From Paecilomyces variotii (taxonomy: Eukaryota), in assembly GCA_004022145.1 (NCBI GenBank), contig RCNU01000003.1: 64,000 nt of DNA; one strand, written 5' to 3'. The notes beneath the pieces are model-generated. The model saw only the letters and a program-made list of their open reading frames with translations, searched no databases and was not told where the DNA came from. This document shows, one piece after another, positions 1 through 64,000 of this stretch (its first letter is position 1; the number at the start of each line of letters is the position of its first letter). The position numbers and the translations under genes are program-made.

Positions 1-1313
1 TGGCTAACCATGGAGACATCTCCAGCAGTGGGATGAGCAAAGTCAAGGTCCAGCTGAATTCCAAGTCTGGATCCTGATGGAGGAAAGTCTCCCATCAGCT
101 GTAGGTTCACCTCGAGGAGAATGATATCGCAGTCCAGGGGACCGTTGATGTCATCAATTAAAGAGGCAAGGTGAGGAAAAGACTCCCGCCATCCGATGAG
201 ATTCTCCAAGGGCATAGGCAGCGTTGCTGGGCGGTGCTGGTCTCCCTGGAGGCGGGTGTACACATGCAAGGCCTTGTCGATGCGGTTTGCCTGCTGAGGG
301 GCACTCACCCACATGTCGAAGTTGAATGCATGGATCAAGTGAGTGTTGGCATCATGGATATTAGATCCAAGGGTGAGGTGCGGCGGCGGTAGCTCCCCGC
401 TGTAAGGCTGCACCGCACCGGCGTGGTCATGGTAGGTAGATGGAAGGTGAGCACTATAGCTTCTCGGTATTTGGTGGTCAAAGGAGCTCCTATACTGCGG
501 ACCACTGGTCTGCGGTTGGCTGCCAGAGCCCTCTGGCTTTTCGCGGACGAGCCTCTCCCCTATACGTCTAATGTTAGCGTTCTGTCATCTCCGCACCATA
601 TATGTATGTACATGGTGCTAATATGCATTGACTTACATTCAGGGTCGCCCTTGAGGAAGGAATCCAACACCTGGAGGTGACTGGACACTTGCTTCCTTGT
701 TCTTCTCTTACCGGTCAAGCGATAGATGTACTCCGCAATGAGTTCATTACGGCCATATGACTTTCCACGCTCCGACCACTTTCTTCGACCCATAGGAGGG
801 TTGGCCTCCAACGCTATATCACATTGTTAGTATAGGAGCTAATGCCAAGAGTGAGGGGAATATCTAACCCTGCTGGAAGGCATCTTCCAAAGCATCAGAC
901 CAGACAGGCTCGCCATCTTTGCCTGTATCCCGTCGAGGTCTTGCCCGGTATTCAAGATACTTCTGGGACTTCAGGTAGCTCCTCTTCCGGGAACCGTTGG
1001 ACGTCGGCAGAGGCGGACCAGCAGACTGCAGTCGTCGAAGCTTCTTCTGCTGCAGACGAGCCGCGAGGGCCTGCTGGCTCAGGTTTGGAGCCGACACTGT
1101 GTGAGGAAGAGGGTGAGGTGGTTGAGGATACTTGTAGGGCAGCTGCTGGACTTGGTCTTCACCACAAGTTACATTGCCGTTTCCAACGTGATCTGAGTAT
1201 AACTGAGCATTACCAGAGGTGTTCTGTAAAGCTCGACCAGAGCCTGCTCCCACACTCTCCAGCGCCGGCGGGTTCTGAGGGAGCATACACCCAGGTTGCC
1301 ACTCGGTAGCCAT
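1..1313 (-). CDS. abaA: TEA/ATTS-domain conidiation transcription factor AbaA; 3' part runs off the window
   Basis: ATG at 1313 (MATEWQP). The TEA domain ...[64 protein letters not shown] is assembled across GT-AG introns at about 868-814 and 636-560. Confidence 0.93.
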
Positions 1314-1341
1314 GGAGCGGACCGGGCAAGAAGCTCTCAGA

Positions 1342-2211
1342 AGAATGGTGAATTCCAGAGAAAAAGGAGAGGACGGACCACAAGTGCCAACGGCCGAGTA
1401 GGGCACGCAAAACACAGGTCACGGAAACAATTCAAGAACGTAAATGCTCGAAGAGAATGTTAGCAGATGGGAAGGAGAATGTGGGAGCAGGCAGCATGGT
1501 GTTTATAGGACCCGATATCTCGCCTGGAGAGGGGGGTGACCGGAGCTCCAACTAGCCTGATAGAACAACTTGATTGTTTAGACACTCCTTCGACAGCAAC
1601 CTCGATGTCCCTGGGCGGGACCGTGTCGTGATAGTCGCCCATTCGGGAGGGAGGGCGAGGAGAACTGGAGATAGTGGCTGTCCTTGCCGCACCGATTGAG
1701 CTGCGAGGAAAGGGCACGATGTGAACGAGCCAAATTGAAGCAAGGGGTCCACGACCGCACGATCCAGTTAACAAACGCGCGGAGATTTTTGACAGAACAG
1801 AGTTGACGTACAACTGAATGACTAAGGCAGGTACACAATGAGGATGGTGGGTTGGGGTGGCAATTCGATATTGAAGAATGTTAGACGACCAACTGTATCG
1901 CAAACCGCCAGTGCCGAAGAATGTAGAAGTAATGACCAGAAGATTAATTGGAATGTAGGCGGAGGCATAGACCCGTGCTCAGGTTGTCCATCATCTCCGC
2001 TATCCAAGACATAACAACAGAAAAGGTCCTACGGCGCAGGGGAGCTCGAAAGGTATCTAAGGAACGGAATACAAGATGTATCGAAGGAGCTTGTATTTTG
2101 GGGGGTGCACGAGGCCCTTTGCGCCGCGTCCTGTACTGACAGCAGCCCTAAAGCAGGAAGAACGTGTGAGGGCACGGTTATCTAGAGTACTAAGAACGGC
2201 TAAGCAAGGGA
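1342..2211 (-). promoter_or_regulatory. abaA upstream region with AbaA response elements (CATTCY) and BrlA-type elements (MRAGGGR)
   Basis: RGAATG (CATTCY on the gene strand) at 1342, 1454, 1476, 1875, 1918 and 1950. AGAGGGG at 1528, CAAGGGG at 1741, CAAGGGA at 2205. Confidence 0.65.
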
Positions 2212-2259
2212 TGACAGCACGACCGCCATAGCTCTCCCTGTCAACAGGGACACAGGGAC

Positions 2260-5185
2260 TTAGCTTTCCTCCTCGTCCTGGGCCCCTACAGTGAATTTCT
2301 TTCGGCCCGTTCCAGTAAGCTTTTGGATCCTGACCCTGTCCACCTGCTCCCCCACCTTTTTCTCGATCTTTTGGATCTCCGCCTCGGGATCGACAGCCTC
2401 CTCGGACGCGAACTCCAGGACTAAGCGCCTGCCAAGAAGATGCGTGTTCTTCAACGCGTCCATAGCGTTTTCTGCTTCGCGAGCACTGACAAAATCAGCG
2501 AACGCGAAACCACGAGCACTGTGGTCGAACTTCTTGGGAACCCGCACAGAGCGCAGCTGTCCGTACGCTCCAAAGAGCGATCTGACATCCTTTTTCGTTG
2601 CCTGGAACGGCAGGTTCTTAATGATAATCTTCGTCCTGCGTGCCGCAATCTTCTTTGCAGTGTCTTCGCGTCTCCGCTCTTCCGCAGCATCCATGCCCTT
2701 GTGAGATGCTTTGATGACGAGCTCATGCTGATCTAGCTTATAGCCATTCATAGCAGCCAGTGCTGCTTGGGCTTGCGCACTAGTCCTAAACTCGACAAAG
2801 CCGAATCCCATGCTGAGAGTCTGGCCAGGGCGTTTCGGGTCAGGTTTGGTTTTGACCTTAGCGGATAAGAAGCCATCCAATGGTTGGAATACTTCGGTTA
2901 ACCGCGCATTGGTCGTTGCGAAGTTCAAGTTGCGTACGAAGAGGGTTGATGTCAGAAGTTGATCCTGAGTATCCTCTGCCGCAAATGTATCGGCCGTTGA
3001 GAAGCCTTGAGACACAGCCTTCGCCTCCAGCACTGACTGCTGCGGAGCGGACGTGCTATCAAAGAGATCTTTAGGCGCTCGCTCCAGGAACAGGATTGAA
3101 TCTCCCAACTTGCGATACGCAAGACCTTTGAAGGCTTTTTGGGCTTCATCTGGTTGTGAAAATTCCACAATTGCTATAGTGCCACTGGGGGGCATTAGCA
3201 GCCTAGTGAGCTGACCATACTGTTCAAATAGCTTTCTCAGATCGGCCGCCTTGACTCCGAAGGAGAAATTCTTTACGAGTATGGCGGTGTTCCCACGCTC
3301 TTTTTGCTTGAAAGCATCGAGGTTGACCCCATTAGAAGAGAAGTACGCCTTGGTCTCCTGGATCACATGAGTCTCCGCATGAGCCTGCTTGATCGCAGCG
3401 TCCGCAGAGGTCGGATCCAGAAGCTCGGCTTTGGAGACTCCAAGTCTCTCCGCCACGGAAGACATAACAGCATCGGTCTGCTTTCAGTCAGCGCGGGCCT
3501 TTTGCTGACCAGGATTTACCACTGCAACTTACGTTCATATAGAGAGAGTTCCAACTAAACGTCGATGAAGAAGCTTCCATTTTCCGTTTTATCTGTTTTT
3601 GTTTCTTCAAGGGTAACTTGGATAGTTCATATTCATCTATCTTATACGTCTTCTTCGCAGAGGCTGGGAGAATATGAAGCAATCGGCCTTGGAAGGTTTT
3701 CCCGTCCAAAGCTTTATAGGCATCGATGGCCGAGGAAGCATCGACATATTGCACGTAAGCGAATCCTTTACTTGACGTGGAGCGCGTATCGAATGCGACA
3801 TGTATCTAGATAAGTTAGCAGTTGTCTCAAAACTGCATAAAGAAAATTCTTTCAGAAAGTTCAGGAGCTCTTCAGATATAAAGAAGCATCTACTAAATAC
3901 CCTTTCCTGGTCACATCAAGTGCTTTGCATCAGATGTCCCTATCAGGATGATCATCACGAGAGCGTCCGATCTTTCCTCGTTTATAAGAGGATAGAAAGT
4001 GTTGATTTGTGTTATAGAAGAAAAAGTCACTCACCTCTTCAGTTTTTCCAAACGGCGAAAAAATGGGGTCGAGATCTGCTTCCGTCGCATCGTACGGCAA
4101 ATTCCGTACAAACAAGCGAGCAGAATTATTGATAAGCTCAATGTTGGCATCATTTTCTTCCTGCTTCGCTGCCACATCTGCATCTGCATCCGCATTCGCT
4201 GTGGGGATCGGAGTCGTTTTATCGAGTGCAACTCCCCCCGACTGAGGACCATCGTCATCGTCATCGTCATCCTCCACTGGTTCGAAGCGACTCGAAGGCA
4301 CAGCTGTGTCATGCTCTGCTTGCTCCTCCTCATCAAGGAGCCCGAGCAAACGGCTTGTCTTCGATCGAAGCCAGTCAGCATCTGATTTGGGCTCGGTCTC
4401 CGCAGGCACGTCATCTGCCATGTCCTCGTCTGCTTCACCATCGGCTGTGCGATTAGAAGCTGGCTCCGAGACGACAGCATGTTGTACGTGTTCCTGGACA
4501 GGCGCTTTATGTTCGCTAGGTACTGCAGTCTCAACCTTGGTCTTCTTCCTCTGGGCCTGACCCACATCCTCGACAGGCTGCTCGACACCTACAGACTGTC
4601 CATTGGCGTTGACTGATGTAAGCGTTTCAGCTATAATATCATCATTCGCCCACGTTCTCTTCTTAGTGTTTTGAGTGAGAGATAGATATTCCTGTAATTT
4701 AGTATCTTCCTGGGTGTTATTCTCATCACGTTTGCGCTTGAGCGAATTGGCAGCAAGAGATTCATCCGGCTTTGATCTTTTCTTAGCCTTCTCAGCCGCC
4801 GCCTGGGCGGTCTGAGTATTATCTGATTTAACCTATAGATGTACTGGTCAGTTTCAGGACCACTTAAGACTGGTCAGCCTCGACAACGGTCAAGAAAAGG
4901 GGAAAAATAAATAATAGAAATTTTTGCGACATTGTAAAGCGGACAGCGAACACTTACTGGACGAGCAATCTCTACTGAGATCTTGGACATCCTTATGAAT
5001 GTTCTATTAAAGTAATCAGCGGCTTGCTTTGCCGCCTCAGCATTTTTGAAGCCCACAAAGCCGATCCTGCGCTTTGGAATGACATGAGCATCAGTCACAG
5101 TGAACCGGCTGGAAAAGTGCTTCCCCAAATCCTCATTGGAGAGGGTTGGTGGAAGACCAGAGACGAACACTCTCGTGTTCTCCAT
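2260..5185 (-). CDS. MRD1: Multiple RRM-domain pre-rRNA processing protein Mrd1/RBM19
   Basis: ATG at 5185 (MENTRVFVSGLP). Five RRM segments with RNP motifs (RIGFVGF, RLFVRNLPY, ILVKNF, MGFGFVEF, RGFAFADF). Introns at about 4957-4833, 4032-3807 and 3533-3478. Stop at 2260. Confidence 0.93.
3867..3964 (-). ncRNA. Intronic box C/D snoRNA, snR64/SNORD74-like (predicted guide for the 25S rRNA Cm equivalent to yeast C2337)
   Basis: Minus strand: terminal stem GCTCT/AGAGC, box C GTGATGA (3958-3952), guide GATAGGGACA (3944-3935), box D' CTGA (3933-3930), C'-like TTGATG, box D CTGA (3875-3872). It lies in the unusually long (about 226 nt) second MRD1 intron. Confidence 0.85.
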
Positions 5186-5528
5186 GGTGTTTGTTTGACA
5201 CAGCAACTGACGATGCAGTGTTGTGGGATTTGGAAGTAAATCAGAAAAAGAAAAAGAAGAAGAAAGAGGAAAAAAGAAAGCGGATGCTTTTTTTACTTTT
5301 TTTTTCTGCACTTTACCATGAAGGCGGTGAGCGTACTCGAGTTGGTCCGTGCATGGAAGATGTCTCCGGTGCGCGCTGAGTCCCCGGATCGATCGAGATG
5401 GAACAACAAAGCCTACGATCTCCGGGGTGCCCTCTACATAAAAGCCTGCCCATATCCATAGTCTGGAAACCGGTCGCATCGTACTTTCCCGTCCGATATT
5501 TCAGTTGCGTGGCATATACTTCGACAAA

Positions 5529-6170
5529 ATGGCCGCCGAAAAGCGTGAGAAGCTCGAAGGTAAGCTCCAGTACTCAACTCCTTTTTCTCGAGGATACAGC
5601 TAATCAAGGACATTTCCAGCCCAGATTAAGTCTGTGGACATGGTAGGTACCTGCGATCGCGGCGTTTCTTTCAGGCGAATGAAGACTGATTTCTGGTTTC
5701 TTTTTCTAGACCGAGGACATGCAGCAGGAGGCTATTGAAGTTGGTACGGCTTCCCCGCACCCACATTAGGCGTCGAAGCAAATATACTGATAATTTCCAG
5801 CGACTGAGGCCATGGACAAGTTTCACATTGAAAAGGTAATAATACCGGGGAAAATCTGTGCTCGAATCCGACTAATTCTTCCCATCAGGATATTGCGCAG
5901 TACATCAAGAAAGAGGTATGCGACCTCGCAAGTTCCGAAATTGGTCCATTTTTTGTTGACGTCGTCTACAGTTCGACTCTCGCAAGGGCGCTACATGGCA
6001 CTGCATAGTAGGACGGAACTTTGGCAGCTTCGTCACTCACGGTAAGCGAATCTCCCATCTGTGGCCTACAGAGTTCCCTTCGCTCACGAAGTATACTATC
6101 TGCAGAGACGAAGCACTTTATCTACTTTTACCTCGGTCACTGCGCGATCCTCCTCTTCAAGACTCAATAA
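5529..6170 (+). CDS. nudG: Cytoplasmic dynein light chain LC8 (7 exons)
   Basis: Splicing at six GT-AG introns gives [94 protein letters not shown]. Confidence 0.95.
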
Positions 6171-7310
6171 ATTTACCCCTAAAATCTACCTTCTTTTTTT
6201 TGATGACTCGAACATGAGACCTGGTGGTTTCAGTCCCAGTGAATGGGACCTTGTATTCCGAGTGATGTATTAATGCACTGTAACTTTTTGTTTTTTGTTA
6301 TCACAAAATTTAGCTCCGCACACATTGCTCAATGGTATTTCATATCTCTCCCGACGTCTGGCGGTTTAAGAGGGAAATGGTTATGCTAAGGGTCGTCCTC
6401 AGACAGTTGGAAGTTTCAGCTGTGGATCTGATGTTGTGCAGCAGGGGGCTTCTAATGAAAATGAAGTATTTCTGTAGGAGCATCTGGTAGATACACGTCT
6501 GGAGCAGCTACGAGGGTTCGAATAAAATAAACTATGCAATTATAATGCTATTAAGACAATGATTGCCGTAGTGATTTGGTATGCGTGACCTCGATGGACA
6601 CAAAATTAGAGGATGAAGCATGGGAGTCCTCCTTGAAGGTGTTTTTGCGAGTATAGTGCCGGTATGGGAGTTCTATTTCGTGCCCTTGACCCGCAACAGC
6701 GCTCATCCAGGTGGCGCTCGAATATATATAGACACGTGCTTGACAAATTCGAGATGCACTTGCTCTTGAATTACTAGGCCATGATTCTTAGCGAAGCAGA
6801 TAAATTCTATGAGAAAGCCCTCAGCTTGGATGATTATGACTTAGAAACGTCCGTAACTTTTATTCTCCCAATTTCTGCTTGCAAGCAAGTTGATCGCGAG
6901 ATAAATACTTAGTGTCCGTACCCGGTTGGCAGACGACCAACTAGGTGTGTGTTTATGTATCAACTGTAATGACAGAACCGTTTTAGTTAGGCATAAACAT
7001 CTCTTGCAGTATTAATAGCCTTCTATGGTCATAGCTCCTGAAGAAATTGAACCGTTGATGGGTTCCTGTCGACAACGCCATGATCTGCGGAAGAAGCGCT
7101 CAGAATGAGCACGGCCGTTGCCGTTGCTTGACATCGCCAAGCCACAGCGCCACCATCGCTTCCGCGTCTTGTCTTCGCGTTATCCCCCTAAGAGCCTGCT
7201 TCGCAGATATTTCTTCTTGCGTTCCGAGACAGATAAGATGCTTTGATCAATATACTCAGACATACGACTGCACCTCGCTTCTGACCCGAGAAAAAGTGAT
7301 CGAAACAATC

Positions 7311-8168
7311 ATGGCGATCTGTATCACGTTTGGAATGCAGGGTACGGTTCCGCAGTAGCCACACCGACTGAATGACTCCGAAAGAAGCATAGACATGAAT
7401 CGAGCTAATTACTTCTACAGAGTTTACCTCCAGACTGCAGGGTTACGAGAATGTCAGAGCGTATTGCTATAACTGCAAGTGCCCGGTTTATCCAGCTCAC
7501 AGAACGGCTAAGTAATTACTGGTAACTGAACACGAGACTAACCGATGTTCGCTCCGCAGGCCAACATTGGGATGCCTACTGTATCACCAGATGGTAAGTG
7601 ATATATTCTTCCCTGGCTGAAAATTTATCCATTACAATCTGTTAGTATTGGAAACTGACAACCTCTAGGCCTTGGTTCACAGTCTGCTTCATTGTACGGC
7701 CCCCTTGGCGTTTGTTGCTGCGCCTCTGAACGTCTCGTATATTCTAACTGATTCGCGTCACATAGCCTGTCATTCCACTCGCTTTCCACAAGTATAAGGT
7801 CAGCCTCCCTTCTCATGCAGATCTGGTACGAGATCTTGCTAATACCACCGCAGGAAGTCACGTGCGCTAGATGTCGCTTTACTCAAGACCTTAGGTATGA
7901 AACCATCTTTCCATTGGCAGGAATTTGGAACCAAGGAACACAGTCGATAATCCAGGATATACCTAAGGATCAATCTAACATCAGATCCAACAGGGATCGG
8001 CCCGACATAACTCCACAAACAGCCCCTCCGCCTGGGTACGTCTATTATCCCCCCATGGCGCCGGGAGCGATGGGAACTATGGGACCTCCTGGGCCTCCTG
8101 GGCCTCCTCCAGCCGCAAGTGGTGCCATTCCACCTCCACAACCTGCAGCCCAGAAGAGGTACGCTTGA
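7311..8168 (+). CDS. Small zinc-ribbon (CxxC...CxxC) protein with Pro-rich tail, 7 exons, one GC-AG intron
   Basis: Spliced reading: MAICITFGMQEFTSRLQGYENVRAYCYNCQHWDAYCITRWPWFTVCFIPVIPLAFHKYKEVTCARCRFTQDLRDRPDITPQTAPPPGY...QKRYA*. Confidence 0.8.
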
Positions 8169-9590
8169 TACGAATGTAAACATAAGCATGGAACGGACGG
8201 GGTATTATCGCTTGTGTCGCTTTATGGTGTTTCCGTTATGCCGCTCTGTTATCTTCCTTCTATATTCCCGCGCGGGGACAAATTAGACGCCCGACAGCTA
8301 CTCTGACATGATATTTTTCTCCTTACCGCAGAACCTGACTATGTAGAATATTGCAAGTTATATTTTATTGGTCCACCCTCTCATTACTGATTTAGTCTAT
8401 AACAGCCACTCCTCCTTTCTCTATATTCCTTTTTAGACGCCGTAGCCCACCACTTGCCATGGCCCAGACAAGATATCTTTCATTGAACTGTCTGACTAGC
8501 AAGGACTAATATCAAATCTAACTACCCCATCCAAAGAAATCTTCGATTTTCCATACCCCGGCGCAGAACGAAATCGAACACTTACTGACTATCCCATTTG
8601 TGGATATCCTGCTCCCAATCTCCGCGCGAGTGAAGACTACTGCCACCCCAGTCTTCAGGGCATCAAGTGAAGCATATATTCAGTCACTGGACTGAACAAT
8701 GTATTCAGGGAAGCGCTCACTAGAGGTAAGTGTGATAGTATGTCATCAAGATTACGGCCCCAATAGCCGAGATCAAAAATTCACCGCGGCAATTCCCATA
8801 TTACTCCTATCCTACAGGAACAAACGTTCACTGCTCTGACAATCCATCAATGGAAACGATGAAGGGACCTTACCCCTCTTTTCTCTACTTATTTATCTCC
8901 TCCCTCGAATTCCACATTGTACTGTAGCTCTTTCCCCGAAGCTGAACCGTAGTCTTTACGGGATATAAAGCTAAATAATAATTTCCATTCTCGAGTTTTG
9001 ATATGAGAAATTTTTAGTATACATATACATGGCTCCGAACAAACCCGCTATGCACGTATCAAGGATAAATTTGGTCTTACTCCCAGCGACGTAAGTATCA
9101 CTACCTTTACCTGGAGAATAAGAGCACGGGTTGTCCTTGCATACCAGGACGGAAATTTAGAACTGACATACGGTATAATAGTGGGCATTCGTCATAGAGA
9201 GAAAAAAAAAGAAATTGAGGACAAGTTTGAGAAAATAAAGTGGCCCATGACCACCAAATGGCTCCGCAATGACTTAGTTCCACAGAACGCACAAATCTAC
9301 GACTCGTCCTAGCCAGCCAGTACATCCAGCGCTTCGACCTGGACATACTGCACAAGCCTGGGAAGGCGAACACAGTTCCGGATGCACTTCGGCCCGGACT
9401 CTACAGCCCTTGGTGTGCTGCTGCCAAACGCAGATGAAGAGACTGCAAAAATTTGCCCTCGGAAACTGTTTGCCCGTATCTATATGGAAGACTTGTCTAA
9501 CATCCAAAGATCATCAGTCCCTATAAGGACCAGAAATACCTTGTCGACGAAGTACTCCAAGACGCAAACCTGCGTTGTCGCGACAATCTG

Positions 9591-9778
9591 ACTGTAGATG
9601 CCTGCCAGGGTTCGGAGGCAAACTTTGTCATCTTCCTGATGACCAAGCCGTCGGATCTAACTAAATGGGAGGAAGTGCGGGCTTCGTGGCGGATAGCCAA
9701 CGACTGAATGTTGCGTTGAGCCGCGCTAGGAAAGTCCTGATTATCGTTGGCAATCTCGATGTCTGGAATAAGAAGTGA
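9591..9778 (+). pseudogene. Relic of the C-terminus of an Upf1/Nam7/Dna2-like SF1 helicase (AAA_12)
   Basis: TVDACQGSEANFVIFLMTKP (motif V), then after a frameshift GFVADSQRLNVALSRARKVLIIVGNL (motif VI), then a stop. No intact upstream helicase ORF. Confidence 0.8.
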
Positions 9779-10471
9779 ATACGCAGACTCGACTCGTTTC
9801 CTGGTGTCACCAGTGGATTTAAATAATCTTTGCATGGCCTATCTTATTTATGTTTTCTTATGACAGGACAGGACACAAAGATGTCCAAGCTAACATTGAC
9901 TTATATCTAGAACATTACATTATTGGACCTGGTTATTCTTGCCATATGGACTCCTATACCGCCCCTGCCTCAAAGAGAGTCTTTGTCAAATATACAAAGC
10001 GGTCTCCGGTTCCGAGCTTCACAACCAGCTTCTTATCTGAGAGAAGCGAACAAAGATCGAAGCGAGGTCGACGTTGAGAGTTGATCGCCAAATTCCGCAC
10101 TCTATAACCGCTGGCGATCAACAGTTGTTTGGAAACGATACCTACCGACCGGCACCTTCTCAAAAGGCTATGCACTATGTAGAAGAAGATAAACGACTTA
10201 AGGAGAATTGCAAAGTCGAACGCGAAGAGTTCCAAGAACATAATATCCTGCTTCTCCCATCCACATTGCTTTTGATATCTTCGAGCTAGCTCATCTCCCA
10301 CTTTAACAATCTCCAGCATCTGTCATTGTCATGGACCAGGCTGCTTTTACTTCTTCTACCCCCGTAAGTACTGATTTCTAAAATGTTATAATATTATATC
10401 TTATTAACTAATGATATTAGGATCTCTGCGAGATTGGCACGGCAGTCATAATACAAGCTGTTATTAAATTC

Positions 10472-11092
10472 ATGCGCCAGCACCCTACCAGATACGGCGA
10501 CTTGCGTCCTCATACTATTATTTGGGGCCATAGAGATAGTCCTGAAGACCGCATCTATGCTCTCGAGGAAGCGTTTAAAGCCTTGAGAGAGGAGAATCAG
10601 AGACTCTCTGAGTTGAACTCACGCCTCACATGCGATCTCGAGAACCTAACCACCCGGGTCAGGGAGATTGAGGAGAGGCCAGTCACCGATGACCCCCGTT
10701 GGCACAGACTCGCTTTGTCTTTGCAGTCTCACTCAAGTAGAAGTGAGCCAATAGCGGAATTGGACACCCACATAAGCAACAAGCTATGGGTCGTCTACAA
10801 AGGCCTTAATAACATCATAAAAATCGACGATGGTCCCTTAGTAATTGAATTCGACAAGTTACTCCTACGCTCACCAAGTACCCCAAGGGAAAAGAATGTA
10901 GAACTGGGAAATCTGGGGTCGCAACATCTTGCAACTTCAATACGGTCTGCACAGGGCTTTTATAACGATGAAAGAATAAACACGGGTCAGTCCAGTGGGC
11001 GGAATATCAGGGCTGAACAACAAGCATGGTCCGAGGCATATGGGGAAAGTCAGCCATGGGTTGAAGACATATGTGAGACTCATCTTTCTTAA
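10472..11092 (+). pseudogene. Probable chimeric or decayed gene: coiled-coil segment joined to the C-terminal piece of a PD-(D/E)xK-like nuclease
   Basis: The segment at 10790-10972 matches the C-terminus of the 19539-20387 protein at 35 of 61 residues without gaps (manual alignment). The catalytic core is absent. An intron-like stretch lies upstream at about 10364-10420. Confidence 0.55.
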
Positions 11093-12252
11093 TCATGACC
11101 ACTAAGATATTTTACAGGGTCTATGATCTGTGGCTTCCTGATTGCTTCTTCTAATAGCTTCCAACTCCTTAAATCATCGTTGAGATCAGTGACAACTGTT
11201 CAAACACGGAAACGAGTCGAGAAAGGGAAGAAGAATCACCGAGCTACTCGTTGTAACCCCTCAGAAACACGGGTCAGATGCATCTTCTGGATCTCACAAG
11301 GGGAAGATCACCTCGGGATAAAGTCACGCTGCGGCTTGGAGACAGAGAATGGAAAAGAAAATGGGGAGCATTTCCATCATACGATACGGCTCGAATCTTT
11401 GGGAAAGTATGGTCGAGAATGCGGCAGTTCTCAGTGGTAGTGTTGGAACCATAGACGACTGAATTTACTTTCTCAATTAACGCCGTTGCTTTCAGAGAAT
11501 GCGGATTTGATCAAACTTGGCATTTGATAAGGCTGAAGCCTGTGTGCGAATATCACCAGCGGAATCTAGGGCAGTGTTCGATGGTCGTCTTACAAATAGA
11601 TGAAGGTCTAAGACCATGATTCTCAATAACTTTTGGCTGGAACCACAAGGGTCTAAGACGCATTACTAGGAACATCTAATGAGCTAGACGACTATCTAAT
11701 TACATGTGATGCAATGGTTGAGATATGATGCATGCGCCGTAGATCATGCAATAATAAGCGTGTCATCTTAAGAGTTACCGGAGTGGCCTGACGGGGGTTC
11801 CTCGGCATAAGAAGAATAGATATCGGATGGATGGATAATATCCCAACGTCCATTGGTGCGATTCTAGGGATTATCACTAGAGGTCTTGTGTAGTTCTTTG
11901 CGCCAACAACGTTCGAATAAAGTTCCGAGCTATCTGTAAGCAGGGCAAGCTGTCATAGAGCTACCTGCATTGGGCCCGGTATTTAGACAACGTGGGTTTC
12001 GGCCGAATGCCGGTTTATACTCCGTACTCCGTAGTTTGCGTATTTCCGATCTACAGTAGTGACCCAGAAAAACGGTGATCCAGTGTTAGAGAGTGGATCT
12101 ATGAGAAAAGAGATGGTGTGGACGAGGGATCTGGAAGCGGGTGTCCCTTAACGCTAAATACTGATCCAAAACTTTAGACCATCGTCAACTAGCAGGCATT
12201 ATTAATCCATCATCCAGTCTAACCGGCTCTTGTGCCTGGATAGTCTGCCGAA

Positions 12253-13330
12253 AGATAAGTCCATGGTGGCAGATCAGTGGGGAATGCTCTCATTGTTCGC
12301 CTCCCAAGGCTCTGGAACAAACTCTGCACAGCATGGAATCATGGATTCGGGTTCGCAGGCAGCTTGTTTATTTTATCTTATCTTCCCGATCCGCAAACGG
12401 ATCTGAATGGTAATGCAGGTCTTAAGTAAGTTACCTGAGTGAGTGACTGAATAATAATAATAATGAGAGGGCAGTGGCTGTTGCTTATCTGGTCTATCTA
12501 CCTTTCGTGTGTCTCTGTATGTTGACTTTCGGTCCGATCTATCGGCAATTGATATCTGCGTTGCTTCTCCACGGGAGTTTTGCAAGTACGTAGTTATGTA
12601 CAGTAGTCAATACATAACTAATATTAAATGGTAGTCAACAGACGAAGACATGAGTCCAGGTATCAAGTAACATGAACAGCAGGAGGTTATCAGCGCCTCT
12701 AGCACTAGCGGGGGCCACCACGAATTTGAACCGGAGGATTCACCTTGGCCGCATTAGGGAATAGTCGGGAGAAAAAGAATGTAATGAACGAGTTTTGACA
12801 AAAGAGAATTTCTCACGATTGCTTGTCGTTCCTTGCTCTTTCTTATCTCGACGTTGATCGAGCCAATGACAGCGCCCGTACGGGCTGTTACCGTCACGTG
12901 ATATACTGTAACTGATAAGGCCAGGACAGCCCTCAATTGCGCCAATCAGAACCCGTCAAACGCTGCCGTTTCCAGCGCCGCCAAGAAGTATACGCAGATT
13001 ACGGTATTTGCCATACACGATCTTCCCGCCCATGAAACCGGTTGATGGACATTAATTAATAAGGACGACAACACAAGGCCCCATTACGAGAGACTACGCT
13101 TATCTATCTAGACGATGCTCATCCAGATGGATTTTCCCTATCTAAACTTCTGGTATCCGCCCCGTGGAGACGAGCTCGGATCCAGCTCTGCGAGTTCGGA
13201 GTCTGTCTGGGGTTCCCCACGGCCGATGGCTCTTCTATATGAACAGGCATGCGTCCACCGTTGAACAGACGGAGAGATCAGCATTGCATCCTAGCAGCAG
13301 TCCTTGAACCGCAAGTCAGTCTCGGATAAT
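12253..13330. promoter_or_regulatory. GATA (AreA-type) site cluster upstream of the urea transporter
   Basis: HGATAR/YTATCD sites near 12253, 12372, 12378, 12485, 12494, 12688, 12843, 12913, 13100, 13104 and 13138. Confidence 0.5.
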
Positions 13331-13416
13331 TCCATTCGACGGACTACTTGAAGGCCTTACTCCTTGTATCTACAGCGGCGATTCCGCCCATTTGACATCA
13401 GGAGAAAAGAAACACC

Positions 13417-15653
13417 ATGGCCGGCAACGTGGTCGAATTCTCCCCTCCCCTGGGGCAGGGCTTTGGATATGGAATCATTCTAGGTCTGGGATTTGCTTTT
13501 GCCTTCGTGATGATCTTCATCACTTGGGCTCTCAAGCGGTAAGTGCGGACATTGGTCGAGGCATGTCGAAATCCATACTGACACTTGATATTCCAAAGGT
13601 ATCAACACGAAGTGCAAACATCAGAGATGTTCTCCACGGCCGGAAGGTCAGTCAAGTCAGGGTTGGTGGCAGCAGCCGTTGTCAGTAGTTGGACCTGGGC
13701 GGCAACTCTGTTGCAGTCGTCCACGGTGGCATACGAATACGGCGTTTCAGGCCCCTTCTACTACGCAGCAGGTTCGTTTTCCCTGATGTACATACGTATG
13801 TTGAAAGAAATCTCCAGTGCTAACTGGACGACAGGCGCTACGGTTCAGATTATCCTGTTTGCAACACTGGCTATCGAACTGAAGAGACGAGCTCCCAATG
13901 CGCATACATTCCTGGAGGCCGTCCATGCTCGCTATGGAACAATCGTCCACTGCGTCTTCATCGTTTTCTGTCTGATGACCAATATCCTCGTGACAGCCAT
14001 GCTTCTGACAGGTGGATCCGCTGTGCTGACGGCGTTGACGGGAGTCCACACAGCTGCAGGCTGTTTCCTCCTCCCCATCGGTGTCGTCCTCTACACTATC
14101 TTTGGGGGTATTAAGGCCACATTCATTACGGGTAACTAGCACTTCCCCCCGCATCCGGATAATGGTCCATATTTATTTTGGCGGTTCCTACAGACTACAT
14201 ACATACCATCTTCATCGTCGTTATCATTTTCGTTTTCGCGTTTTCCGCCTATGCGACGAACAGTAAGCTGGGGTCCCCGAGTGCTGTCTACGACGCCCTG
14301 GTCGAAGCATCCCGTCTCCATCCAATCGAGGGAAACGCGGAGGGAAGCTACTTGACCATGCGTTCGAAGCAAGGTGGCATTTTCTTCGTCATCAATCTCA
14401 TTGGAAACTTCGGAACTGTGTTCCTCGACAACGGATACTATAACAAGGCCATTGCAGCTAGCCCTGTGCACGCTTTCCCCGGATACATCATTGGTGGTCT
14501 CTGCTGGTTTGCGATCCCATGGCTCTGCGCCACCACTATGGGACTCACCGCTGTTGCATTGGAGGGCACACAGCAAGTCAGCTCACAGGATGTCACTGCT
14601 GGTCTGGTCCTGCCTTTTGCAGCCGTCAAGCTGCTGGGCTACGGCGGAGCAGTGGCCACTACGCTGATGGTGTTCATGGCGGTCACTTCTGCCTTCTCAG
14701 CGCAGCTGATTGCCGTGTCCTCAGTGACCACTTATGATATCTACCAGGCTTACATCAATCCCAAGGCCAAGGGAAAGCAGCTAGTCCTCGTTTCCCACTT
14801 GTCCTGTGTCGTGTATTCTCTAGCCATGGCAGGATTCGCTACAGGTCTGTACTACGCGGGCATCGGTATGGGCTATCTCTACCTCCTGATGGGCGTCATC
14901 ATCTCCGCTGCAGTCTTCCCGGGTGCCATGGCTCTGCTCTGGAAGGGACAGAACTGGATCGCTGCCGCTGCCTCTCCTGTTCTCGGCCTGGGAACTGCCC
15001 TCGGCGCCTGGCTCGGCACTACGCAAAATCTGTACGGTGACCTCAGTGTGGCCAGCACCGGATCGAATTACCCCATGTTGGCAGGCAACGTGGCAGCGCT
15101 GCTCAGCCCGATGATCTACGTCCCGATCCTCACTCTTGTCTTCGGCTCGCAGAATTACGACTACGAGTCTATGCGTGCCATCCGCAAGGTCGACGATACC
15201 GACGTCGCTGCCGCTGCGCATGTCGACATTGAACTCATTCCTGGTGAAGTCGATCACCACACTGCTGCCCAAGAGGCTGAGGAACTACGCCTGCTCAACA
15301 GAGCCGCCAAATGGGCCCGCATCCTCACCGTTTTCATGGCCATCAGTCTTCTTGTCATCTGGCCCATGCCCATGTACGGATCCTCATACGTCTTCAGCAA
15401 GCCCTTCTTCACCGGCTGGGTCGTGGTCGGCATTATCTGGCTCTTCGGTACCTCTTTTGGTGTCATCATCTACCCGCTGTGGGAGGGCCGCTACAGCATA
15501 CAGCGCGTGGTGCGTATGATGTCTCAGGATATCATGGGTAAGAGGCCTACCTATTACGGTGGCCAGGAAGCCGCAGACGAACCTACCACCGGTCAAGTGA
15601 CACCCACAACAACGGAGAAGGTCTCTGGTGATAAGTTCACCGAAGAGAAATAG
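13417..15653 (+). CDS. ureA: Urea active transporter (SSS family, Dur3/UreA)
   Basis: [25 protein letters not shown]..., [71 protein letters not shown]; many TM segments; three introns. Confidence 0.95.
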
Positions 15654-18600
15654 ATTATTATATCCAGATGATTCCCATGCATGTACATACGTTTCTGTTT
15701 TACCTTTGTTTTTATTTGTCTTTATAGGTATATATATCCTTGGACGGGAGCCGAATACTCAGGCTAATGATGAATATTTTGATGATCCAATATTTTGTGC
15801 GTCCTTCCTTGTGGTGTCGAGGAAGCCTCTGCTCTACACAATACTTAGTAGTTAATTGTTCTTTGGAAAGATCTAATCTCTGATAATTTCTAGAGTTCGG
15901 ATACTTCATACCCTTTACTTTTTATAGAAATAAATCGAGTATACTAATAGAAATGAATATGAATTTATCATCAATTTCAACCCCGCTCTAGTCATTAGGA
16001 GGCGATGATACTGCATGAAAAGCCCACACTTAGATAATCCATGATGAATGAATGTATGTTGCCGTCACAGCAAAAGCCTGCAGTTATCAACAACAATAAA
16101 GATAAGTAAGTCCACTTCAAGCAAAGTATGTAAACTATACAACTAGCTCAGTATAGGTAATTTCCAACAACCCTTCTTTCTGAATGATCTAACTTATAGT
16201 AAGTAAGTGAAGATATAGGGATTCCACGTAGGGTTTTGGTATAATCTACTAAGAAAAAGTTCAAATAAGAAAAAAAACAACAATAGTGTAGATTTAATCT
16301 ACGCTATCTATATTGTAGTATGACATATGGCAATTTTGTAACAAATATATGTACATTGGAAAAGAAGGGCTGCAACCCCCGCGATAGTGACAGGCCACGG
16401 CTTAGGTGGCAGAGAATCAAAAAAGAAAATACAGAAAAAAAATTCCTATCATACGATATGCTACAAATCCCTAGGAAGAGACGGTTAAAGATAAATGCGG
16501 CAGTTCTCGGTTGTCCAGACAGCTGGATTCTGACTAAGGTCAAATGGTAACTAAAATGATACTTAACTATGTCTCGGTGGTGGAATCTGTATCCCAATTG
16601 CAGATGAATGTCTTGTCTCGACAGTAGGATCTGTTTTCTTAAAATCTATAAGTTATCATCACCTATTATTACCTAGCTTTAGAACAATTTGAAAAACTTA
16701 ACTACTTACCAATTATATTTATAAGCGAGCCAGATGAGAACAACTTTTTTTTTCCATGGCGCGAATTCAGGTGAAATCGGCCAAGCGTAAGATAAAGCTC
16801 CCACGAGGGATAGTTCCTCCTGGTGCCACAAGACCAGGCTTTTTCTTTGAGCATGATTGATGACTCTGAAGATGGTGTGATCTTGGCGCTTGTGAGATCT
16901 AGAAGATGGGGTCTGGCCGTTTCTGAGGGGTTAACAACGTGTAGTTAGGTAGATCGGTGATTCTTTTACTTTCCCGACTCGTTGCGCACTGGTCTTGACG
17001 ATGGATGAGGGGGCGGATTTAGATGAAGCAAACAGACCACTAGTTAGGCGGCGGAGTGAAGATTCGAAATAAAGCTACTACCACACTGCCAATGGATGAA
17101 CAGAGAAATGAAGAAATAAACCAGAGAGGGCAGATTTCGATGACTGAGTTGAGAAACGATGCGTCGCAGCTCAGGTCGACTGGAAAAGTTGCTAGGAACC
17201 AAGTTTGAACATATATGGTGAAAATCGACTTCACTTCTGCCTACTTAAGTATGCCGTGCTTAACCTTGGAACCAAAGAGCCCTAATAATAGCCAACTGCA
17301 TCGGAGAAGTACCAGCAGAAGATAGGTAGTCAAGTCCAATAATACCTAGTTACCTGTAACGCCCAAGTTAACTAATCCTTAAAGTTTTTTCCATTTCTAC
17401 TCGAAAGTTTGAACCCATCCATTCACATTATTATATTGCAGTTTCAGAGCTCTACTGTAGAGAAACCATGCCCTTTCCAAATGAGTATTATTTTGGGAAA
17501 TACTAAAACAATTTCATCTTGTCTGCATTGTGTAAAAGTCAAGAGTTATTACCGGAAACTGGACCTTAAGTATAGGGCTTAGATCTAAATTTTTGTATTA
17601 GTTAGTTCTACCTGGGTAAGGTACCTAGACATGATAGATTCAAAAGTAAACAAAACAAATCATTAGACGATCCTGGGGAGAGCTTTCCCATAGAATTATC
17701 ATTGTCATATTCTTGAAGCTGCTTAAGTTTATATCATCGTGGGCTTAAAAATGTGGTTTTATAAGGTATGGAATCTCAAGACAGGTTCCCGTTCCAACAA
17801 TTGCTATAGCAGGCCGATCGCTTAGACCTATCTTAGACGCCCGGAGCCGATCTGGATTCTGCAATCCAGAGTTTAAGCGCAGGGGTTTCATATATTAAGA
17901 TCTTGCATGTCACCATGATTAGCACCAGCAATGCCGTGAGGAGACCCAAGGTTCCCTAGGTGGACAAACACAAGATGGGTCTATTTTAGAGAAAGATTGT
18001 TCCCGAATCTTGTTGACCCAATCAATTATTACTTACATGCAGGATATGGTTTATGAGCAATTATACCGATACGACTTTGCTGTGACAGAATTTCGTCAAC
18101 GGAGTATGCATGCTAGACATTTTCGTCCCTCGGATGAACAACACGGACGGTTCGAACAGCGGGAGGAGTTATCTTATAGAAACGGGCAATCACTACAGCT
18201 AAGCAGGATCATCTATGCGATAGGAAGCGTCTTCTCCATTCCAGCGTATGTCGCAAAAAAGTATTGTACAGTACAAGAACACATTCAGATTGCATCTCCC
18301 TGGACCATGCTTTCCCCACGCCGAAAAAGAGTTCAAGTAGTAATCCACGGAAAATTTTCCCAGTTAGTCGACCGGCATCAAGGAGTAACGGATTTCATGT
18401 GGCTAACAAGGCCTCGTTTGATACCCATGCTGCAGATAGGTGGCAAACGCCCGATGAAGCCAGGATAAAGTAGGGAAAAGGATCGCTGCCGCTACCAGGT
18501 CAAAGCTGGAGTTGGAGCTGCAGCCGAGTCGGAACGAATTAGGAGTAAATTGATAGGGTATAAAAAGTTCGTAGTTGGACGAATTCAAGTCTTTGCCGGT

Positions 18601-18745
18601 GCATCACATCTGGTTGCTCGTAGAATTGGCCGAGTTGTGGATTGGGTCATATAGCTTTGCGCCATCGTAGCGACATCTTCGCAACCATCCATGTTTCGAT
18701 CCCAATCTACCAAGCGGCCCGACTAATTGCGGCTGTAAGGTAGGT

Positions 18746-19309
18746 TTACGAAGAGAACTTGCGAGTGATCTTCGCGATGACTAGAACACGCAAACAATAT
18801 TAGCATTCCAAAGCGTGTATCTCAAGGTCCAGTCTACTCACCGTGTAGTCCAACAACTGAGAAGATGAATCCGAGACTCAGAACCAACACCACGACCGGG
18901 TCAACCTTCAGACCGGGGCTCTCGTCGGTGTAGAGCTTCAGCATCGTACCGGAGGAGCCACCGGCACCAGCAGAACGGGTCGAAGTAGGGCGCGCATTGC
19001 GCAGAGACTCCTTGTGGTCAGCAGCCGCGCGACGACGCAGAGCAGTGCGTGGTCCACCAGGAGGCGTTGGGGATGACGGGCGGTTCAGGGCAGAGCTGCC
19101 AGAGACGGGGGCATTGGCAGACTTGGACTCAGGACCAGACTCAGCGCCTGAGGTTAGGGGGGAGGCAGGGCGAGGAGAAGCCTAGGATGAGTTGGAATTA
19201 GCCATTGGAAACAAAAACAAAATGAGCACAGTTCCTCAATTGACAAGCAATCGATTGTGAAGCGAAGCTCGAGCGTGTTGACGGACAGCACAAGGGCGGA
19301 ACTCACCAT
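18746..19309 (-). CDS. SBH1: Translocon subunit Sec61-beta (Sbh1); first coding exon is only the ATG
   Basis: ATG 19309-19307, intron 19306-19182, then ASPRPASP...[43 protein letters not shown], an intron, then [11 protein letters not shown]. Confidence 0.93.
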
Positions 19310-19538
19310 TGTGAAAAGGATTAGACCAGAAAAGAAAGACAAGGAACGACCAGCAAAGAAACAAGCTTGAATCCGAATAAGAAGGTAGATGCAAAGAAAA
19401 AGCGGCGGAGGATGGGATGGGAGGTTAAGGCGAAGATGGTCGATGGAGGTGAGGTCGGGGTTGCTGGAAAGAGGCCACGATCACGCTTCCCGCTGGTCGG
19501 TAATTACCGTCATGTAATTACGCGGTCCGACCAGTTAA

Positions 19539-20387
19539 TTACTCCTCGTCATAAAAGCCTTGTGCGTTCCATATTCTCTTCGCCAGGCCCTTCAACTCCT
19601 CGTCACCCAGTATAATATCCTTCTCTTTCGGACAATCCGGGGCGCGCAGGAATAGTTTCTCGAATTCGATGACTAGCGGGCCATCGTCAACCTTGATGGG
19701 TTGATTAGAATTTTTGTATACAACAACAGATGAATGCCTGTGTGGTTGCTCATTGCTGCCTCTTCCCCATTTCTCTAGTGTGATCTTTGGACCTTGACGA
19801 TCAACTCTCAAGATCACTACTATTTGAACGTCTCCGTCACCCTGGCGGAGCCACCATCTCACGTCGCTCATTGCTTTGCTTGCTGATTCCGATACTGCCA
19901 CCTCTACTACCACAGTAGGCCATTCTTTGGACCGGCCTGGAGGGGGTCTTGTTGGTCGCCATTGGCAGTCTGGCTGTTTTCCTCCATCATAGCCACGGTG
20001 TCCTGCGGATCCGCTTCCTGTCACTTTCGATTCGAGTCCCATATGTGCAAGGGCTAAGGTCATTTTAGCCTCAAAACCACTAGCTGCTGCCCCGTGTTCA
20101 CTGGAAATCGGCATCTTGGTTAGTAGGAGCTGGTTTGTTTTATCGTAGGAGTTCCAGCTTTTTCGGATGATCTTGTCTGGTGAGTTGAGGAAGTCGCGCG
20201 TGAACGTCTCCTCGTCTACATCAGTAAACAACACCCATTCACTGTCTTGAGCCTTCCATTGCATCTCCCAAATGTCCCAGAATTGTTGTGTTCCCCGGAA
20301 GGCATATCTTTTGGGCGCACATTCCATATCTAAGAAGCCACTGTTACAGTGGTTCATATCAGCCTCACAATGTGTATTGGACGACAT
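19539..20387 (-). CDS. Intronless PD-(D/E)xK (Uma2-like, restriction-endonuclease-fold) protein
   Basis: ORF of about 282 aa from the first ATG. Contains MP..EH, KQPDCQWRP, WPTVVVEVAVSES and DVRWWL, as in the fungal expanded REase-like family. Confidence 0.75.
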   Translation of the reverse strand: MSSNTHCEADMNHCNSGFLDMECAPKRYAFRGTQQFWDIWEMQWKAQDSEWVLFTDVDEETFTRDFLNSPDKIIRKSWNSYDKTNQLLLTKMPISSEHGAAASGFEAKMTLALAHMGLESKVTGSGSAGHRGYDGGKQPDCQWRPTRPPPGRSKEWPTVVVEVAVSESASKAMSDVRWWLRQGDGDVQIVVILRVDRQGPKITLEKWGRGSNEQPHRHSSVVVYKNSNQPIKVDDGPLVIEFEKLFLRAPDCPKEKDIILGDEELKGLAKRIWNAQGFYDEE

Positions 20388-21377
20388 ATTGGCTGCAGCT
20401 GGACAAGACAAATTTTTTGCTAACTGTGAGAGATAAGTGATTACTAGGTAGATAATGGATTTATTCTACAAGTCGAAAGCTATAGTGAGTTGCACCTGAC
20501 GTCAGGATGAGTCGTCCCTGGACGTCGTGGGCGTTCTGATGAGGCATTGGTGTATTGATCCTCGTTATTACAGAGATCTGGTTATGCGTGTATAAAGAAA
20601 CTTTGTTGGGATACTTCTAATCACCGGCCCTTGCAATGGATATCCACTGAAAATTGAAATCATCATTCAAGCATCAAAAGGCTCCGTTATATCGTTATAG
20701 CGGTATACACATGGCTTGCTTCATTTACCGATCCCGTCTGATCTCCATTGAGTATCGAGAAAGAGACACTCTCCCGCGTCAATTCTCGGCATATAATGTA
20801 AGATGACAGGTCTCAAATTACCATAGAGAGATGTCCACTAAATCTCCACTAAGATCGAAGATCCCTGCGTCCTGGGGTTCTGTTTTGATGAGTAAATAAT
20901 ATGTAGAATGTAGTCCATAGTCACAAAAATGTAAAAGATAAAAGACCTCTGAGGCCAATTCAAGTAGTCTACTGTGCACAATCATAGGATGTCCAGTTGC
21001 GGCCAACGGCCAAGATAAATACTCCAAGGGGAATCTCAGCTTCAGCACAATATCAACGCCAGAAGTATCCCCCCGCGGGACAGGAACCAATCGACAAGAA
21101 AATTTGAACACCATAGAAGGAAAAAGAAACCATAACAGAGATCGTGACAAAGGGAATGGACAGGGAAGATAAAGGAGGTATCATGCTGGTGATCCTTCGA
21201 CGCGTCCCAAATCCGGCATCCAAAACGTGTCCATACATTCGGTAACTCGATCAAGATGCAAGTATTATAGTCCGTGCACGGCTGGTGCACGAGTCATGAG
21301 AATCGAACGTCTTTTTTTCGTTTTTTTTTTTCCCGTATTTTTCTTTTGTTCTTTCGTCTGCCGCCGCCAGAAACACC

Positions 21378-22570
21378 TCAGTCGATCATCATCCGAGTAG
21401 GCACCTTGCCGCCCTGCATATTCACAGAGAGCTCAGTAATCTTCTCTTCCTCACTAAGCACCTTTCTCCGAGTGATATGCGGCTTCAGGCCCTTGTGGAA
21501 GTTGAGGGTGCACATGATGGCGTTGAAAATAGTGGCGACAATCAGAGCGAGCGTGATGACCGCAAAGAAGGTGAGAGACCGTCGAGCAGGAAGGTACTCC
21601 CGATATTGGGATGGCTGGTACATGCGCACCAGCTTGAACATGAAGTAGGCCAAGGCACCGTGATAGAGAACCTTGACGATCGTTAGTAGGAATGTACACA
21701 ATCGATATCAGAAGGATAAACACGTACAATAACAAACAGCATCCCCCAGATGCTCTCTCGACGTGTGAAAAAGGCGGCAAATAGTAGAATAACAATCGTC
21801 ACAGGGATGGCGGCAAGGGTAAGTGCAAACTCGACGTCCGTCTTGCCAGTCACAATGACCACGAATTGCACGGTGAAACCGAGGAAGAAGAAGAAGTCGA
21901 ATTTGAGGAGTGCGATGTAGATCTGGGAACCTCGTCAGCTTAGATTGTCCTCCCCATCGCCGACCGTCGAAATCTCACCTGGTACGTCAGGTATCGACGC
22001 TTCATGCGTAGGTCGGCGCTGATATGCTTGTAGATTGACCACGCAAACTCATCATAGAGTTTCCATGCGATGAATCCCATGAGGGCTGACCCTAAGCCCA
22101 CGACGCAGGGGATGACAATGAGGAAGGGCATTGTCTCCGCCCAAATGTCCTCATCAATCGCATTGTTGACCATCAGGACATCGACCGCATCTTTGATCTG
22201 CTCCATCTGGACCGCTCCATATATCAAAAGTCCCACATTGCAGATACAGATCCCAATGACCTGAATCGTGTTCTTAAGTCGCAAGGCATCGTAGACCAAA
22301 ACCAGCTCGTATACGAAGCCGAAAATGTACAACGTCAGGAAAGTAGGAATGGTTTTTGACGAACTGACATCTTCTGCGGAGGGATTCAGCTGCGTCTGGA
22401 AATTCGCGAAAACGTAACTGCCGGAAGTGTCAGTCGAATTCGTTCTTTTTTTTTCCCTTTGATTTGATGTCACCGGCTGATACTTACGACTCCAGAGCCA
22501 ACGTGACGATCGCCTGGACCGTCGATACTACCACAAATGTCCACGTCCAGCGTGAGTTGGGTACGTACAT
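21378..22570 (-). CDS. Conserved fungal multi-pass membrane protein (UPF0658-like)
   Basis: MYVPNSRWTWTF..., YELVLVYDALRLKNTIQVIG, KLYDEFAWSIYKHISADLRMKRRY, ALLKFDFFFFLGFTVQF, NFHKGLK; three introns. Confidence 0.85.
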
Positions 22571-25500
22571 CTTCGGCGCAGGGTCGTCGGATGAGACGTT
22601 TTGATAGCCTTCCCTCGCACGGAAGCCTCCAGAGACTCTTAAGGAGGGATCAAGTCGCCCCCCCAAGCGAGAGGAGCGATGCTTTTGGGAATGAATTTTG
22701 GCGAACTGCTCCGTCACGGAGCTCGGCGACTCGGGTGAAATCAGCTGAAAGGGTTGTTATGAAAGATTTCCCACCAGACGGTGGGAACAGCGCTGGAGCG
22801 TTGGACGGTGCAGCAGGACTGTTGGTCGCCAACGCTCGAGACACTAGACTGGTCAGGAGGTCAAGTGTTCCAGCGTCGAGAAAGAATGCTTGTCTTCCCC
22901 AGCAGCAGGACGTCAAGAAAAACGAAGGGCTGGACGGTGACCAGTCCGGGGGTACACCCTCAAGCGTCTGCAACCAATCCGGAGAGGGGAACGGTAGGAC
23001 AGAGGAATCTTTTGGGAAGTATCACGTCGGATCGAGGGGAGGCAGACTGTGAGCAGCGATGTTGCCAAGCGGAATGAAACGTCGAATGTAGGGCGGGGAG
23101 GGGGTTGGTTCTTCAGGGTGCGATGTGTCGGGGGGAATTCGAAGGCAACCGCCCGCCACGGGGATTTGTGTACTGTTAACGAGCGGACGATATACGGTGT
23201 CGAGGAATGCGGACGGATGAGAATAACGAGGTTCTCTCCGATGAGAAAGGTAGCGACTGAGCAGATCGAAGGGTTGCAGGCCTGACAAAGAGGTGTGAGA
23301 GAAGGAGAGGAAAATGCTACTGGGCCAGGCGACCACTTTTGCAACAGGCGGTTGCTACGACTATTCTTAGTCTAGTTAATCAGACTGACTACGAGTGCTA
23401 ATCATCTTCTCGACTCCCGCACAGAAGAAGAATTATTAGAATAGAGCTCTTTGGCGTCCGGGGTGTTCCTGTGAATACGGTAAACGGGTCCAACAACAAC
23501 AGCGCAAAATGGCGCTGACAGGCTGGCCATACCGTTTATACGATAGCCCTGCGCGTTCGAGCCATTTCCGCTAGTATCTAGGATGTTGACGGCGGAGCCC
23601 AGCAGTGTCTTTTTCGCATGATGATTCGCAATCTCCAACCGCGCTTCTGACGGCCGTCGTACGCGCGGTGGGTCGCCAGTCCGTGGTTGAATCCAGGTAC
23701 ACAAGCATTCATTCTCGGGTCTGGATGGGGATAGTATTATTATTATTATCGTGAGCCTCGTCGACCTGCCCATATTCCCGAGAGGCTAGAACGTTCACAG
23801 TCTCAGGTTCAAGTCCACAGTAGTAGACTACTCTGGAAAAGGGACTCTCAGGCTCTAGACGCCTTGGCTGGGTCAGCTTGGCATCCTCGTCCTGGAAAAG
23901 GGTCATCAATTAACTTATTATTATTATTATTGTGATCGTTCCGGTTAAGTGCCTCTCCAAACAATCGATCTGTTATTCGTGCCACTAATCCTCTCCCAGC
24001 TTTGGGGGGGCTCCTGCAGCACTGCGGCAGTTCCCCGACTTGGCCCAGCTACTGTAGTTAGTAGTTAACGTGTCCCCTGTCCCTTTTTTGTCGTGGATCC
24101 CAACAGGTTGAACACCAACGATGATCGATTTCTCGAAGACTGCAGCCCTGTCACGCCCAGCGCGCAGTCATACCAATCTGGCTAAACAATAACTTAACAA
24201 CAAGATGATAAGTATTCATAGAGTACAGTATGCCCTCTCAACGACGTCCATAGGCCGGATGGACCGAGAACCGAGGAAGGCTGGTTTCAGTTCGAACCGG
24301 GTCGGCTCTGTCGGCTGATGGGCGTTTTTTCTCCACCCCGCGATCCATCCAGGCGGTGTGACTTGGGCAAATGACAATCATCATGGATGTTCTGCTACAG
24401 TACAGTACATTGCCATTATTATTTTATTAGTATTATTTTATTATTCTTAATCTTATTATTATTATTATTACTATGGTGAATTATTATTAGTCCGCCAGTA
24501 TTACCACTAAATATAGTTACTGTCATACAATACTACGCTCTTTAGCCAGGCACCGCATGTGGCCGTGCATCGTTCACAGCCACGGTCATCCCGGCTGTCT
24601 CATGGTGGACATGGACATGGATAGTACCATAGTGAGCCCCTCCTCTCCTCGTCTCAGACAAGTTGTTCACCTTCTGGGTCTTCATGCAACAACGCCACGC
24701 CCAGCACCGCCTCCGACGGTCAATGCAGCCCCCTCTATCTATGGTAATCCCCCGAGGCGCACTCCCGAGATCTCCAGGATACCAATCTGCCTGAGATCAA
24801 CGCTCGACATTACAGGAAACGATCGATGGATGTACACAGCCGAGAGATTGCGCCGCGTCATAATGGGAACATTCCTCGAGCACGTCATTTATCTCATCTT
24901 CCTACTACCTCTTCCATTATCTGCATGTAAAAAGAAAAATGACACAAGAAAAACAAAAGGACAAGAAACCAAAGAGTCTGGGCAAAACGCGCTCAGACAA
25001 TGGTTCTGCCCCGTTCTGTCGGACTTTGACGGTCATCTATGCGAGACTATCCGCCCTTTTCAATTACTGTACGAGGCAACGACCCCTGGTTCATCTGGGG
25101 GCATCCAGCTGAGATTCTGCTGCTGCTATTTCCTCCATTCCCTGATGTAATGCTTCTCTGATAGTTAATTCATTGATGCAAAAACAGCAAGAAATAGAGT
25201 ATGTATACCCTCCTCAGCCCCCCCCTTTCAGCATTCCGATCAAGGCAAGGTGTCTGAACAGCGCTGTTCGAGAATTTCTCCTTGTGGTTCCTCACATCGG
25301 ATCAATCTATGCTTGACCGCCAGAAGCGCCGTGCAATTAGTGGAAAAAGAAGAAGAGAAAGACTGTTGACCGTCTCGTGTCTCGATAGAGTTTGCGGGAC
25401 TATGTAACAGAACCAGTTCGTGCTCAGACACTTAATGCTTAACTAGTCTGTACCCTATGGGCCAAGCTATCTTGTTCTCTTCCCCTCATACAGCCAGAAA

Positions 25501-26294
25501 GCAAACAATAGGATCAACAGGTCGATATATTTCCGCGGTTTTGACTGAGGCGCCTTATTACCAAGGCCTCACGAGATGCCCTCGTGACTACTTACTTCCC
25601 TTTTAGGAATTTAACTATCATCTCCGAAACTACTCCAGCTGAAGATGATATTATCATTGACTGGCTTTCCACGGGAGATAAACTGTCATTCCTGTTTCTC
25701 TGTTCCGATGCGGATTATCGCCCAAAGGCCACGATCATTCACTGTTGCTCCAGCGTCATTTACTGGAGATAGGACTTACTATTGCCACCAAACCATAGTT
25801 GAGTACCTTCCGAAGCGCTGTGGCGGCTATTCGAAAATTCGTCCTAATTCCACCGCAATAGCTCATATACTTCTTTCTGCTCAGTAACTTGACCACTCCA
25901 CAGTCTCTGGAATATCTGAAAAGGACGTGTTATTTGGCCTTGTTACATAGCCATTAAGAGCACAGATCCCGTCTTGAGATAAACTGCTGTTTGTTCAACT
26001 TCAAATCTAATACCCGACATCATAAGCCTCATAATTGACACTGCTCGGAAAGCCCCCAATAATTTAAACGAAACACGAAGAATCAAAGCAGCCAGAGGTT
26101 TAGATAGGTACTTACTAGGTAACCAGTATCTGTTGAACAGAGGATATCGATAAATCATCGCCCCATCATATCTCCCACAACGGAAGGCGGTCTAAAGTGG
26201 CAAAATCAGGCAAACCCCATCCCCATCCCACATCATAAATATCAACCCACTTTTTCCGCTTTCTTTCTTTCTTTTCTTCTCTTTCTTTCTCTTC

Positions 26295-26717
26295 AAGCGT
26301 CGTCCTCGTCAATGCTGCGTTTCTTTGCTACACACAACAGGTCGAGAGTATATATATATACTCTCCCTGTTCTCCAAACCATGCAAATGAGAAATTCGGA
26401 GGAATCTTCAAAAAGCACTCGTTAATCCGCTCGTTTCTTTTTTCTTTCCTTGGGAAGAAATAGATTCGAGCCGGTACTGCCCGTGAGGGCCTGGCGTGAA
26501 TTACGTCTGCAATAGGCATCAGAAACATCGGGGGAGGGGGGAATGGCGTTTCGTCGTTCTTTTCCCATGGGAGAGCCGTTGCGAAGATTGTGTGTGTGGT
26601 GGTTCTTGGACCCTGCATGACACTTTAGTGCAATACGCAGCATGCCTTGCTCCTCTGGCTTTTGGGCTGGAGGAGCGGTATCATTCGATTCCGATTATTC
26701 TGACGAGGACGACGCTT
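26295..26717 (+). ncRNA. RPR1: Nuclear RNase P RNA (RPR1 homologue)
   Basis: P1: 17-bp perfect inverted repeat, 26295-26311 with 26701-26717. P2: ATGCTGCGT (26312) with ACGCAGCAT (26635). CR-I GAGAAATTCGGAGGAA (26389) pairs in P4 with CR-V ATTCGATTCCGATTA (26683). Also CR-II ATCAGAAA, CR-III ATGGGA, CR-IV AGTGCAAT, a P19-like hairpin GCTCCTC...GAGGAGC, and T-runs just downstream. Confidence 0.92.
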
Positions 26718-27583
26718 CATTTTTCTTTTTTTTCAGGTTAGTCTTTTTTTTTTACCCTCCTGGTGTTTTGACCCTGAGTTACGGGGGGAGGGCGATGGAA
26801 AGGAACGTCTTTTTTTTAATAAGGATACTGCTAATTTGTGATCCGGATTGGGTGACTCGGATGTCTCTGTATTTAGATGATGGAAGTGTGTGGCAAAGGG
26901 ATTGTTGTCCTGATGTATGGACGTGAGACTCATATGCTTAGCATGTGCTGTCGATTATTGTACTCGGATATCATGGCATGGTGGCAACCTGGCTGGGAGG
27001 AACAATACTCTCGATATTGTCTGGGTAGGGATAGTCGGCTGGATATTTCTGGCCCGACTTTCCTGTATGCTAGATGCTAGCTATCAATGGGATTTTTCAT
27101 CCATCCTCCATATGAGTGTGTTCAGCGTAAATTCAGATCGGCTGTAGATGGTCTACGTCGTTTCACTGTAAGGAGTACTACATCGGACTTCCGGTTGATT
27201 GTTAAACGGTAACAGTTCGCTTCATTGGGAAATAGATTGTTATTGCAGATAGATATAAGACAATAACAAAAATTAAAATCGCTTGATGCACTTAAACCAC
27301 TGAATGGTTCAATGATCCCGGGAATATCATGGCATATTTTCATTCCGATTCATGCTCACTTGTCCGCAGACAAGCAACGCCTGCGCCGCCCCCTAGCATC
27401 CGCCTTACCCTGGCCAGTATCCAGGATATCGACTGCTCGGCAAGAAAAAAAATGAAAGGTGCATCTGCTGGTTCCTTCCATATTGATAACTGGCAACGGT
27501 TTATTATCTGCTTGTTGTTATTTCTTTTTTTTCTTTCCCTTCTTGGATTGTTTTCAGATATTTGGTCTTTGATGTGATCATGT

Positions 27584-28642
27584 TTACTCGTCATCTCCGA
27601 TCTATGATGTGGAAATGAAAGGTTAGTCATCTTGCGTGTAGGCAGTGAAGAGATGCACAAAACATACCTTAGGAGCAAGGAAGAAGCGCAGATGACCGCT
27701 TCCCAGTCCGTACTCGACCAGGAGGGGAACCTCCTGGGAAAGGCAGAGCTTCACCTTGCTGGACAGGTTGGTGGCCTTGGTGAAGTTGACAAGATATTTG
27801 AGAGAGAAGGTAAGGGCAACAGGCTCGGAGAGAGAGATGGTGACGTTCTGATCTGGCTTCTCGACATTCGAGTGCTGACGGATAGTCACAGAGCCGTTAC
27901 CGATATCACCCTGGCAGGAGAATCGTACACCTTCTTTCGTGGTCTCGATAACAACTACAGTTCGTCTGTTAGCAACCGTCAAGACACGACAAAAGTCAAT
28001 GCGCAAACATGTGACAGGTGCTGTGAGGAGCATAAGGTCGGCTCACCTGACTCAGACAGAGCGTTAAGATCTCTGCAGATACGCTGGAACTCTGCGGATG
28101 GCATCTCAACCGTAGAGGCGTAGTCTGTGTCAGGAATAGCCAGGTGGTCCTGGTCAATGTCCATAAGTTTGATGTCGTACTCGCTAATTCGGTCGGTCTC
28201 TGCGCTCTCGAACAACAAGTTGACAACATCAGGTGAGTCCTCCGCCTTCAGCGTCAAGATATCCTCGTTCTGTGCGGCACGGAGGACCTTCGTCAGGGAA
28301 ACCAAGTTAATTCCCAGAGCGATGTTACGGTCACAGCGGTACGGCGAGAAGCCCTCCGCCTTCAGCATCATGGACACCAGGGCAACGTGAGAGTTGTCCA
28401 TGGCCTGAAGGGCGATACCGGAGTCATTGCAGTCGAAGTTGCAGTCCTGCACGAGATCCTTGATCGCGTCGACAACCTGCATAATGGAGAGTCGTAAGCA
28501 TGCTGGACCAAAAGCTGTTAAGGCAAAAAGAGAGTTTCGCATACCTTCTTCAGCAGACTTGCCTGCTCTAGCCGTGCTTCCAACACTATTGTGTATCAGT
28601 TGTCTCCGTTGCTATCACGAATCGGGGAGAGGGATGCCTACT
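27584..28642 (-). CDS. POL30: Proliferating cell nuclear antigen; start codon split by an intron
   Basis: A|TG then [47 protein letters not shown]...[16 protein letters not shown]...[14 protein letters not shown]. Confidence 0.96.
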
Positions 28643-28898
28643 CTTGCTTTGTGTGTGTGTGTGTGAGGTAGAAAAGGATATCTGGAATGAGGGGAGAATG
28701 AGAGGCTCCGATGAAGACGAGATATAGAACAGCGAAAAAGATAGTATCAATGGATGCTAGTATGCTCTGTCTTCACGACCGCAATATGTGACTGAGTGCT
28801 GGAAGGTAATAGGAAGAGTGAATGCGAAAAATATGCAGTGTTCGTTAGCAGAGCTGGGGATGCCAAAGCGAAAGGTCGCTGAAGGTCATAGTGGGGTG

Positions 28899-28923
28899 AC
28901 GCGTCGCGTTCCCGAGGTCGCGT
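28899..28923. promoter_or_regulatory. MCB (MluI cell-cycle box) cluster upstream of PCNA
   Basis: ACGCGT at 28899-28904, and TCGCGT (ACGCGA on the other strand) at 28904 and 28918. Confidence 0.7.
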
Positions 28924-29587
28924 AAAGCACCCTGTGCCGCCAGCTGGTTCAGCCGCCTAATTCGATCCAGGCACCAGCAGCATCTATCTATGGCCAATGC
29001 GGAATTATTGACAGTTAGCGCGTCGAGAATCTACCGGTGTCCTTGCAATCTAGAACAAGTTCCTGTATTCTCTCTACTCAGAGTCAGATACCACCACAGT
29101 CGATCCACGTCGAGAGAGGTTCTAGAAAGGATTAACTTATCTACATCAGAGTACCCTGCGCGATCTAGATTTACAATGGCGTGTATAGCTACTGCCGGCA
29201 TTATCGCTATAGAAGACCTCATCGTATACTAGAAAGCAGGTGGATTGAGTAAGAAACGCGACAAATGAGCTATGTCCAAAGACTGTTAATATAGTATAGT
29301 ACATAGGAAAATCACTAGCAGATGATGACCGGTGCCAATATGCTCCTTCCTCGGAGGATAAGATAATATAAAAACATTAAAGAAGAATACAAAGAACCCA
29401 TTTTCAGAAAAGAACCAGTCCCAAGCAGATCCAAATGACGCCGGCCCTCTATATATACAGTATCTCGGGTATCGATCTCGCAGCTCGTGACGGTAATGAG
29501 AGGCGCTGAGTATAATAACGATGCAAGGGAAATGATGATCGCTGTGAACGAATGTGGCGAGTCGTCGCAGCTAGGCGAACATATGCG

Positions 29588-31652
29588 CTAGATGCTGGTG
29601 ACTCGATGCGCAGCTATTGTTCTAGGCCGATGCTTGATAACTGTCTCAAGTTCCTTCAACATGTTGGTGTTTGCGTCAGTTTTCTCGCGTGCGGCCGCTT
29701 GCTTGGCGCGATCTTCTTTGACACGAGCGATTCGCTCCTCCCTGGTCAGTGAGGCCCGTTTTCGAACCGGGAGAGCGATGGCCTCGAACACCTCCTCGTC
29801 ATCCATGTTGTAATCCGGATTCAAATACGGCTGGCTGTCACCTTCGAGGAGTTTCAGAGCATCCGCAGGACTTCCTTCGACTTCCGTGGAACCACTTAGA
29901 CTGAAAGTGGGGGACATGGGCGACTTCAGTGAACTGGTCGGGCGTGAGGACCGATCTGAGGAACTGGATCTCTCGAAGCCGGCTATCAGGGCCGACTTGC
30001 CAGCTTCCCATTCCTGAAGAAGCCCTCTGATATCTGCACCGATGGATTCGTACTGCGCCATCAGACTCGTCATCAAGTCGGACTCATTGCCCTTCTGTTC
30101 CAAGCTTGCATCGGATTCTTCGCGAATGACATGCATCTTTGCATGCAATGCACGGATACTTTGAGAAAGAGAATTGAGCTTCCGGAACTGCGCACGGAAG
30201 CTGTCCCGGCTGGGTGATGCGTTTGGTAGAGGAGACGGAGGGATAATGTCGCCTAGAGATGTCAGCCTGTGTATTTCTACCGTGGAGGAAAGGTTCGTCA
30301 TACGGTCCTGTTCATTCAGGATGTTGCTAATCCTCGTGACATTGTTCCCTGTGACAGTAGCCAGATCTCGCATTTCCTCAACCGCAGCACTCCACCTCGG
30401 AATATCTGAACTTCCCCCGTCGGCGCTGAGCGCGAGGAGACAGCATAAGATGCTTTTCCTTACAGTGTACAGTCTGCCGAAGAGCGTACGAAGAGATCGC
30501 AAGGAGTACTGATCCTCAGCCCCTCGTTCACGTAGTCCTGCTTGAGCGTCTAGGAGTTCCTCGAAGGAGATCTCGTATATATCGTAGTACTTCTCCAGGC
30601 TTGTACTCTCTGCCAGTGGCTGGAGGATCTTCTGAGCCTGGATGTATCGCTCGAGTAATGAGAACAGTGACTCGGAGAGCGCGCGGCGCAACCTCATGCA
30701 CCGGCGGGTTTGCGCGTTTTCCTCCAATCGGCTCACTGGGGGCAAAGGAGTGCTCCTGCATTCTAGTCAGCTACAGTCTCGTCGACAGAGACAGGACTCA
30801 GCTTACATCCTATAGCCTCTGGAGACCAACTCGACCTCTTGGACAAAGACTACTGAGGCGGAAGCAGCGGAATCGAAGCTCCGCGCATTGCTGACCAGGA
30901 CTGCTGCGGCCTCGACTGCCTGATGTCTCACGTATTTCAACCATTGCCGTCTGGTGAAGGCGTAGAACACAAGTGCGATAACAGGTAGTAGAATTAACAA
31001 AACTGCCACCCTCCGCGTATTGAATCCAGACCCAGATTTCGATCGACTCCAGTGGATTAACCACGCAACCGAGAACGACGTTGCCGCCGTGAAAACTACA
31101 CCTTGTAAACCAAACGTCTCTGACAGAGACGGTAGCTGTGCCGCAGGAACCTTCGACAATACGTCTGCGGCCGAGGTATAGGAGGGGGCGCTATGCTCGT
31201 TGAGGAGTTGAGATGCGACAATGAGGTATCCGAACTTCTCCAGAAATCGTTCGTTGTCGCTTCTTCCGACCCGAGAACTGACCAGAAACTATATTAAACG
31301 CCATGTCAACTCCGTATTCCCGCCAACTCTCAGGGTCACCACTGTGCTTACCGAACAGGCGTCATGGATCTTGCCCATCGCACCTGTCTTCCTCGCGACC
31401 GTCAAGTCTAATGGCGCGGGCAATTTATTTCGGATCCGTTCTTGAAACGTCGAGATCCCACGAGGGGCAAAGTCAAGTCGCATGTCGGATGAGGAGTCAT
31501 TGTCGGCTTCCTGAGGGATCCAGTCCTCGCTTCGTTCGCCTGCCCCTATATCGAACGAGATGAGCTTCCAAGCCCAGATTCATCTGGGAGACTTCTGTCG
31601 TACCTTGCAGATAATCTGCCAGAGGCGAATCTTCATAAACCAAGGCCTCCAT
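29588..31652 (-). CDS. Vezatin / myosin-binding-domain membrane protein (VezA-like)
   Basis: MEALVYEDSPLADYL..., RFLEKFGYLIVASQLLNE, two TM segments, QEVELVSRGYR, RKSILCCLLALSADG, and a C-terminal EVFEAIA...LTREERIARVKE...MLKELETVI; several introns. Confidence 0.8.
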
Positions 31653-34143
31653 CACCGGTTCGCATCTCCCGATCCACTGTCCACTATCACTGTCCACTAT
31701 CACTATCGACGGCGCGAAGGGTATGCTGCGTTGAACAGGGTGCGGTATCAAGGCCCGGTAGACACCAGACAGAGGTGATGTGGCAAGAAGAGACGAGGAG
31801 GCGAAAGAACGGCTATCGCGACTCCATCTCGCGGGGGATCCAGCGGCGAGATCTGGGTGAGTTGGGGGCTGCTGGGCACCGCAGCCTCAGCCTCAGCCGC
31901 AATTAGCTTACCTTGCCCACCCAGAAACCAGGAACGGATCAGTGGAAACACGAAACGGCCTTGCTGGGAACTTCACCAAGGTCAACTGCGAGATAGAGCC
32001 GGATATGGGGTCAGTAATATGATAGAGAACACAGATGTTCTCTCTCCTGACATCGATTCCGGGGATCGGGCCTGGAGGTGAGCCGCGTTTGCGATCGTTT
32101 CACTGGGGCTTTGGCCGGAACACGTGCCTCGCATCCAATCAGCCGTGTGAGTCTAGCAGCGCCCCTGGCGTCGCCCCAAATGCAGCAATTTAATTAAATC
32201 AAGTTCCCCATTGATCTTTAGTTACTATTATTATAATTATAATTCTGGACTTTGATGCCCCCCGCAGATGAAGTCCGTCCAAATGGCTTCATTTGATCTA
32301 AAAACATGTTGACATCCTCATTCACCTACCAGAACTCCGTCTGTGCCTACTATCTGTGCTACACGGTGGGATCACTCTGAGGGGCTCGGCTCAGTGGGTG
32401 ACAGGTTCCCCTGCATTAGTTCGTCTATCATATTGACGACGATACGTAGTGGTTCTAGCCCCTTGCGTTTGTTTCCACAAAGCGTAACTTTAATACGGAG
32501 TACGGAGTAGTTACCCCGACTCCAGGATTGGCATATACCAAAGCTTTCTGCAATAATATCACAGACCTATAGTTAGCTTATGTTATCTTACATTGTTCTC
32601 TTGTGCGCAATAGCGGCGATCTCCGTGTCTGATTTCCTCTAACTTATCCAGATCGACAATTCTAGATAAGCACCAAGTCTCAGTAGAATCTGATCGACAG
32701 CTGCCACGCATTGCCAGGAACCAAGCCGCTTTGAGTTATGCGGGTTAGATAGTCGACTCTAAAAATATCAACACCCACGCACACACTCTACACATCTAGT
32801 CTAGCATAACGGTTAGAAGCCATAGTCGATTAATCAATACCGGCCTCAAACCAAGAAGGGAATGATGCGAACTCCTCAAGGTAATGTATGTACAGTATAA
32901 TAACCCAGTCGCATGCGCTTGTGGACGGGACTCGTACTGTACATAGCTTAAATGCTGCCATACCAGCGGGATCCGTCCCCGCTGCCACGACTCCCACGTG
33001 CTCGAGATAGGGACATTTCACATTCCTCATCGCGGCAAGCATCGACTCTACGTGAGTGGTTCTTGATGGCGGGGTATTTTATGCCGTCTAGGACGTCATA
33101 GAAGAGCATGTTGGCATGTTTGACTGAGAAAAGCATGGGGTTGGACAATGCCTGTCGAACCGGACGATTTCCAACGTCATCATTTTTGGTGATCTCTGTT
33201 AAAAACATCGATAGTAGAGTGATATGCGCATAGCAATTCATCCTTTTCATTTGTTCTGTTCTTGAATTATCAGTGGCCGTTAGATTACCATGTGGATGCC
33301 GCCATCAATAATCATTAACCGCATGGAATAGACGGACCGGAAGTAGGCGTCGCTTTCTAGCCAAGTAAATATTGCACTACTGAGGGGAGAACTCTCGATC
33401 AGAACTAACTCTCCTTATTGGCTCTCTTGCTATCTTCAATGAGTGAAAGACAAAAATTGATTCCTACTGCTAAAACTATTATCAATATTGATCAATCAGA
33501 AGATGACTCTACGGGGCCACGGATACTCAGTCTCGCGAAATGATGCTTCGCTCAACATACTAACTTAGCCTTGACATGTCTGAGAATAAAGATACAAGGC
33601 AGCCTGGAGCGAGAGCAGTCGATATGAAGCTCGTCAGCATTACTTAACCGGCACTAACAGTCCATGAAGGTCAGTGCCTGGTCAGCAGCATGTGGTTCTG
33701 ACTCTCTCCGCTAGGTGGTCGAGCTAGTTATCGATATTGATGTCTTTAAAGTATCCTATTTACCTCCTTTCACCAGCCAACTTCGAACGACACACGTGAT
33801 GTCGACCCTATGTCCGGCTCAGCTCTCTACCACATTGAGACACCTACACACAATCGATGTTGTTGCTTCTTGTTAAATTGCCATGACTATTAACTTCATA
33901 ATGAGACAGAAAAATTTGACCCAGTTCTAGTTGATTCGAGCAAACAGCCCTCGCATCCACGCTCAATGCTTGTTTCCTGAAGAGGCATACAAGATACACT
34001 GATGTCGATGTGACTTCGACTTATGGTTCTCACTGAGGCTTACTCTTCATGCTCTTACTCAAATTGATCATGACATCACATCCAAAGTTGCCGGCAGAGC
34101 ATAATAAGCAGATGCCACCGCTGCATTCAGAACGTACAAGATC

Positions 34144-35450
34144 ATGAATAAGGGCCGCATTCTGACTATTAGTCTTTCTGTTTGTGATGCAGCTGTCTCA
34201 AGACACCTCTGTCTCATAGATCCTGCCAAGGACATTGACAAGCTCCTTGACGGCTTAATCTTGGCGACGGAAGCAACTGACCCAGACTGGGTACCTATCA
34301 TGACGCGTGCTGCGGTATCGTCCCGAATCATGGCGGGTGTACTTCGCATGCTGCTATCGTCAGTCCCAGCAATTGTGGGCACAGGAAATTCCACTTATGT
34401 GTTGTACACCAGCCAAGGAGTCACCGTGTCCTGTGCCGTGGGCGACAAGGGTTTCGTATATGAGGGCATATCCACTTTTTCCACCCAGACGGTGGATCTG
34501 ACCGGATTGCGAGAAGTCAAGACCAAAGTTATGCTCAATCTTGCCAATCCAGCATCAGCCTACCGCTGGTGGCGCCTCCCAGAAGATGGCATCGGCCTTG
34601 CTCGCATGGAATTCGTCGTCGCCAACGCGGTTCAAGTTCATCCTGCAGTACTCGTCCATTACGACCGACTGAAGGATCAAAAGGCAAAAGAAGACATCTC
34701 CCAGCTTACGACCTGATACGACCACAAGCCCGCCTATTTTGTGGACAAGCTATCACACAGTTTTGCAGCCCTTTGCGCAACCTTCTACCCTAAGCCAGCG
34801 ATCATCCGCATGAGTGACTTTAAGATAAACGAGTACGCCAACCTTATTGGCGGCGTCGAGTTTGAACCCAAGGAGGAAAATCCCATACTAGGCTTCCGGG
34901 GAGCGTCACGATATTATTCGCCGCACTACAAGGTGGGATTTGAGCTCGAGTGTCGCGCCATTCAGCGCCTACGTGAAGAGATGGGTTTCGGTAATGCGGT
35001 TATAATGACCCCCTTCTGCCGAAATACTGGAGAGGCCAAAAAGGTAGCAGAGGTTATGGCCGAATACGGGCTCAAGCGCGGCGAGAACGGCTTTGGGCTC
35101 TACGTTATGTACCAGATCCTATCTAATGTCATCATGGCGAACGAGTTCACGGAGCATTTCAATAATTTCTCCATCGGTTCTAATGTCCTGACACAGCTTA
35201 CTCTCAGCGTGGACCGCGATTCTGGCCAGCTTGAGGACCTTTTCAACGAACAGGATGAAGCCGTCAAATGGATGATGGCACGGATGATCGCGGTGGCTCG
35301 CAGGAAGGACTGCAAGATTGGTATCTGTGGACAAGCACCAAGCAACCATCCGGAGTTCGCGAAGTTCCTGGTCGAGGCAGGTATCAATTCGATCTCTGTC
35401 AGCCCAGATAGTTTTGTCGCAGTGGAGAAACACATGGTTGCTAATGAGAG
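34144..35450 (+). pseudogene. ppsA: Phosphoenolpyruvate synthase (pyruvate,water dikinase) pseudogene
   Basis: Recognisable TDPDWVPIM, DGIGLARMEF, IIRMSDFK.NEYANLIGG.EFEPKEENP.LGFRGASRYY and IGICGQAPS. The phospho-His motif GGCTSHAAIVS (34332) is in another frame, there is an in-frame TGA at 34714, SIGSNDLTQ reads SIGSNVLTQ, and the N-terminal ATP-grasp domain is not seen. Confidence 0.9.
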
Positions 35451-35627
35451 AGCTTGCTGCTTTTTAGCAAAACTTCCATACGATCTACGCTACGTGCTAA
35501 GTAGTGTTATGTACTACACTTCCTCTCCTCCATAGAAAGCTCACGATGATCAAGAGAAGCCTCAATTAAAACAAGAATCACGCTCTTTGGGCTGACTATA
35601 AATCCGTCCATGTAAATCCAAGCATCC

Positions 35628-36693
35628 ATGGCATAAGCGCTAAACTATTTTCCTTCATAGCAATTGTTGGCTTGGGCCAAGTCGGTGCTGCTGCCGCCGC
35701 TCATGCGCTCATCCTTAGCTCCGTCACGAGTGAGTTGCTTTTGATTGATGTGAGAGTAGACTTGAGAGATGCACAGGTCCGTGATCTTTCAGATGTGACC
35801 TATAGCGGTAACAGCAGCACGCGTGCACGAGCGGCTAAGTACGATGAGGCAGGGCAGTGCGAGGTAATAGTCGTCACTACAGGATTAAAGTATTTTAGAG
35901 GTATGAGGCCCTGACCTTGATGTGATCTCCATTGTTGTATATTTCGCTAGGGCATGAGCTCATACTGGAATGTTTAGGGGAAACTAGCGTTGGACACATG
36001 TATCAGAAAATGGAGATTACTCGGAGCGTGGTGAAAGCCTTCATATGAAGCCCTTCAGATCAGACACTATCTTGCTCGTCGTGGCAAACCCAGTCGATCT
36101 ACTTACATCCCTTACTCTCAAGATCTCACGACTTCGACCGTCTCAGGTTCTAGGCTCAGGTACCTCTCATGATTCCGTGCGGCTTCGCGGCTTGTTGGCG
36201 GATAAAGTAGGGGTGCGTCACACTCTCACTTCTTCCAAAGCTTGGAGATGGTCCAACCAACTCATTGCTTTAGGTTGCTACCAATTCAATAGGCTCTACG
36301 TCGTGGGAATGCATGGAAATTCGCAGGTTGTGGCATGGTCGACTGCAACGATCGGTGGTGTGTCTCTTGGCAAGTACTATCAACCATGCAGAACTTTCGA
36401 AGGAATGCAAGGAGAGAATACAGTGCATTATCCAAGCCTAAGGATCGACCGCTTTTGGCATTGATACCATCGTCTGTAGCATCTGCTCTTCGATCCTTCT
36501 CGACATGCGCAATGTCCGTCTAGTCGGCCATTTCCAACCAGAATTCGGTTGGTGTTTGAGCTTGCCCGTAATCCTAGATAGGAAGGGAATCATAAGGACG
36601 ATCCAGCTGCCGTTGAGTAGTGAGGAGGAAGCTGCTGTAGCAGAATCGGCTACTATGCCGGGCGCCACAATTGAGCGGATCAATGATCAATAA
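35628..36693 (+). pseudogene. L-lactate dehydrogenase pseudogene
   Basis: IAIVGLGQVGAAAA (GxGxxG), VVANPVDLLT, VLGSGTSHDSVRLR, GMHGNSQ, CLSLPVIL. ATG GCA TAA at the presumed start, and the pieces lie in different frames. Confidence 0.85.
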
Positions 36694-39071
36694 GCAGGAA
36701 GGGCAAGTTTGCAGAATTGAGAACTTTCGCGGAATCTTTCTTTTCTCTCCTGCAGTGGGATGAAGATTGGCTTTTGCTTAGGTTCAAATTCACTGAAAAG
36801 AAGAGGAGTTTATCATCCCACATGCCCTCGATTTGTCGTTGGTGTTCAGGGTGTTGATCCTTCGACTGCGGCTGAATATCATCGCCAGTCATGCCTGCGC
36901 TCAGTAGTTAGTACTTAACTAACGCCAGGACTGCAAATCGCCGAAAATGGCAAGGGGAGATCGAAATGCAAGAGTGCCTGAAGTCAAGTATCCGCGCTCA
37001 TGAAAACGTGCAGGGGAAGAAGCGTCGGGAATCATTCCAGACGAATGGATTCCAAATCTCTAAGCGATCACCGGACACTACTAATGGTCTAGTAGGCGCT
37101 AGAAGTAGACAAACTATGGTCTGGCAACTTGTTGGATGCTAAATTGTCAATAAATCGCAACCCCGTTGATCGTGTCGAGCTCGAGATGGTCGCATACATG
37201 TGGAGGTCCATAGATCGATTAGTTACTGGAAGGTCAAAGGCCTATATCCTACTACTTACTTGGCGTCTCACCTCCGCCCTCATGCCTTCTTCGTTTATCT
37301 AGTAGTTAGCACCCGCCGATTACAGAGAAGATAAACATTTTCCCACGGGTGCTGGTAATGGTATGAAGCGGGGTCCTCATTCCAAGCCGCTAAGTAAGTT
37401 CTGATGTGTGCAGGTATGGCCTCGCCTTTTCGACCAAAACTGGATAAAGATTCCTCCATATCTTTCGGTTCTCCTCGACTCAGACTCCTTCATATCTGAG
37501 TATCCGTGAGTATCCAATGCATGTGTCTGCGTCAACGAATCTGCCCTAGGGCCAGCTACAGTTCCAAGAAATGACCCAGATAAACATTGGCTCCAAGGCT
37601 CATCTTTTGCGACTTTATCATCGCCGAACTAAAAGTTCGTCTATGGGGACGACCCGAAAGTCTGCCATTAATTGCATGACCTTGGGTTCTCCCGAGAATC
37701 TTGAGAACCCCTTCGCTTCACGCCAATCTCACTCCGCACCCCGGAAAAGTCTTTAATGCTAGCGGTGACTTGGCTCTCTCGATGGTGCCTTACTTCAGTA
37801 CGAAAGGGGCAAAAGGATCGACATAAGACGGTTTTCCCAATCACGAAGTCGCAATCTCTGTTTCGCTTGCGCACTTCGGTTCAAAACTTGATATCCCTGA
37901 TCCAAGGCCTGCCTCTCCATCTGAGCTCCAGAGAACAGGAGCAGTCTTACTTTAGCGTCTAGAGAATTATGTCTCGATCGCGGTTCCGATTCCTTCCTTC
38001 GAGCACAATGTGGGTCGGTGGCTTACTTTCTGAACTTGCTACTGCGTAAGGCACTAATCTATTAAACTAGGGTTCCGGATCAGTATCCTGTATGGGCATG
38101 GCGAACCTCCTTAACAACAATGGAAACTATTTAGCAGTGGGTCAGATCGGGTTCCCCGAGGCATAGTCGTTCAGTTCTGGGGCTATCTATCCTCCGCCTT
38201 ATCCCCTGGCGCCAATAAAGATTGATGAGCCTTTTACCAGAAGAGGCATGCTTTCAATGTCGCGTGGTGCCACCAGGATACATCCTGGGCCATACCAGAA
38301 GCAATAATGCGCCGGGAGTCCATAACGCTCGGTGCTGAAGACTACCCTACTACGATCGTCTCATGTCTGCATTCTTGAGGATAGAATGCGGATGGATAAT
38401 CCGCTCTCATTGTCGGTTCTCCGTGCAGCCAAGACGCTTGCTGTGTTCGGATAAACCTGGGGATTCCGGCACCTTGGGTCGTATGAAGCCCTTCACGCGC
38501 TTATCGTAAAAATAAGGCCTCTGCAGGGGCCCAGACCCGTCGGATCGGTAGCTCGGACGGCGCACACGGGCGGTTTCTTCAGCATAAGAGATTTATACGG
38601 ATCAAGGGTCAGTAGTTCTGCGCCCTTGGTAATGTTGTTGCTACCTCTTGGCCCCCAACTCGAACGCTCACTGCACCTCTGAGACCGGGCGAAGCCTCGC
38701 TCTGGGCCCCCAGCAACGGAGCTATCTGGCGGGGAAATACTCTTAGGCACCTAAGTACTTGGTCCGCCAAACATCGAACTTAGGGTAGCTGAGGAAAGGG
38801 TCCTACTTCGCTCTGTTCCCTCATTATATTCCGCACTATTCCTGTACATATCGACGTTATTCGTACGTGAGATGTGTCTTCGAGCATTTACGAGATCGAC
38901 AACCGGGCATATGGATCAGTCATAGTTGTTTTATAACGGCGCACTAGGTTGTATCATTGGCCGTCAAGAGACGATATTTCTTCTTCCATGTCAGCTTAAG
39001 TGGGATACAAGCAACAAGGATCAATGAAACAATATTCCTCTCAAGCAGAGGCCATCTAGAGCATCATCACG

Positions 39072-40041
39072 ATGAACTCTAGAAAAGGAACAACGGCTGG
39101 GAAGAAACGGGAATCACGTATTGGCAGTCGGAAGGTCACATCGCTAACGGCGGAACAGTTGGAGAGGAAGAGAGCCAACGATCGTGAGGCACAGAGGACG
39201 ATTCGCCAACGGACGAAGGACCATATTGAGCATCTCGAACGTCGAGTAGCAGACCTCAGCGCTAAGGAAGAGCAGTTTGACAACGTACTGAGGCGTAACG
39301 CTGCCCTGGAAGCAGAGATCACTCATCTTAGGCATCAACTGGCGATGTCTGGTAGCGGGACGTTGTATTCTGCCGAGGGTAAGAGACTCATCTCATTACA
39401 ACACCTCCTGCACCTCTCCCAATCAGCGTCAATCTGTTTTCCAGATACTCGCAGGATACAGCACCATTAACAGGCCAGTGGCAGTAGATGGATCAAGAAG
39501 GTCGTCAACAACGTCTGCTGCCCCGAGCATCGTTCCTCGCCCGTATCCTAGACCTCAGGGACATCATGACGATGGCAGCATCTCCTCCATGCCACCGATT
39601 GCGAGGAGAGTATCAGTACCTCACGAATGGCAGTCCTACATCACGTCTCGTCCTTCGTCTTTCAGCGAAGCTTCCAACTCTGATTTCGCCGGCGAAGTTG
39701 GACCATACTTGCTCGACGGGCAGGCTCAAGCCCCGCGATTCGACCAGACGATCACAGCAATGAACATGGCACCAGGCCAAATAAGTTTGACTGCCCAGGA
39801 CGCATCTACACTCGGCGCGTTAGGTGTATATCCTGCAGAATACGCCTCGAGCCTCAGACATACTAAAGGCAGAGAGCACCTTGCGCAGAATCTACAGCCG
39901 GCAGCTCCGTACGAAGTGACTTCAAATCTTCAAGGGCCAGTGACAATAGACAAAAGCGTTATACCGGAGACACACCATACATCTAACCCTCAGAGGTTCT
40001 CCGAGTTCCACCCTGACTATCCATGGGACCCTCGTCGCTGA
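39072..40041 (+). CDS. bZIP transcription factor
   Basis: RKVTSLTAEQLERKRANDREAQRTIRQRTKDHIEHLE basic region followed by heptad leucines; GTAAG intron donor at 39379, second exon ending at 40041. Confidence 0.8.
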
Positions 40042-41015
40042 AACAGGTCTGCTCGGATACGTTCCTGCGTGTACCACCACAAGACTATCACGGGCCCTCG
40101 TCTCTAGCCACCCCGGACGGAACGTGCGATTTCGAATAGGACCGAACTTACGAAGCTTAGAACGCTGATAATATCGCAAGCGGTCCATACAGTCTACATC
40201 TGGCGCCTTGTCTTCGAGAGAGCCGTTGCTTCGATTGTACCGATGTCCTGATACCACTGCAACCAGCTGGCTAGCGAGATAAGATTCACCAATATCCAAG
40301 TGGACACCTTAAAATACGGAGCAGCAGGTTTTTGGTGCATCAGCAGGCTTTTCAGCCACGAGCAATGCGCAGCGAGATCGGGGACGTTTATAAACTATGC
40401 CGAAATGCGATGTTCAGGCTGCTATAACCTCGACATTATTACCTTAAGTAGATCACCAGGCTGTCTCTTCATGAGAATATACAATCGCAATAAGAAGAGG
40501 GGGCAAGCACCAGGCTCAATGAGTCCTCATGGTACATAATCTCTCAATGCGTGACTCCATCGACTCGGCATTTCTGACCTATTGCGACTTCAGAGCTTTT
40601 TAGATGCTTATCCCCCTTTCTTCGCGACCGAGAGAAAATCACCATGGATAAATCAGAAAGCAGTGGGGTTCATTTGGTTCCGCTGCTTGGGGTACGGGTA
40701 CAGCTTTCATCTACAAAAAGCATCATACAATCCTGACTGTTTTTACGGTCCGAGCACCACGTGCACGTGAATGACGAATAGAAACAGAAATGTTCAACGC
40801 TGGAGCAGAATCGAAATAAATTTATCGCCTCCTCATCTTCATTTCGTCGGATCTATTGCAATATCGAACATGGACGTCTTCAAAGTACAAAAAAGCTCGC
40901 ATCCCAGTTTACAAGAAATAGAAGGGGAAAGGAATATCACAGGACACTGCCAGTGTACTCCTTCGTTCATTCAGTTATTCGGTTTCATTTGCCGCTTTTC
41001 TTTACTTCTCTTCTT

Positions 41016-42489
41016 CTATCGCGTGTACGCCTTCTGAAGGTTCTTCGCAATAGTCTGAAGCTGGATATTGCTCGTCCCCTCATAGATAGCTCCGATCTTG
41101 CTATCCCGGAACATCTTCTCGGCGATACCCTCACGCACGAAACCCATGCCGCCCATCCACTCGACTGCGGATCCAGCCACGCGACCTGCAACCTGGGAGG
41201 CGTAGAGCTTAGCCATGGCGGCATCCTGGACGAAGTCCTGGCCAGCTTCCTTCTTGCGGGCAGCGTTGTAGACGAGGGCGCGGGCAGCGCTGATCTCAGT
41301 ATACGCCTGAGCGATCTGGTGCTGCATACCCTGGAAGTTACCGATCAATTGACCGAACTGCTTGCGGTCGTTCCAGACGTAGCTGTTTGTAGATTTGATT
41401 AGCTGGCCTTGCTTCTTGAACAGAGGCAGTGAAAAGGTGAACTTACCCAGCAGCATTCTCCCAGGCACCCAATGCCAGACCGGTCATCTGAGCAGCAATA
41501 CCGATACGACCCTCGTTCAGCAGGCCAATGGCATACTTGTAACCCTGGCCCTCCTCACCCAGGAGATTCTCCTTCGGGATCTCGACGTCGTCGAAGTTCA
41601 GCACGCAAGTGCTGCTGGCGCGGATACCCAGCTTCTTCTCCTTCTTGGCAATGCTGAAACCGGGCGTTCCCTTCTCAACGACGAACGCCGTGATACCCTT
41701 GTAGCCTTTGCTCGGGTCAAGGTTGGCGAAGACAATGAAAATACCAGACTCCATAGCGTTGGTGATCCACATCTTCGAGCCATTGATCTTGTATCCGTTG
41801 GCCGTCTTGGTCGCCTTGGTCTGCAGCGCAAATGCGTCGGAGCCGGAGACCGGTTCAGAAAGACAGAAGGAGCCGACAGTGCCCGTAGCCAGCTTGGGCA
41901 GCCAGAGACGCTGGCTGTTGGCGTCGCCATATTTGGTGAAGGCGGTGTTGACCAGGGTGTTGTGCACATCCACCATGACACTGACACTAGGATCGACACG
42001 AGCCAGCTCCTCAATGGCCACGATGGCTGCGGTGAAGTTCATGCCCGCACCTCCGAATTCCTCGGGAATCTCGACACCCATGATACCCTGTTCGAACAGT
42101 TGCTCGACAAGAGTCGGGTCCATTGTCTCTGCCTCGTCCATTTCCCGGACCTTGGGTCCAATCTGCTCCTGCGCAAACTTGGAGACCTGCTCCGCCATCA
42201 GGGCTTCCGTTTCGGAGAGAAGGGTGATCGGGGTGGGCGTCAGGTGGGAAAGGTCAGCTTCCCGCCGGCGGGGCGTCGCGACGAAGGTACGAGCACTTGA
42301 CGCAGAGAATAAAATGTCAATATCATAGGTTTTCCCTTTGCTTCATTGGAGCTACTCCAATATGATTCCTCCTCTGGGCACGTACCATTGCAGTGGTCGA
42401 ACAGACACCGTCCGTCTTGCGGACAGTAGTCTGGAGGACGCAGTAGCAGTGCGGGACAAGGGCCGCAGGGTGCGGCTGATGCTAGCCAT
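41016..42489 (-). CDS. scdA: Mitochondrial short/branched-chain acyl-CoA dehydrogenase (ScdA/ACADSB-like)
   Basis: Arg/Ser-rich presequence MASISRTLRPLSR, SFCLSEPVSGSDAF, KLGIRASSTC, LNEGRIGIAAQ, RKQFGQ, RDSKIGAIYEGTSNIQL; two introns. Confidence 0.9.
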
Positions 42490-42628
42490 GTCGTACAAAC
42501 AGGAGGGTATATATAAAGCGGCTACTGTCAGAGCAAATACCTACTACTTCTCTAGTAGCAGAGCATCAATGGGAGGGAAATAAGTGAGAGAGTTGAAAAG
42601 CGAGAGAAGAGCGTGTTGGCCGGGGAAA

Positions 42629-42672
42629 CCGAGGTTCTGCACCTGCGGAGACCCCAGACGGGCAAGCCTCGG
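42629..42672. promoter_or_regulatory. FarA/FarB-type CCTCGG elements upstream of the acyl-CoA dehydrogenase
   Basis: CCGAGG at 42629-42634 and CCTCGG at 42667-42672, 140-180 bp upstream of the ATG. Confidence 0.65.
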
Positions 42673-43641
42673 TTAACCGCGGGGGCCGAACATCGGGGGT
42701 TCCGGTTGTCGCCCAAGCAGAATTGTTGATAATTAATACCTTACAACTATTTAATTGATTAGCTGAGTGGCCTCTAGAGGTTCTCTACTGGGATATACGG
42801 ATTCCAGAATATGTATGGAATGCATGAATCAGGAAAAGAAAGAAAAAAAGAACCAGAAAATTGAATAACAGATGGCTTCTTGCTTCAAGGACAATAATAA
42901 TAGCCAAAGTCGGGCCCGGTCCGGTTGTATCCAGCACCCTGTCCAGCGCTATTAATTATAGATTATCCGATGGAAAGTGTACCTCACTTCCTATTATATG
43001 TGCCATTTTTCTTATTCTTTCCCTGTGCATCAGTTTATTGTAGACAAAGCAATGGTTGCGAATTTTCTGTAGACTGAAAGTGTGTGCGATGTTGATACTG
43101 ATTGTCCCACTATCTAGTCTAAGCAAAAACAACACAGAATTATCTCCAGTGAAGAACCTTTATACCCTATGCTCGCATCTTCCAATAGCCAGAGCAGCGG
43201 GTTGTGCCACGATTTCTGTGGAACATTCCCATCTGCCAACACATGTTCATCAATCAGGTATTACTATCACATAGCTTAATTGCGGGCGGAACCAATAAAC
43301 TAGCAACGGGACAAGGCGCTGGCTCCCGCGGTGGAGCTATCAATTCCCGTTAAACCAGCTGGCCGGTCTGCGAGCTCTGGGGCGTTTTTCTCCTGATGGC
43401 CGTCTCGTCGGATGGGCGACTTCGTACGACTAGTTTTGCTTTAGTGGCAGCGTCTGACGGTCAGGCCTGGACCGCTCGCGTGGTTCTGTCTGTACCGGCA
43501 GACTGGCCCGCCTGCCTGTTCGCCAGACGTCTTTTGGGCAACTCATCCCCGGCATCTCCATCCATCCCCGCCGCCCCTCGCACCTGGGCATCCTGAAACA
43601 TCGCTGCAGCTCACTGGGAAGAGCAGGCTCAGGAAGCAGAT

Positions 43642-45123
43642 ATGGACAGACAGGGAAGAACAGTCATAATCGAGCCCGATGTAAGTGGGCCATAGGCCAG
43701 ACGATACTGTTGCTTCTTCACCCGGCTCATCTCGTCGCCATGGCATCAGGGCAGCGAATGCGACACAGACACCGCCTACATGAGCGATGACTGTGCAAGT
43801 TTAGATACCACGTCGTTAGTCTCAGAAGTTAGAAGATATCAGTGAGTAGCCTTACGTTATCATACAAGTCTCGCATGGCAGAGGCCTGAAGATCGCTAAT
43901 GGTCGATTAGATACGAGGTACGCAACGCAACTAAGCTTTCATTCCACCATGCGAGCCTAACAAGTTCAGAACGGCCGGCGGTACCATGCATACCAGGCTG
44001 GTAAATGTCCTTGGGTACGAAAAACTTGACCCTTTCCTTGATCCACCACGCAGTACAAGCCCCGATCGAAACATGAGCTTACCCATGCAATGACAGCCAA
44101 ACGATGAAGAAGAGCAGGACCGACTAGACTTGGTAAGGCACCTTCTCGGGATGGTGCGGGTGCTGTGGCTCAGATATATATCAGTTTCATCACGTCCATG
44201 TACTCGCACTCGATGGTGCGTTATACAGAGCTGCCATTGAAGGCGATCCCCCGAATGTCTTGGACATCGGGACGGGGACAGGCATCTGGGCCATAGAGAT
44301 GGCGGAGTAAGCACGGCATGAATTTGGACATCGGTCGAAATCAGCGGACGTTACTAACTGCGACAAGGCAGCATCCCAATTCGGAAATATTAGGTACCGC
44401 CTTCTTTTTGTTTCCTTGTTGGAACACAGTATAACTCATGGTTGCAGGCATCGATCTGAGCCCCATCCAGCCTTCATGGTGAGCCTATTCTCTGCCACGT
44501 CAAATTCATGCTAATATTATCCAAGGGGCCCAGCCAATTGCAGGTTCATGGTGGAGGACGTCGAGCTGGATTGGTCATACGGAGGGCAGAAGTTCGATTT
44601 TATCCATTCGAGGGGAATGATTGCCTGTATCATGGATTATAAGCATATGTACCGGCAAGCCTTCGACCATCTGGTTCCCGGCGGTTGGATAGAGGTGCAA
44701 GAATTCGAGACGAGAATACGATCAGACGCGCCGTGTGATGGATCAAAGCGGAAACACATTGATGAATGGCTGCGATATCTGGATGAGGCCACCATCTCGG
44801 TCGGGAGGCCGCTCACCGTGGCTGGGGAGCAGAGACAGCACCTGATTGATGTTGGTTTTGAGGACGTCGAAGAGGACATCTATCCGATACCCTTTGGGAC
44901 CTGGCCAAAGGACCCAAAGTTCAAGGAACTTGGGCGGTTTCAACTAGCACAAATGCTGCAGGCTGTTGATTCGCTGTCTCCCGCCGTGTTCTCACGAATC
45001 CTCCATTGGGACGCCGAACGCGTGCGACAGTTGACATCAGGAGTGAAACGGGAACTCATGGATCGTTCTCTAAACCTCTACTGTAACATCCATTTTGTAT
45101 ATGGAAGAAAGCCAGGAATATAA
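43642..45123 (+). CDS. LaeA-like SAM-dependent methyltransferase with many short exons
   Basis: Spliced motifs YQYENGRRYHAY, PNDEEEQDRLDL, LDIGTGTGIWAIEMA, GIDLSPIQP, FDFIHSR, LVPGGWIEVQE and VYGRKP*. Confidence 0.88.
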
Positions 45124-45837
45124 AACGTTTATCACTTACATTGAGCCAGGTACCGGGACCAAGGCGTCTAGGGAAGGTCACGGCACTTCGAGGAAACAGG
45201 ACGTTTTTGCTCGTTTGTCCTGCTGTCTACCGCAAAAGGTCATAGCATCGAAATTCGGAAATCGCCGACATACAAGGGATTTAGTGCTGTTTTCTGTTGA
45301 TCGCCGCCAATCTCATACCATAGATCCGCGATTGGATATTTACCACAATCCCAACAAAATGCGCCACTGCCAGCGTGGCTAAATCGCATCAAGCTGGGTT
45401 CTCTCGAGTACCCAGCAGGCAATTGAACCAGCTCAACAGCGCTTTATCGAGTCTGTTCCAGCTGGGAGCAGCATTGCCAAAGCCCAACCGCCACAACGTT
45501 CGTCAGGGCGGGGCATCGATTGTGGCGCAGCACAGCAGTTGAAGCTCTGCCAAGCTCCTTCGTATAATATCCTGCTCTCCCCCTATTCTCCAGCTTCCCT
45601 TCTTCTTTTCTTCCAGGCATTGTGGATATCGTGTGTTATTTGTTCCTTTTTAACTGAAGAGTTTCCTGTCCATTTTCGTTTTTGCGGCTCGATCATAACT
45701 TGAAACCGAACGACGTCATCGGCACCCCGCGTACCATATTATTATCTCTCCCCGCATCTCTATCGCGATATCTCGATTCGCCTTCCCGCTCCACGATCAC
45801 ATCAAGGTCTTTAACGGCCTTCTCAACTCTATAGACG

Positions 45838-47430
45838 ATGGCTTCCACTCAAAGCGATCCTCGACTACTTTACAGTGTCCAGAATATTCGTGCTTTCCAC
45901 ATCCAAGAGGGCGAAGAATCCGAGCTTACGCCCTCCGGCCCTCAGACTCTCTCCTTGTTGATGGTGCCGACGACTGCTCCTAATCCAGGCACGTCAGAAC
46001 AACAGCCAGGTGTTCCCGAAGAGGACTTCTATTTGCATCTTCACCTCCCACCGGAGTTGGACATGCCCCTTCCCGCGACTACGCAGATCTATCACCAACC
46101 GCCAAGCAGCTACTTGATCCCTCGCTGGGATCTTGGTACCGACTCAGGAGCCTTTATCCGCATACAATTCCCAAGTGTCGGTACAGGACCGAATAAAGTG
46201 ACTCAGGAGGAAGTGGACACCTTTGAAAGCATTCTGGCACAGTGCACAGCGTTCCTCGAACGCGCACGTCCACCACAGCAGCAGGTGCCCTACAATCCGG
46301 CGGATTATGCTCCAGGGGAGGGTTATATCTCCTCCCCTAGTGAGAATACCCAGCCAGGTCACCCCCAGATCGTGCTTGTAGATGAGGAGGACGGTAGTGT
46401 TGTTGGAGAGCTGTCAGAAGGATACAATGTCGTCGAAAAGCCCGGCGTCAAGCCCGGCTCGAAGAGTAAGCTATCTACGAAGATTATGTTGGGACAGACT
46501 GTTGACAGATCATCAGGACCCGTCCAGGTTCAATTGCCTGCGGAAGGCGAAGGCAATCAGATCAGCGTCAGCGATGTCTCGGATGAATATCTCCGCATGG
46601 CACGGCATCCTGCCTACAAAGACTCGACGATCGTTCAGACGTCCGCAATGGCATCCCGCCTCATTGTGACTGGATCGACATATCTCTCTAAGGCGTTGAT
46701 GAGTGGAGCCGATGCCTTTGTACAGAAGACAAAGCCGAACCCCAAGCCTGTGACATTTGCGCCAGCCACACACGCCCGCATCCGCAAGATCAACACTTTT
46801 TCCACATCGGCAGCGGGTTTGTCCGCGAAGACCGTAGGTCAGGTTGGAAAGGTCGCACAGAACGTCGGCGCGTCAATAACTCGACGTAAAGATGCCGGCA
46901 AGCAGAAGGGGACTGACAAGGCGGCTAGTCCTGGCTACAAGCCTGGAATTCTGAACAAATCCATGATCGCCTTCTCCACAATCGCGGACGGTCTCGAGCA
47001 GAGTGCCCGTAATGTGCTAGCTTCGAGCTCTGCTGCTGCGAGCACAATGGTCCACCACAAATATGGGCCAGAGGCAGGTGCTGTCGCTTCCAACGTCACC
47101 GGCGGGTTCAAGAACGTCGGCCTTGTGTATATAGACGCCACTGGCGTTAGCCGTAAGGCGGTTATCAAGTCTGTCGCTAAGGGTATGGTAATCGGACGTA
47201 TGCGTGATGGGACCCAGGTGGTCGTTGGTGGTGGTGATGGCGGCCAGGTTCCACCGGAGGCGACACAGGAGGGCAAGGCGGGGCTTTTGAATAGCAGTCA
47301 GGGACTGTCTGGTCCGAGTCGTGATCCCAGCGCTCGTCGACCATCGCCAGTTCCCACGCCGCCGCCAGCATATGGGGCTCCAGGCACCCGCTCTCTGGGG
47401 GAAACGCCGATGTCTGGAAGCAAGCAATGA
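45838..47430 (+). CDS. Spartin / senescence-domain protein
   Basis: FYLHLHLPPELDMPLPATTQIY and a C-terminal senescence domain (STIADGLEQSARNVL, HHKYGPEAG, NVGLVYIDATGVSRKAVIK). Probable 51-nt in-frame intron at 46466-46516. Confidence 0.85.
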   Translation: MASTQSDPRLLYSVQNIRAFHIQEGEESELTPSGPQTLSLLMVPTTAPNPGTSEQQPGVPEEDFYLHLHLPPELDMPLPATTQIYHQPPSSYLIPRWDLGTDSGAFIRIQFPSVGTGPNKVTQEEVDTFESILAQCTAFLERARPPQQQVPYNPADYAPGEGYISSPSENTQPGHPQIVLVDEEDGSVVGELSEGYNVVEKPGVKPGSKSKLSTKIMLGQTVDRSSGPVQVQLPAEGEGNQISVSDVSDEYLRMARHPAYKDSTIVQTSAMASRLIVTGSTYLSKALMSGADAFVQKTKPNPKPVTFAPATHARIRKINTFSTSAAGLSAKTVGQVGKVAQNVGASITRRKDAGKQKGTDKAASPGYKPGILNKSMIAFSTIADGLEQSARNVLASSSAAASTMVHHKYGPEAGAVASNVTGGFKNVGLVYIDATGVSRKAVIKSVAKGMVIGRMRDGTQVVVGGGDGGQVPPEATQEGKAGLLNSSQGLSGPSRDPSARRPSPVPTPPPAYGAPGTRSLGETPMSGSKQ

Positions 47431-48503
47431 TGCGTCTATCTTTTGGCGATGTTCTAGATATACAGCATCTGATGACTTCGCAACCTAAAATTTGTATGTG
47501 TATGGCTGCTGGTTCAGTCGCGGATGGGCATGTTCATTGTATTCCCCCTTTGTGTTTTGATCTTTCTGTTCATAGTCAGTTGAGGACTCCTGGTCTCTAT
47601 TTTATTATCTCATTTAGCCAGCCCCTGTATGAAATGTACAAATGGAAGGTACGTGGGTGAGAACCGAATAGAAATTGCAGTTTCTCGCCAGAGAATTGTC
47701 CGTCAAATTACAACTTCTCAGGAAGAGCACTTGTGCAAGTTGCACTAAACTGACTACCTACCTTCTCTCGAGTCCGTGTCTGCGTCTACATCCGTGTCTG
47801 AGCAAAGAAGGCGGGTTTGCACTCCCTTCCTTTCTTTCTTTGTCCCTTCTTACGTCCCGGTTTTACCTTAAGGACCATACCATTCTCGATTTTTCTCAGG
47901 GATCCTACTCCAACTAAGCCTTGTCACTTAGTTACAGTACTACTGTACTACCTTAGTACGGAGTAGATTAAGACGATAAATGTCATCGGTATCCGTATCT
48001 AGTATAGTATAGTCTAGTCTAGTATGGTACGATATAATCAGTTAGTCAATAAGCATCATTAAATATATGGAATACTCTAGCTAGTATATGGACACTGTAG
48101 CAGATCATAAATTGACAGTTCCATACTTTTTTTTCTCTCCTTTTTGTCATTTTTTTTCCTTCGCTAGGCTAATGCAAAGTCAAACAACAGTGCACGCACA
48201 AAGAACATGTAGTCTAAATCACCTAGTGTAGTGATCTATAACAGAGTGGGTAATAATACAACATGGCGCCACATGCACCCACCACACAAAGGGCGATGAA
48301 AGAGTTATTCTATTTCTCCGAAATCGCAAACGGTTCTAAAACTTTTTTTTTCTCGAATCTCCACGCCTCGGTGATTTTAAGATCAGTGTAACTACCTAGT
48401 CAATGAATGATAATAACTAGCAACTAGTTAGTTAGTATACTACGCTTATGCAGTGATTACCTAGGTAGTAGTTATGGTTTAAACCAACCAACCAACTAGT
48501 TAC

Positions 48504-48527
48504 TTAGTTAGTTAGTTAGTTAGTTAG
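48504..48527. repeat. (TTAG)6 microsatellite in AT-rich intergenic DNA
   Basis: Read directly; preceded by (AACC)3. Confidence 0.9.
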
Positions 48528-51500
48528 TAGGAGAGGAAGATGATGATTATTATTATTACTCAAGAAGTAAATTAGAACTATGTATGTGGCTGTCTTGTCT
48601 TTTCCCCCCCCTCACCTCCAATTTTTTGCATCCCCCCCCGTTCGATATCGATAACGGGCCCTTGCGCACCGGCCCGCCATTGGTGCGTTTCAGCATCAGA
48701 TGGACAACATTGCCAACGCATAACCCTCCTTGACGGGTAAAAAAAAAAAAGAATTATGGACCCCCCCTCCCACTTTTCGCACCGTTTGTTCGTCCGCGCT
48801 GTGGGCGAAATAAGATCCTAGCTATGCTATGCTATGGTGCAAGTGCCAGCGGAAGTCTAACTTTCTACTAACTATGCGAAGAGAATTGGTGATTTGTCGA
48901 GTGTATATAGTGAGTGGAGTTGGATATATGCATGGCTCTGCGCTCTATGTTGCTTCTTACTGTCTTTGGGGGGGGAAAGAGCTGGGGGTGGTGCCTATCG
49001 TGGTAGGAGATGGAGATGGGAAGGGTGGCGGCGTTGGGAAAATGTCTTGCTGTTGGTGAGTTGGCATGTAGCGGCTGATCGTTGCGTCAGTGAGCAGCAT
49101 GACTGATTGGCATTTGTAGACATGAGATGATGCGACTGTGGCGGAGGGGTCATCTGCAATGGGATTTGGAGATGGCAATGATCTTTTTTTTTCAGCGCGT
49201 ATTGTTGTTGTTTGGTGCTGCTCTGTCAGATCAGGTACTACTTAACGCAGAAAGTTTCGGGTGGTGATATATATATATTGCAAGATCCAGCCTTGTCATT
49301 GTGTAGTGAGGCTCCGTCGCCTTGCATGTACTGGGCATACGCACACTGAATAGAAGAGAAGAAAAAAATGGAGATCGAAAGGGAGAGTATAGATTCGGAT
49401 AAATTAGTATGTGCATGGGGCTGATGCGCCTCGAGTCCTAGTTGTGGCAACGTTGCGCGTCGAGTATAGAGTAGTAGTAACTGGCTGCTGTAGGATACTG
49501 TCCGAATGCCCTAGAGGAGCGCACTTTTTTTTCGGCAGCTGTAGATTATTATTATTATGATTATGGGGAATATCGGAATAAGGTCATAAGCTTAGCTTGG
49601 TATTGGGATGAAGGCTATCTGGCGGTGGGACACCCACCAATTATTATTTACGTTCATCGGATGAAGATTACCACAGGATTGGTCGATAGTTATTCTGGGC
49701 CTAGAAACCCCCAATTAATGCATTCGCCTTCAAGAACTTTTCTAAAGGCTATTGGGCTGAAGCATGCAATGGTGGCCACGAGGAAGTTGCTGTGAGATTC
49801 CTTTGCTATGCAAACGCGTGTCTTCGGCAAGGTACACAGCGAAGAGAGTGTCAGATCGCTTAGATGGGCTCCTGCAGAGCTGGATTTACTCTCGGATTCG
49901 ACATCTCAGCTAAGAGCGGCCCTCGATGACGGGAGTATCCGTTGCTGCAATCCGTATTCTTCCTTTCTTTCTTTTTTCTTCTTTTGGTTGGTGCATGTGC
50001 GTCTATGCTGGTCAGCATGTCAGGGCTGACACAAGGCGCACCTGAAAGAAGGTTGTTGTATTTTGGTCTCACCACTGGGTGCTCTGTCTGCATAGTATTA
50101 GTAGGTATTATCCAGACATCGCCGGTTCGCTCTGGTGGACTCAACAACAAAGACAATCAGCCCCTTTCTTGGGGTTTTGAGTCCGCAGAGGGCCGGGCTC
50201 GGGTCTGTGCTCAAAACACAGGGTCAAACACAGGATAGTCTGCGAATGTTAGTCTCCCAAGGCTGGTGATGAGCAGCAAGGTGCCGTCAAACAAGGCATG
50301 GGACGGGGATCCTGGGAATCCTGGGACGGTGTCAGCAACCGAGCAAGCAGAGAGGGTAACTATCGTATCGCAGGAATTTCGCCTGTGATCTCGAGATCTC
50401 TTTGGGACAAGACTCGGTTGGCCGCTCTCTCGAGCCGAGTTGAGAGGATCCGTCCGATAATTTTATCGGCCGTGCTGGCCGCCCAAGAGGGTCCTGGCGC
50501 TGGTTCTGCTGGGGCAAAACGGGAGATTCGAAACATCATCAGCGCCTGGCACGGGGAGCCCCCCCTATTCCGCCGGCCATCCACGCTCCACCGAACTAGG
50601 GCGATGGCTAATTATTTATTCTTGCCCCAAACGCGCTGCCCGGGTGTCGGAAAGGGAAAAGCAGCGTCGAGCGCCAGGGACGCCATTCGCTTTTTCCCTG
50701 GGTCTTGTAGAAGCTAAGCTGGCGCTCCCTCCCGCGACCCTGTTCCCGTAAATTGTCAGGATGGACCGTACCAGGGAAACGTGAGCGCTTCGCCAACAAC
50801 GAGAGGAGCAATCATCACTCGACGTGCCAGAGAGAAGAAGGCTGGGAGTTAACTTCTGGGGGCTTCAAAAAGAGACAGACTATCGGGGCTATCCCAGGCA
50901 AGGAGGGCCCGTTCCATGAGAAAGCGCCCACCTCGCCAGCCGTGATTGATGAGAGAGAACAAGAGATGATAATGGCGGTTATAGAAGAATCGAGAGTATC
51001 ATCTGCCCAGAAACAAGTCAGTTAGTTAGTTTAATGATAACAAGGAGATATAATTATCATCTGCCATATCTGGTTCAGTCCACAATCTAGTGTGTATTGT
51101 GTAGATGATTGATGATTATTGACAACCACAGCAACCACAACAACAATAAGAATAACTAAATTACCACTGCACAATAGCAACAATAGAAATAAAAATAATA
51201 TCATCCAGAACAACTCGAGCAAAAGGCGGTGCGTGGTCAAGCCCATTGTGAGGTGTTCAGTTCAGTTCAGACCCGCCCAGCGACCCCCAGCCAAACCAAA
51301 CACAACAACGTCTCCGTCTCCGTCTCCAATCGATCACCGCACCCCATCTTGTATTATCCTCCTATCTCTCTTTCTCTTTCTCTCTCCCTTCTTCTCTCTT
51401 CCTCCTCTCTTCCCTTTTTCCTCTTTTTCCTTTTTCCCTTACCCCCCTCAATCTCGCACGCCAGTCGTCCACCCTGCGATCGTGACCAGGCCGGCCCGCC

Positions 51501-52432
51501 GGCTTCTCCAGGTCTTTCCCACGGCGTTTTCTCCTGACGGGTCGAGGCTCTTCCCCCCCGTTCGCGACCTCCCGGTCTGGTTCTGCTCCTGTCGATCATG
51601 CTTTTCGACCCGGTTCGCGCTCCGTTTGTCAATTCAGTCTGCGACCGTGTCCCTGTCAAGCGCTTGGAGTGATTTCGAGCTTCGATCGAGCTGTCAGTCC
51701 AGTCGCGTCGGAAAAGTGAGCTGTCGGTCCTCCCTGTCTCGCGTTACTCCCCGGTCTTGGCAATTCAGCTTTTGATATCTCGAATCCGCCCTCCACCGTT
51801 CGACGTGCTGCTGGATCTGGGTGGACTTTTGAGAAAGAGAGAGAGACACTTTGTTGTTTATGAGAAAGGCTTCTTTTGCTGCAGAGCAGGCATCTCCCAT
51901 TGAGCACATCTCCCGTTCTGTTGTGGACGGGGTTCTGAACGACGCGTCGGGTCTGTCTTGCTGGCCGCGGCCTGGTGTGCCCGTATCGTGCTTACTGCAC
52001 TTTGATCTTTACCTTGTGAGTAGTGAACAACACCACTTGACGCCGTCACCAGGGCGCTGCGTGTGCATAGCCCATAATCAACGGCAATAAGGGTCTTCTC
52101 CGGCTGACCCGATCTGAATGGTCACTCATACAGTACCCCTGCTGCACATCTATCTGGGACATAGGTGATTTGTGGTCAGCAGCAGGCAGTGCTCTTTTTC
52201 GTCTTTTTACTTTCCGACACCCTCTGGAGGGCTTTTCACGTGTACAGTTTCAGAAGTGCATTACATTGAGCCATTGGCGGAGCAACCATATCATCTAACC
52301 TCGTCTTCAACAAGTGAAGGTATGCTATCTACTGCGTTTATGTGAACATCTTCCTGGATAATCGATCTTGTGCGGAACTAACAACAAAGTCCCTAACAGC
52401 ATCTGTACATCTCGGTGCTTGCTTCTCCGGCT

Positions 52433-55400
52433 ATGAGCTCTTCCCACCCACAGCCTCTGCCGTCCACTACCCATGCATCGCCAATCCCGTCGGCCACGGC
52501 GCCTTCGTCCGGACACAACTGGAACCCAGACAGTGTAGGCACTCCGCCGATTCCCCCGCCTCGCACCTCGTCTACCCAACGGGGTCACCACCACTCTGAG
52601 AGAAGTAATGGGTCACGGCATGCTAAGACTCGGACGGACGAGAGGAGGGATCGCAGTGATAAGGAACAAGGCGTGAATGGACGTGAGGGCACCATGGACG
52701 ACAGCAGAGGTACTTCTTCCCGACACAGAGGCGCGCAGCCCTCCGATGCTTCCACCCCGGCGACGCAGCCTACTGTGGAGAAAGAGTCGAGCACGGTTCT
52801 CGACCGGACGGTCATTACCGATCCGGCAGTAGACGTTGCGAGGGAGAAAGAACGCCAATTGGAAGCAACTACTGCCTCTGGAATCACTCCTGTCACTGGC
52901 CTAGGTTTAGTGGGCAGCGAGGGTGTTGACGATGGGGGCCGCGGTGGACATCGAAGCCGGCATGACTACTCGAGCAACTCTTCGAAACGGCGAGAGACAT
53001 CATTTGGGCAGTATATCTTAGGTCAGACTCTGGGTGAGGGTGAATTCGGCAAAGTCAAACTTGGCTGGAAGAAAGATGGCAGTATCCAAGTCGCTATCAA
53101 GCTGATCAGGCGGGAGAGCTTGGGATCTAATCCCAGTAGACTTCCTAAGATTTACCGGGAAATCTCTATCCTCCGTGACCTGTCCCATCCCAACATTGTC
53201 CGACTGCACGAGATGGTAGAAACGGATCGACACATCGGTATCATCATGGAGTATGCTTCGGGCGGTGAGCTCTTCGATCATATCTTAAACAACCGCTATC
53301 TCAAGGATAATGCGGCCCGACGTCTTTTTGCCCAATTGGTTTCTGGCGTCGGCTATCTGCACAAAAAGGGCATCGTTCACCGTGATCTCAAATTAGAAAA
53401 TTTGCTGCTGGACAGAAATCGCAACATCATCATCACTGATTTTGGGTTCGCAAACACATTCAACCCTACTGATGAACTCGGGGAAGAGATCGAATACAAT
53501 CTGACAAACCGCGAATTTGTGAAGCGGATGCGTTTAGATAAGGTGGACGCCAACGGGCTGCGACGAGGTGACCTCATGCAGACGAGTTGTGGGAGTCCGT
53601 GTTATGCGGCCCCCGAACTTGTGGTCAGCGATTCACTTTACACCGGACGGAAGGTGGACGTGTGGAGTTGCGGAGTGATCTTGGTGAGCATGTCCAGCCT
53701 AAACATTGATGGGGGGAAAAGAAAAAATTGGCTGACTTAGTGCAAATTTCAGTATGCCATGCTTGCTGGCTATCTGCCGTTTGACGACGATCCTGCGAAC
53801 CCAGAGGGTGATAACATCAACTTGCTGTACAAATACATTGTTACCACGCCGCTGACCTTCCCCGAATATGTTACACCTCACGCGCGCGATCTCTTGAGGC
53901 GGATCCTCGTTCCTGATCCGAGAAAGCGTGCTGACCTCTTTGAAGTGGCTCGTCACAGCTGGCTCAGCGAATACTCGCATATTGTGTCTCACATCACCAG
54001 CAATACCACCAATGTCTCTGATATTGCAAACACGACTGTACCTGCAGGTAAGTTTAATCTTTATTTCATCTTTTTTTTTTCTCCGCAAACGCAAAAGTTC
54101 TCTATATTGCACCGTATGCGCTAACCTTTCATCGTAGAAGACGCTGCAATTGAGGCACCAGCGCTTACTCGCAGTGCTTCGGTCAGGGAGCCTCCGAAGA
54201 GTCACCAAGCAGCCTTACCCACCGTTGGCGGTCTCAATCACCAGCAGGGCAAGATTTCCCCTGATCAACCCGCGGAGAGATCTAAAACTCAGCGTGATGC
54301 CAAGCGGAGAACGGTTCAGGTCGAATACGTTGCGCCTCAGTCTCAGACGGCTCGCGGTGAATCGTCAGCTGCGGGCGCCTCTGCTAACGCTAGCAGACCT
54401 TCCAGAGCTTCGGGGACCCGTGGGTATGCAAATCAGACAGCTCCTACAAGTTCGTCCCAGGACATGCCTCCGTCTCAGAACGTGGCGGCCGAGTCTGCCG
54501 CGCGGGGTGACTATTCTAAGACCTCCGCGGTCAATCAAGGGGCACCCGATATTCCTCGGTCCATGTCAGACTCAGCTGGAACCTTTATTGGACACCATGC
54601 TGCCGCCCCGCAGAACGCTCGTCCAACTACCGGTGGTTCGATGAATTCGATCAATGCTGGTAGACTGCCGTCTAGAGGATCCTATGGACAACCGGTCGCT
54701 CCCACTGTGGCAGCCACCAATGCGCAGGGACGGCTGGCACAGCCTAAGAATGGCAAGCAATATGTGATATCAAGCCCCATCCCTCAGCAGCCCGGTCACG
54801 CCTCCACCATGTCAATTGGTCGCCCCAGTGCTCAAGAGCTACCGGCGAAGTTTAGCGGAGCCCTGGAACCGCCTAAGGGTCACAAGAGATCTAACACCGT
54901 CACTGGAATTGGTGAAAAGCTGTTCGGAAGGTCAGGTACCCTGTTTTCGGGTCGTACGTCGCAGGCTGGCGTTCCTCGGTCGAGGACAGGAAAACGCTAC
55001 CCTCCAACGAGCATGAAAGAACCCTTTTCCACTGACAGCTCAAGGGTGTCAACGGATTCTCGTCGCTCGCTCTCGTATGCTCTTGGACGCAAGCAAAGTG
55101 AGGGTAATCAGGAGCCCAGGCCACGCCGCTTCTCTCTTCTTCCAGCATCCTTCTCGTTGAAAGGATTCGGCTCGGGAAGTAGATCCCAGACTCCTGAAGG
55201 AGAGCCTCAGATGACCCAAGTTCAAGATCATGTTCAAGATCTCACTCAGTCCGTGGATAGTTATGGTCAGCACCGACCATCAACCGGTCCCACGAATGAT
55301 GGGCAACGAGAGCCGAGTTTCGGCACCCATGAGTCTACCAGGATCCAGGAAGGCCCAAGCGACGATATTTCAGCTCAAATCGACCAGCATTTTGCCACGC

Positions 55401-55732
55401 TCCATGGTCAAGAGAGCCCGTATCCATATGACTCCTACCCTAGCCCCTCTGCGGATCATGTCTATGAAAACAGCCTCCAACAGCCGTACTCGAATCAGCC
55501 GAGTCCTTTCCAGGAAGCGTACAACAGCAATTACTCGGACCTATCCAGGCCCTCGATGCAGGCTGGCAGATCTGGAAAGGGTAGCGTGCTGCTGAAGAAT
55601 AATCGGAAATTTGCCGATGCGTACGAGTATGAGAGAGACCTCTCACACCATTCCGGTAGCTCAGGCGCAGCAAGGAAAGTCATGGACTTCTTCCGACGAC
55701 GAGGCAAGGCCAGAGTCGGCGATGACAGGTGA
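52433..55732 (+). CDS. kfsA: Kin4-family Ser/Thr kinase (KfsA-like)
   Basis: GEGEFGKVK, VAIK, HRDLKLEN, DFGFAN with the Kin4-type long insert, TSCGSPCYAAPE, C-terminal SSGAARKVMDFFRRR. Two coding introns plus a probable 5'UTR intron at 52320-52399. Confidence 0.88.
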
Positions 55733-56885
55733 TCTGACTTTTAGGGTCCAGAGCTCCTCTATGTCTGCCCCAAGGTCTGGGAGGCTTTTGCGCCCTACAG
55801 CCAACACATGCCCTTGAACCACCAATTATGCAAAATTTAATTGTTTCTCGCGCTGCGATCCATCACCCTGAGTGCAGCATCCTCTTCTAATTGCACTCCA
55901 GAAGATTGCTCAAACAAATCCGGTCACGCCTTGAGTGGCACCTCCGTGAATCAGTCAGCCTGAATAAGGCGAAAATTTATGGGAATACCCATTTGCACTA
56001 CCGTCGTATGGAGGAGGAATATATTGAGCGTGTATGACTATCGGAATATTGCGAGACAGGAGAAAGCACACAAGTCATTTGGATACCCCATGATACCCGC
56101 ACAGCTTCTTCCCGTTCTGTTGCATGCAGCAAGCGATTGGTGTGGTCAAGTGAGTTGCTCGTCATTGCGCCGTGCTATAAGCGTTTCTTGTTCTCACACA
56201 TACATACCTAATTATCTAGCATATTTCTTCCCCTTCCCCCCCCCCCTTGTTAAGAATAAAGTGTTTTCATTTCCTTTGTCCAAACTTTGGTTCTTTCCGT
56301 TTCTTCCCTGTAAAGTGATATCATCCAGTTCTCTTTCTGTGCTTCTTTGGCGGGGTCTTTTTTGTTTTGTTTTCTTCTCTCGAGCTTCTAATCTCTCTTC
56401 GAGGTGGACGGCTCTTTTCGGGATGGCAGACGCAACGGCGGATCCCTGAACAATATTGATCTGAGTTTTGCATATTCTCGCTCCGGTCCTAAAACATATT
56501 ACTCTAGTCCCTTGTTTTTTTCTTCCTGTTCTTCTACCTTGCGAGGTCTTGTTCACCGGTGGGGACGCCTTGGGAATCGTGCCAGAAACCGTGCCCCCTT
56601 AAACCTAGTCTTCTGTGTGCAGAGTTTATTCCCCCATCTTACATAGTTTATTTGCTTTCCTTTCCTGATTCCGCATTTACGGGTCCATCATCATCGGTTT
56701 CCGTGTCTCATATCTTAGCCTTGTATGTCGCGTGAATAAGTAGCGGCAAATTTCAATGAACAATCGAGTACGGGTCCTAGGACCCGATAGATTATCTTGT
56801 TCAGACTTGCGCAAACATGGTAGAGAAAGATCATAGTTAGTCTAAGAGATCTATATTCCATGCGGCCTCCCAAGTCATATATTCA

Positions 56886-59044
56886 TTACCATCTAAACTC
56901 CTACATCCTCGATGTCAGCAGGTCGTTTCCACGAAAATAAACGCATACTTTCCCGACTTACCTCGCTATATAATGTGATCGACGGGCCATTGTCGTAAAC
57001 ATCTCGACTCACACCCTCCCGTGTCCTATCTACGAGATCACCAGGCCCGCATACTCCAACAGCAATACGGTCTTTTGGATCTGTACATGAGATCGTAGCT
57101 TCAATCAAATCAGAAATATTCGGGCGCCCTTGATGTATATTCATAGAAAAAGGCAGTTTCTCCTTCGTCGTTTCTGGAGCAGCGCCCTTCTCGATATCAT
57201 AGACCGTGGTCTCTGCCGTCGGAGAGGAAGGATCAGAATCAGAGCAGTCAGGTGAAGACGGAGTAGGGATTCCAGTGACTTCGTCTATGGCCATTGCATA
57301 TCGAGTAATGTAGGTATGGAAGTTGATCCGAGGGTCCGATTGGAGTTCACGCAGCTCATTGTCGTACCACGTTAAGATGTCTGTATCAGTTAGTTATACT
57401 CTCAGCTTTTGTTCAAGTTTCTCTGATAGGGGGGGATATGAGGGGGTTTCACGAACCTTGAGACCGCACCGCCCAAATAAAATCAATACGCTTCACATCT
57501 GACTTTCTCCGGATCAAGTCCAGAGCAATAGCAAACGTAAAACTTGCACCGCTTCCACCCGCTATAAGAATCACTGTATCGAACTGTTTGAAATTCAAAA
57601 CCTGTCCGTATCCTCCATCAATGGAACATCGGAGCTTCTGCTCCTTTTTGTGCTCCCCAGAGGCATATTTCCACAAGTCTCTCGTAAATCCATCATGGAC
57701 CTTGATAACGAACTCGGGCGGATCCGTCGTCAACATCGTGAATGGATGTGTCTCGATCAGTCGAATGGCGGGGATCCAGAGGAAAGCATGAGATCCAGCC
57801 ACGGCTCTCACGGGGCGAGAGAGGCGCACTCGAATCGCACCGTCTGGGAGAGCAGTGAGGGTGGCGTAGTTTCTGGGAAAGTTCCAGCAGATCTTCAAGA
57901 AGCGAAGTAATCGGTCTGTGAACCAGAGACAGGCTGTGAAGATGATGATTATCACGGTTGATGTGGAGAATTTCGGACGGTGCATGGCTACCATGATGAG
58001 GATGAGTAGGAACATGATGAGGTGGATGAGGTAGAATACTGTGCAGACAGGCATTTAGTCTTTTTGCACCGTTATCAGGGGTAATAAAAGCAGGCACAAC
58101 TTTCGCTTTCGCCTTTTTTTTTTGGACGAGCTCTCACCTTCATAATAACGTCGATACACCAACGGCACCGTCGAAACAGCAATGATCAGCATGGCAATGC
58201 CAGCAACCAACCCCGCAATCTGGTTAGTCTTGAGCATAGACTTTAGGTTTCCGGACTTTGACCACGCGCTCAAATACACGATGGCATGCATCCATACTGA
58301 GAAGATGCATGTGTATCCTGCTACTTTGTGGAGGGGGCGGAGTTTTTCGTAGGAATTGGCTGATAGCGGGGCTAAGGGTGTGTTTCGAAGAGCGAGGAAA
58401 ACTAGGAGGACGAAGTTTGCTACTGTTATCCTATGGAGAAACGTGTTAGGATATAACTATGTAGGGTGGATATGTGTTAGCTGGGGAGGGATGAATGGAT
58501 ATATACCAGCCGAATCGTTTGGCGACCTGAGTGTGTCATTGTTAGTTTGGATTATCTTCATTATATTGAGTAAGAAGTAGTAGTTATTGTATTGGAAGAC
58601 GTATAAAGAAAGAAAGAAAGAAAGAATGTTACTGACATATATGAGATTACTCAAGTCCACATTCGTCAGAGCTAAGATCAGGTTAATTCCCCAGTAGAGA
58701 CCGTATAGGATCATTCTATGAACCGAAACGCCGGCGAGTTTTCTAGAAAGAAAGCGATAAATCTTCCTGGATTGGTTTTTCTATCAGTATGCCGCGAAAG
58801 GAGAAAACGGAATTCGGTATAGAGCCAGCCCTAACCTCTGGTATGTAACGACTTTGGAGATGATAGGGTTGTTTTTTTCCCGCCCTTTTTGGAAATATAG
58901 GACATTTATCCAATGATATACTATGCCAATTACCATCATAGCGCCGATGGCTATTGCAAAGTACTTATTGCTCCATTCGTTGTTCTTTTGGCGAAGCTGT
59001 GTCGCCTGACCCCCTCGGGGTAGGATCTTGGATCGAGTGTCCAT
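56886..59044 (-). CDS. Ferric reductase (Fre family)
   Basis: TM region with His residues (LLHAIVYL, LIHLIMF), FAD motif ETHPFT, IDGGYG, NADPH motif LIAGGSGASF, VCGP and terminal EEFRW*; several introns. Confidence 0.88.
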
Positions 59045-59429
59045 GGTGCTTTTCTTTCCTGGAAGGGATATCAAGAAGAAGGAGAGAAGAAGGGTTGGGA
59101 ATGGTTTATAAGGATGTACAGTTCTCTGTCCATGAGGGAAAAGTGAAATGGGAAACGAAAAGATAGCACGTCGTAGTTCTCAACTCAGTGCCTCATTTCG
59201 GGTTTATCTTCCTCTTTATCGATGAAAGAAAAGCAATTTTCACCGAAGACATAAACTGCGCCATGGAAAGTAGAAGATGGTCAAGAGGGGCACAGAGCGA
59301 AGACGCTTCAAATCCCGCTTTCTCATAATTATTGACGCCCACGTGTGGGAGTGCCATTTCCAACCCAAAAGAGTCTGACTGGTGGGTTCGCTAAGGGCTA
59401 CAAGGACAGATTGGATTGGAACGGTCAAG

Positions 59430-59726
59430 ATCTGATAAGGAATTTAACTTTTACTATACGTCTCGATCTCCTTGGCAAAAATGCTTCTCTGTTTGGTGTC
59501 CCCGTTGACTGGGTCCTCTGCCCATCGTCTGGTTGCGTTGCATAGATATAACCGGAAGATGAGGAATAGTTGCAATGTACGCCAGAGAGAAACAGAAACA
59601 ATTTTCACTGCTCCTATGAGTTATATTAAATCCTCTGGACAGGCTGTCGATCGTCATCTTGACTTCTGTTGCCGAAAGCGTGGCCAGTAGTTTCGGGTAG
59701 GGAGGAGATTTCCTGGAATCAGATAA
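59430..59726 (+). promoter_or_regulatory. SreA-type sites upstream of the ferric reductase
   Basis: ATCTGATAA at 59430-59438 and ATCAGATAA at 59718-59726. Confidence 0.7.
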
Positions 59727-60706
59727 GATCAGATTTTTGCTCTAGGTACTTAGTTTTACCCACCGTACATCCCCACATATCCACGTTGGCGAGACTCATC
59801 TATTCTGTTTTAATCCACGCCTTTCGGCTCAACTAACTCCATTTTGGTTTCTTTCTTAGGTCATCTGATCAGTTTCCTATCTCGTCGGCGTCTTGTATCC
59901 GTGGTTCAGCAGTTATCTTAGCTGATCTTATCAATCAGGGAAACGAAACAGGCGCCAGAATCATCACAGGCGTTGGGCTAAACGAAGCTTGTCTAGAAAA
60001 GCTTACGCAATAATAATAATAAGGAGCGGCTAGAGTAGGTACGGCCCGGAAGATTTTTTTTCGCAAGTGTGATGGTGATCGTCCATCCGTGAGTCTGCCA
60101 GCCGATGAGGTATTTTCGCGAATTTTCGGTCGAGTTTCAGAAGCTGCACGAGCTTGAGTGCCTACTGTTGTTTTCTATACATACCCACATTATTTTACGG
60201 TCTATCGGAGATTTTACCTAATGGAGGATTGGCATGTGCTTGGTGAGGACGTCCATGGCAACTATGGGGCTGGCTCGTATAGACGGCAGAAGAAAAGAAA
60301 GAAAAGAAAAGAAAAGAAAGCCACTTGGTGAAGGAGAATTAGCTGCGCTTCTCGCGGGAAAATGTCGGTCTTGTCAGATACGGTCTGTGTGCCACACGGT
60401 TTACTATCTTTACTCGGGTAGAATTTCCTGTCGTTGGAACTTCAAAGAAGCAAATATCAAACGGGAGCTGGAAGAGGGGAGTATGTCTAACTGTGAAGTA
60501 GGTTATTGTTTGTTTTTCTCTGCTTTTTTCAGTGATGTGGGTTATTAATTGGTATAGGGAGTAATAACTATTTTCGTGTGCAAATATTTCATTCATGCTT
60601 TTCATTTATACGTAAAAAAAGGCGATGGACCATAACTCATCATCCTATTATCATCCACTCTCGTCCCTATCCTCAAATATGAACTTCAACTGACTATTCT
60701 CAATGC

Positions 60707-61894
60707 TCACTTCGGCTGCTCTACCTGCAGGACAGCCGCATTTCGGGTATCGTTTTGTGCCTGGCGGATGATGTCCTCCGCGTCCTCGCGCGAGACAGCA
60801 AGTTTACGCTTGACGTAGGTCCGCAGACCTGGGACCTTAAGCATAGTGTCGATAATCTGCTTCTTCAGCGGCAGGGAGCCGGTGCGTTCTTCGTAGAGCA
60901 TGCAGCCAATGCAGACGATGATAAAAAGCCAATAGATGTTGTACGCGAGGATAGAGCCGTAAGTGCCGGTATTCTGCCAGCCCAGCACGGCATTGAAGAC
61001 GTCCCAACCGTTATCGATCTCCGGGTTGCAGCAGTTGATGTGCCACACGGTAGTGGCGATGTCGTACGAGCCCGGACCATCGCCGGACTCTCCAACATCA
61101 CTGCCCACCTTTTGCGAAAAGGTGTTGAACTGCAGACTCCAAACGGACTTGGAGAACATACCGGCAGCGATGAGGTAGAGCACGCAAGTCGAGAAGATCA
61201 GGAACAGTTGAATGGTCATGACATTACCACCACGGTAGAGGAGTAGTCCGACCACAAGGCCTGCAATAATACCGCAGACGACTGGCAGAGGGAACGCCGT
61301 GGCTGGCAAGCCAAGGGACACGCCTCCGACAAAGACAACAGCTTCCAGACCTTCACGTAGAGTGGTGATAAAGGGCAGGAAGAACATGACATAACGGCGC
61401 GACAACTCGCTGAACCAGCCTGTGGCCGTGCGGTGCTTGCGATGCGCGACGAGCGCCTGGGCGATCTTGACCTTCCATTTCTCCTTGGTCTTGTTGATAC
61501 GCAACAGAGCCAGACCCATAATTGTAACTGAAATAGTAGTTAGCTAACCCTCCGCCGTGCCTAATAATGCTAGGGTGAATTTCGACATACCTATAATTGC
61601 AGCGATCAGATAAAAGATTCCCTCCCAAAGATCCTCTGATGCAGCCCAGATGTCGCGTCCGAGACCGTAGAACACTCCAATAAAGGCGCCTCCGATACAC
61701 AGACAGATGAGAATACCCAACATTGAACCAACCCAGACTTGCCGTACCAGCCGTTTATAGACCGCCTGGTCTTGATCGGGTTGGCCCAGACATTGTTTCA
61801 GGAAGGACAGCAGCACGGAGATGATAATGACTGCCTCGAGACATTCACGAAAGACGATGAAGAAGACCTGCACTCCGAAGACGTTCTGTCCCAT
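60707..61894 (-). CDS. ftrA: High-affinity iron permease (Ftr1/FtrA family)
   Basis: Two REXXE motifs (FRECLE, LREGLE), SEDLWEGIF, SYDI..TVWHINCCNPE, GWQNTGTYGS; one intron at about 61590-61527. Confidence 0.95.
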
Positions 61895-62351
61895 GGCGAC
61901 CACCACCGGCTTGAGCGTCCGGTATCAAACGTCGGGAGTATCTGGTTTGCAAGAAGAACAAGGGGTTTTCCGTTCCTTTGGAAGAGGAGAAAATAACAGT
62001 CGGTGCTCGCAGCAGTTTTAAAAGATCAGCGAGGACGGAGCGTGTTCGGACCAGCATCCCACGCACGGGGTCTGGTTGTACCACACATTGGAGGAGTAAA
62101 TTAAAAGGCTCGTCGCCTATCTTCATCTACTTTTACCCGACACTACTACTCCACATGGGGCAGGTGAACTTTCTGTGACTTTCGCTGACCGGAGGCTTTT
62201 TTTTTGGGCGGGATGGACCGTCCCAAAGGAACAAGGACAGTCCGTTTCCTCGCAGGCTTTGGCTTTGGCTTGTTCACGATGCCGAGTTCAGTTAGTGTCG
62301 ATAGAAGATCTTATCTCAGTTGGCCCAAGAGTGTGCACGGTGGAGCTACTA

Positions 62352-62360
62352 TTATCTGAT
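62352..62360 (-). promoter_or_regulatory. SreA-type site in the ftrA/fetC divergent promoter
   Basis: TTATCTGAT (ATCAGATAA on the minus strand); near-match ATCAGATTA at 62991. Confidence 0.65.
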
Positions 62361-63321
62361 TCCGCATATCTGATTGATATGATTGATAGGATCGAACAGC
62401 CCGACATCCACTTAGTCTCTGTCTCGCCCATCACCCATTCCAAGGACAACTCCCTCCACGTTCGAGCTAAACCGACGCCTCAACAGCCGTTATGATTGAT
62501 TTTTTTTCCCATGGTCGTATGATCCGGCCATGAGCGGAGGATCGGTCCAGATGTGCCATTGTGCAGCAAAAAAGAAAAAGAAACGGTGCACATGCCCTCG
62601 TTGTTTTCTGGCCATTTTCTGATGATTCTGCTAGTCTGCTCTGCCCAAGAGACCGTGGACCACCAAGAAACCTTGTCCCCCCCGCTGAGGAGGCTTAGGA
62701 AAAGCTTAGAAAGGCTTGTCCGAGACGGAATTTTTTCTGATATGGGGTAATTTAATATTAGCATCTGCCATGTGTTTCCCGAATACGTGCTGATCTCGAT
62801 CCAGCATGTACCAACCCCTCCTGAAACAAGTCTGACCCATATTAATAATGATTATCGTGCTGTTAGCCTCCTTCTTAGTGCCCATCGAGGGGGATGGTTT
62901 GATAGCGTCTCCGGTCCGTGCGAGGAAGCAACATGGACGCTCCCAATCTACGAGTGATTATAATATGTCTCCGGTGGCGCACACTCACGGATCAGATTAG
63001 ATGGTCACACCAAATCCCGATGCCTTTCCGCTCGTAATTGTCCCACAGCAGGTGGTTTGGATTATTGACTAGAGCCTTGGTAAGTTCAGCCGAGAATCGG
63101 ACCTCCGCGCAAAAGCAAAGATCTTTTTGCCGCCGCGCATTATCTCGCAGCAGTCGCAAGCTCTTTAACAAGATCAAAACGCCGGTCAACTTGCCAACTC
63201 ACGGTTCTCCCCTTTCTCACGGCCAGCGTCCGTGTCTGAAATTGTCGCAGGACCCGTGCGCAATTGCGGTTTTCGCTGTCCTTGTGGTCTGCGATATCAT
63301 TTTTTCTCCAGTGTTTCCAGC

Positions 63322-64000
63322 ATGCGGTTCACGGTGTCAACGCTGCTGCTTCTGGCCAGCTCGTGTCTGGCTAAAACCGTCACCTATGATTGGAATGTCA
63401 CCTGGGTCACCGCAAATCCAGATGGCCTTGCCGAGCGCAAGGTCGTTGGCATCAATGGTCAGTGGCCGCTGCCGATGGTCGAGGTCGATAGGGGCGATCG
63501 TCTAGTCGTCAACATGTACAACGGCCTGGGAGACAAAAACACATCCATCCATTGGCACGGCATGTATCAGAATGGCACCAACTACATGGACGGAGCCTCC
63601 ATGGTCACTCAATGTCCTGTCCCGCCGGGTGCCAGCATCACCTACAACTTCACCGTCGACCAGAATGGCACGTATTGGTACCACTGCCATACGGACTCCT
63701 GCTATCCAGATGGCTACCGGCAAGCGCTGATTGTCCGTGACCAGGATTCCTTCTTCCATGATGACTATGAAGAGGAGTTCGTTATCACCTTGTCCGACTG
63801 GTACCACCATATGACAGAGGGTCTCAAAGAAAAATACTTGGCGCTATACAATCCCACGGGTGCGGAGCCCATCCCGGATTCCTTCCTCTTCAATGATACG
63901 TTGAATACAAGCCTTCCTGTGAAGCCTAACACGACCTATCTGCTACGGTTGATCAATACCGGGGCCTTTGTCGCCCAGTACTTCTACATAGAAGGCCACA
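63322..64000 (+). CDS. fetC: Multicopper ferroxidase (Fet3/FetC family); 3' part runs off the window
   Basis: Signal peptide MRFTVSTLLLLASSCLA, then KTVTYDWNVTWVTANPDG, SIHWHG, GTYWYHCH and YNPTGAEPIP. Divergent from ftrA. Confidence 0.95.
   Translation, partial: MRFTVSTLLLLASSCLAKTVTYDWNVTWVTANPDGLAERKVVGINGQWPLPMVEVDRGDRLVVNMYNGLGDKNTSIHWHGMYQNGTNYMDGASMVTQCPVPPGASITYNFTVDQNGTYWYHCHTDSCYPDGYRQALIVRDQDSFFHDDYEEEFVITLSDWYHHMTEGLKEKYLALYNPTGAEPIPDSFLFNDTLNTSLPVKPNTTYLLRLINTGAFVAQYFYIEGH

Follow-up and report, generated by a model that had tools for sequence, protein, structure and literature searches.

The locus and its neighbours

The stretch of DNA analysed here, 64,000 nt of a filamentous fungus and referred to below as the window, carries on its plus strand what is almost certainly the gene for the RNA subunit of nuclear RNase P, a ribozyme that takes the 5' leader off pre-tRNAs, and behind it a U-rich tract, a putative 5' splice site and a putative extended branch site (Table 1). 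From P1 to P1 the gene measures 423 nt, in keeping with the length of about 423 nt given in an earlier note on this sequence, and its homologues span 358-522 nt. The same note had placed the RNA downstream of PCNA, of which one part stands: the PCNA gene is real and adjacent, but it lies on the minus strand, and the two genes converge, with the PCNA stop codon (at about 27623) 906 nt from the 3' end of the RNA. PCNA reads as two ORF pieces with a candidate intron near 28046..27955; the branch site of this intron lies 14 nt from its TAG, a single same-genome comparison and too little for statistics. Three ORFs lie over the RNA gene, none of which matches a Pfam family, in line with their earlier description as spurious.

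Table 1. Features of the RNase P RNA locus, in window coordinates
Feature	Position	Strand	Evidence or remark
Pyrimidine (CT)-rich tract up to the RNA 5' end	26256..26294	+	possibly core promoter or start-site region
RNase P RNA gene	26295..26717	+	Rfam match, P1/P2 repeats, fold, covariation
P1, 5' strand	26295..26311	+	pairs with 26701-26717; 17-nt perfect inverted repeat
P2, 5' strand	26312..26320	+	pairs with 26635-26643; 9-nt perfect inverted repeat
P3	26324..26387	+	proximal stem 26324-26328 / 26383-26387 around variable distal hairpin 26338-26369
(AT)n palindrome capping the P3 distal hairpin	26344-26365	+	exact inverted repeat
CR-I and P4 5' strand (GAGAAATTCGGAG)	26389..26401	+	Rfam alignment; bulged U at 26396
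P7, 5' strand	26403..26409	+	pairs with 26583-26589; Rfam alignment
Expansion hairpin between P7 and P8	26410..26478	+	lineage-specific; inserted compared with the Rfam model
Short hairpins (two), P8 and P9 positions	26479..26507	+	align to the model's two hairpins
P10/11	26509-26517 / 26575-26582	+	Rfam alignment
CR-II (ATCAGAAA)	26518-26525	+	Rfam alignment
P12, variable	26526-26566	+	inside P10/11
CR-III (ATGGGAGA)	26567-26574	+	Rfam alignment
Hairpin at the eP15 position	26590..26623	+	helix base, 3/4 pairs changed on both sides
CR-IV (AGTGCAAT)	26627..26634	+	agrees with Rfam consensus AGUgCAAU
P2, 3' strand	26635..26643	+	inverted repeat, covariation
eP19 hairpin	26644..26679	+	12-bp stem 26649-26660 / 26665-26676; unconstrained fold
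CR-V and P4 3' strand (ATTCGATTCCGATTA)	26683..26697	+	Rfam alignment
P1, 3' strand	26701..26717	+	inverted repeat, covariation
U-rich 3' tail ending in CAG	26718..26736	+	T5 at 26720-26724, T8 at 26726-26733
Putative 5' splice site GTTAGT, CAG ahead	26737..26742	+	conserved motif and spacing
Putative extended branch site AAGGATACTGCTAAT	26821..26835	+	branch A at 26834
First YAG after the branch A	26874..26876	+	42 nt away; position unconserved
ORF over the RNA gene	26328-26618	-	no Pfam family
ORF over the RNA gene	26422-26643	-	no Pfam family
ORF over the RNA gene	26642-26926	+	no Pfam family
PCNA gene	27623..28542	-	PCNA_N 8.8e-49, PCNA_C 3.4e-36 (Pfam)

Structure of the RNA

A covariance-model search, which the earlier note had named as a check, matched the window to the Rfam family RNaseP_nuc (RF00009) at 23.1 bits, with E values of 1.2e-4 in a 1.2-kb search and 6.7e-3 in a search of the whole window. 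The alignment spans model positions 67-285 only, the P4 pseudoknot included, and the score stays under the family's gathering score of 28 bits, which is an annotation cut-off and not a structural feature. An Rfam search of the window at the default gathering cut-off left the RNase P RNA unmatched, and routine annotation would therefore overlook the gene. The shortfall coincides with expansions of P3 and of the P7-P8 interval, and the nearest relative (L029) scores 29.4 bits. RNaseP_nuc is the sole significant Rfam match at the locus.

The helices follow the standard eukaryotic order, with P1-P2-P3, CR-I/P4, P7, P8, P9 and P10/11 together with the CR-II/CR-III loop and P12, and in the 3' part the hairpin at the eP15 position, CR-IV, eP19 and CR-V/P4; lineage-specific expansions are found in P3, the P7-P8 interval and P12. 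Both strands of the 17-bp terminal helix, already reported in the note, are 100% complementary, and by an arithmetic estimate about 1e-5 perfect 17-nt complementary pairs would be expected by chance in 600 nt. Immediately inside P1 lies P2, 9 nt and again 100% complementary. The P3 hairpin over the (AT)n repeat was likewise correctly described: its arms (26344-26354 and 26355-26365) are 100% complementary, it sits in a longer imperfect stem (26336-26371), and an unconstrained fold yields the same hairpin.

In the Rfam alignment CR-I (GAAAUUCGGAG) is placed in model order, as is AGUGCAAU ahead of CR-V (AUUCCG), and the P4 pseudoknot and the order of the conserved regions agree with what had been read from the letters, CGGAG pairing with UUCCG. 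The exchange of A and U that sets this P4 apart from the yeast type can also be seen against a natural sequence: one locus from our scan, L104, has GGGAAATTCGGTG ... CGATACCGATTA, with a reciprocal U-A at the P4 pair that is A-U in the window, which reads ...CGGAG ... CGATTCCGATTA. The internal loop CAGAAA...UGGGAGA aligns to the CR-II/CR-III of the model. Between P7 and P8 the alignment contains a 62-nt insertion, which folds at z = -4.13 in the window; it is followed by the P8-position hairpin GCCC-GUGA-GGGC (26479-26490) and the P9-position hairpin (26493-26507). As a whole, 26295-26717 folds at -178.4 kcal/mol, where its shuffles average -130.0 (z = -8.19), and none of 100 shuffles was as good.

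Homologues and covariation

Homologues were taken from metagenome contigs, which are mutually related, by a scan whose pattern fixed CR-IV and CR-V only. The full architecture was present in 47 of the 117 loci scanned, and 42 of these were distinct after removal of five exact duplicates; the remaining 70 failed the filter, being too short, mis-delimited or unrelated. The resulting 43-sequence set comprises the window and 42 distinct environmental homologues, which are 64-76% identical to it and lend the reading as RNase P RNA independent support. CR-IV is present in the homologues by construction, being part of the search pattern, but CR-I, P1 and P2 were found in them though the pattern specified just CR-IV and CR-V, and CR-I with the P4 5' strand, also outside the pattern, is invariant in 43/43. 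All eight P4 pairs form in every sequence of the set, without any variation, and A224, A227-A231 and G281 of the CR-II/CR-III loop are likewise invariant. Among 20 homologues tested, 16 matched RNaseP_nuc (13 at 28 bits or more, three lower) and four were without a match at E <= 0.01; the best score was 56.7 bits, and the passing loci cover the full model (1-301).

Covariation is strong in P1, P2, P3, P8, P9, P10/11, the helix at the eP15 position and eP19. The structure of this RNA and its homology count among what the data show. RNAalifold returned 59 pairs, 39 of them with compensatory changes. Two of its proposals were dropped, namely a hairpin inside CR-V (columns 588-597), which is invariant and competes with P4, and an extension of P3 into CR-I (columns 30-33 with 158-161), which never varies. 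With the full topology imposed, 95.1% of cells pair, versus 86.7% in shuffled alignments and 34-45% when the partners are slid, and 43 of 71 pairs are changed on both sides, versus 20.1 (shuffled) and 11-17 (slid); none of 500 shuffles reached any of five covariation measures. By helix, pairs changed on both sides number 13/17 in P1, 5/9 in P2, 3/5 in the P3 proximal stem (where 99.1% of cells are paired), 4/4 in P8, 5/5 in P9, 5/8 in the P10/11 helices (8 and 9) and 4/4 at the base of eP19. In P7 there are few variants, with 88.7% of cells paired, and the P3 insert folds at z = -6.94 in the window and at z < -1 in 40/43 sequences. A divergent relative sequenced in run X8 provides natural variants: in eP19 a pair is kept with each of T26656C, G26657A, C26659T and A26671G, and both 26649 and 26676, which pair with one another, are deleted. 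The distal part of the eP15-position hairpin has many changes and indels.

Parts of the gene are also covered by assembled contigs from RNA libraries (26314-26573, 26316-26540, 26383-26596 and 26566-26753), which bears on the earlier note's suggestion to look for a transcript, strand, ends and level not being readable from such contigs. Across the four library runs no contig lies over 25900-26309; gaps between contigs are not evidence, and this one was not used to place the 5' end.

We consider it very improbable that the locus holds RNase MRP RNA or some other structured RNA instead, or that it is a pseudogene or matches by chance. P1-P4 and CR-I/CR-V are common to MRP and RNase P RNAs, and the window's Rfam score is under the threshold, both of which would leave room for such an assignment; but MRP RNA is without the CR-II/CR-III loop and P10/11-P12, which are present here and, in the loop, invariant. 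The search for a better MRP match, suggested beforehand as a way to overturn the identification, gave no reported match to RF00030 in the window or in the 20 tested homologous loci (21 loci), and within the RNase P/MRP clan only RNaseP_nuc was reported, for the window and 16/20 of those loci. Nine of 11 helices show covariation, every conserved position is intact in the window, and RNA-library contigs cover the gene. From its identity, 5' cleavage of pre-tRNAs and assembly with Pop/Rpp proteins would be the expected role of the RNA made from the window.

Splice signals behind the gene

The earlier note did not remark on the splice signals described here. Directly behind P1 the window has a U-rich tail, which may serve as a Pol III terminator or, alternatively, as a pyrimidine-rich, Sm/Lsm-like site in front of a splice site. 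Across the set, a run of at least four T occurs within 30 nt in 37/43 sequences and of at least five in 32/43, and at positions -12 to -5 before the GT a T is found in 24-37 of 42 loci. A putative 5' splice site of the form GTNNGN follows 13-23 nt after P1 in 42/43 sequences, with A-2 and G-1 each present in 39/42, and AGGTNNG falls 31-41 nt after CCGATTA in 36/43 versus 78 of 3421 control windows (2.3%). GTCAGT is the second commonest hexamer at the splice site (6/42). The sole member of the set without splice signals is L059.

Further downstream, TACTRCTAAY lies behind the 5' splice site in 33/43 sequences, which leaves a single further copy among the 34 found in 117,050 nt, where about 0.45 would be expected by chance in 117 kb; nine further loci have the weaker YNCTRAY, and the branch sites are mostly 28-47 nt from the 5' splice site. 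The bases of GGATAC in the branch block are each conserved in 31-39 of 42 loci, and the flanks carry at most 0.3 bits, such that the 5' splice site and the branch site stand as conserved islands within otherwise unconserved flanks. The branch block is unchanged in the relatives from runs X8 and X14 though neighbouring positions differ. The GGAUAC extension might pair with U2. The conservation and the spacing of these signals are, like the RNA structure, plainly observed; in the literature that we searched, with subscription journals outside it, no published report of a splice-signal module behind RNase P RNA was found.

What is scarce is a 3' splice site at the usual distance from the branch site. 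The distance from the branch A to the first YAG has a median of 35 nt and a range of 18-232. At 9-17 nt no YAG occurs in any of 42 loci (shuffle mean 9.9; none of 2000 shuffles as low) and at 9-25 nt in 10/42 versus 16.8 expected, while RAG occurs at 9-17 nt in 12 loci. On balance, we lean towards reading the module as a canonical GU 5' splice site combined with a 14-nt extended branch site and an active avoidance of a near 3' splice site.

Formation of the 3' end

The conserved splice signals suggest that the spliceosome, and not a Pol III terminator, makes the 3' end of this RNase P RNA. Biogenesis by Pol II read-through followed by the first step of splicing seems probable to us, and so, as a joint reading, does a nuclear RNase P RNA gene whose 3' end is made by first-step splicing. 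In such a pathway a polymerase reading through the T-runs, most likely Pol II, would transcribe the gene from a TATA-poor, CT-rich start region, and the precursor would carry the U-rich tract and, at 13-23 nt from P1, the 5' splice site, followed by an extended branch site that is strong, with a 3' splice site lacking nearby. The spliceosome would perform the first step only, the cut at the 5' splice site freeing RNase P RNA as a 5' exon, and the short U-rich tail would then be trimmed or protected. We infer the polymerase, the cleavage and the mature ends from the arrangement of these signals.

An ordinary Pol III gene would terminate in the T5 or T8 right after P1, both of which look like a Pol III terminator, as do the T-runs at the same place in most of the homologues, and the 5' splice site and branch motifs would then be foreign to it or act at the DNA level. 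According to Manivannan 2015 (PMC4287351), the RNase P RNAs that have been analysed, yeast and human included, are transcribed by Pol III, and two loci of the same scan, L104 (T13) and L059 (T18), have a T-run and no splice signals. We nevertheless consider such a gene unlikely. Sequence past a terminator would be untranscribed, yet the spacing of the 5' splice site is kept in all but one of the sequences, the branch-site 10-mer is essentially specific to the position behind RNase P RNA, and six loci that have no T-run of at least four still keep the splice site. In the window, T5 and T8 lie ahead of the 5' splice site and T10 and T8 between it and the branch site, so that Pol III could not make a precursor containing the conserved branch site. 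One cDNA contig from run X14 (26566-26753, no differences, depth 7.4) extends across T5, T8, the 5' splice site and T10, and is the only contig across the T-runs; presumably it reads the plus strand, judging by a cDNA adapter. We disregarded a piece of X10 at 26716-26753 (seven differences over 38 nt of T-run) as a low-complexity match.

The splice signals might belong to a downstream gene, but no conserved one was found that could own them. The downstream genes vary by locus (PCNA, DUF2237, 2OG oxygenase), each of them encoded on the strand opposite to the RNA, and a conserved downstream host gene was rejected for these reasons, on a scan of 49 ORFs of at least 95 aa, out of 221 of at least 55 aa, in flanks of at most 700 nt, where introns could hide genes.

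If Pol II makes the precursor, it could also be spliced fully, with RNase P RNA as exon 1 that is freed later by other nucleases. A YAG does lie 18-60 nt past the branch A in 29/42 loci, and the relevant part of Kannan 2015 (PMC4299874) raised the same option for two fission-yeast telomerase RNAs before testing. We hold this to be improbable. The distance to the first YAG is unconstrained and YAG is depleted near the branch site, as given above, and the sequence past the module is unconserved (39 clusters from 42 loci). In L011 and L053, moreover, a convergent coding gene starts about 100 nt behind the RNA. First-step splicing with subsequent freeing of the 5' exon fits these observations better, and features that would hinder the second step are visible at the sequence level, namely the absence of a nearby YAG, the median distance of 35 nt and the GTCAGT form, by criteria taken from the corresponding part of PMC4299874.

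The upstream flank

Upstream statistics are based on the 37 loci with 100 nt of upstream sequence. The pyrimidine fraction is about 0.5 at -100 to -51 and climbs to 0.74, 0.87 and 0.93 over the three 10-nt bins nearest the RNA, and the junction at its 5' end is C|AAG in 25/42 loci. No TATA at a fixed distance was found in the 37 loci, and no tRNA-like element; a strict TATA occurs in 5/37 only, at -42 to -50, and the window has only ATAAATA at -60. A Pol III RNase P RNA gene would be expected to have a TATA a set short distance upstream (type-3 or fission-yeast style) or a leader with A/B boxes (budding-yeast style). The scarcity of TATA counts against a Pol III gene of the first style and is consistent with the TATA-poor start region proposed for Pol II. 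The motif GASTCA, absent from the window, is enriched upstream (14/37 loci versus 31/430).

The pyrimidine tract and the NAG behind it could, in principle, be a 3' splice site, with the RNA as an internal exon or embedded in an intron of a host gene, as insect and crustacean RNase P RNAs are according to the parts of PMC4287351 and PMC6797745 that describe them. The final 10 nt ahead of the RNA are 93% pyrimidine and NAG stands at +1 to +3 in 35/42 loci. An upstream branch site (CTRAY, 10-55 nt 5' of the RNA) occurs, however, in just 2/37 loci, below the 11.7% background, compared with 30/37 in a window of the same size behind the 5' splice site; on this count we discarded the internal-exon model. 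The 5' AAG pairs with CUU in P1, and no same-strand coding ORF was found downstream in the scanned flanks of at most 700 nt. An internal exon or host intron is thus hardly credible here, and we return to the RNA as a 5' exon released by the first splicing step.

Implications

The RNase P RNA gene itself is an expected housekeeping RNA, and the splice-signal module weighs more than the identity of the gene. Because the Rfam threshold misses the gene, this fungal lineage probably has no annotated RNase P RNA, and an improved model could be built from the 43-sequence alignment. It is somewhat more plausible than its opposite that a large fungal group, comprising the Aspergillus-like host of the window and most of the environmental relatives studied here, has put its RNase P RNA under Pol II in place of Pol III, with the 3' end formed by spliceosomal cleavage. 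According to PMC4287351 and PMC6797745, Pol III transcribes RNase P RNA in organisms from yeast to human, arthropods being the one exception, and spliceosomal 3'-end cleavage has so far been described for telomerase RNA in the pertinent text of PMC4299874 and PMC10003056. If the proposal is true, RNase P RNA would be the second class of ncRNA, after telomerase RNA, to be matured by spliceosomal cleavage, the ribozyme would have escaped Pol III a second, independent time, beside the case of insects and crustaceans, and spliceosomal 3'-end formation would be a more general route for stable ncRNAs of fungi. It would also make an essential ribozyme of tRNA processing dependent on Pol II and the spliceosome for its supply, and more than 40 natural sequence variants would be at hand to probe what blocks the second splicing step.

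Comparison with known systems

Compared to RPR1 and H1, the yeast and human RNAs (RF00009), the RNA of the window has its helices and conserved regions in the same order, a bulged U in the P4 pseudoknot and, in the specificity domain, the CR-II/CR-III loop. It differs in being expanded in P3, with an (AT)n cap, in the P7-P8 interval, with a 69-nt hairpin, and in P12, and its gene is without a fixed upstream TATA and is followed, as in the relatives, by conserved splice signals after the U-tract.

The closest parallel for the 3' end is the telomerase RNA of fungi, whose 3' end is made by spliceosomal cleavage in S. pombe (TER1), other fission yeasts, Aspergillus and Neurospora, as stated in the portions of PMC4299874 and PMC10003056 concerned with it. 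There, a strong branch site with a long distance from branch to 3' splice site, or a GUCAGU 5' splice site, restricts splicing to the first step, by the account in the corresponding portion of Kannan 2015 (PMC4299874). The two systems share a pyrimidine/U-rich tract, then a 5' splice site directly after the mature domain, a branch site that is strong and a 3' splice site that is far away or lacking, and some RNase P RNA loci share the GUCAGU-type 5' splice site. The RNA here is RNase P RNA instead of telomerase RNA, and its cleavage is predicted from sequence signals; and the 5' splice site of Aspergillus telomerase RNA is of the AU form in the text that covers it, whereas the RNase P RNA loci here have the canonical GU.

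RNase P RNA of insects and crustaceans is embedded in introns and Pol II-dependent (Manivannan 2015, PMC4287351; Palsule 2019, PMC6797745), and the relevant passages of these reports place it within an intron of a protein-coding recipient gene, with a release that is independent of splicing. In both cases a whole lineage would depart from Pol III transcription, as those passages describe it for the arthropods. In contrast to the arthropod RNAs, the RNA here is placed upstream of its splice signals, in the position of a 5' exon, and no host gene was found. Basidiomycetes have RNase P RNA genes in the IGS1 of the rDNA, as noted in the part of a MycoKeys 2022 article (PMC9849065) that deals with them; the gene of the window lies away from the rDNA, while L059 resembles the basidiomycete arrangement described there, its RNase P RNA gene being about 120 nt behind the 3' end of the LSU rRNA.

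Identity of the RNA gene

The interpretation of the earlier note is supported: the candidate is a genuine gene for nuclear RNase P RNA, missed at standard thresholds and, taken as a gene, an ordinary addition to a known family. With Rfam run over the whole window at default settings, RNase P was absent, and the covariance-model search proposed in that note, run with permissive filters, did return a match to RNaseP_nuc over model positions 67-285 (23.1 bits; E-value 1.2e-4 with 1.2 kb searched and 6.7e-3 with the whole window searched), although one that falls short of the curated gathering score of 28. The low score goes together with large insertions that the model lacks. The Rfam alignment reproduces the conserved regions in the order previously read by eye, from CR-I through two short hairpins and P10/11, with its CAGAAA...UGGGAGA loop, to AGUGCAAU and CR-V, and it pairs CGGAG with UUCCG in the P4 pseudoknot. 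RNase MRP, which had been considered as the competing identity, was excluded via the invariant CR-II/CR-III loop and model comparison.

The proposed helices were recovered as well, with a 17-bp perfect inverted repeat as terminal helix (P1), a 9-bp perfect inverted repeat (P2) directly inside it, and a perfect palindrome, GAGAGTATATA/TATATACTCTC, across the (AT)n run. P1, P2, the AT-capped hairpin and a 3' hairpin were all already present in the unconstrained fold of the 423-nt candidate, which has a folding energy of -178.4 kcal/mol against a dinucleotide-shuffle mean of -130.0 (sd 5.9; z = -8.19; equally stable shuffles 0/100). The gene had been placed downstream of PCNA; the neighbor is indeed PCNA (PCNA_N 8.8e-49, PCNA_C 3.4e-36), but it lies on the minus strand, so that the two genes converge, with 906 nt from the PCNA stop to the 3' end of the RNA. 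None of the three ORFs overlapping the candidate, which had been called spurious, has a Pfam family match.

Features of the window, with positions on the whole stretch
Feature	Position	Strand
RNase P RNA gene	26295-26717	+
P1 arms	26295-26311 / 26701-26717	
P2 arms	26312-26320 / 26635-26643	
(AT)n palindrome, P3 hairpin tip	26344-26365	
RNaseP_nuc match	26391-26693	+
Module tail	26718-26736	+
Putative 5' splice site	26737-26742	+
Putative branch block	26821-26835	+
First YAG	26874-26876	+
Upstream extension of PCNA frame	about 28545-28600	-
C/D-box snoRNA Afu_335	3870-3962	-

Homologues and covariation

Metagenome contigs were scanned with a pattern consisting of the CR-IV and CR-V blocks only, yielding at least 117 stretches, each of which was delimited by the best 5' partner of its 3' tail. 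Among the matches listed, 47 of 117 loci were 358-522 nt long, had a 12-18-bp P1 and carried GAAATTCGGAG at 82-140 nt from the 5' end, none of which the pattern specified; the remaining 70 were too short, mis-delimited or unrelated and were left out. Removing five exact duplicates gave 42 distinct sequences among the matches listed, 64-76% identical to the window. When 20 homologous loci were submitted to Rfam, RNaseP_nuc matched 16, of which 13 reached the gathering score (29.4 to 56.7 bits, full model 1-301) and three stayed below it (24.7-26.8 bits); four had no match to this model at E <=0.01, and RNase MRP was reported for none of the 20. The window's nearest relative among the matches listed, locus L029, scored 29.4 bits.

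In the alignment of the window with these 42 homologues, RNAalifold found 59 pairs, and compensatory double changes occur in 39 of these. Scoring was then extended to the complete RNase P topology, with 71 pairs in 11 helices and P4 as a pseudoknot. Standard pairs occupied 95.1% of cells, compared with 86.7% in column shuffles and 34-45% when partners were slid by 1-3 columns, and both sides had changed in 43 pairs (20.1 in shuffles, 11-17 slid); no shuffle out of 500 matched the observed score on any of five measures. Double changes were spread over P1 (13/17 pairs), P2 (5/9), the proximal P3 stem (3/5), the P8-position (4/4) and P9-position (5/5) hairpins, P10/11 (5/8), the eP15-position helix (3/4) and the base of eP19 (4/4), and P7 varied little. 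P4 was invariant throughout, and the alignment is therefore uninformative on it. The compensatory A/U change claimed for P4 is instead corroborated by L104, a metagenome locus recovered via the other CR-V variant permitted in the pattern (25.6 bits with RNaseP_nuc, its 5' end lost at the locus boundary), which carries GGGAAATTCGGTG and CGATACCGATTA, the window's A-U being U-A there.

Structure extends into the variable inserts: the one in P3 measures 40-98 nt, with a median fold z of -2.46 (below -1 in 40 of 43 sequences; -6.94 in the window). P3 expansions are microsatellite-based, with an (AT)n hairpin tip in the window and, in L029, a (CT)n/(GA)n pair forming a long stem (z = -10.2), suggesting that helices in this RNA grow through slippage of repeats.

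A splice-signal module behind the gene

A U-tract, a 5' splice site, an extended branch site and an avoided proximal 3' splice site together form a module behind the RNA that, as a sequence feature, is strongly supported. A consensus 5' splice site stands a few bases past the T-runs (CATTTTTCTTTTTTTTCAG|GTTAGT in the window). AGGTNNG occurs 31-41 nt after CCGATTA in 36 of 43 loci, compared with 78 of 3421 equal-sized control windows from the same loci (2.3%), and six of the remaining seven have a GT-type site differing in the preceding dinucleotide or the fifth base; at locus L059 alone among the 43 was no GT-type site found. The GT lies 13-23 nt from the end of P1 in 42/42. The branch block follows, mostly 28-47 nt 3' of the GT (89 nt in the window), as TACTRCTAAY in 33 of 43 loci and as a weaker YNCTRAY in nine more. 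In 117,050 nt (43 loci, both strands), 33 of the 34 occurrences of TACTRCTAAY fall at the module position, with about 0.45 expected by chance. Positions that the regular expressions left unfixed are also conserved, namely A at -2 and G at -1 (39/42 each), A at +3 (27/42), T at +5 (28/42) and GGATAC just 5' of the branch core (31-39/42), and the flanks of both islands carry <=0.3 bits.

No conserved 3' splice site was found behind the branch site in 42 loci. The first YAG follows the branch A at a median of 35 nt (range 18-232), and none of the 42 loci has a YAG 9-17 nt after it, against a shuffle mean of 9.9 (shuffles as low, 0/2000); this depletion also holds with 39 cluster representatives. 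RAG occurs at that distance in 12 loci. In the PCNA intron, a single comparison from the same genome, 14 nt separate the branch site from TAG and no GGATACT extension is present.

Formation of the 3' end

Judged from the sequences, the module is probably explained most simply by Pol II transcription combined with spliceosome-mediated 3'-end formation, in which Pol II would transcribe the RNase P RNA precursor past the T-runs and the spliceosome would form the 3' end at the module. Termination by Pol III alone would agree with the T-runs that are typical behind the RNA (at least four T within 30 nt in 37 of 43 loci, at least five in 32), but it leaves unexplained why signals past the terminator are conserved and held at precise distances, and all six loci without a T-run of at least four still carry the 5' splice site. 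The window has T5 and T8 ahead of the 5' splice site and T10 and T8 between this site and the branch site, so a polymerase that stops at T-runs would never reach the conserved branch site; moreover, one cDNA contig from public run X14 (depth 7.4) crosses T5, T8, the 5' splice site and T10.

A host gene, or a gene conserved downstream, could otherwise own the signals, yet the neighbors change from locus to locus. Among 49 downstream ORFs of at least 95 aa (from 221 of at least 55 aa), five match Pfam, all on the strand opposite to the RNA, and since the downstream position is occupied by DUF2237 in two loci, a 2OG-Fe(II) oxygenase in three and PCNA in the window, neighbors vary and the module is constant. 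Full splicing instead of cleavage is possible, but hard to reconcile with a proximal YAG being avoided and with the lack of conservation in the distal sequence.

The RNA was also considered as an internal exon, because a pyrimidine tract (93% over the final 10 nt) and then NAG mark its 5' boundary. This was rejected: only 2 of 37 loci have a branch motif 10-55 nt upstream (background 11.7%), compared with 30 of 37 in the equal window behind the 5' splice site.

At the RNA 5' end, a CT-rich stretch runs up to a C|A junction, which we take to resemble Pol II start regions of filamentous fungi. No TATA at a fixed distance was found, with strict TATA in 5 of 37 loci at -42 to -50. TGASTC/GASTCA, which resembles AP-1/Gcn4-type sites and as such would be bound by a Pol II factor, was seen at -100 to -20, often between -56 and -61, in 14 of 37 homologous loci (control windows, 31 of 430), and is absent upstream in the window itself.

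Coverage by public sequencing runs

Coverage was taken from contigs of public runs only, in which strand, ends and level are unreadable. X8, a true metatranscriptome, contributed pieces at 26383-26596, 26568-26702 and 26567 to beyond 27100, and the runs X10, X13 and X14, presumed to be RNA, contributed pieces identical to the window (26314-26573, 26316-26540 and 26566-26753, respectively); the loose end on the X14 piece is, we assume, a cDNA template-switch adapter. Diverged relatives are the source of two X8 pieces, whose differences fit an RNA helix. Within the 12-bp eP19 stem, standard pairing survives each of T26656C, G26657A, C26659T and A26671G, 26649 and 26676, partners of one pair, are both deleted, and two more changes are located in the loop. 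No change affects CR-IV, the P2 3' strand or CR-V. Around the splice-signal module, close relatives in X8 and X14 depart from the window at several positions, with the 5' splice site and branch block unchanged. A close relative is represented in X8 by a 5149-nt contig (10 substitutions, 12 gaps) in which the 3' third of the RNase P RNA is continuous with sequence in the PCNA direction. It could reflect a convergent PCNA mRNA whose long 3' UTR extends antisense into the RNA gene, a precursor of RNase P RNA made by read-through, or library DNA.

Comparison with known systems

The same layout is described for telomerase RNA by Kannan et al. 2015 (PMC4299874), a paper in which "RNase P" appears nowhere. 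With a strong branch site and a distant 3' splice site, the module has its closest parallel in S. pombe telomerase RNA; the rare GUCAGU site in telomerase RNA of two other fission yeasts has its counterpart in GTCAGT at 6 of 42 RNase P RNA loci, and the AU-type site that follows a pyrimidine-rich, Sm-like motif in Aspergillus telomerase RNA differs from the canonical GU found here. According to Manivannan et al. 2015 (PMC4287351), Pol III transcribes the RPRs that have been analysed between yeast and human, and those of insects and crustaceans are intronic and Pol II-dependent, as also stated in the abstract of Palsule et al. 2019 (PMC6797745). In the full-text literature searched, a scope outside which most subscription journals fall, no paper was found that describes splice signals downstream of RNase P RNA in a fungus, and an earlier description is possible.

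Two loci are arranged differently. L059, the sole one of the 43 with neither 5' splice site nor branch site, has its RNase P RNA gene (327-770) about 120 nt past the 3' end of an LSU rRNA (1-208, 77.2 bits) and ending in a T18 run, an arrangement matching the RNase P RNA in rDNA IGS1 of some basidiomycetes (PMC9849065). L104 (minus strand, 659 nt, AT-rich) has yeast-type CR-I and CR-V and a T13 run behind P1, where no AG|GT was found; this arrangement is Pol III-type, found in the same scan, and makes the locus a useful outgroup for the module.

Other features of the window

The PCNA reading frame extends upstream of the listed ORF and then meets GTATGC; no in-frame ATG was seen in this stretch, and another small intron may interrupt the start codon or separate it from the rest of the frame. 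The C/D-box snoRNA Afu_335, of an A. fumigatus family and the strongest pointer to an Aspergillus-like ascomycete as host, is the sole above-threshold Rfam match in the whole window, at 94.9 bits against a gathering score of 50.
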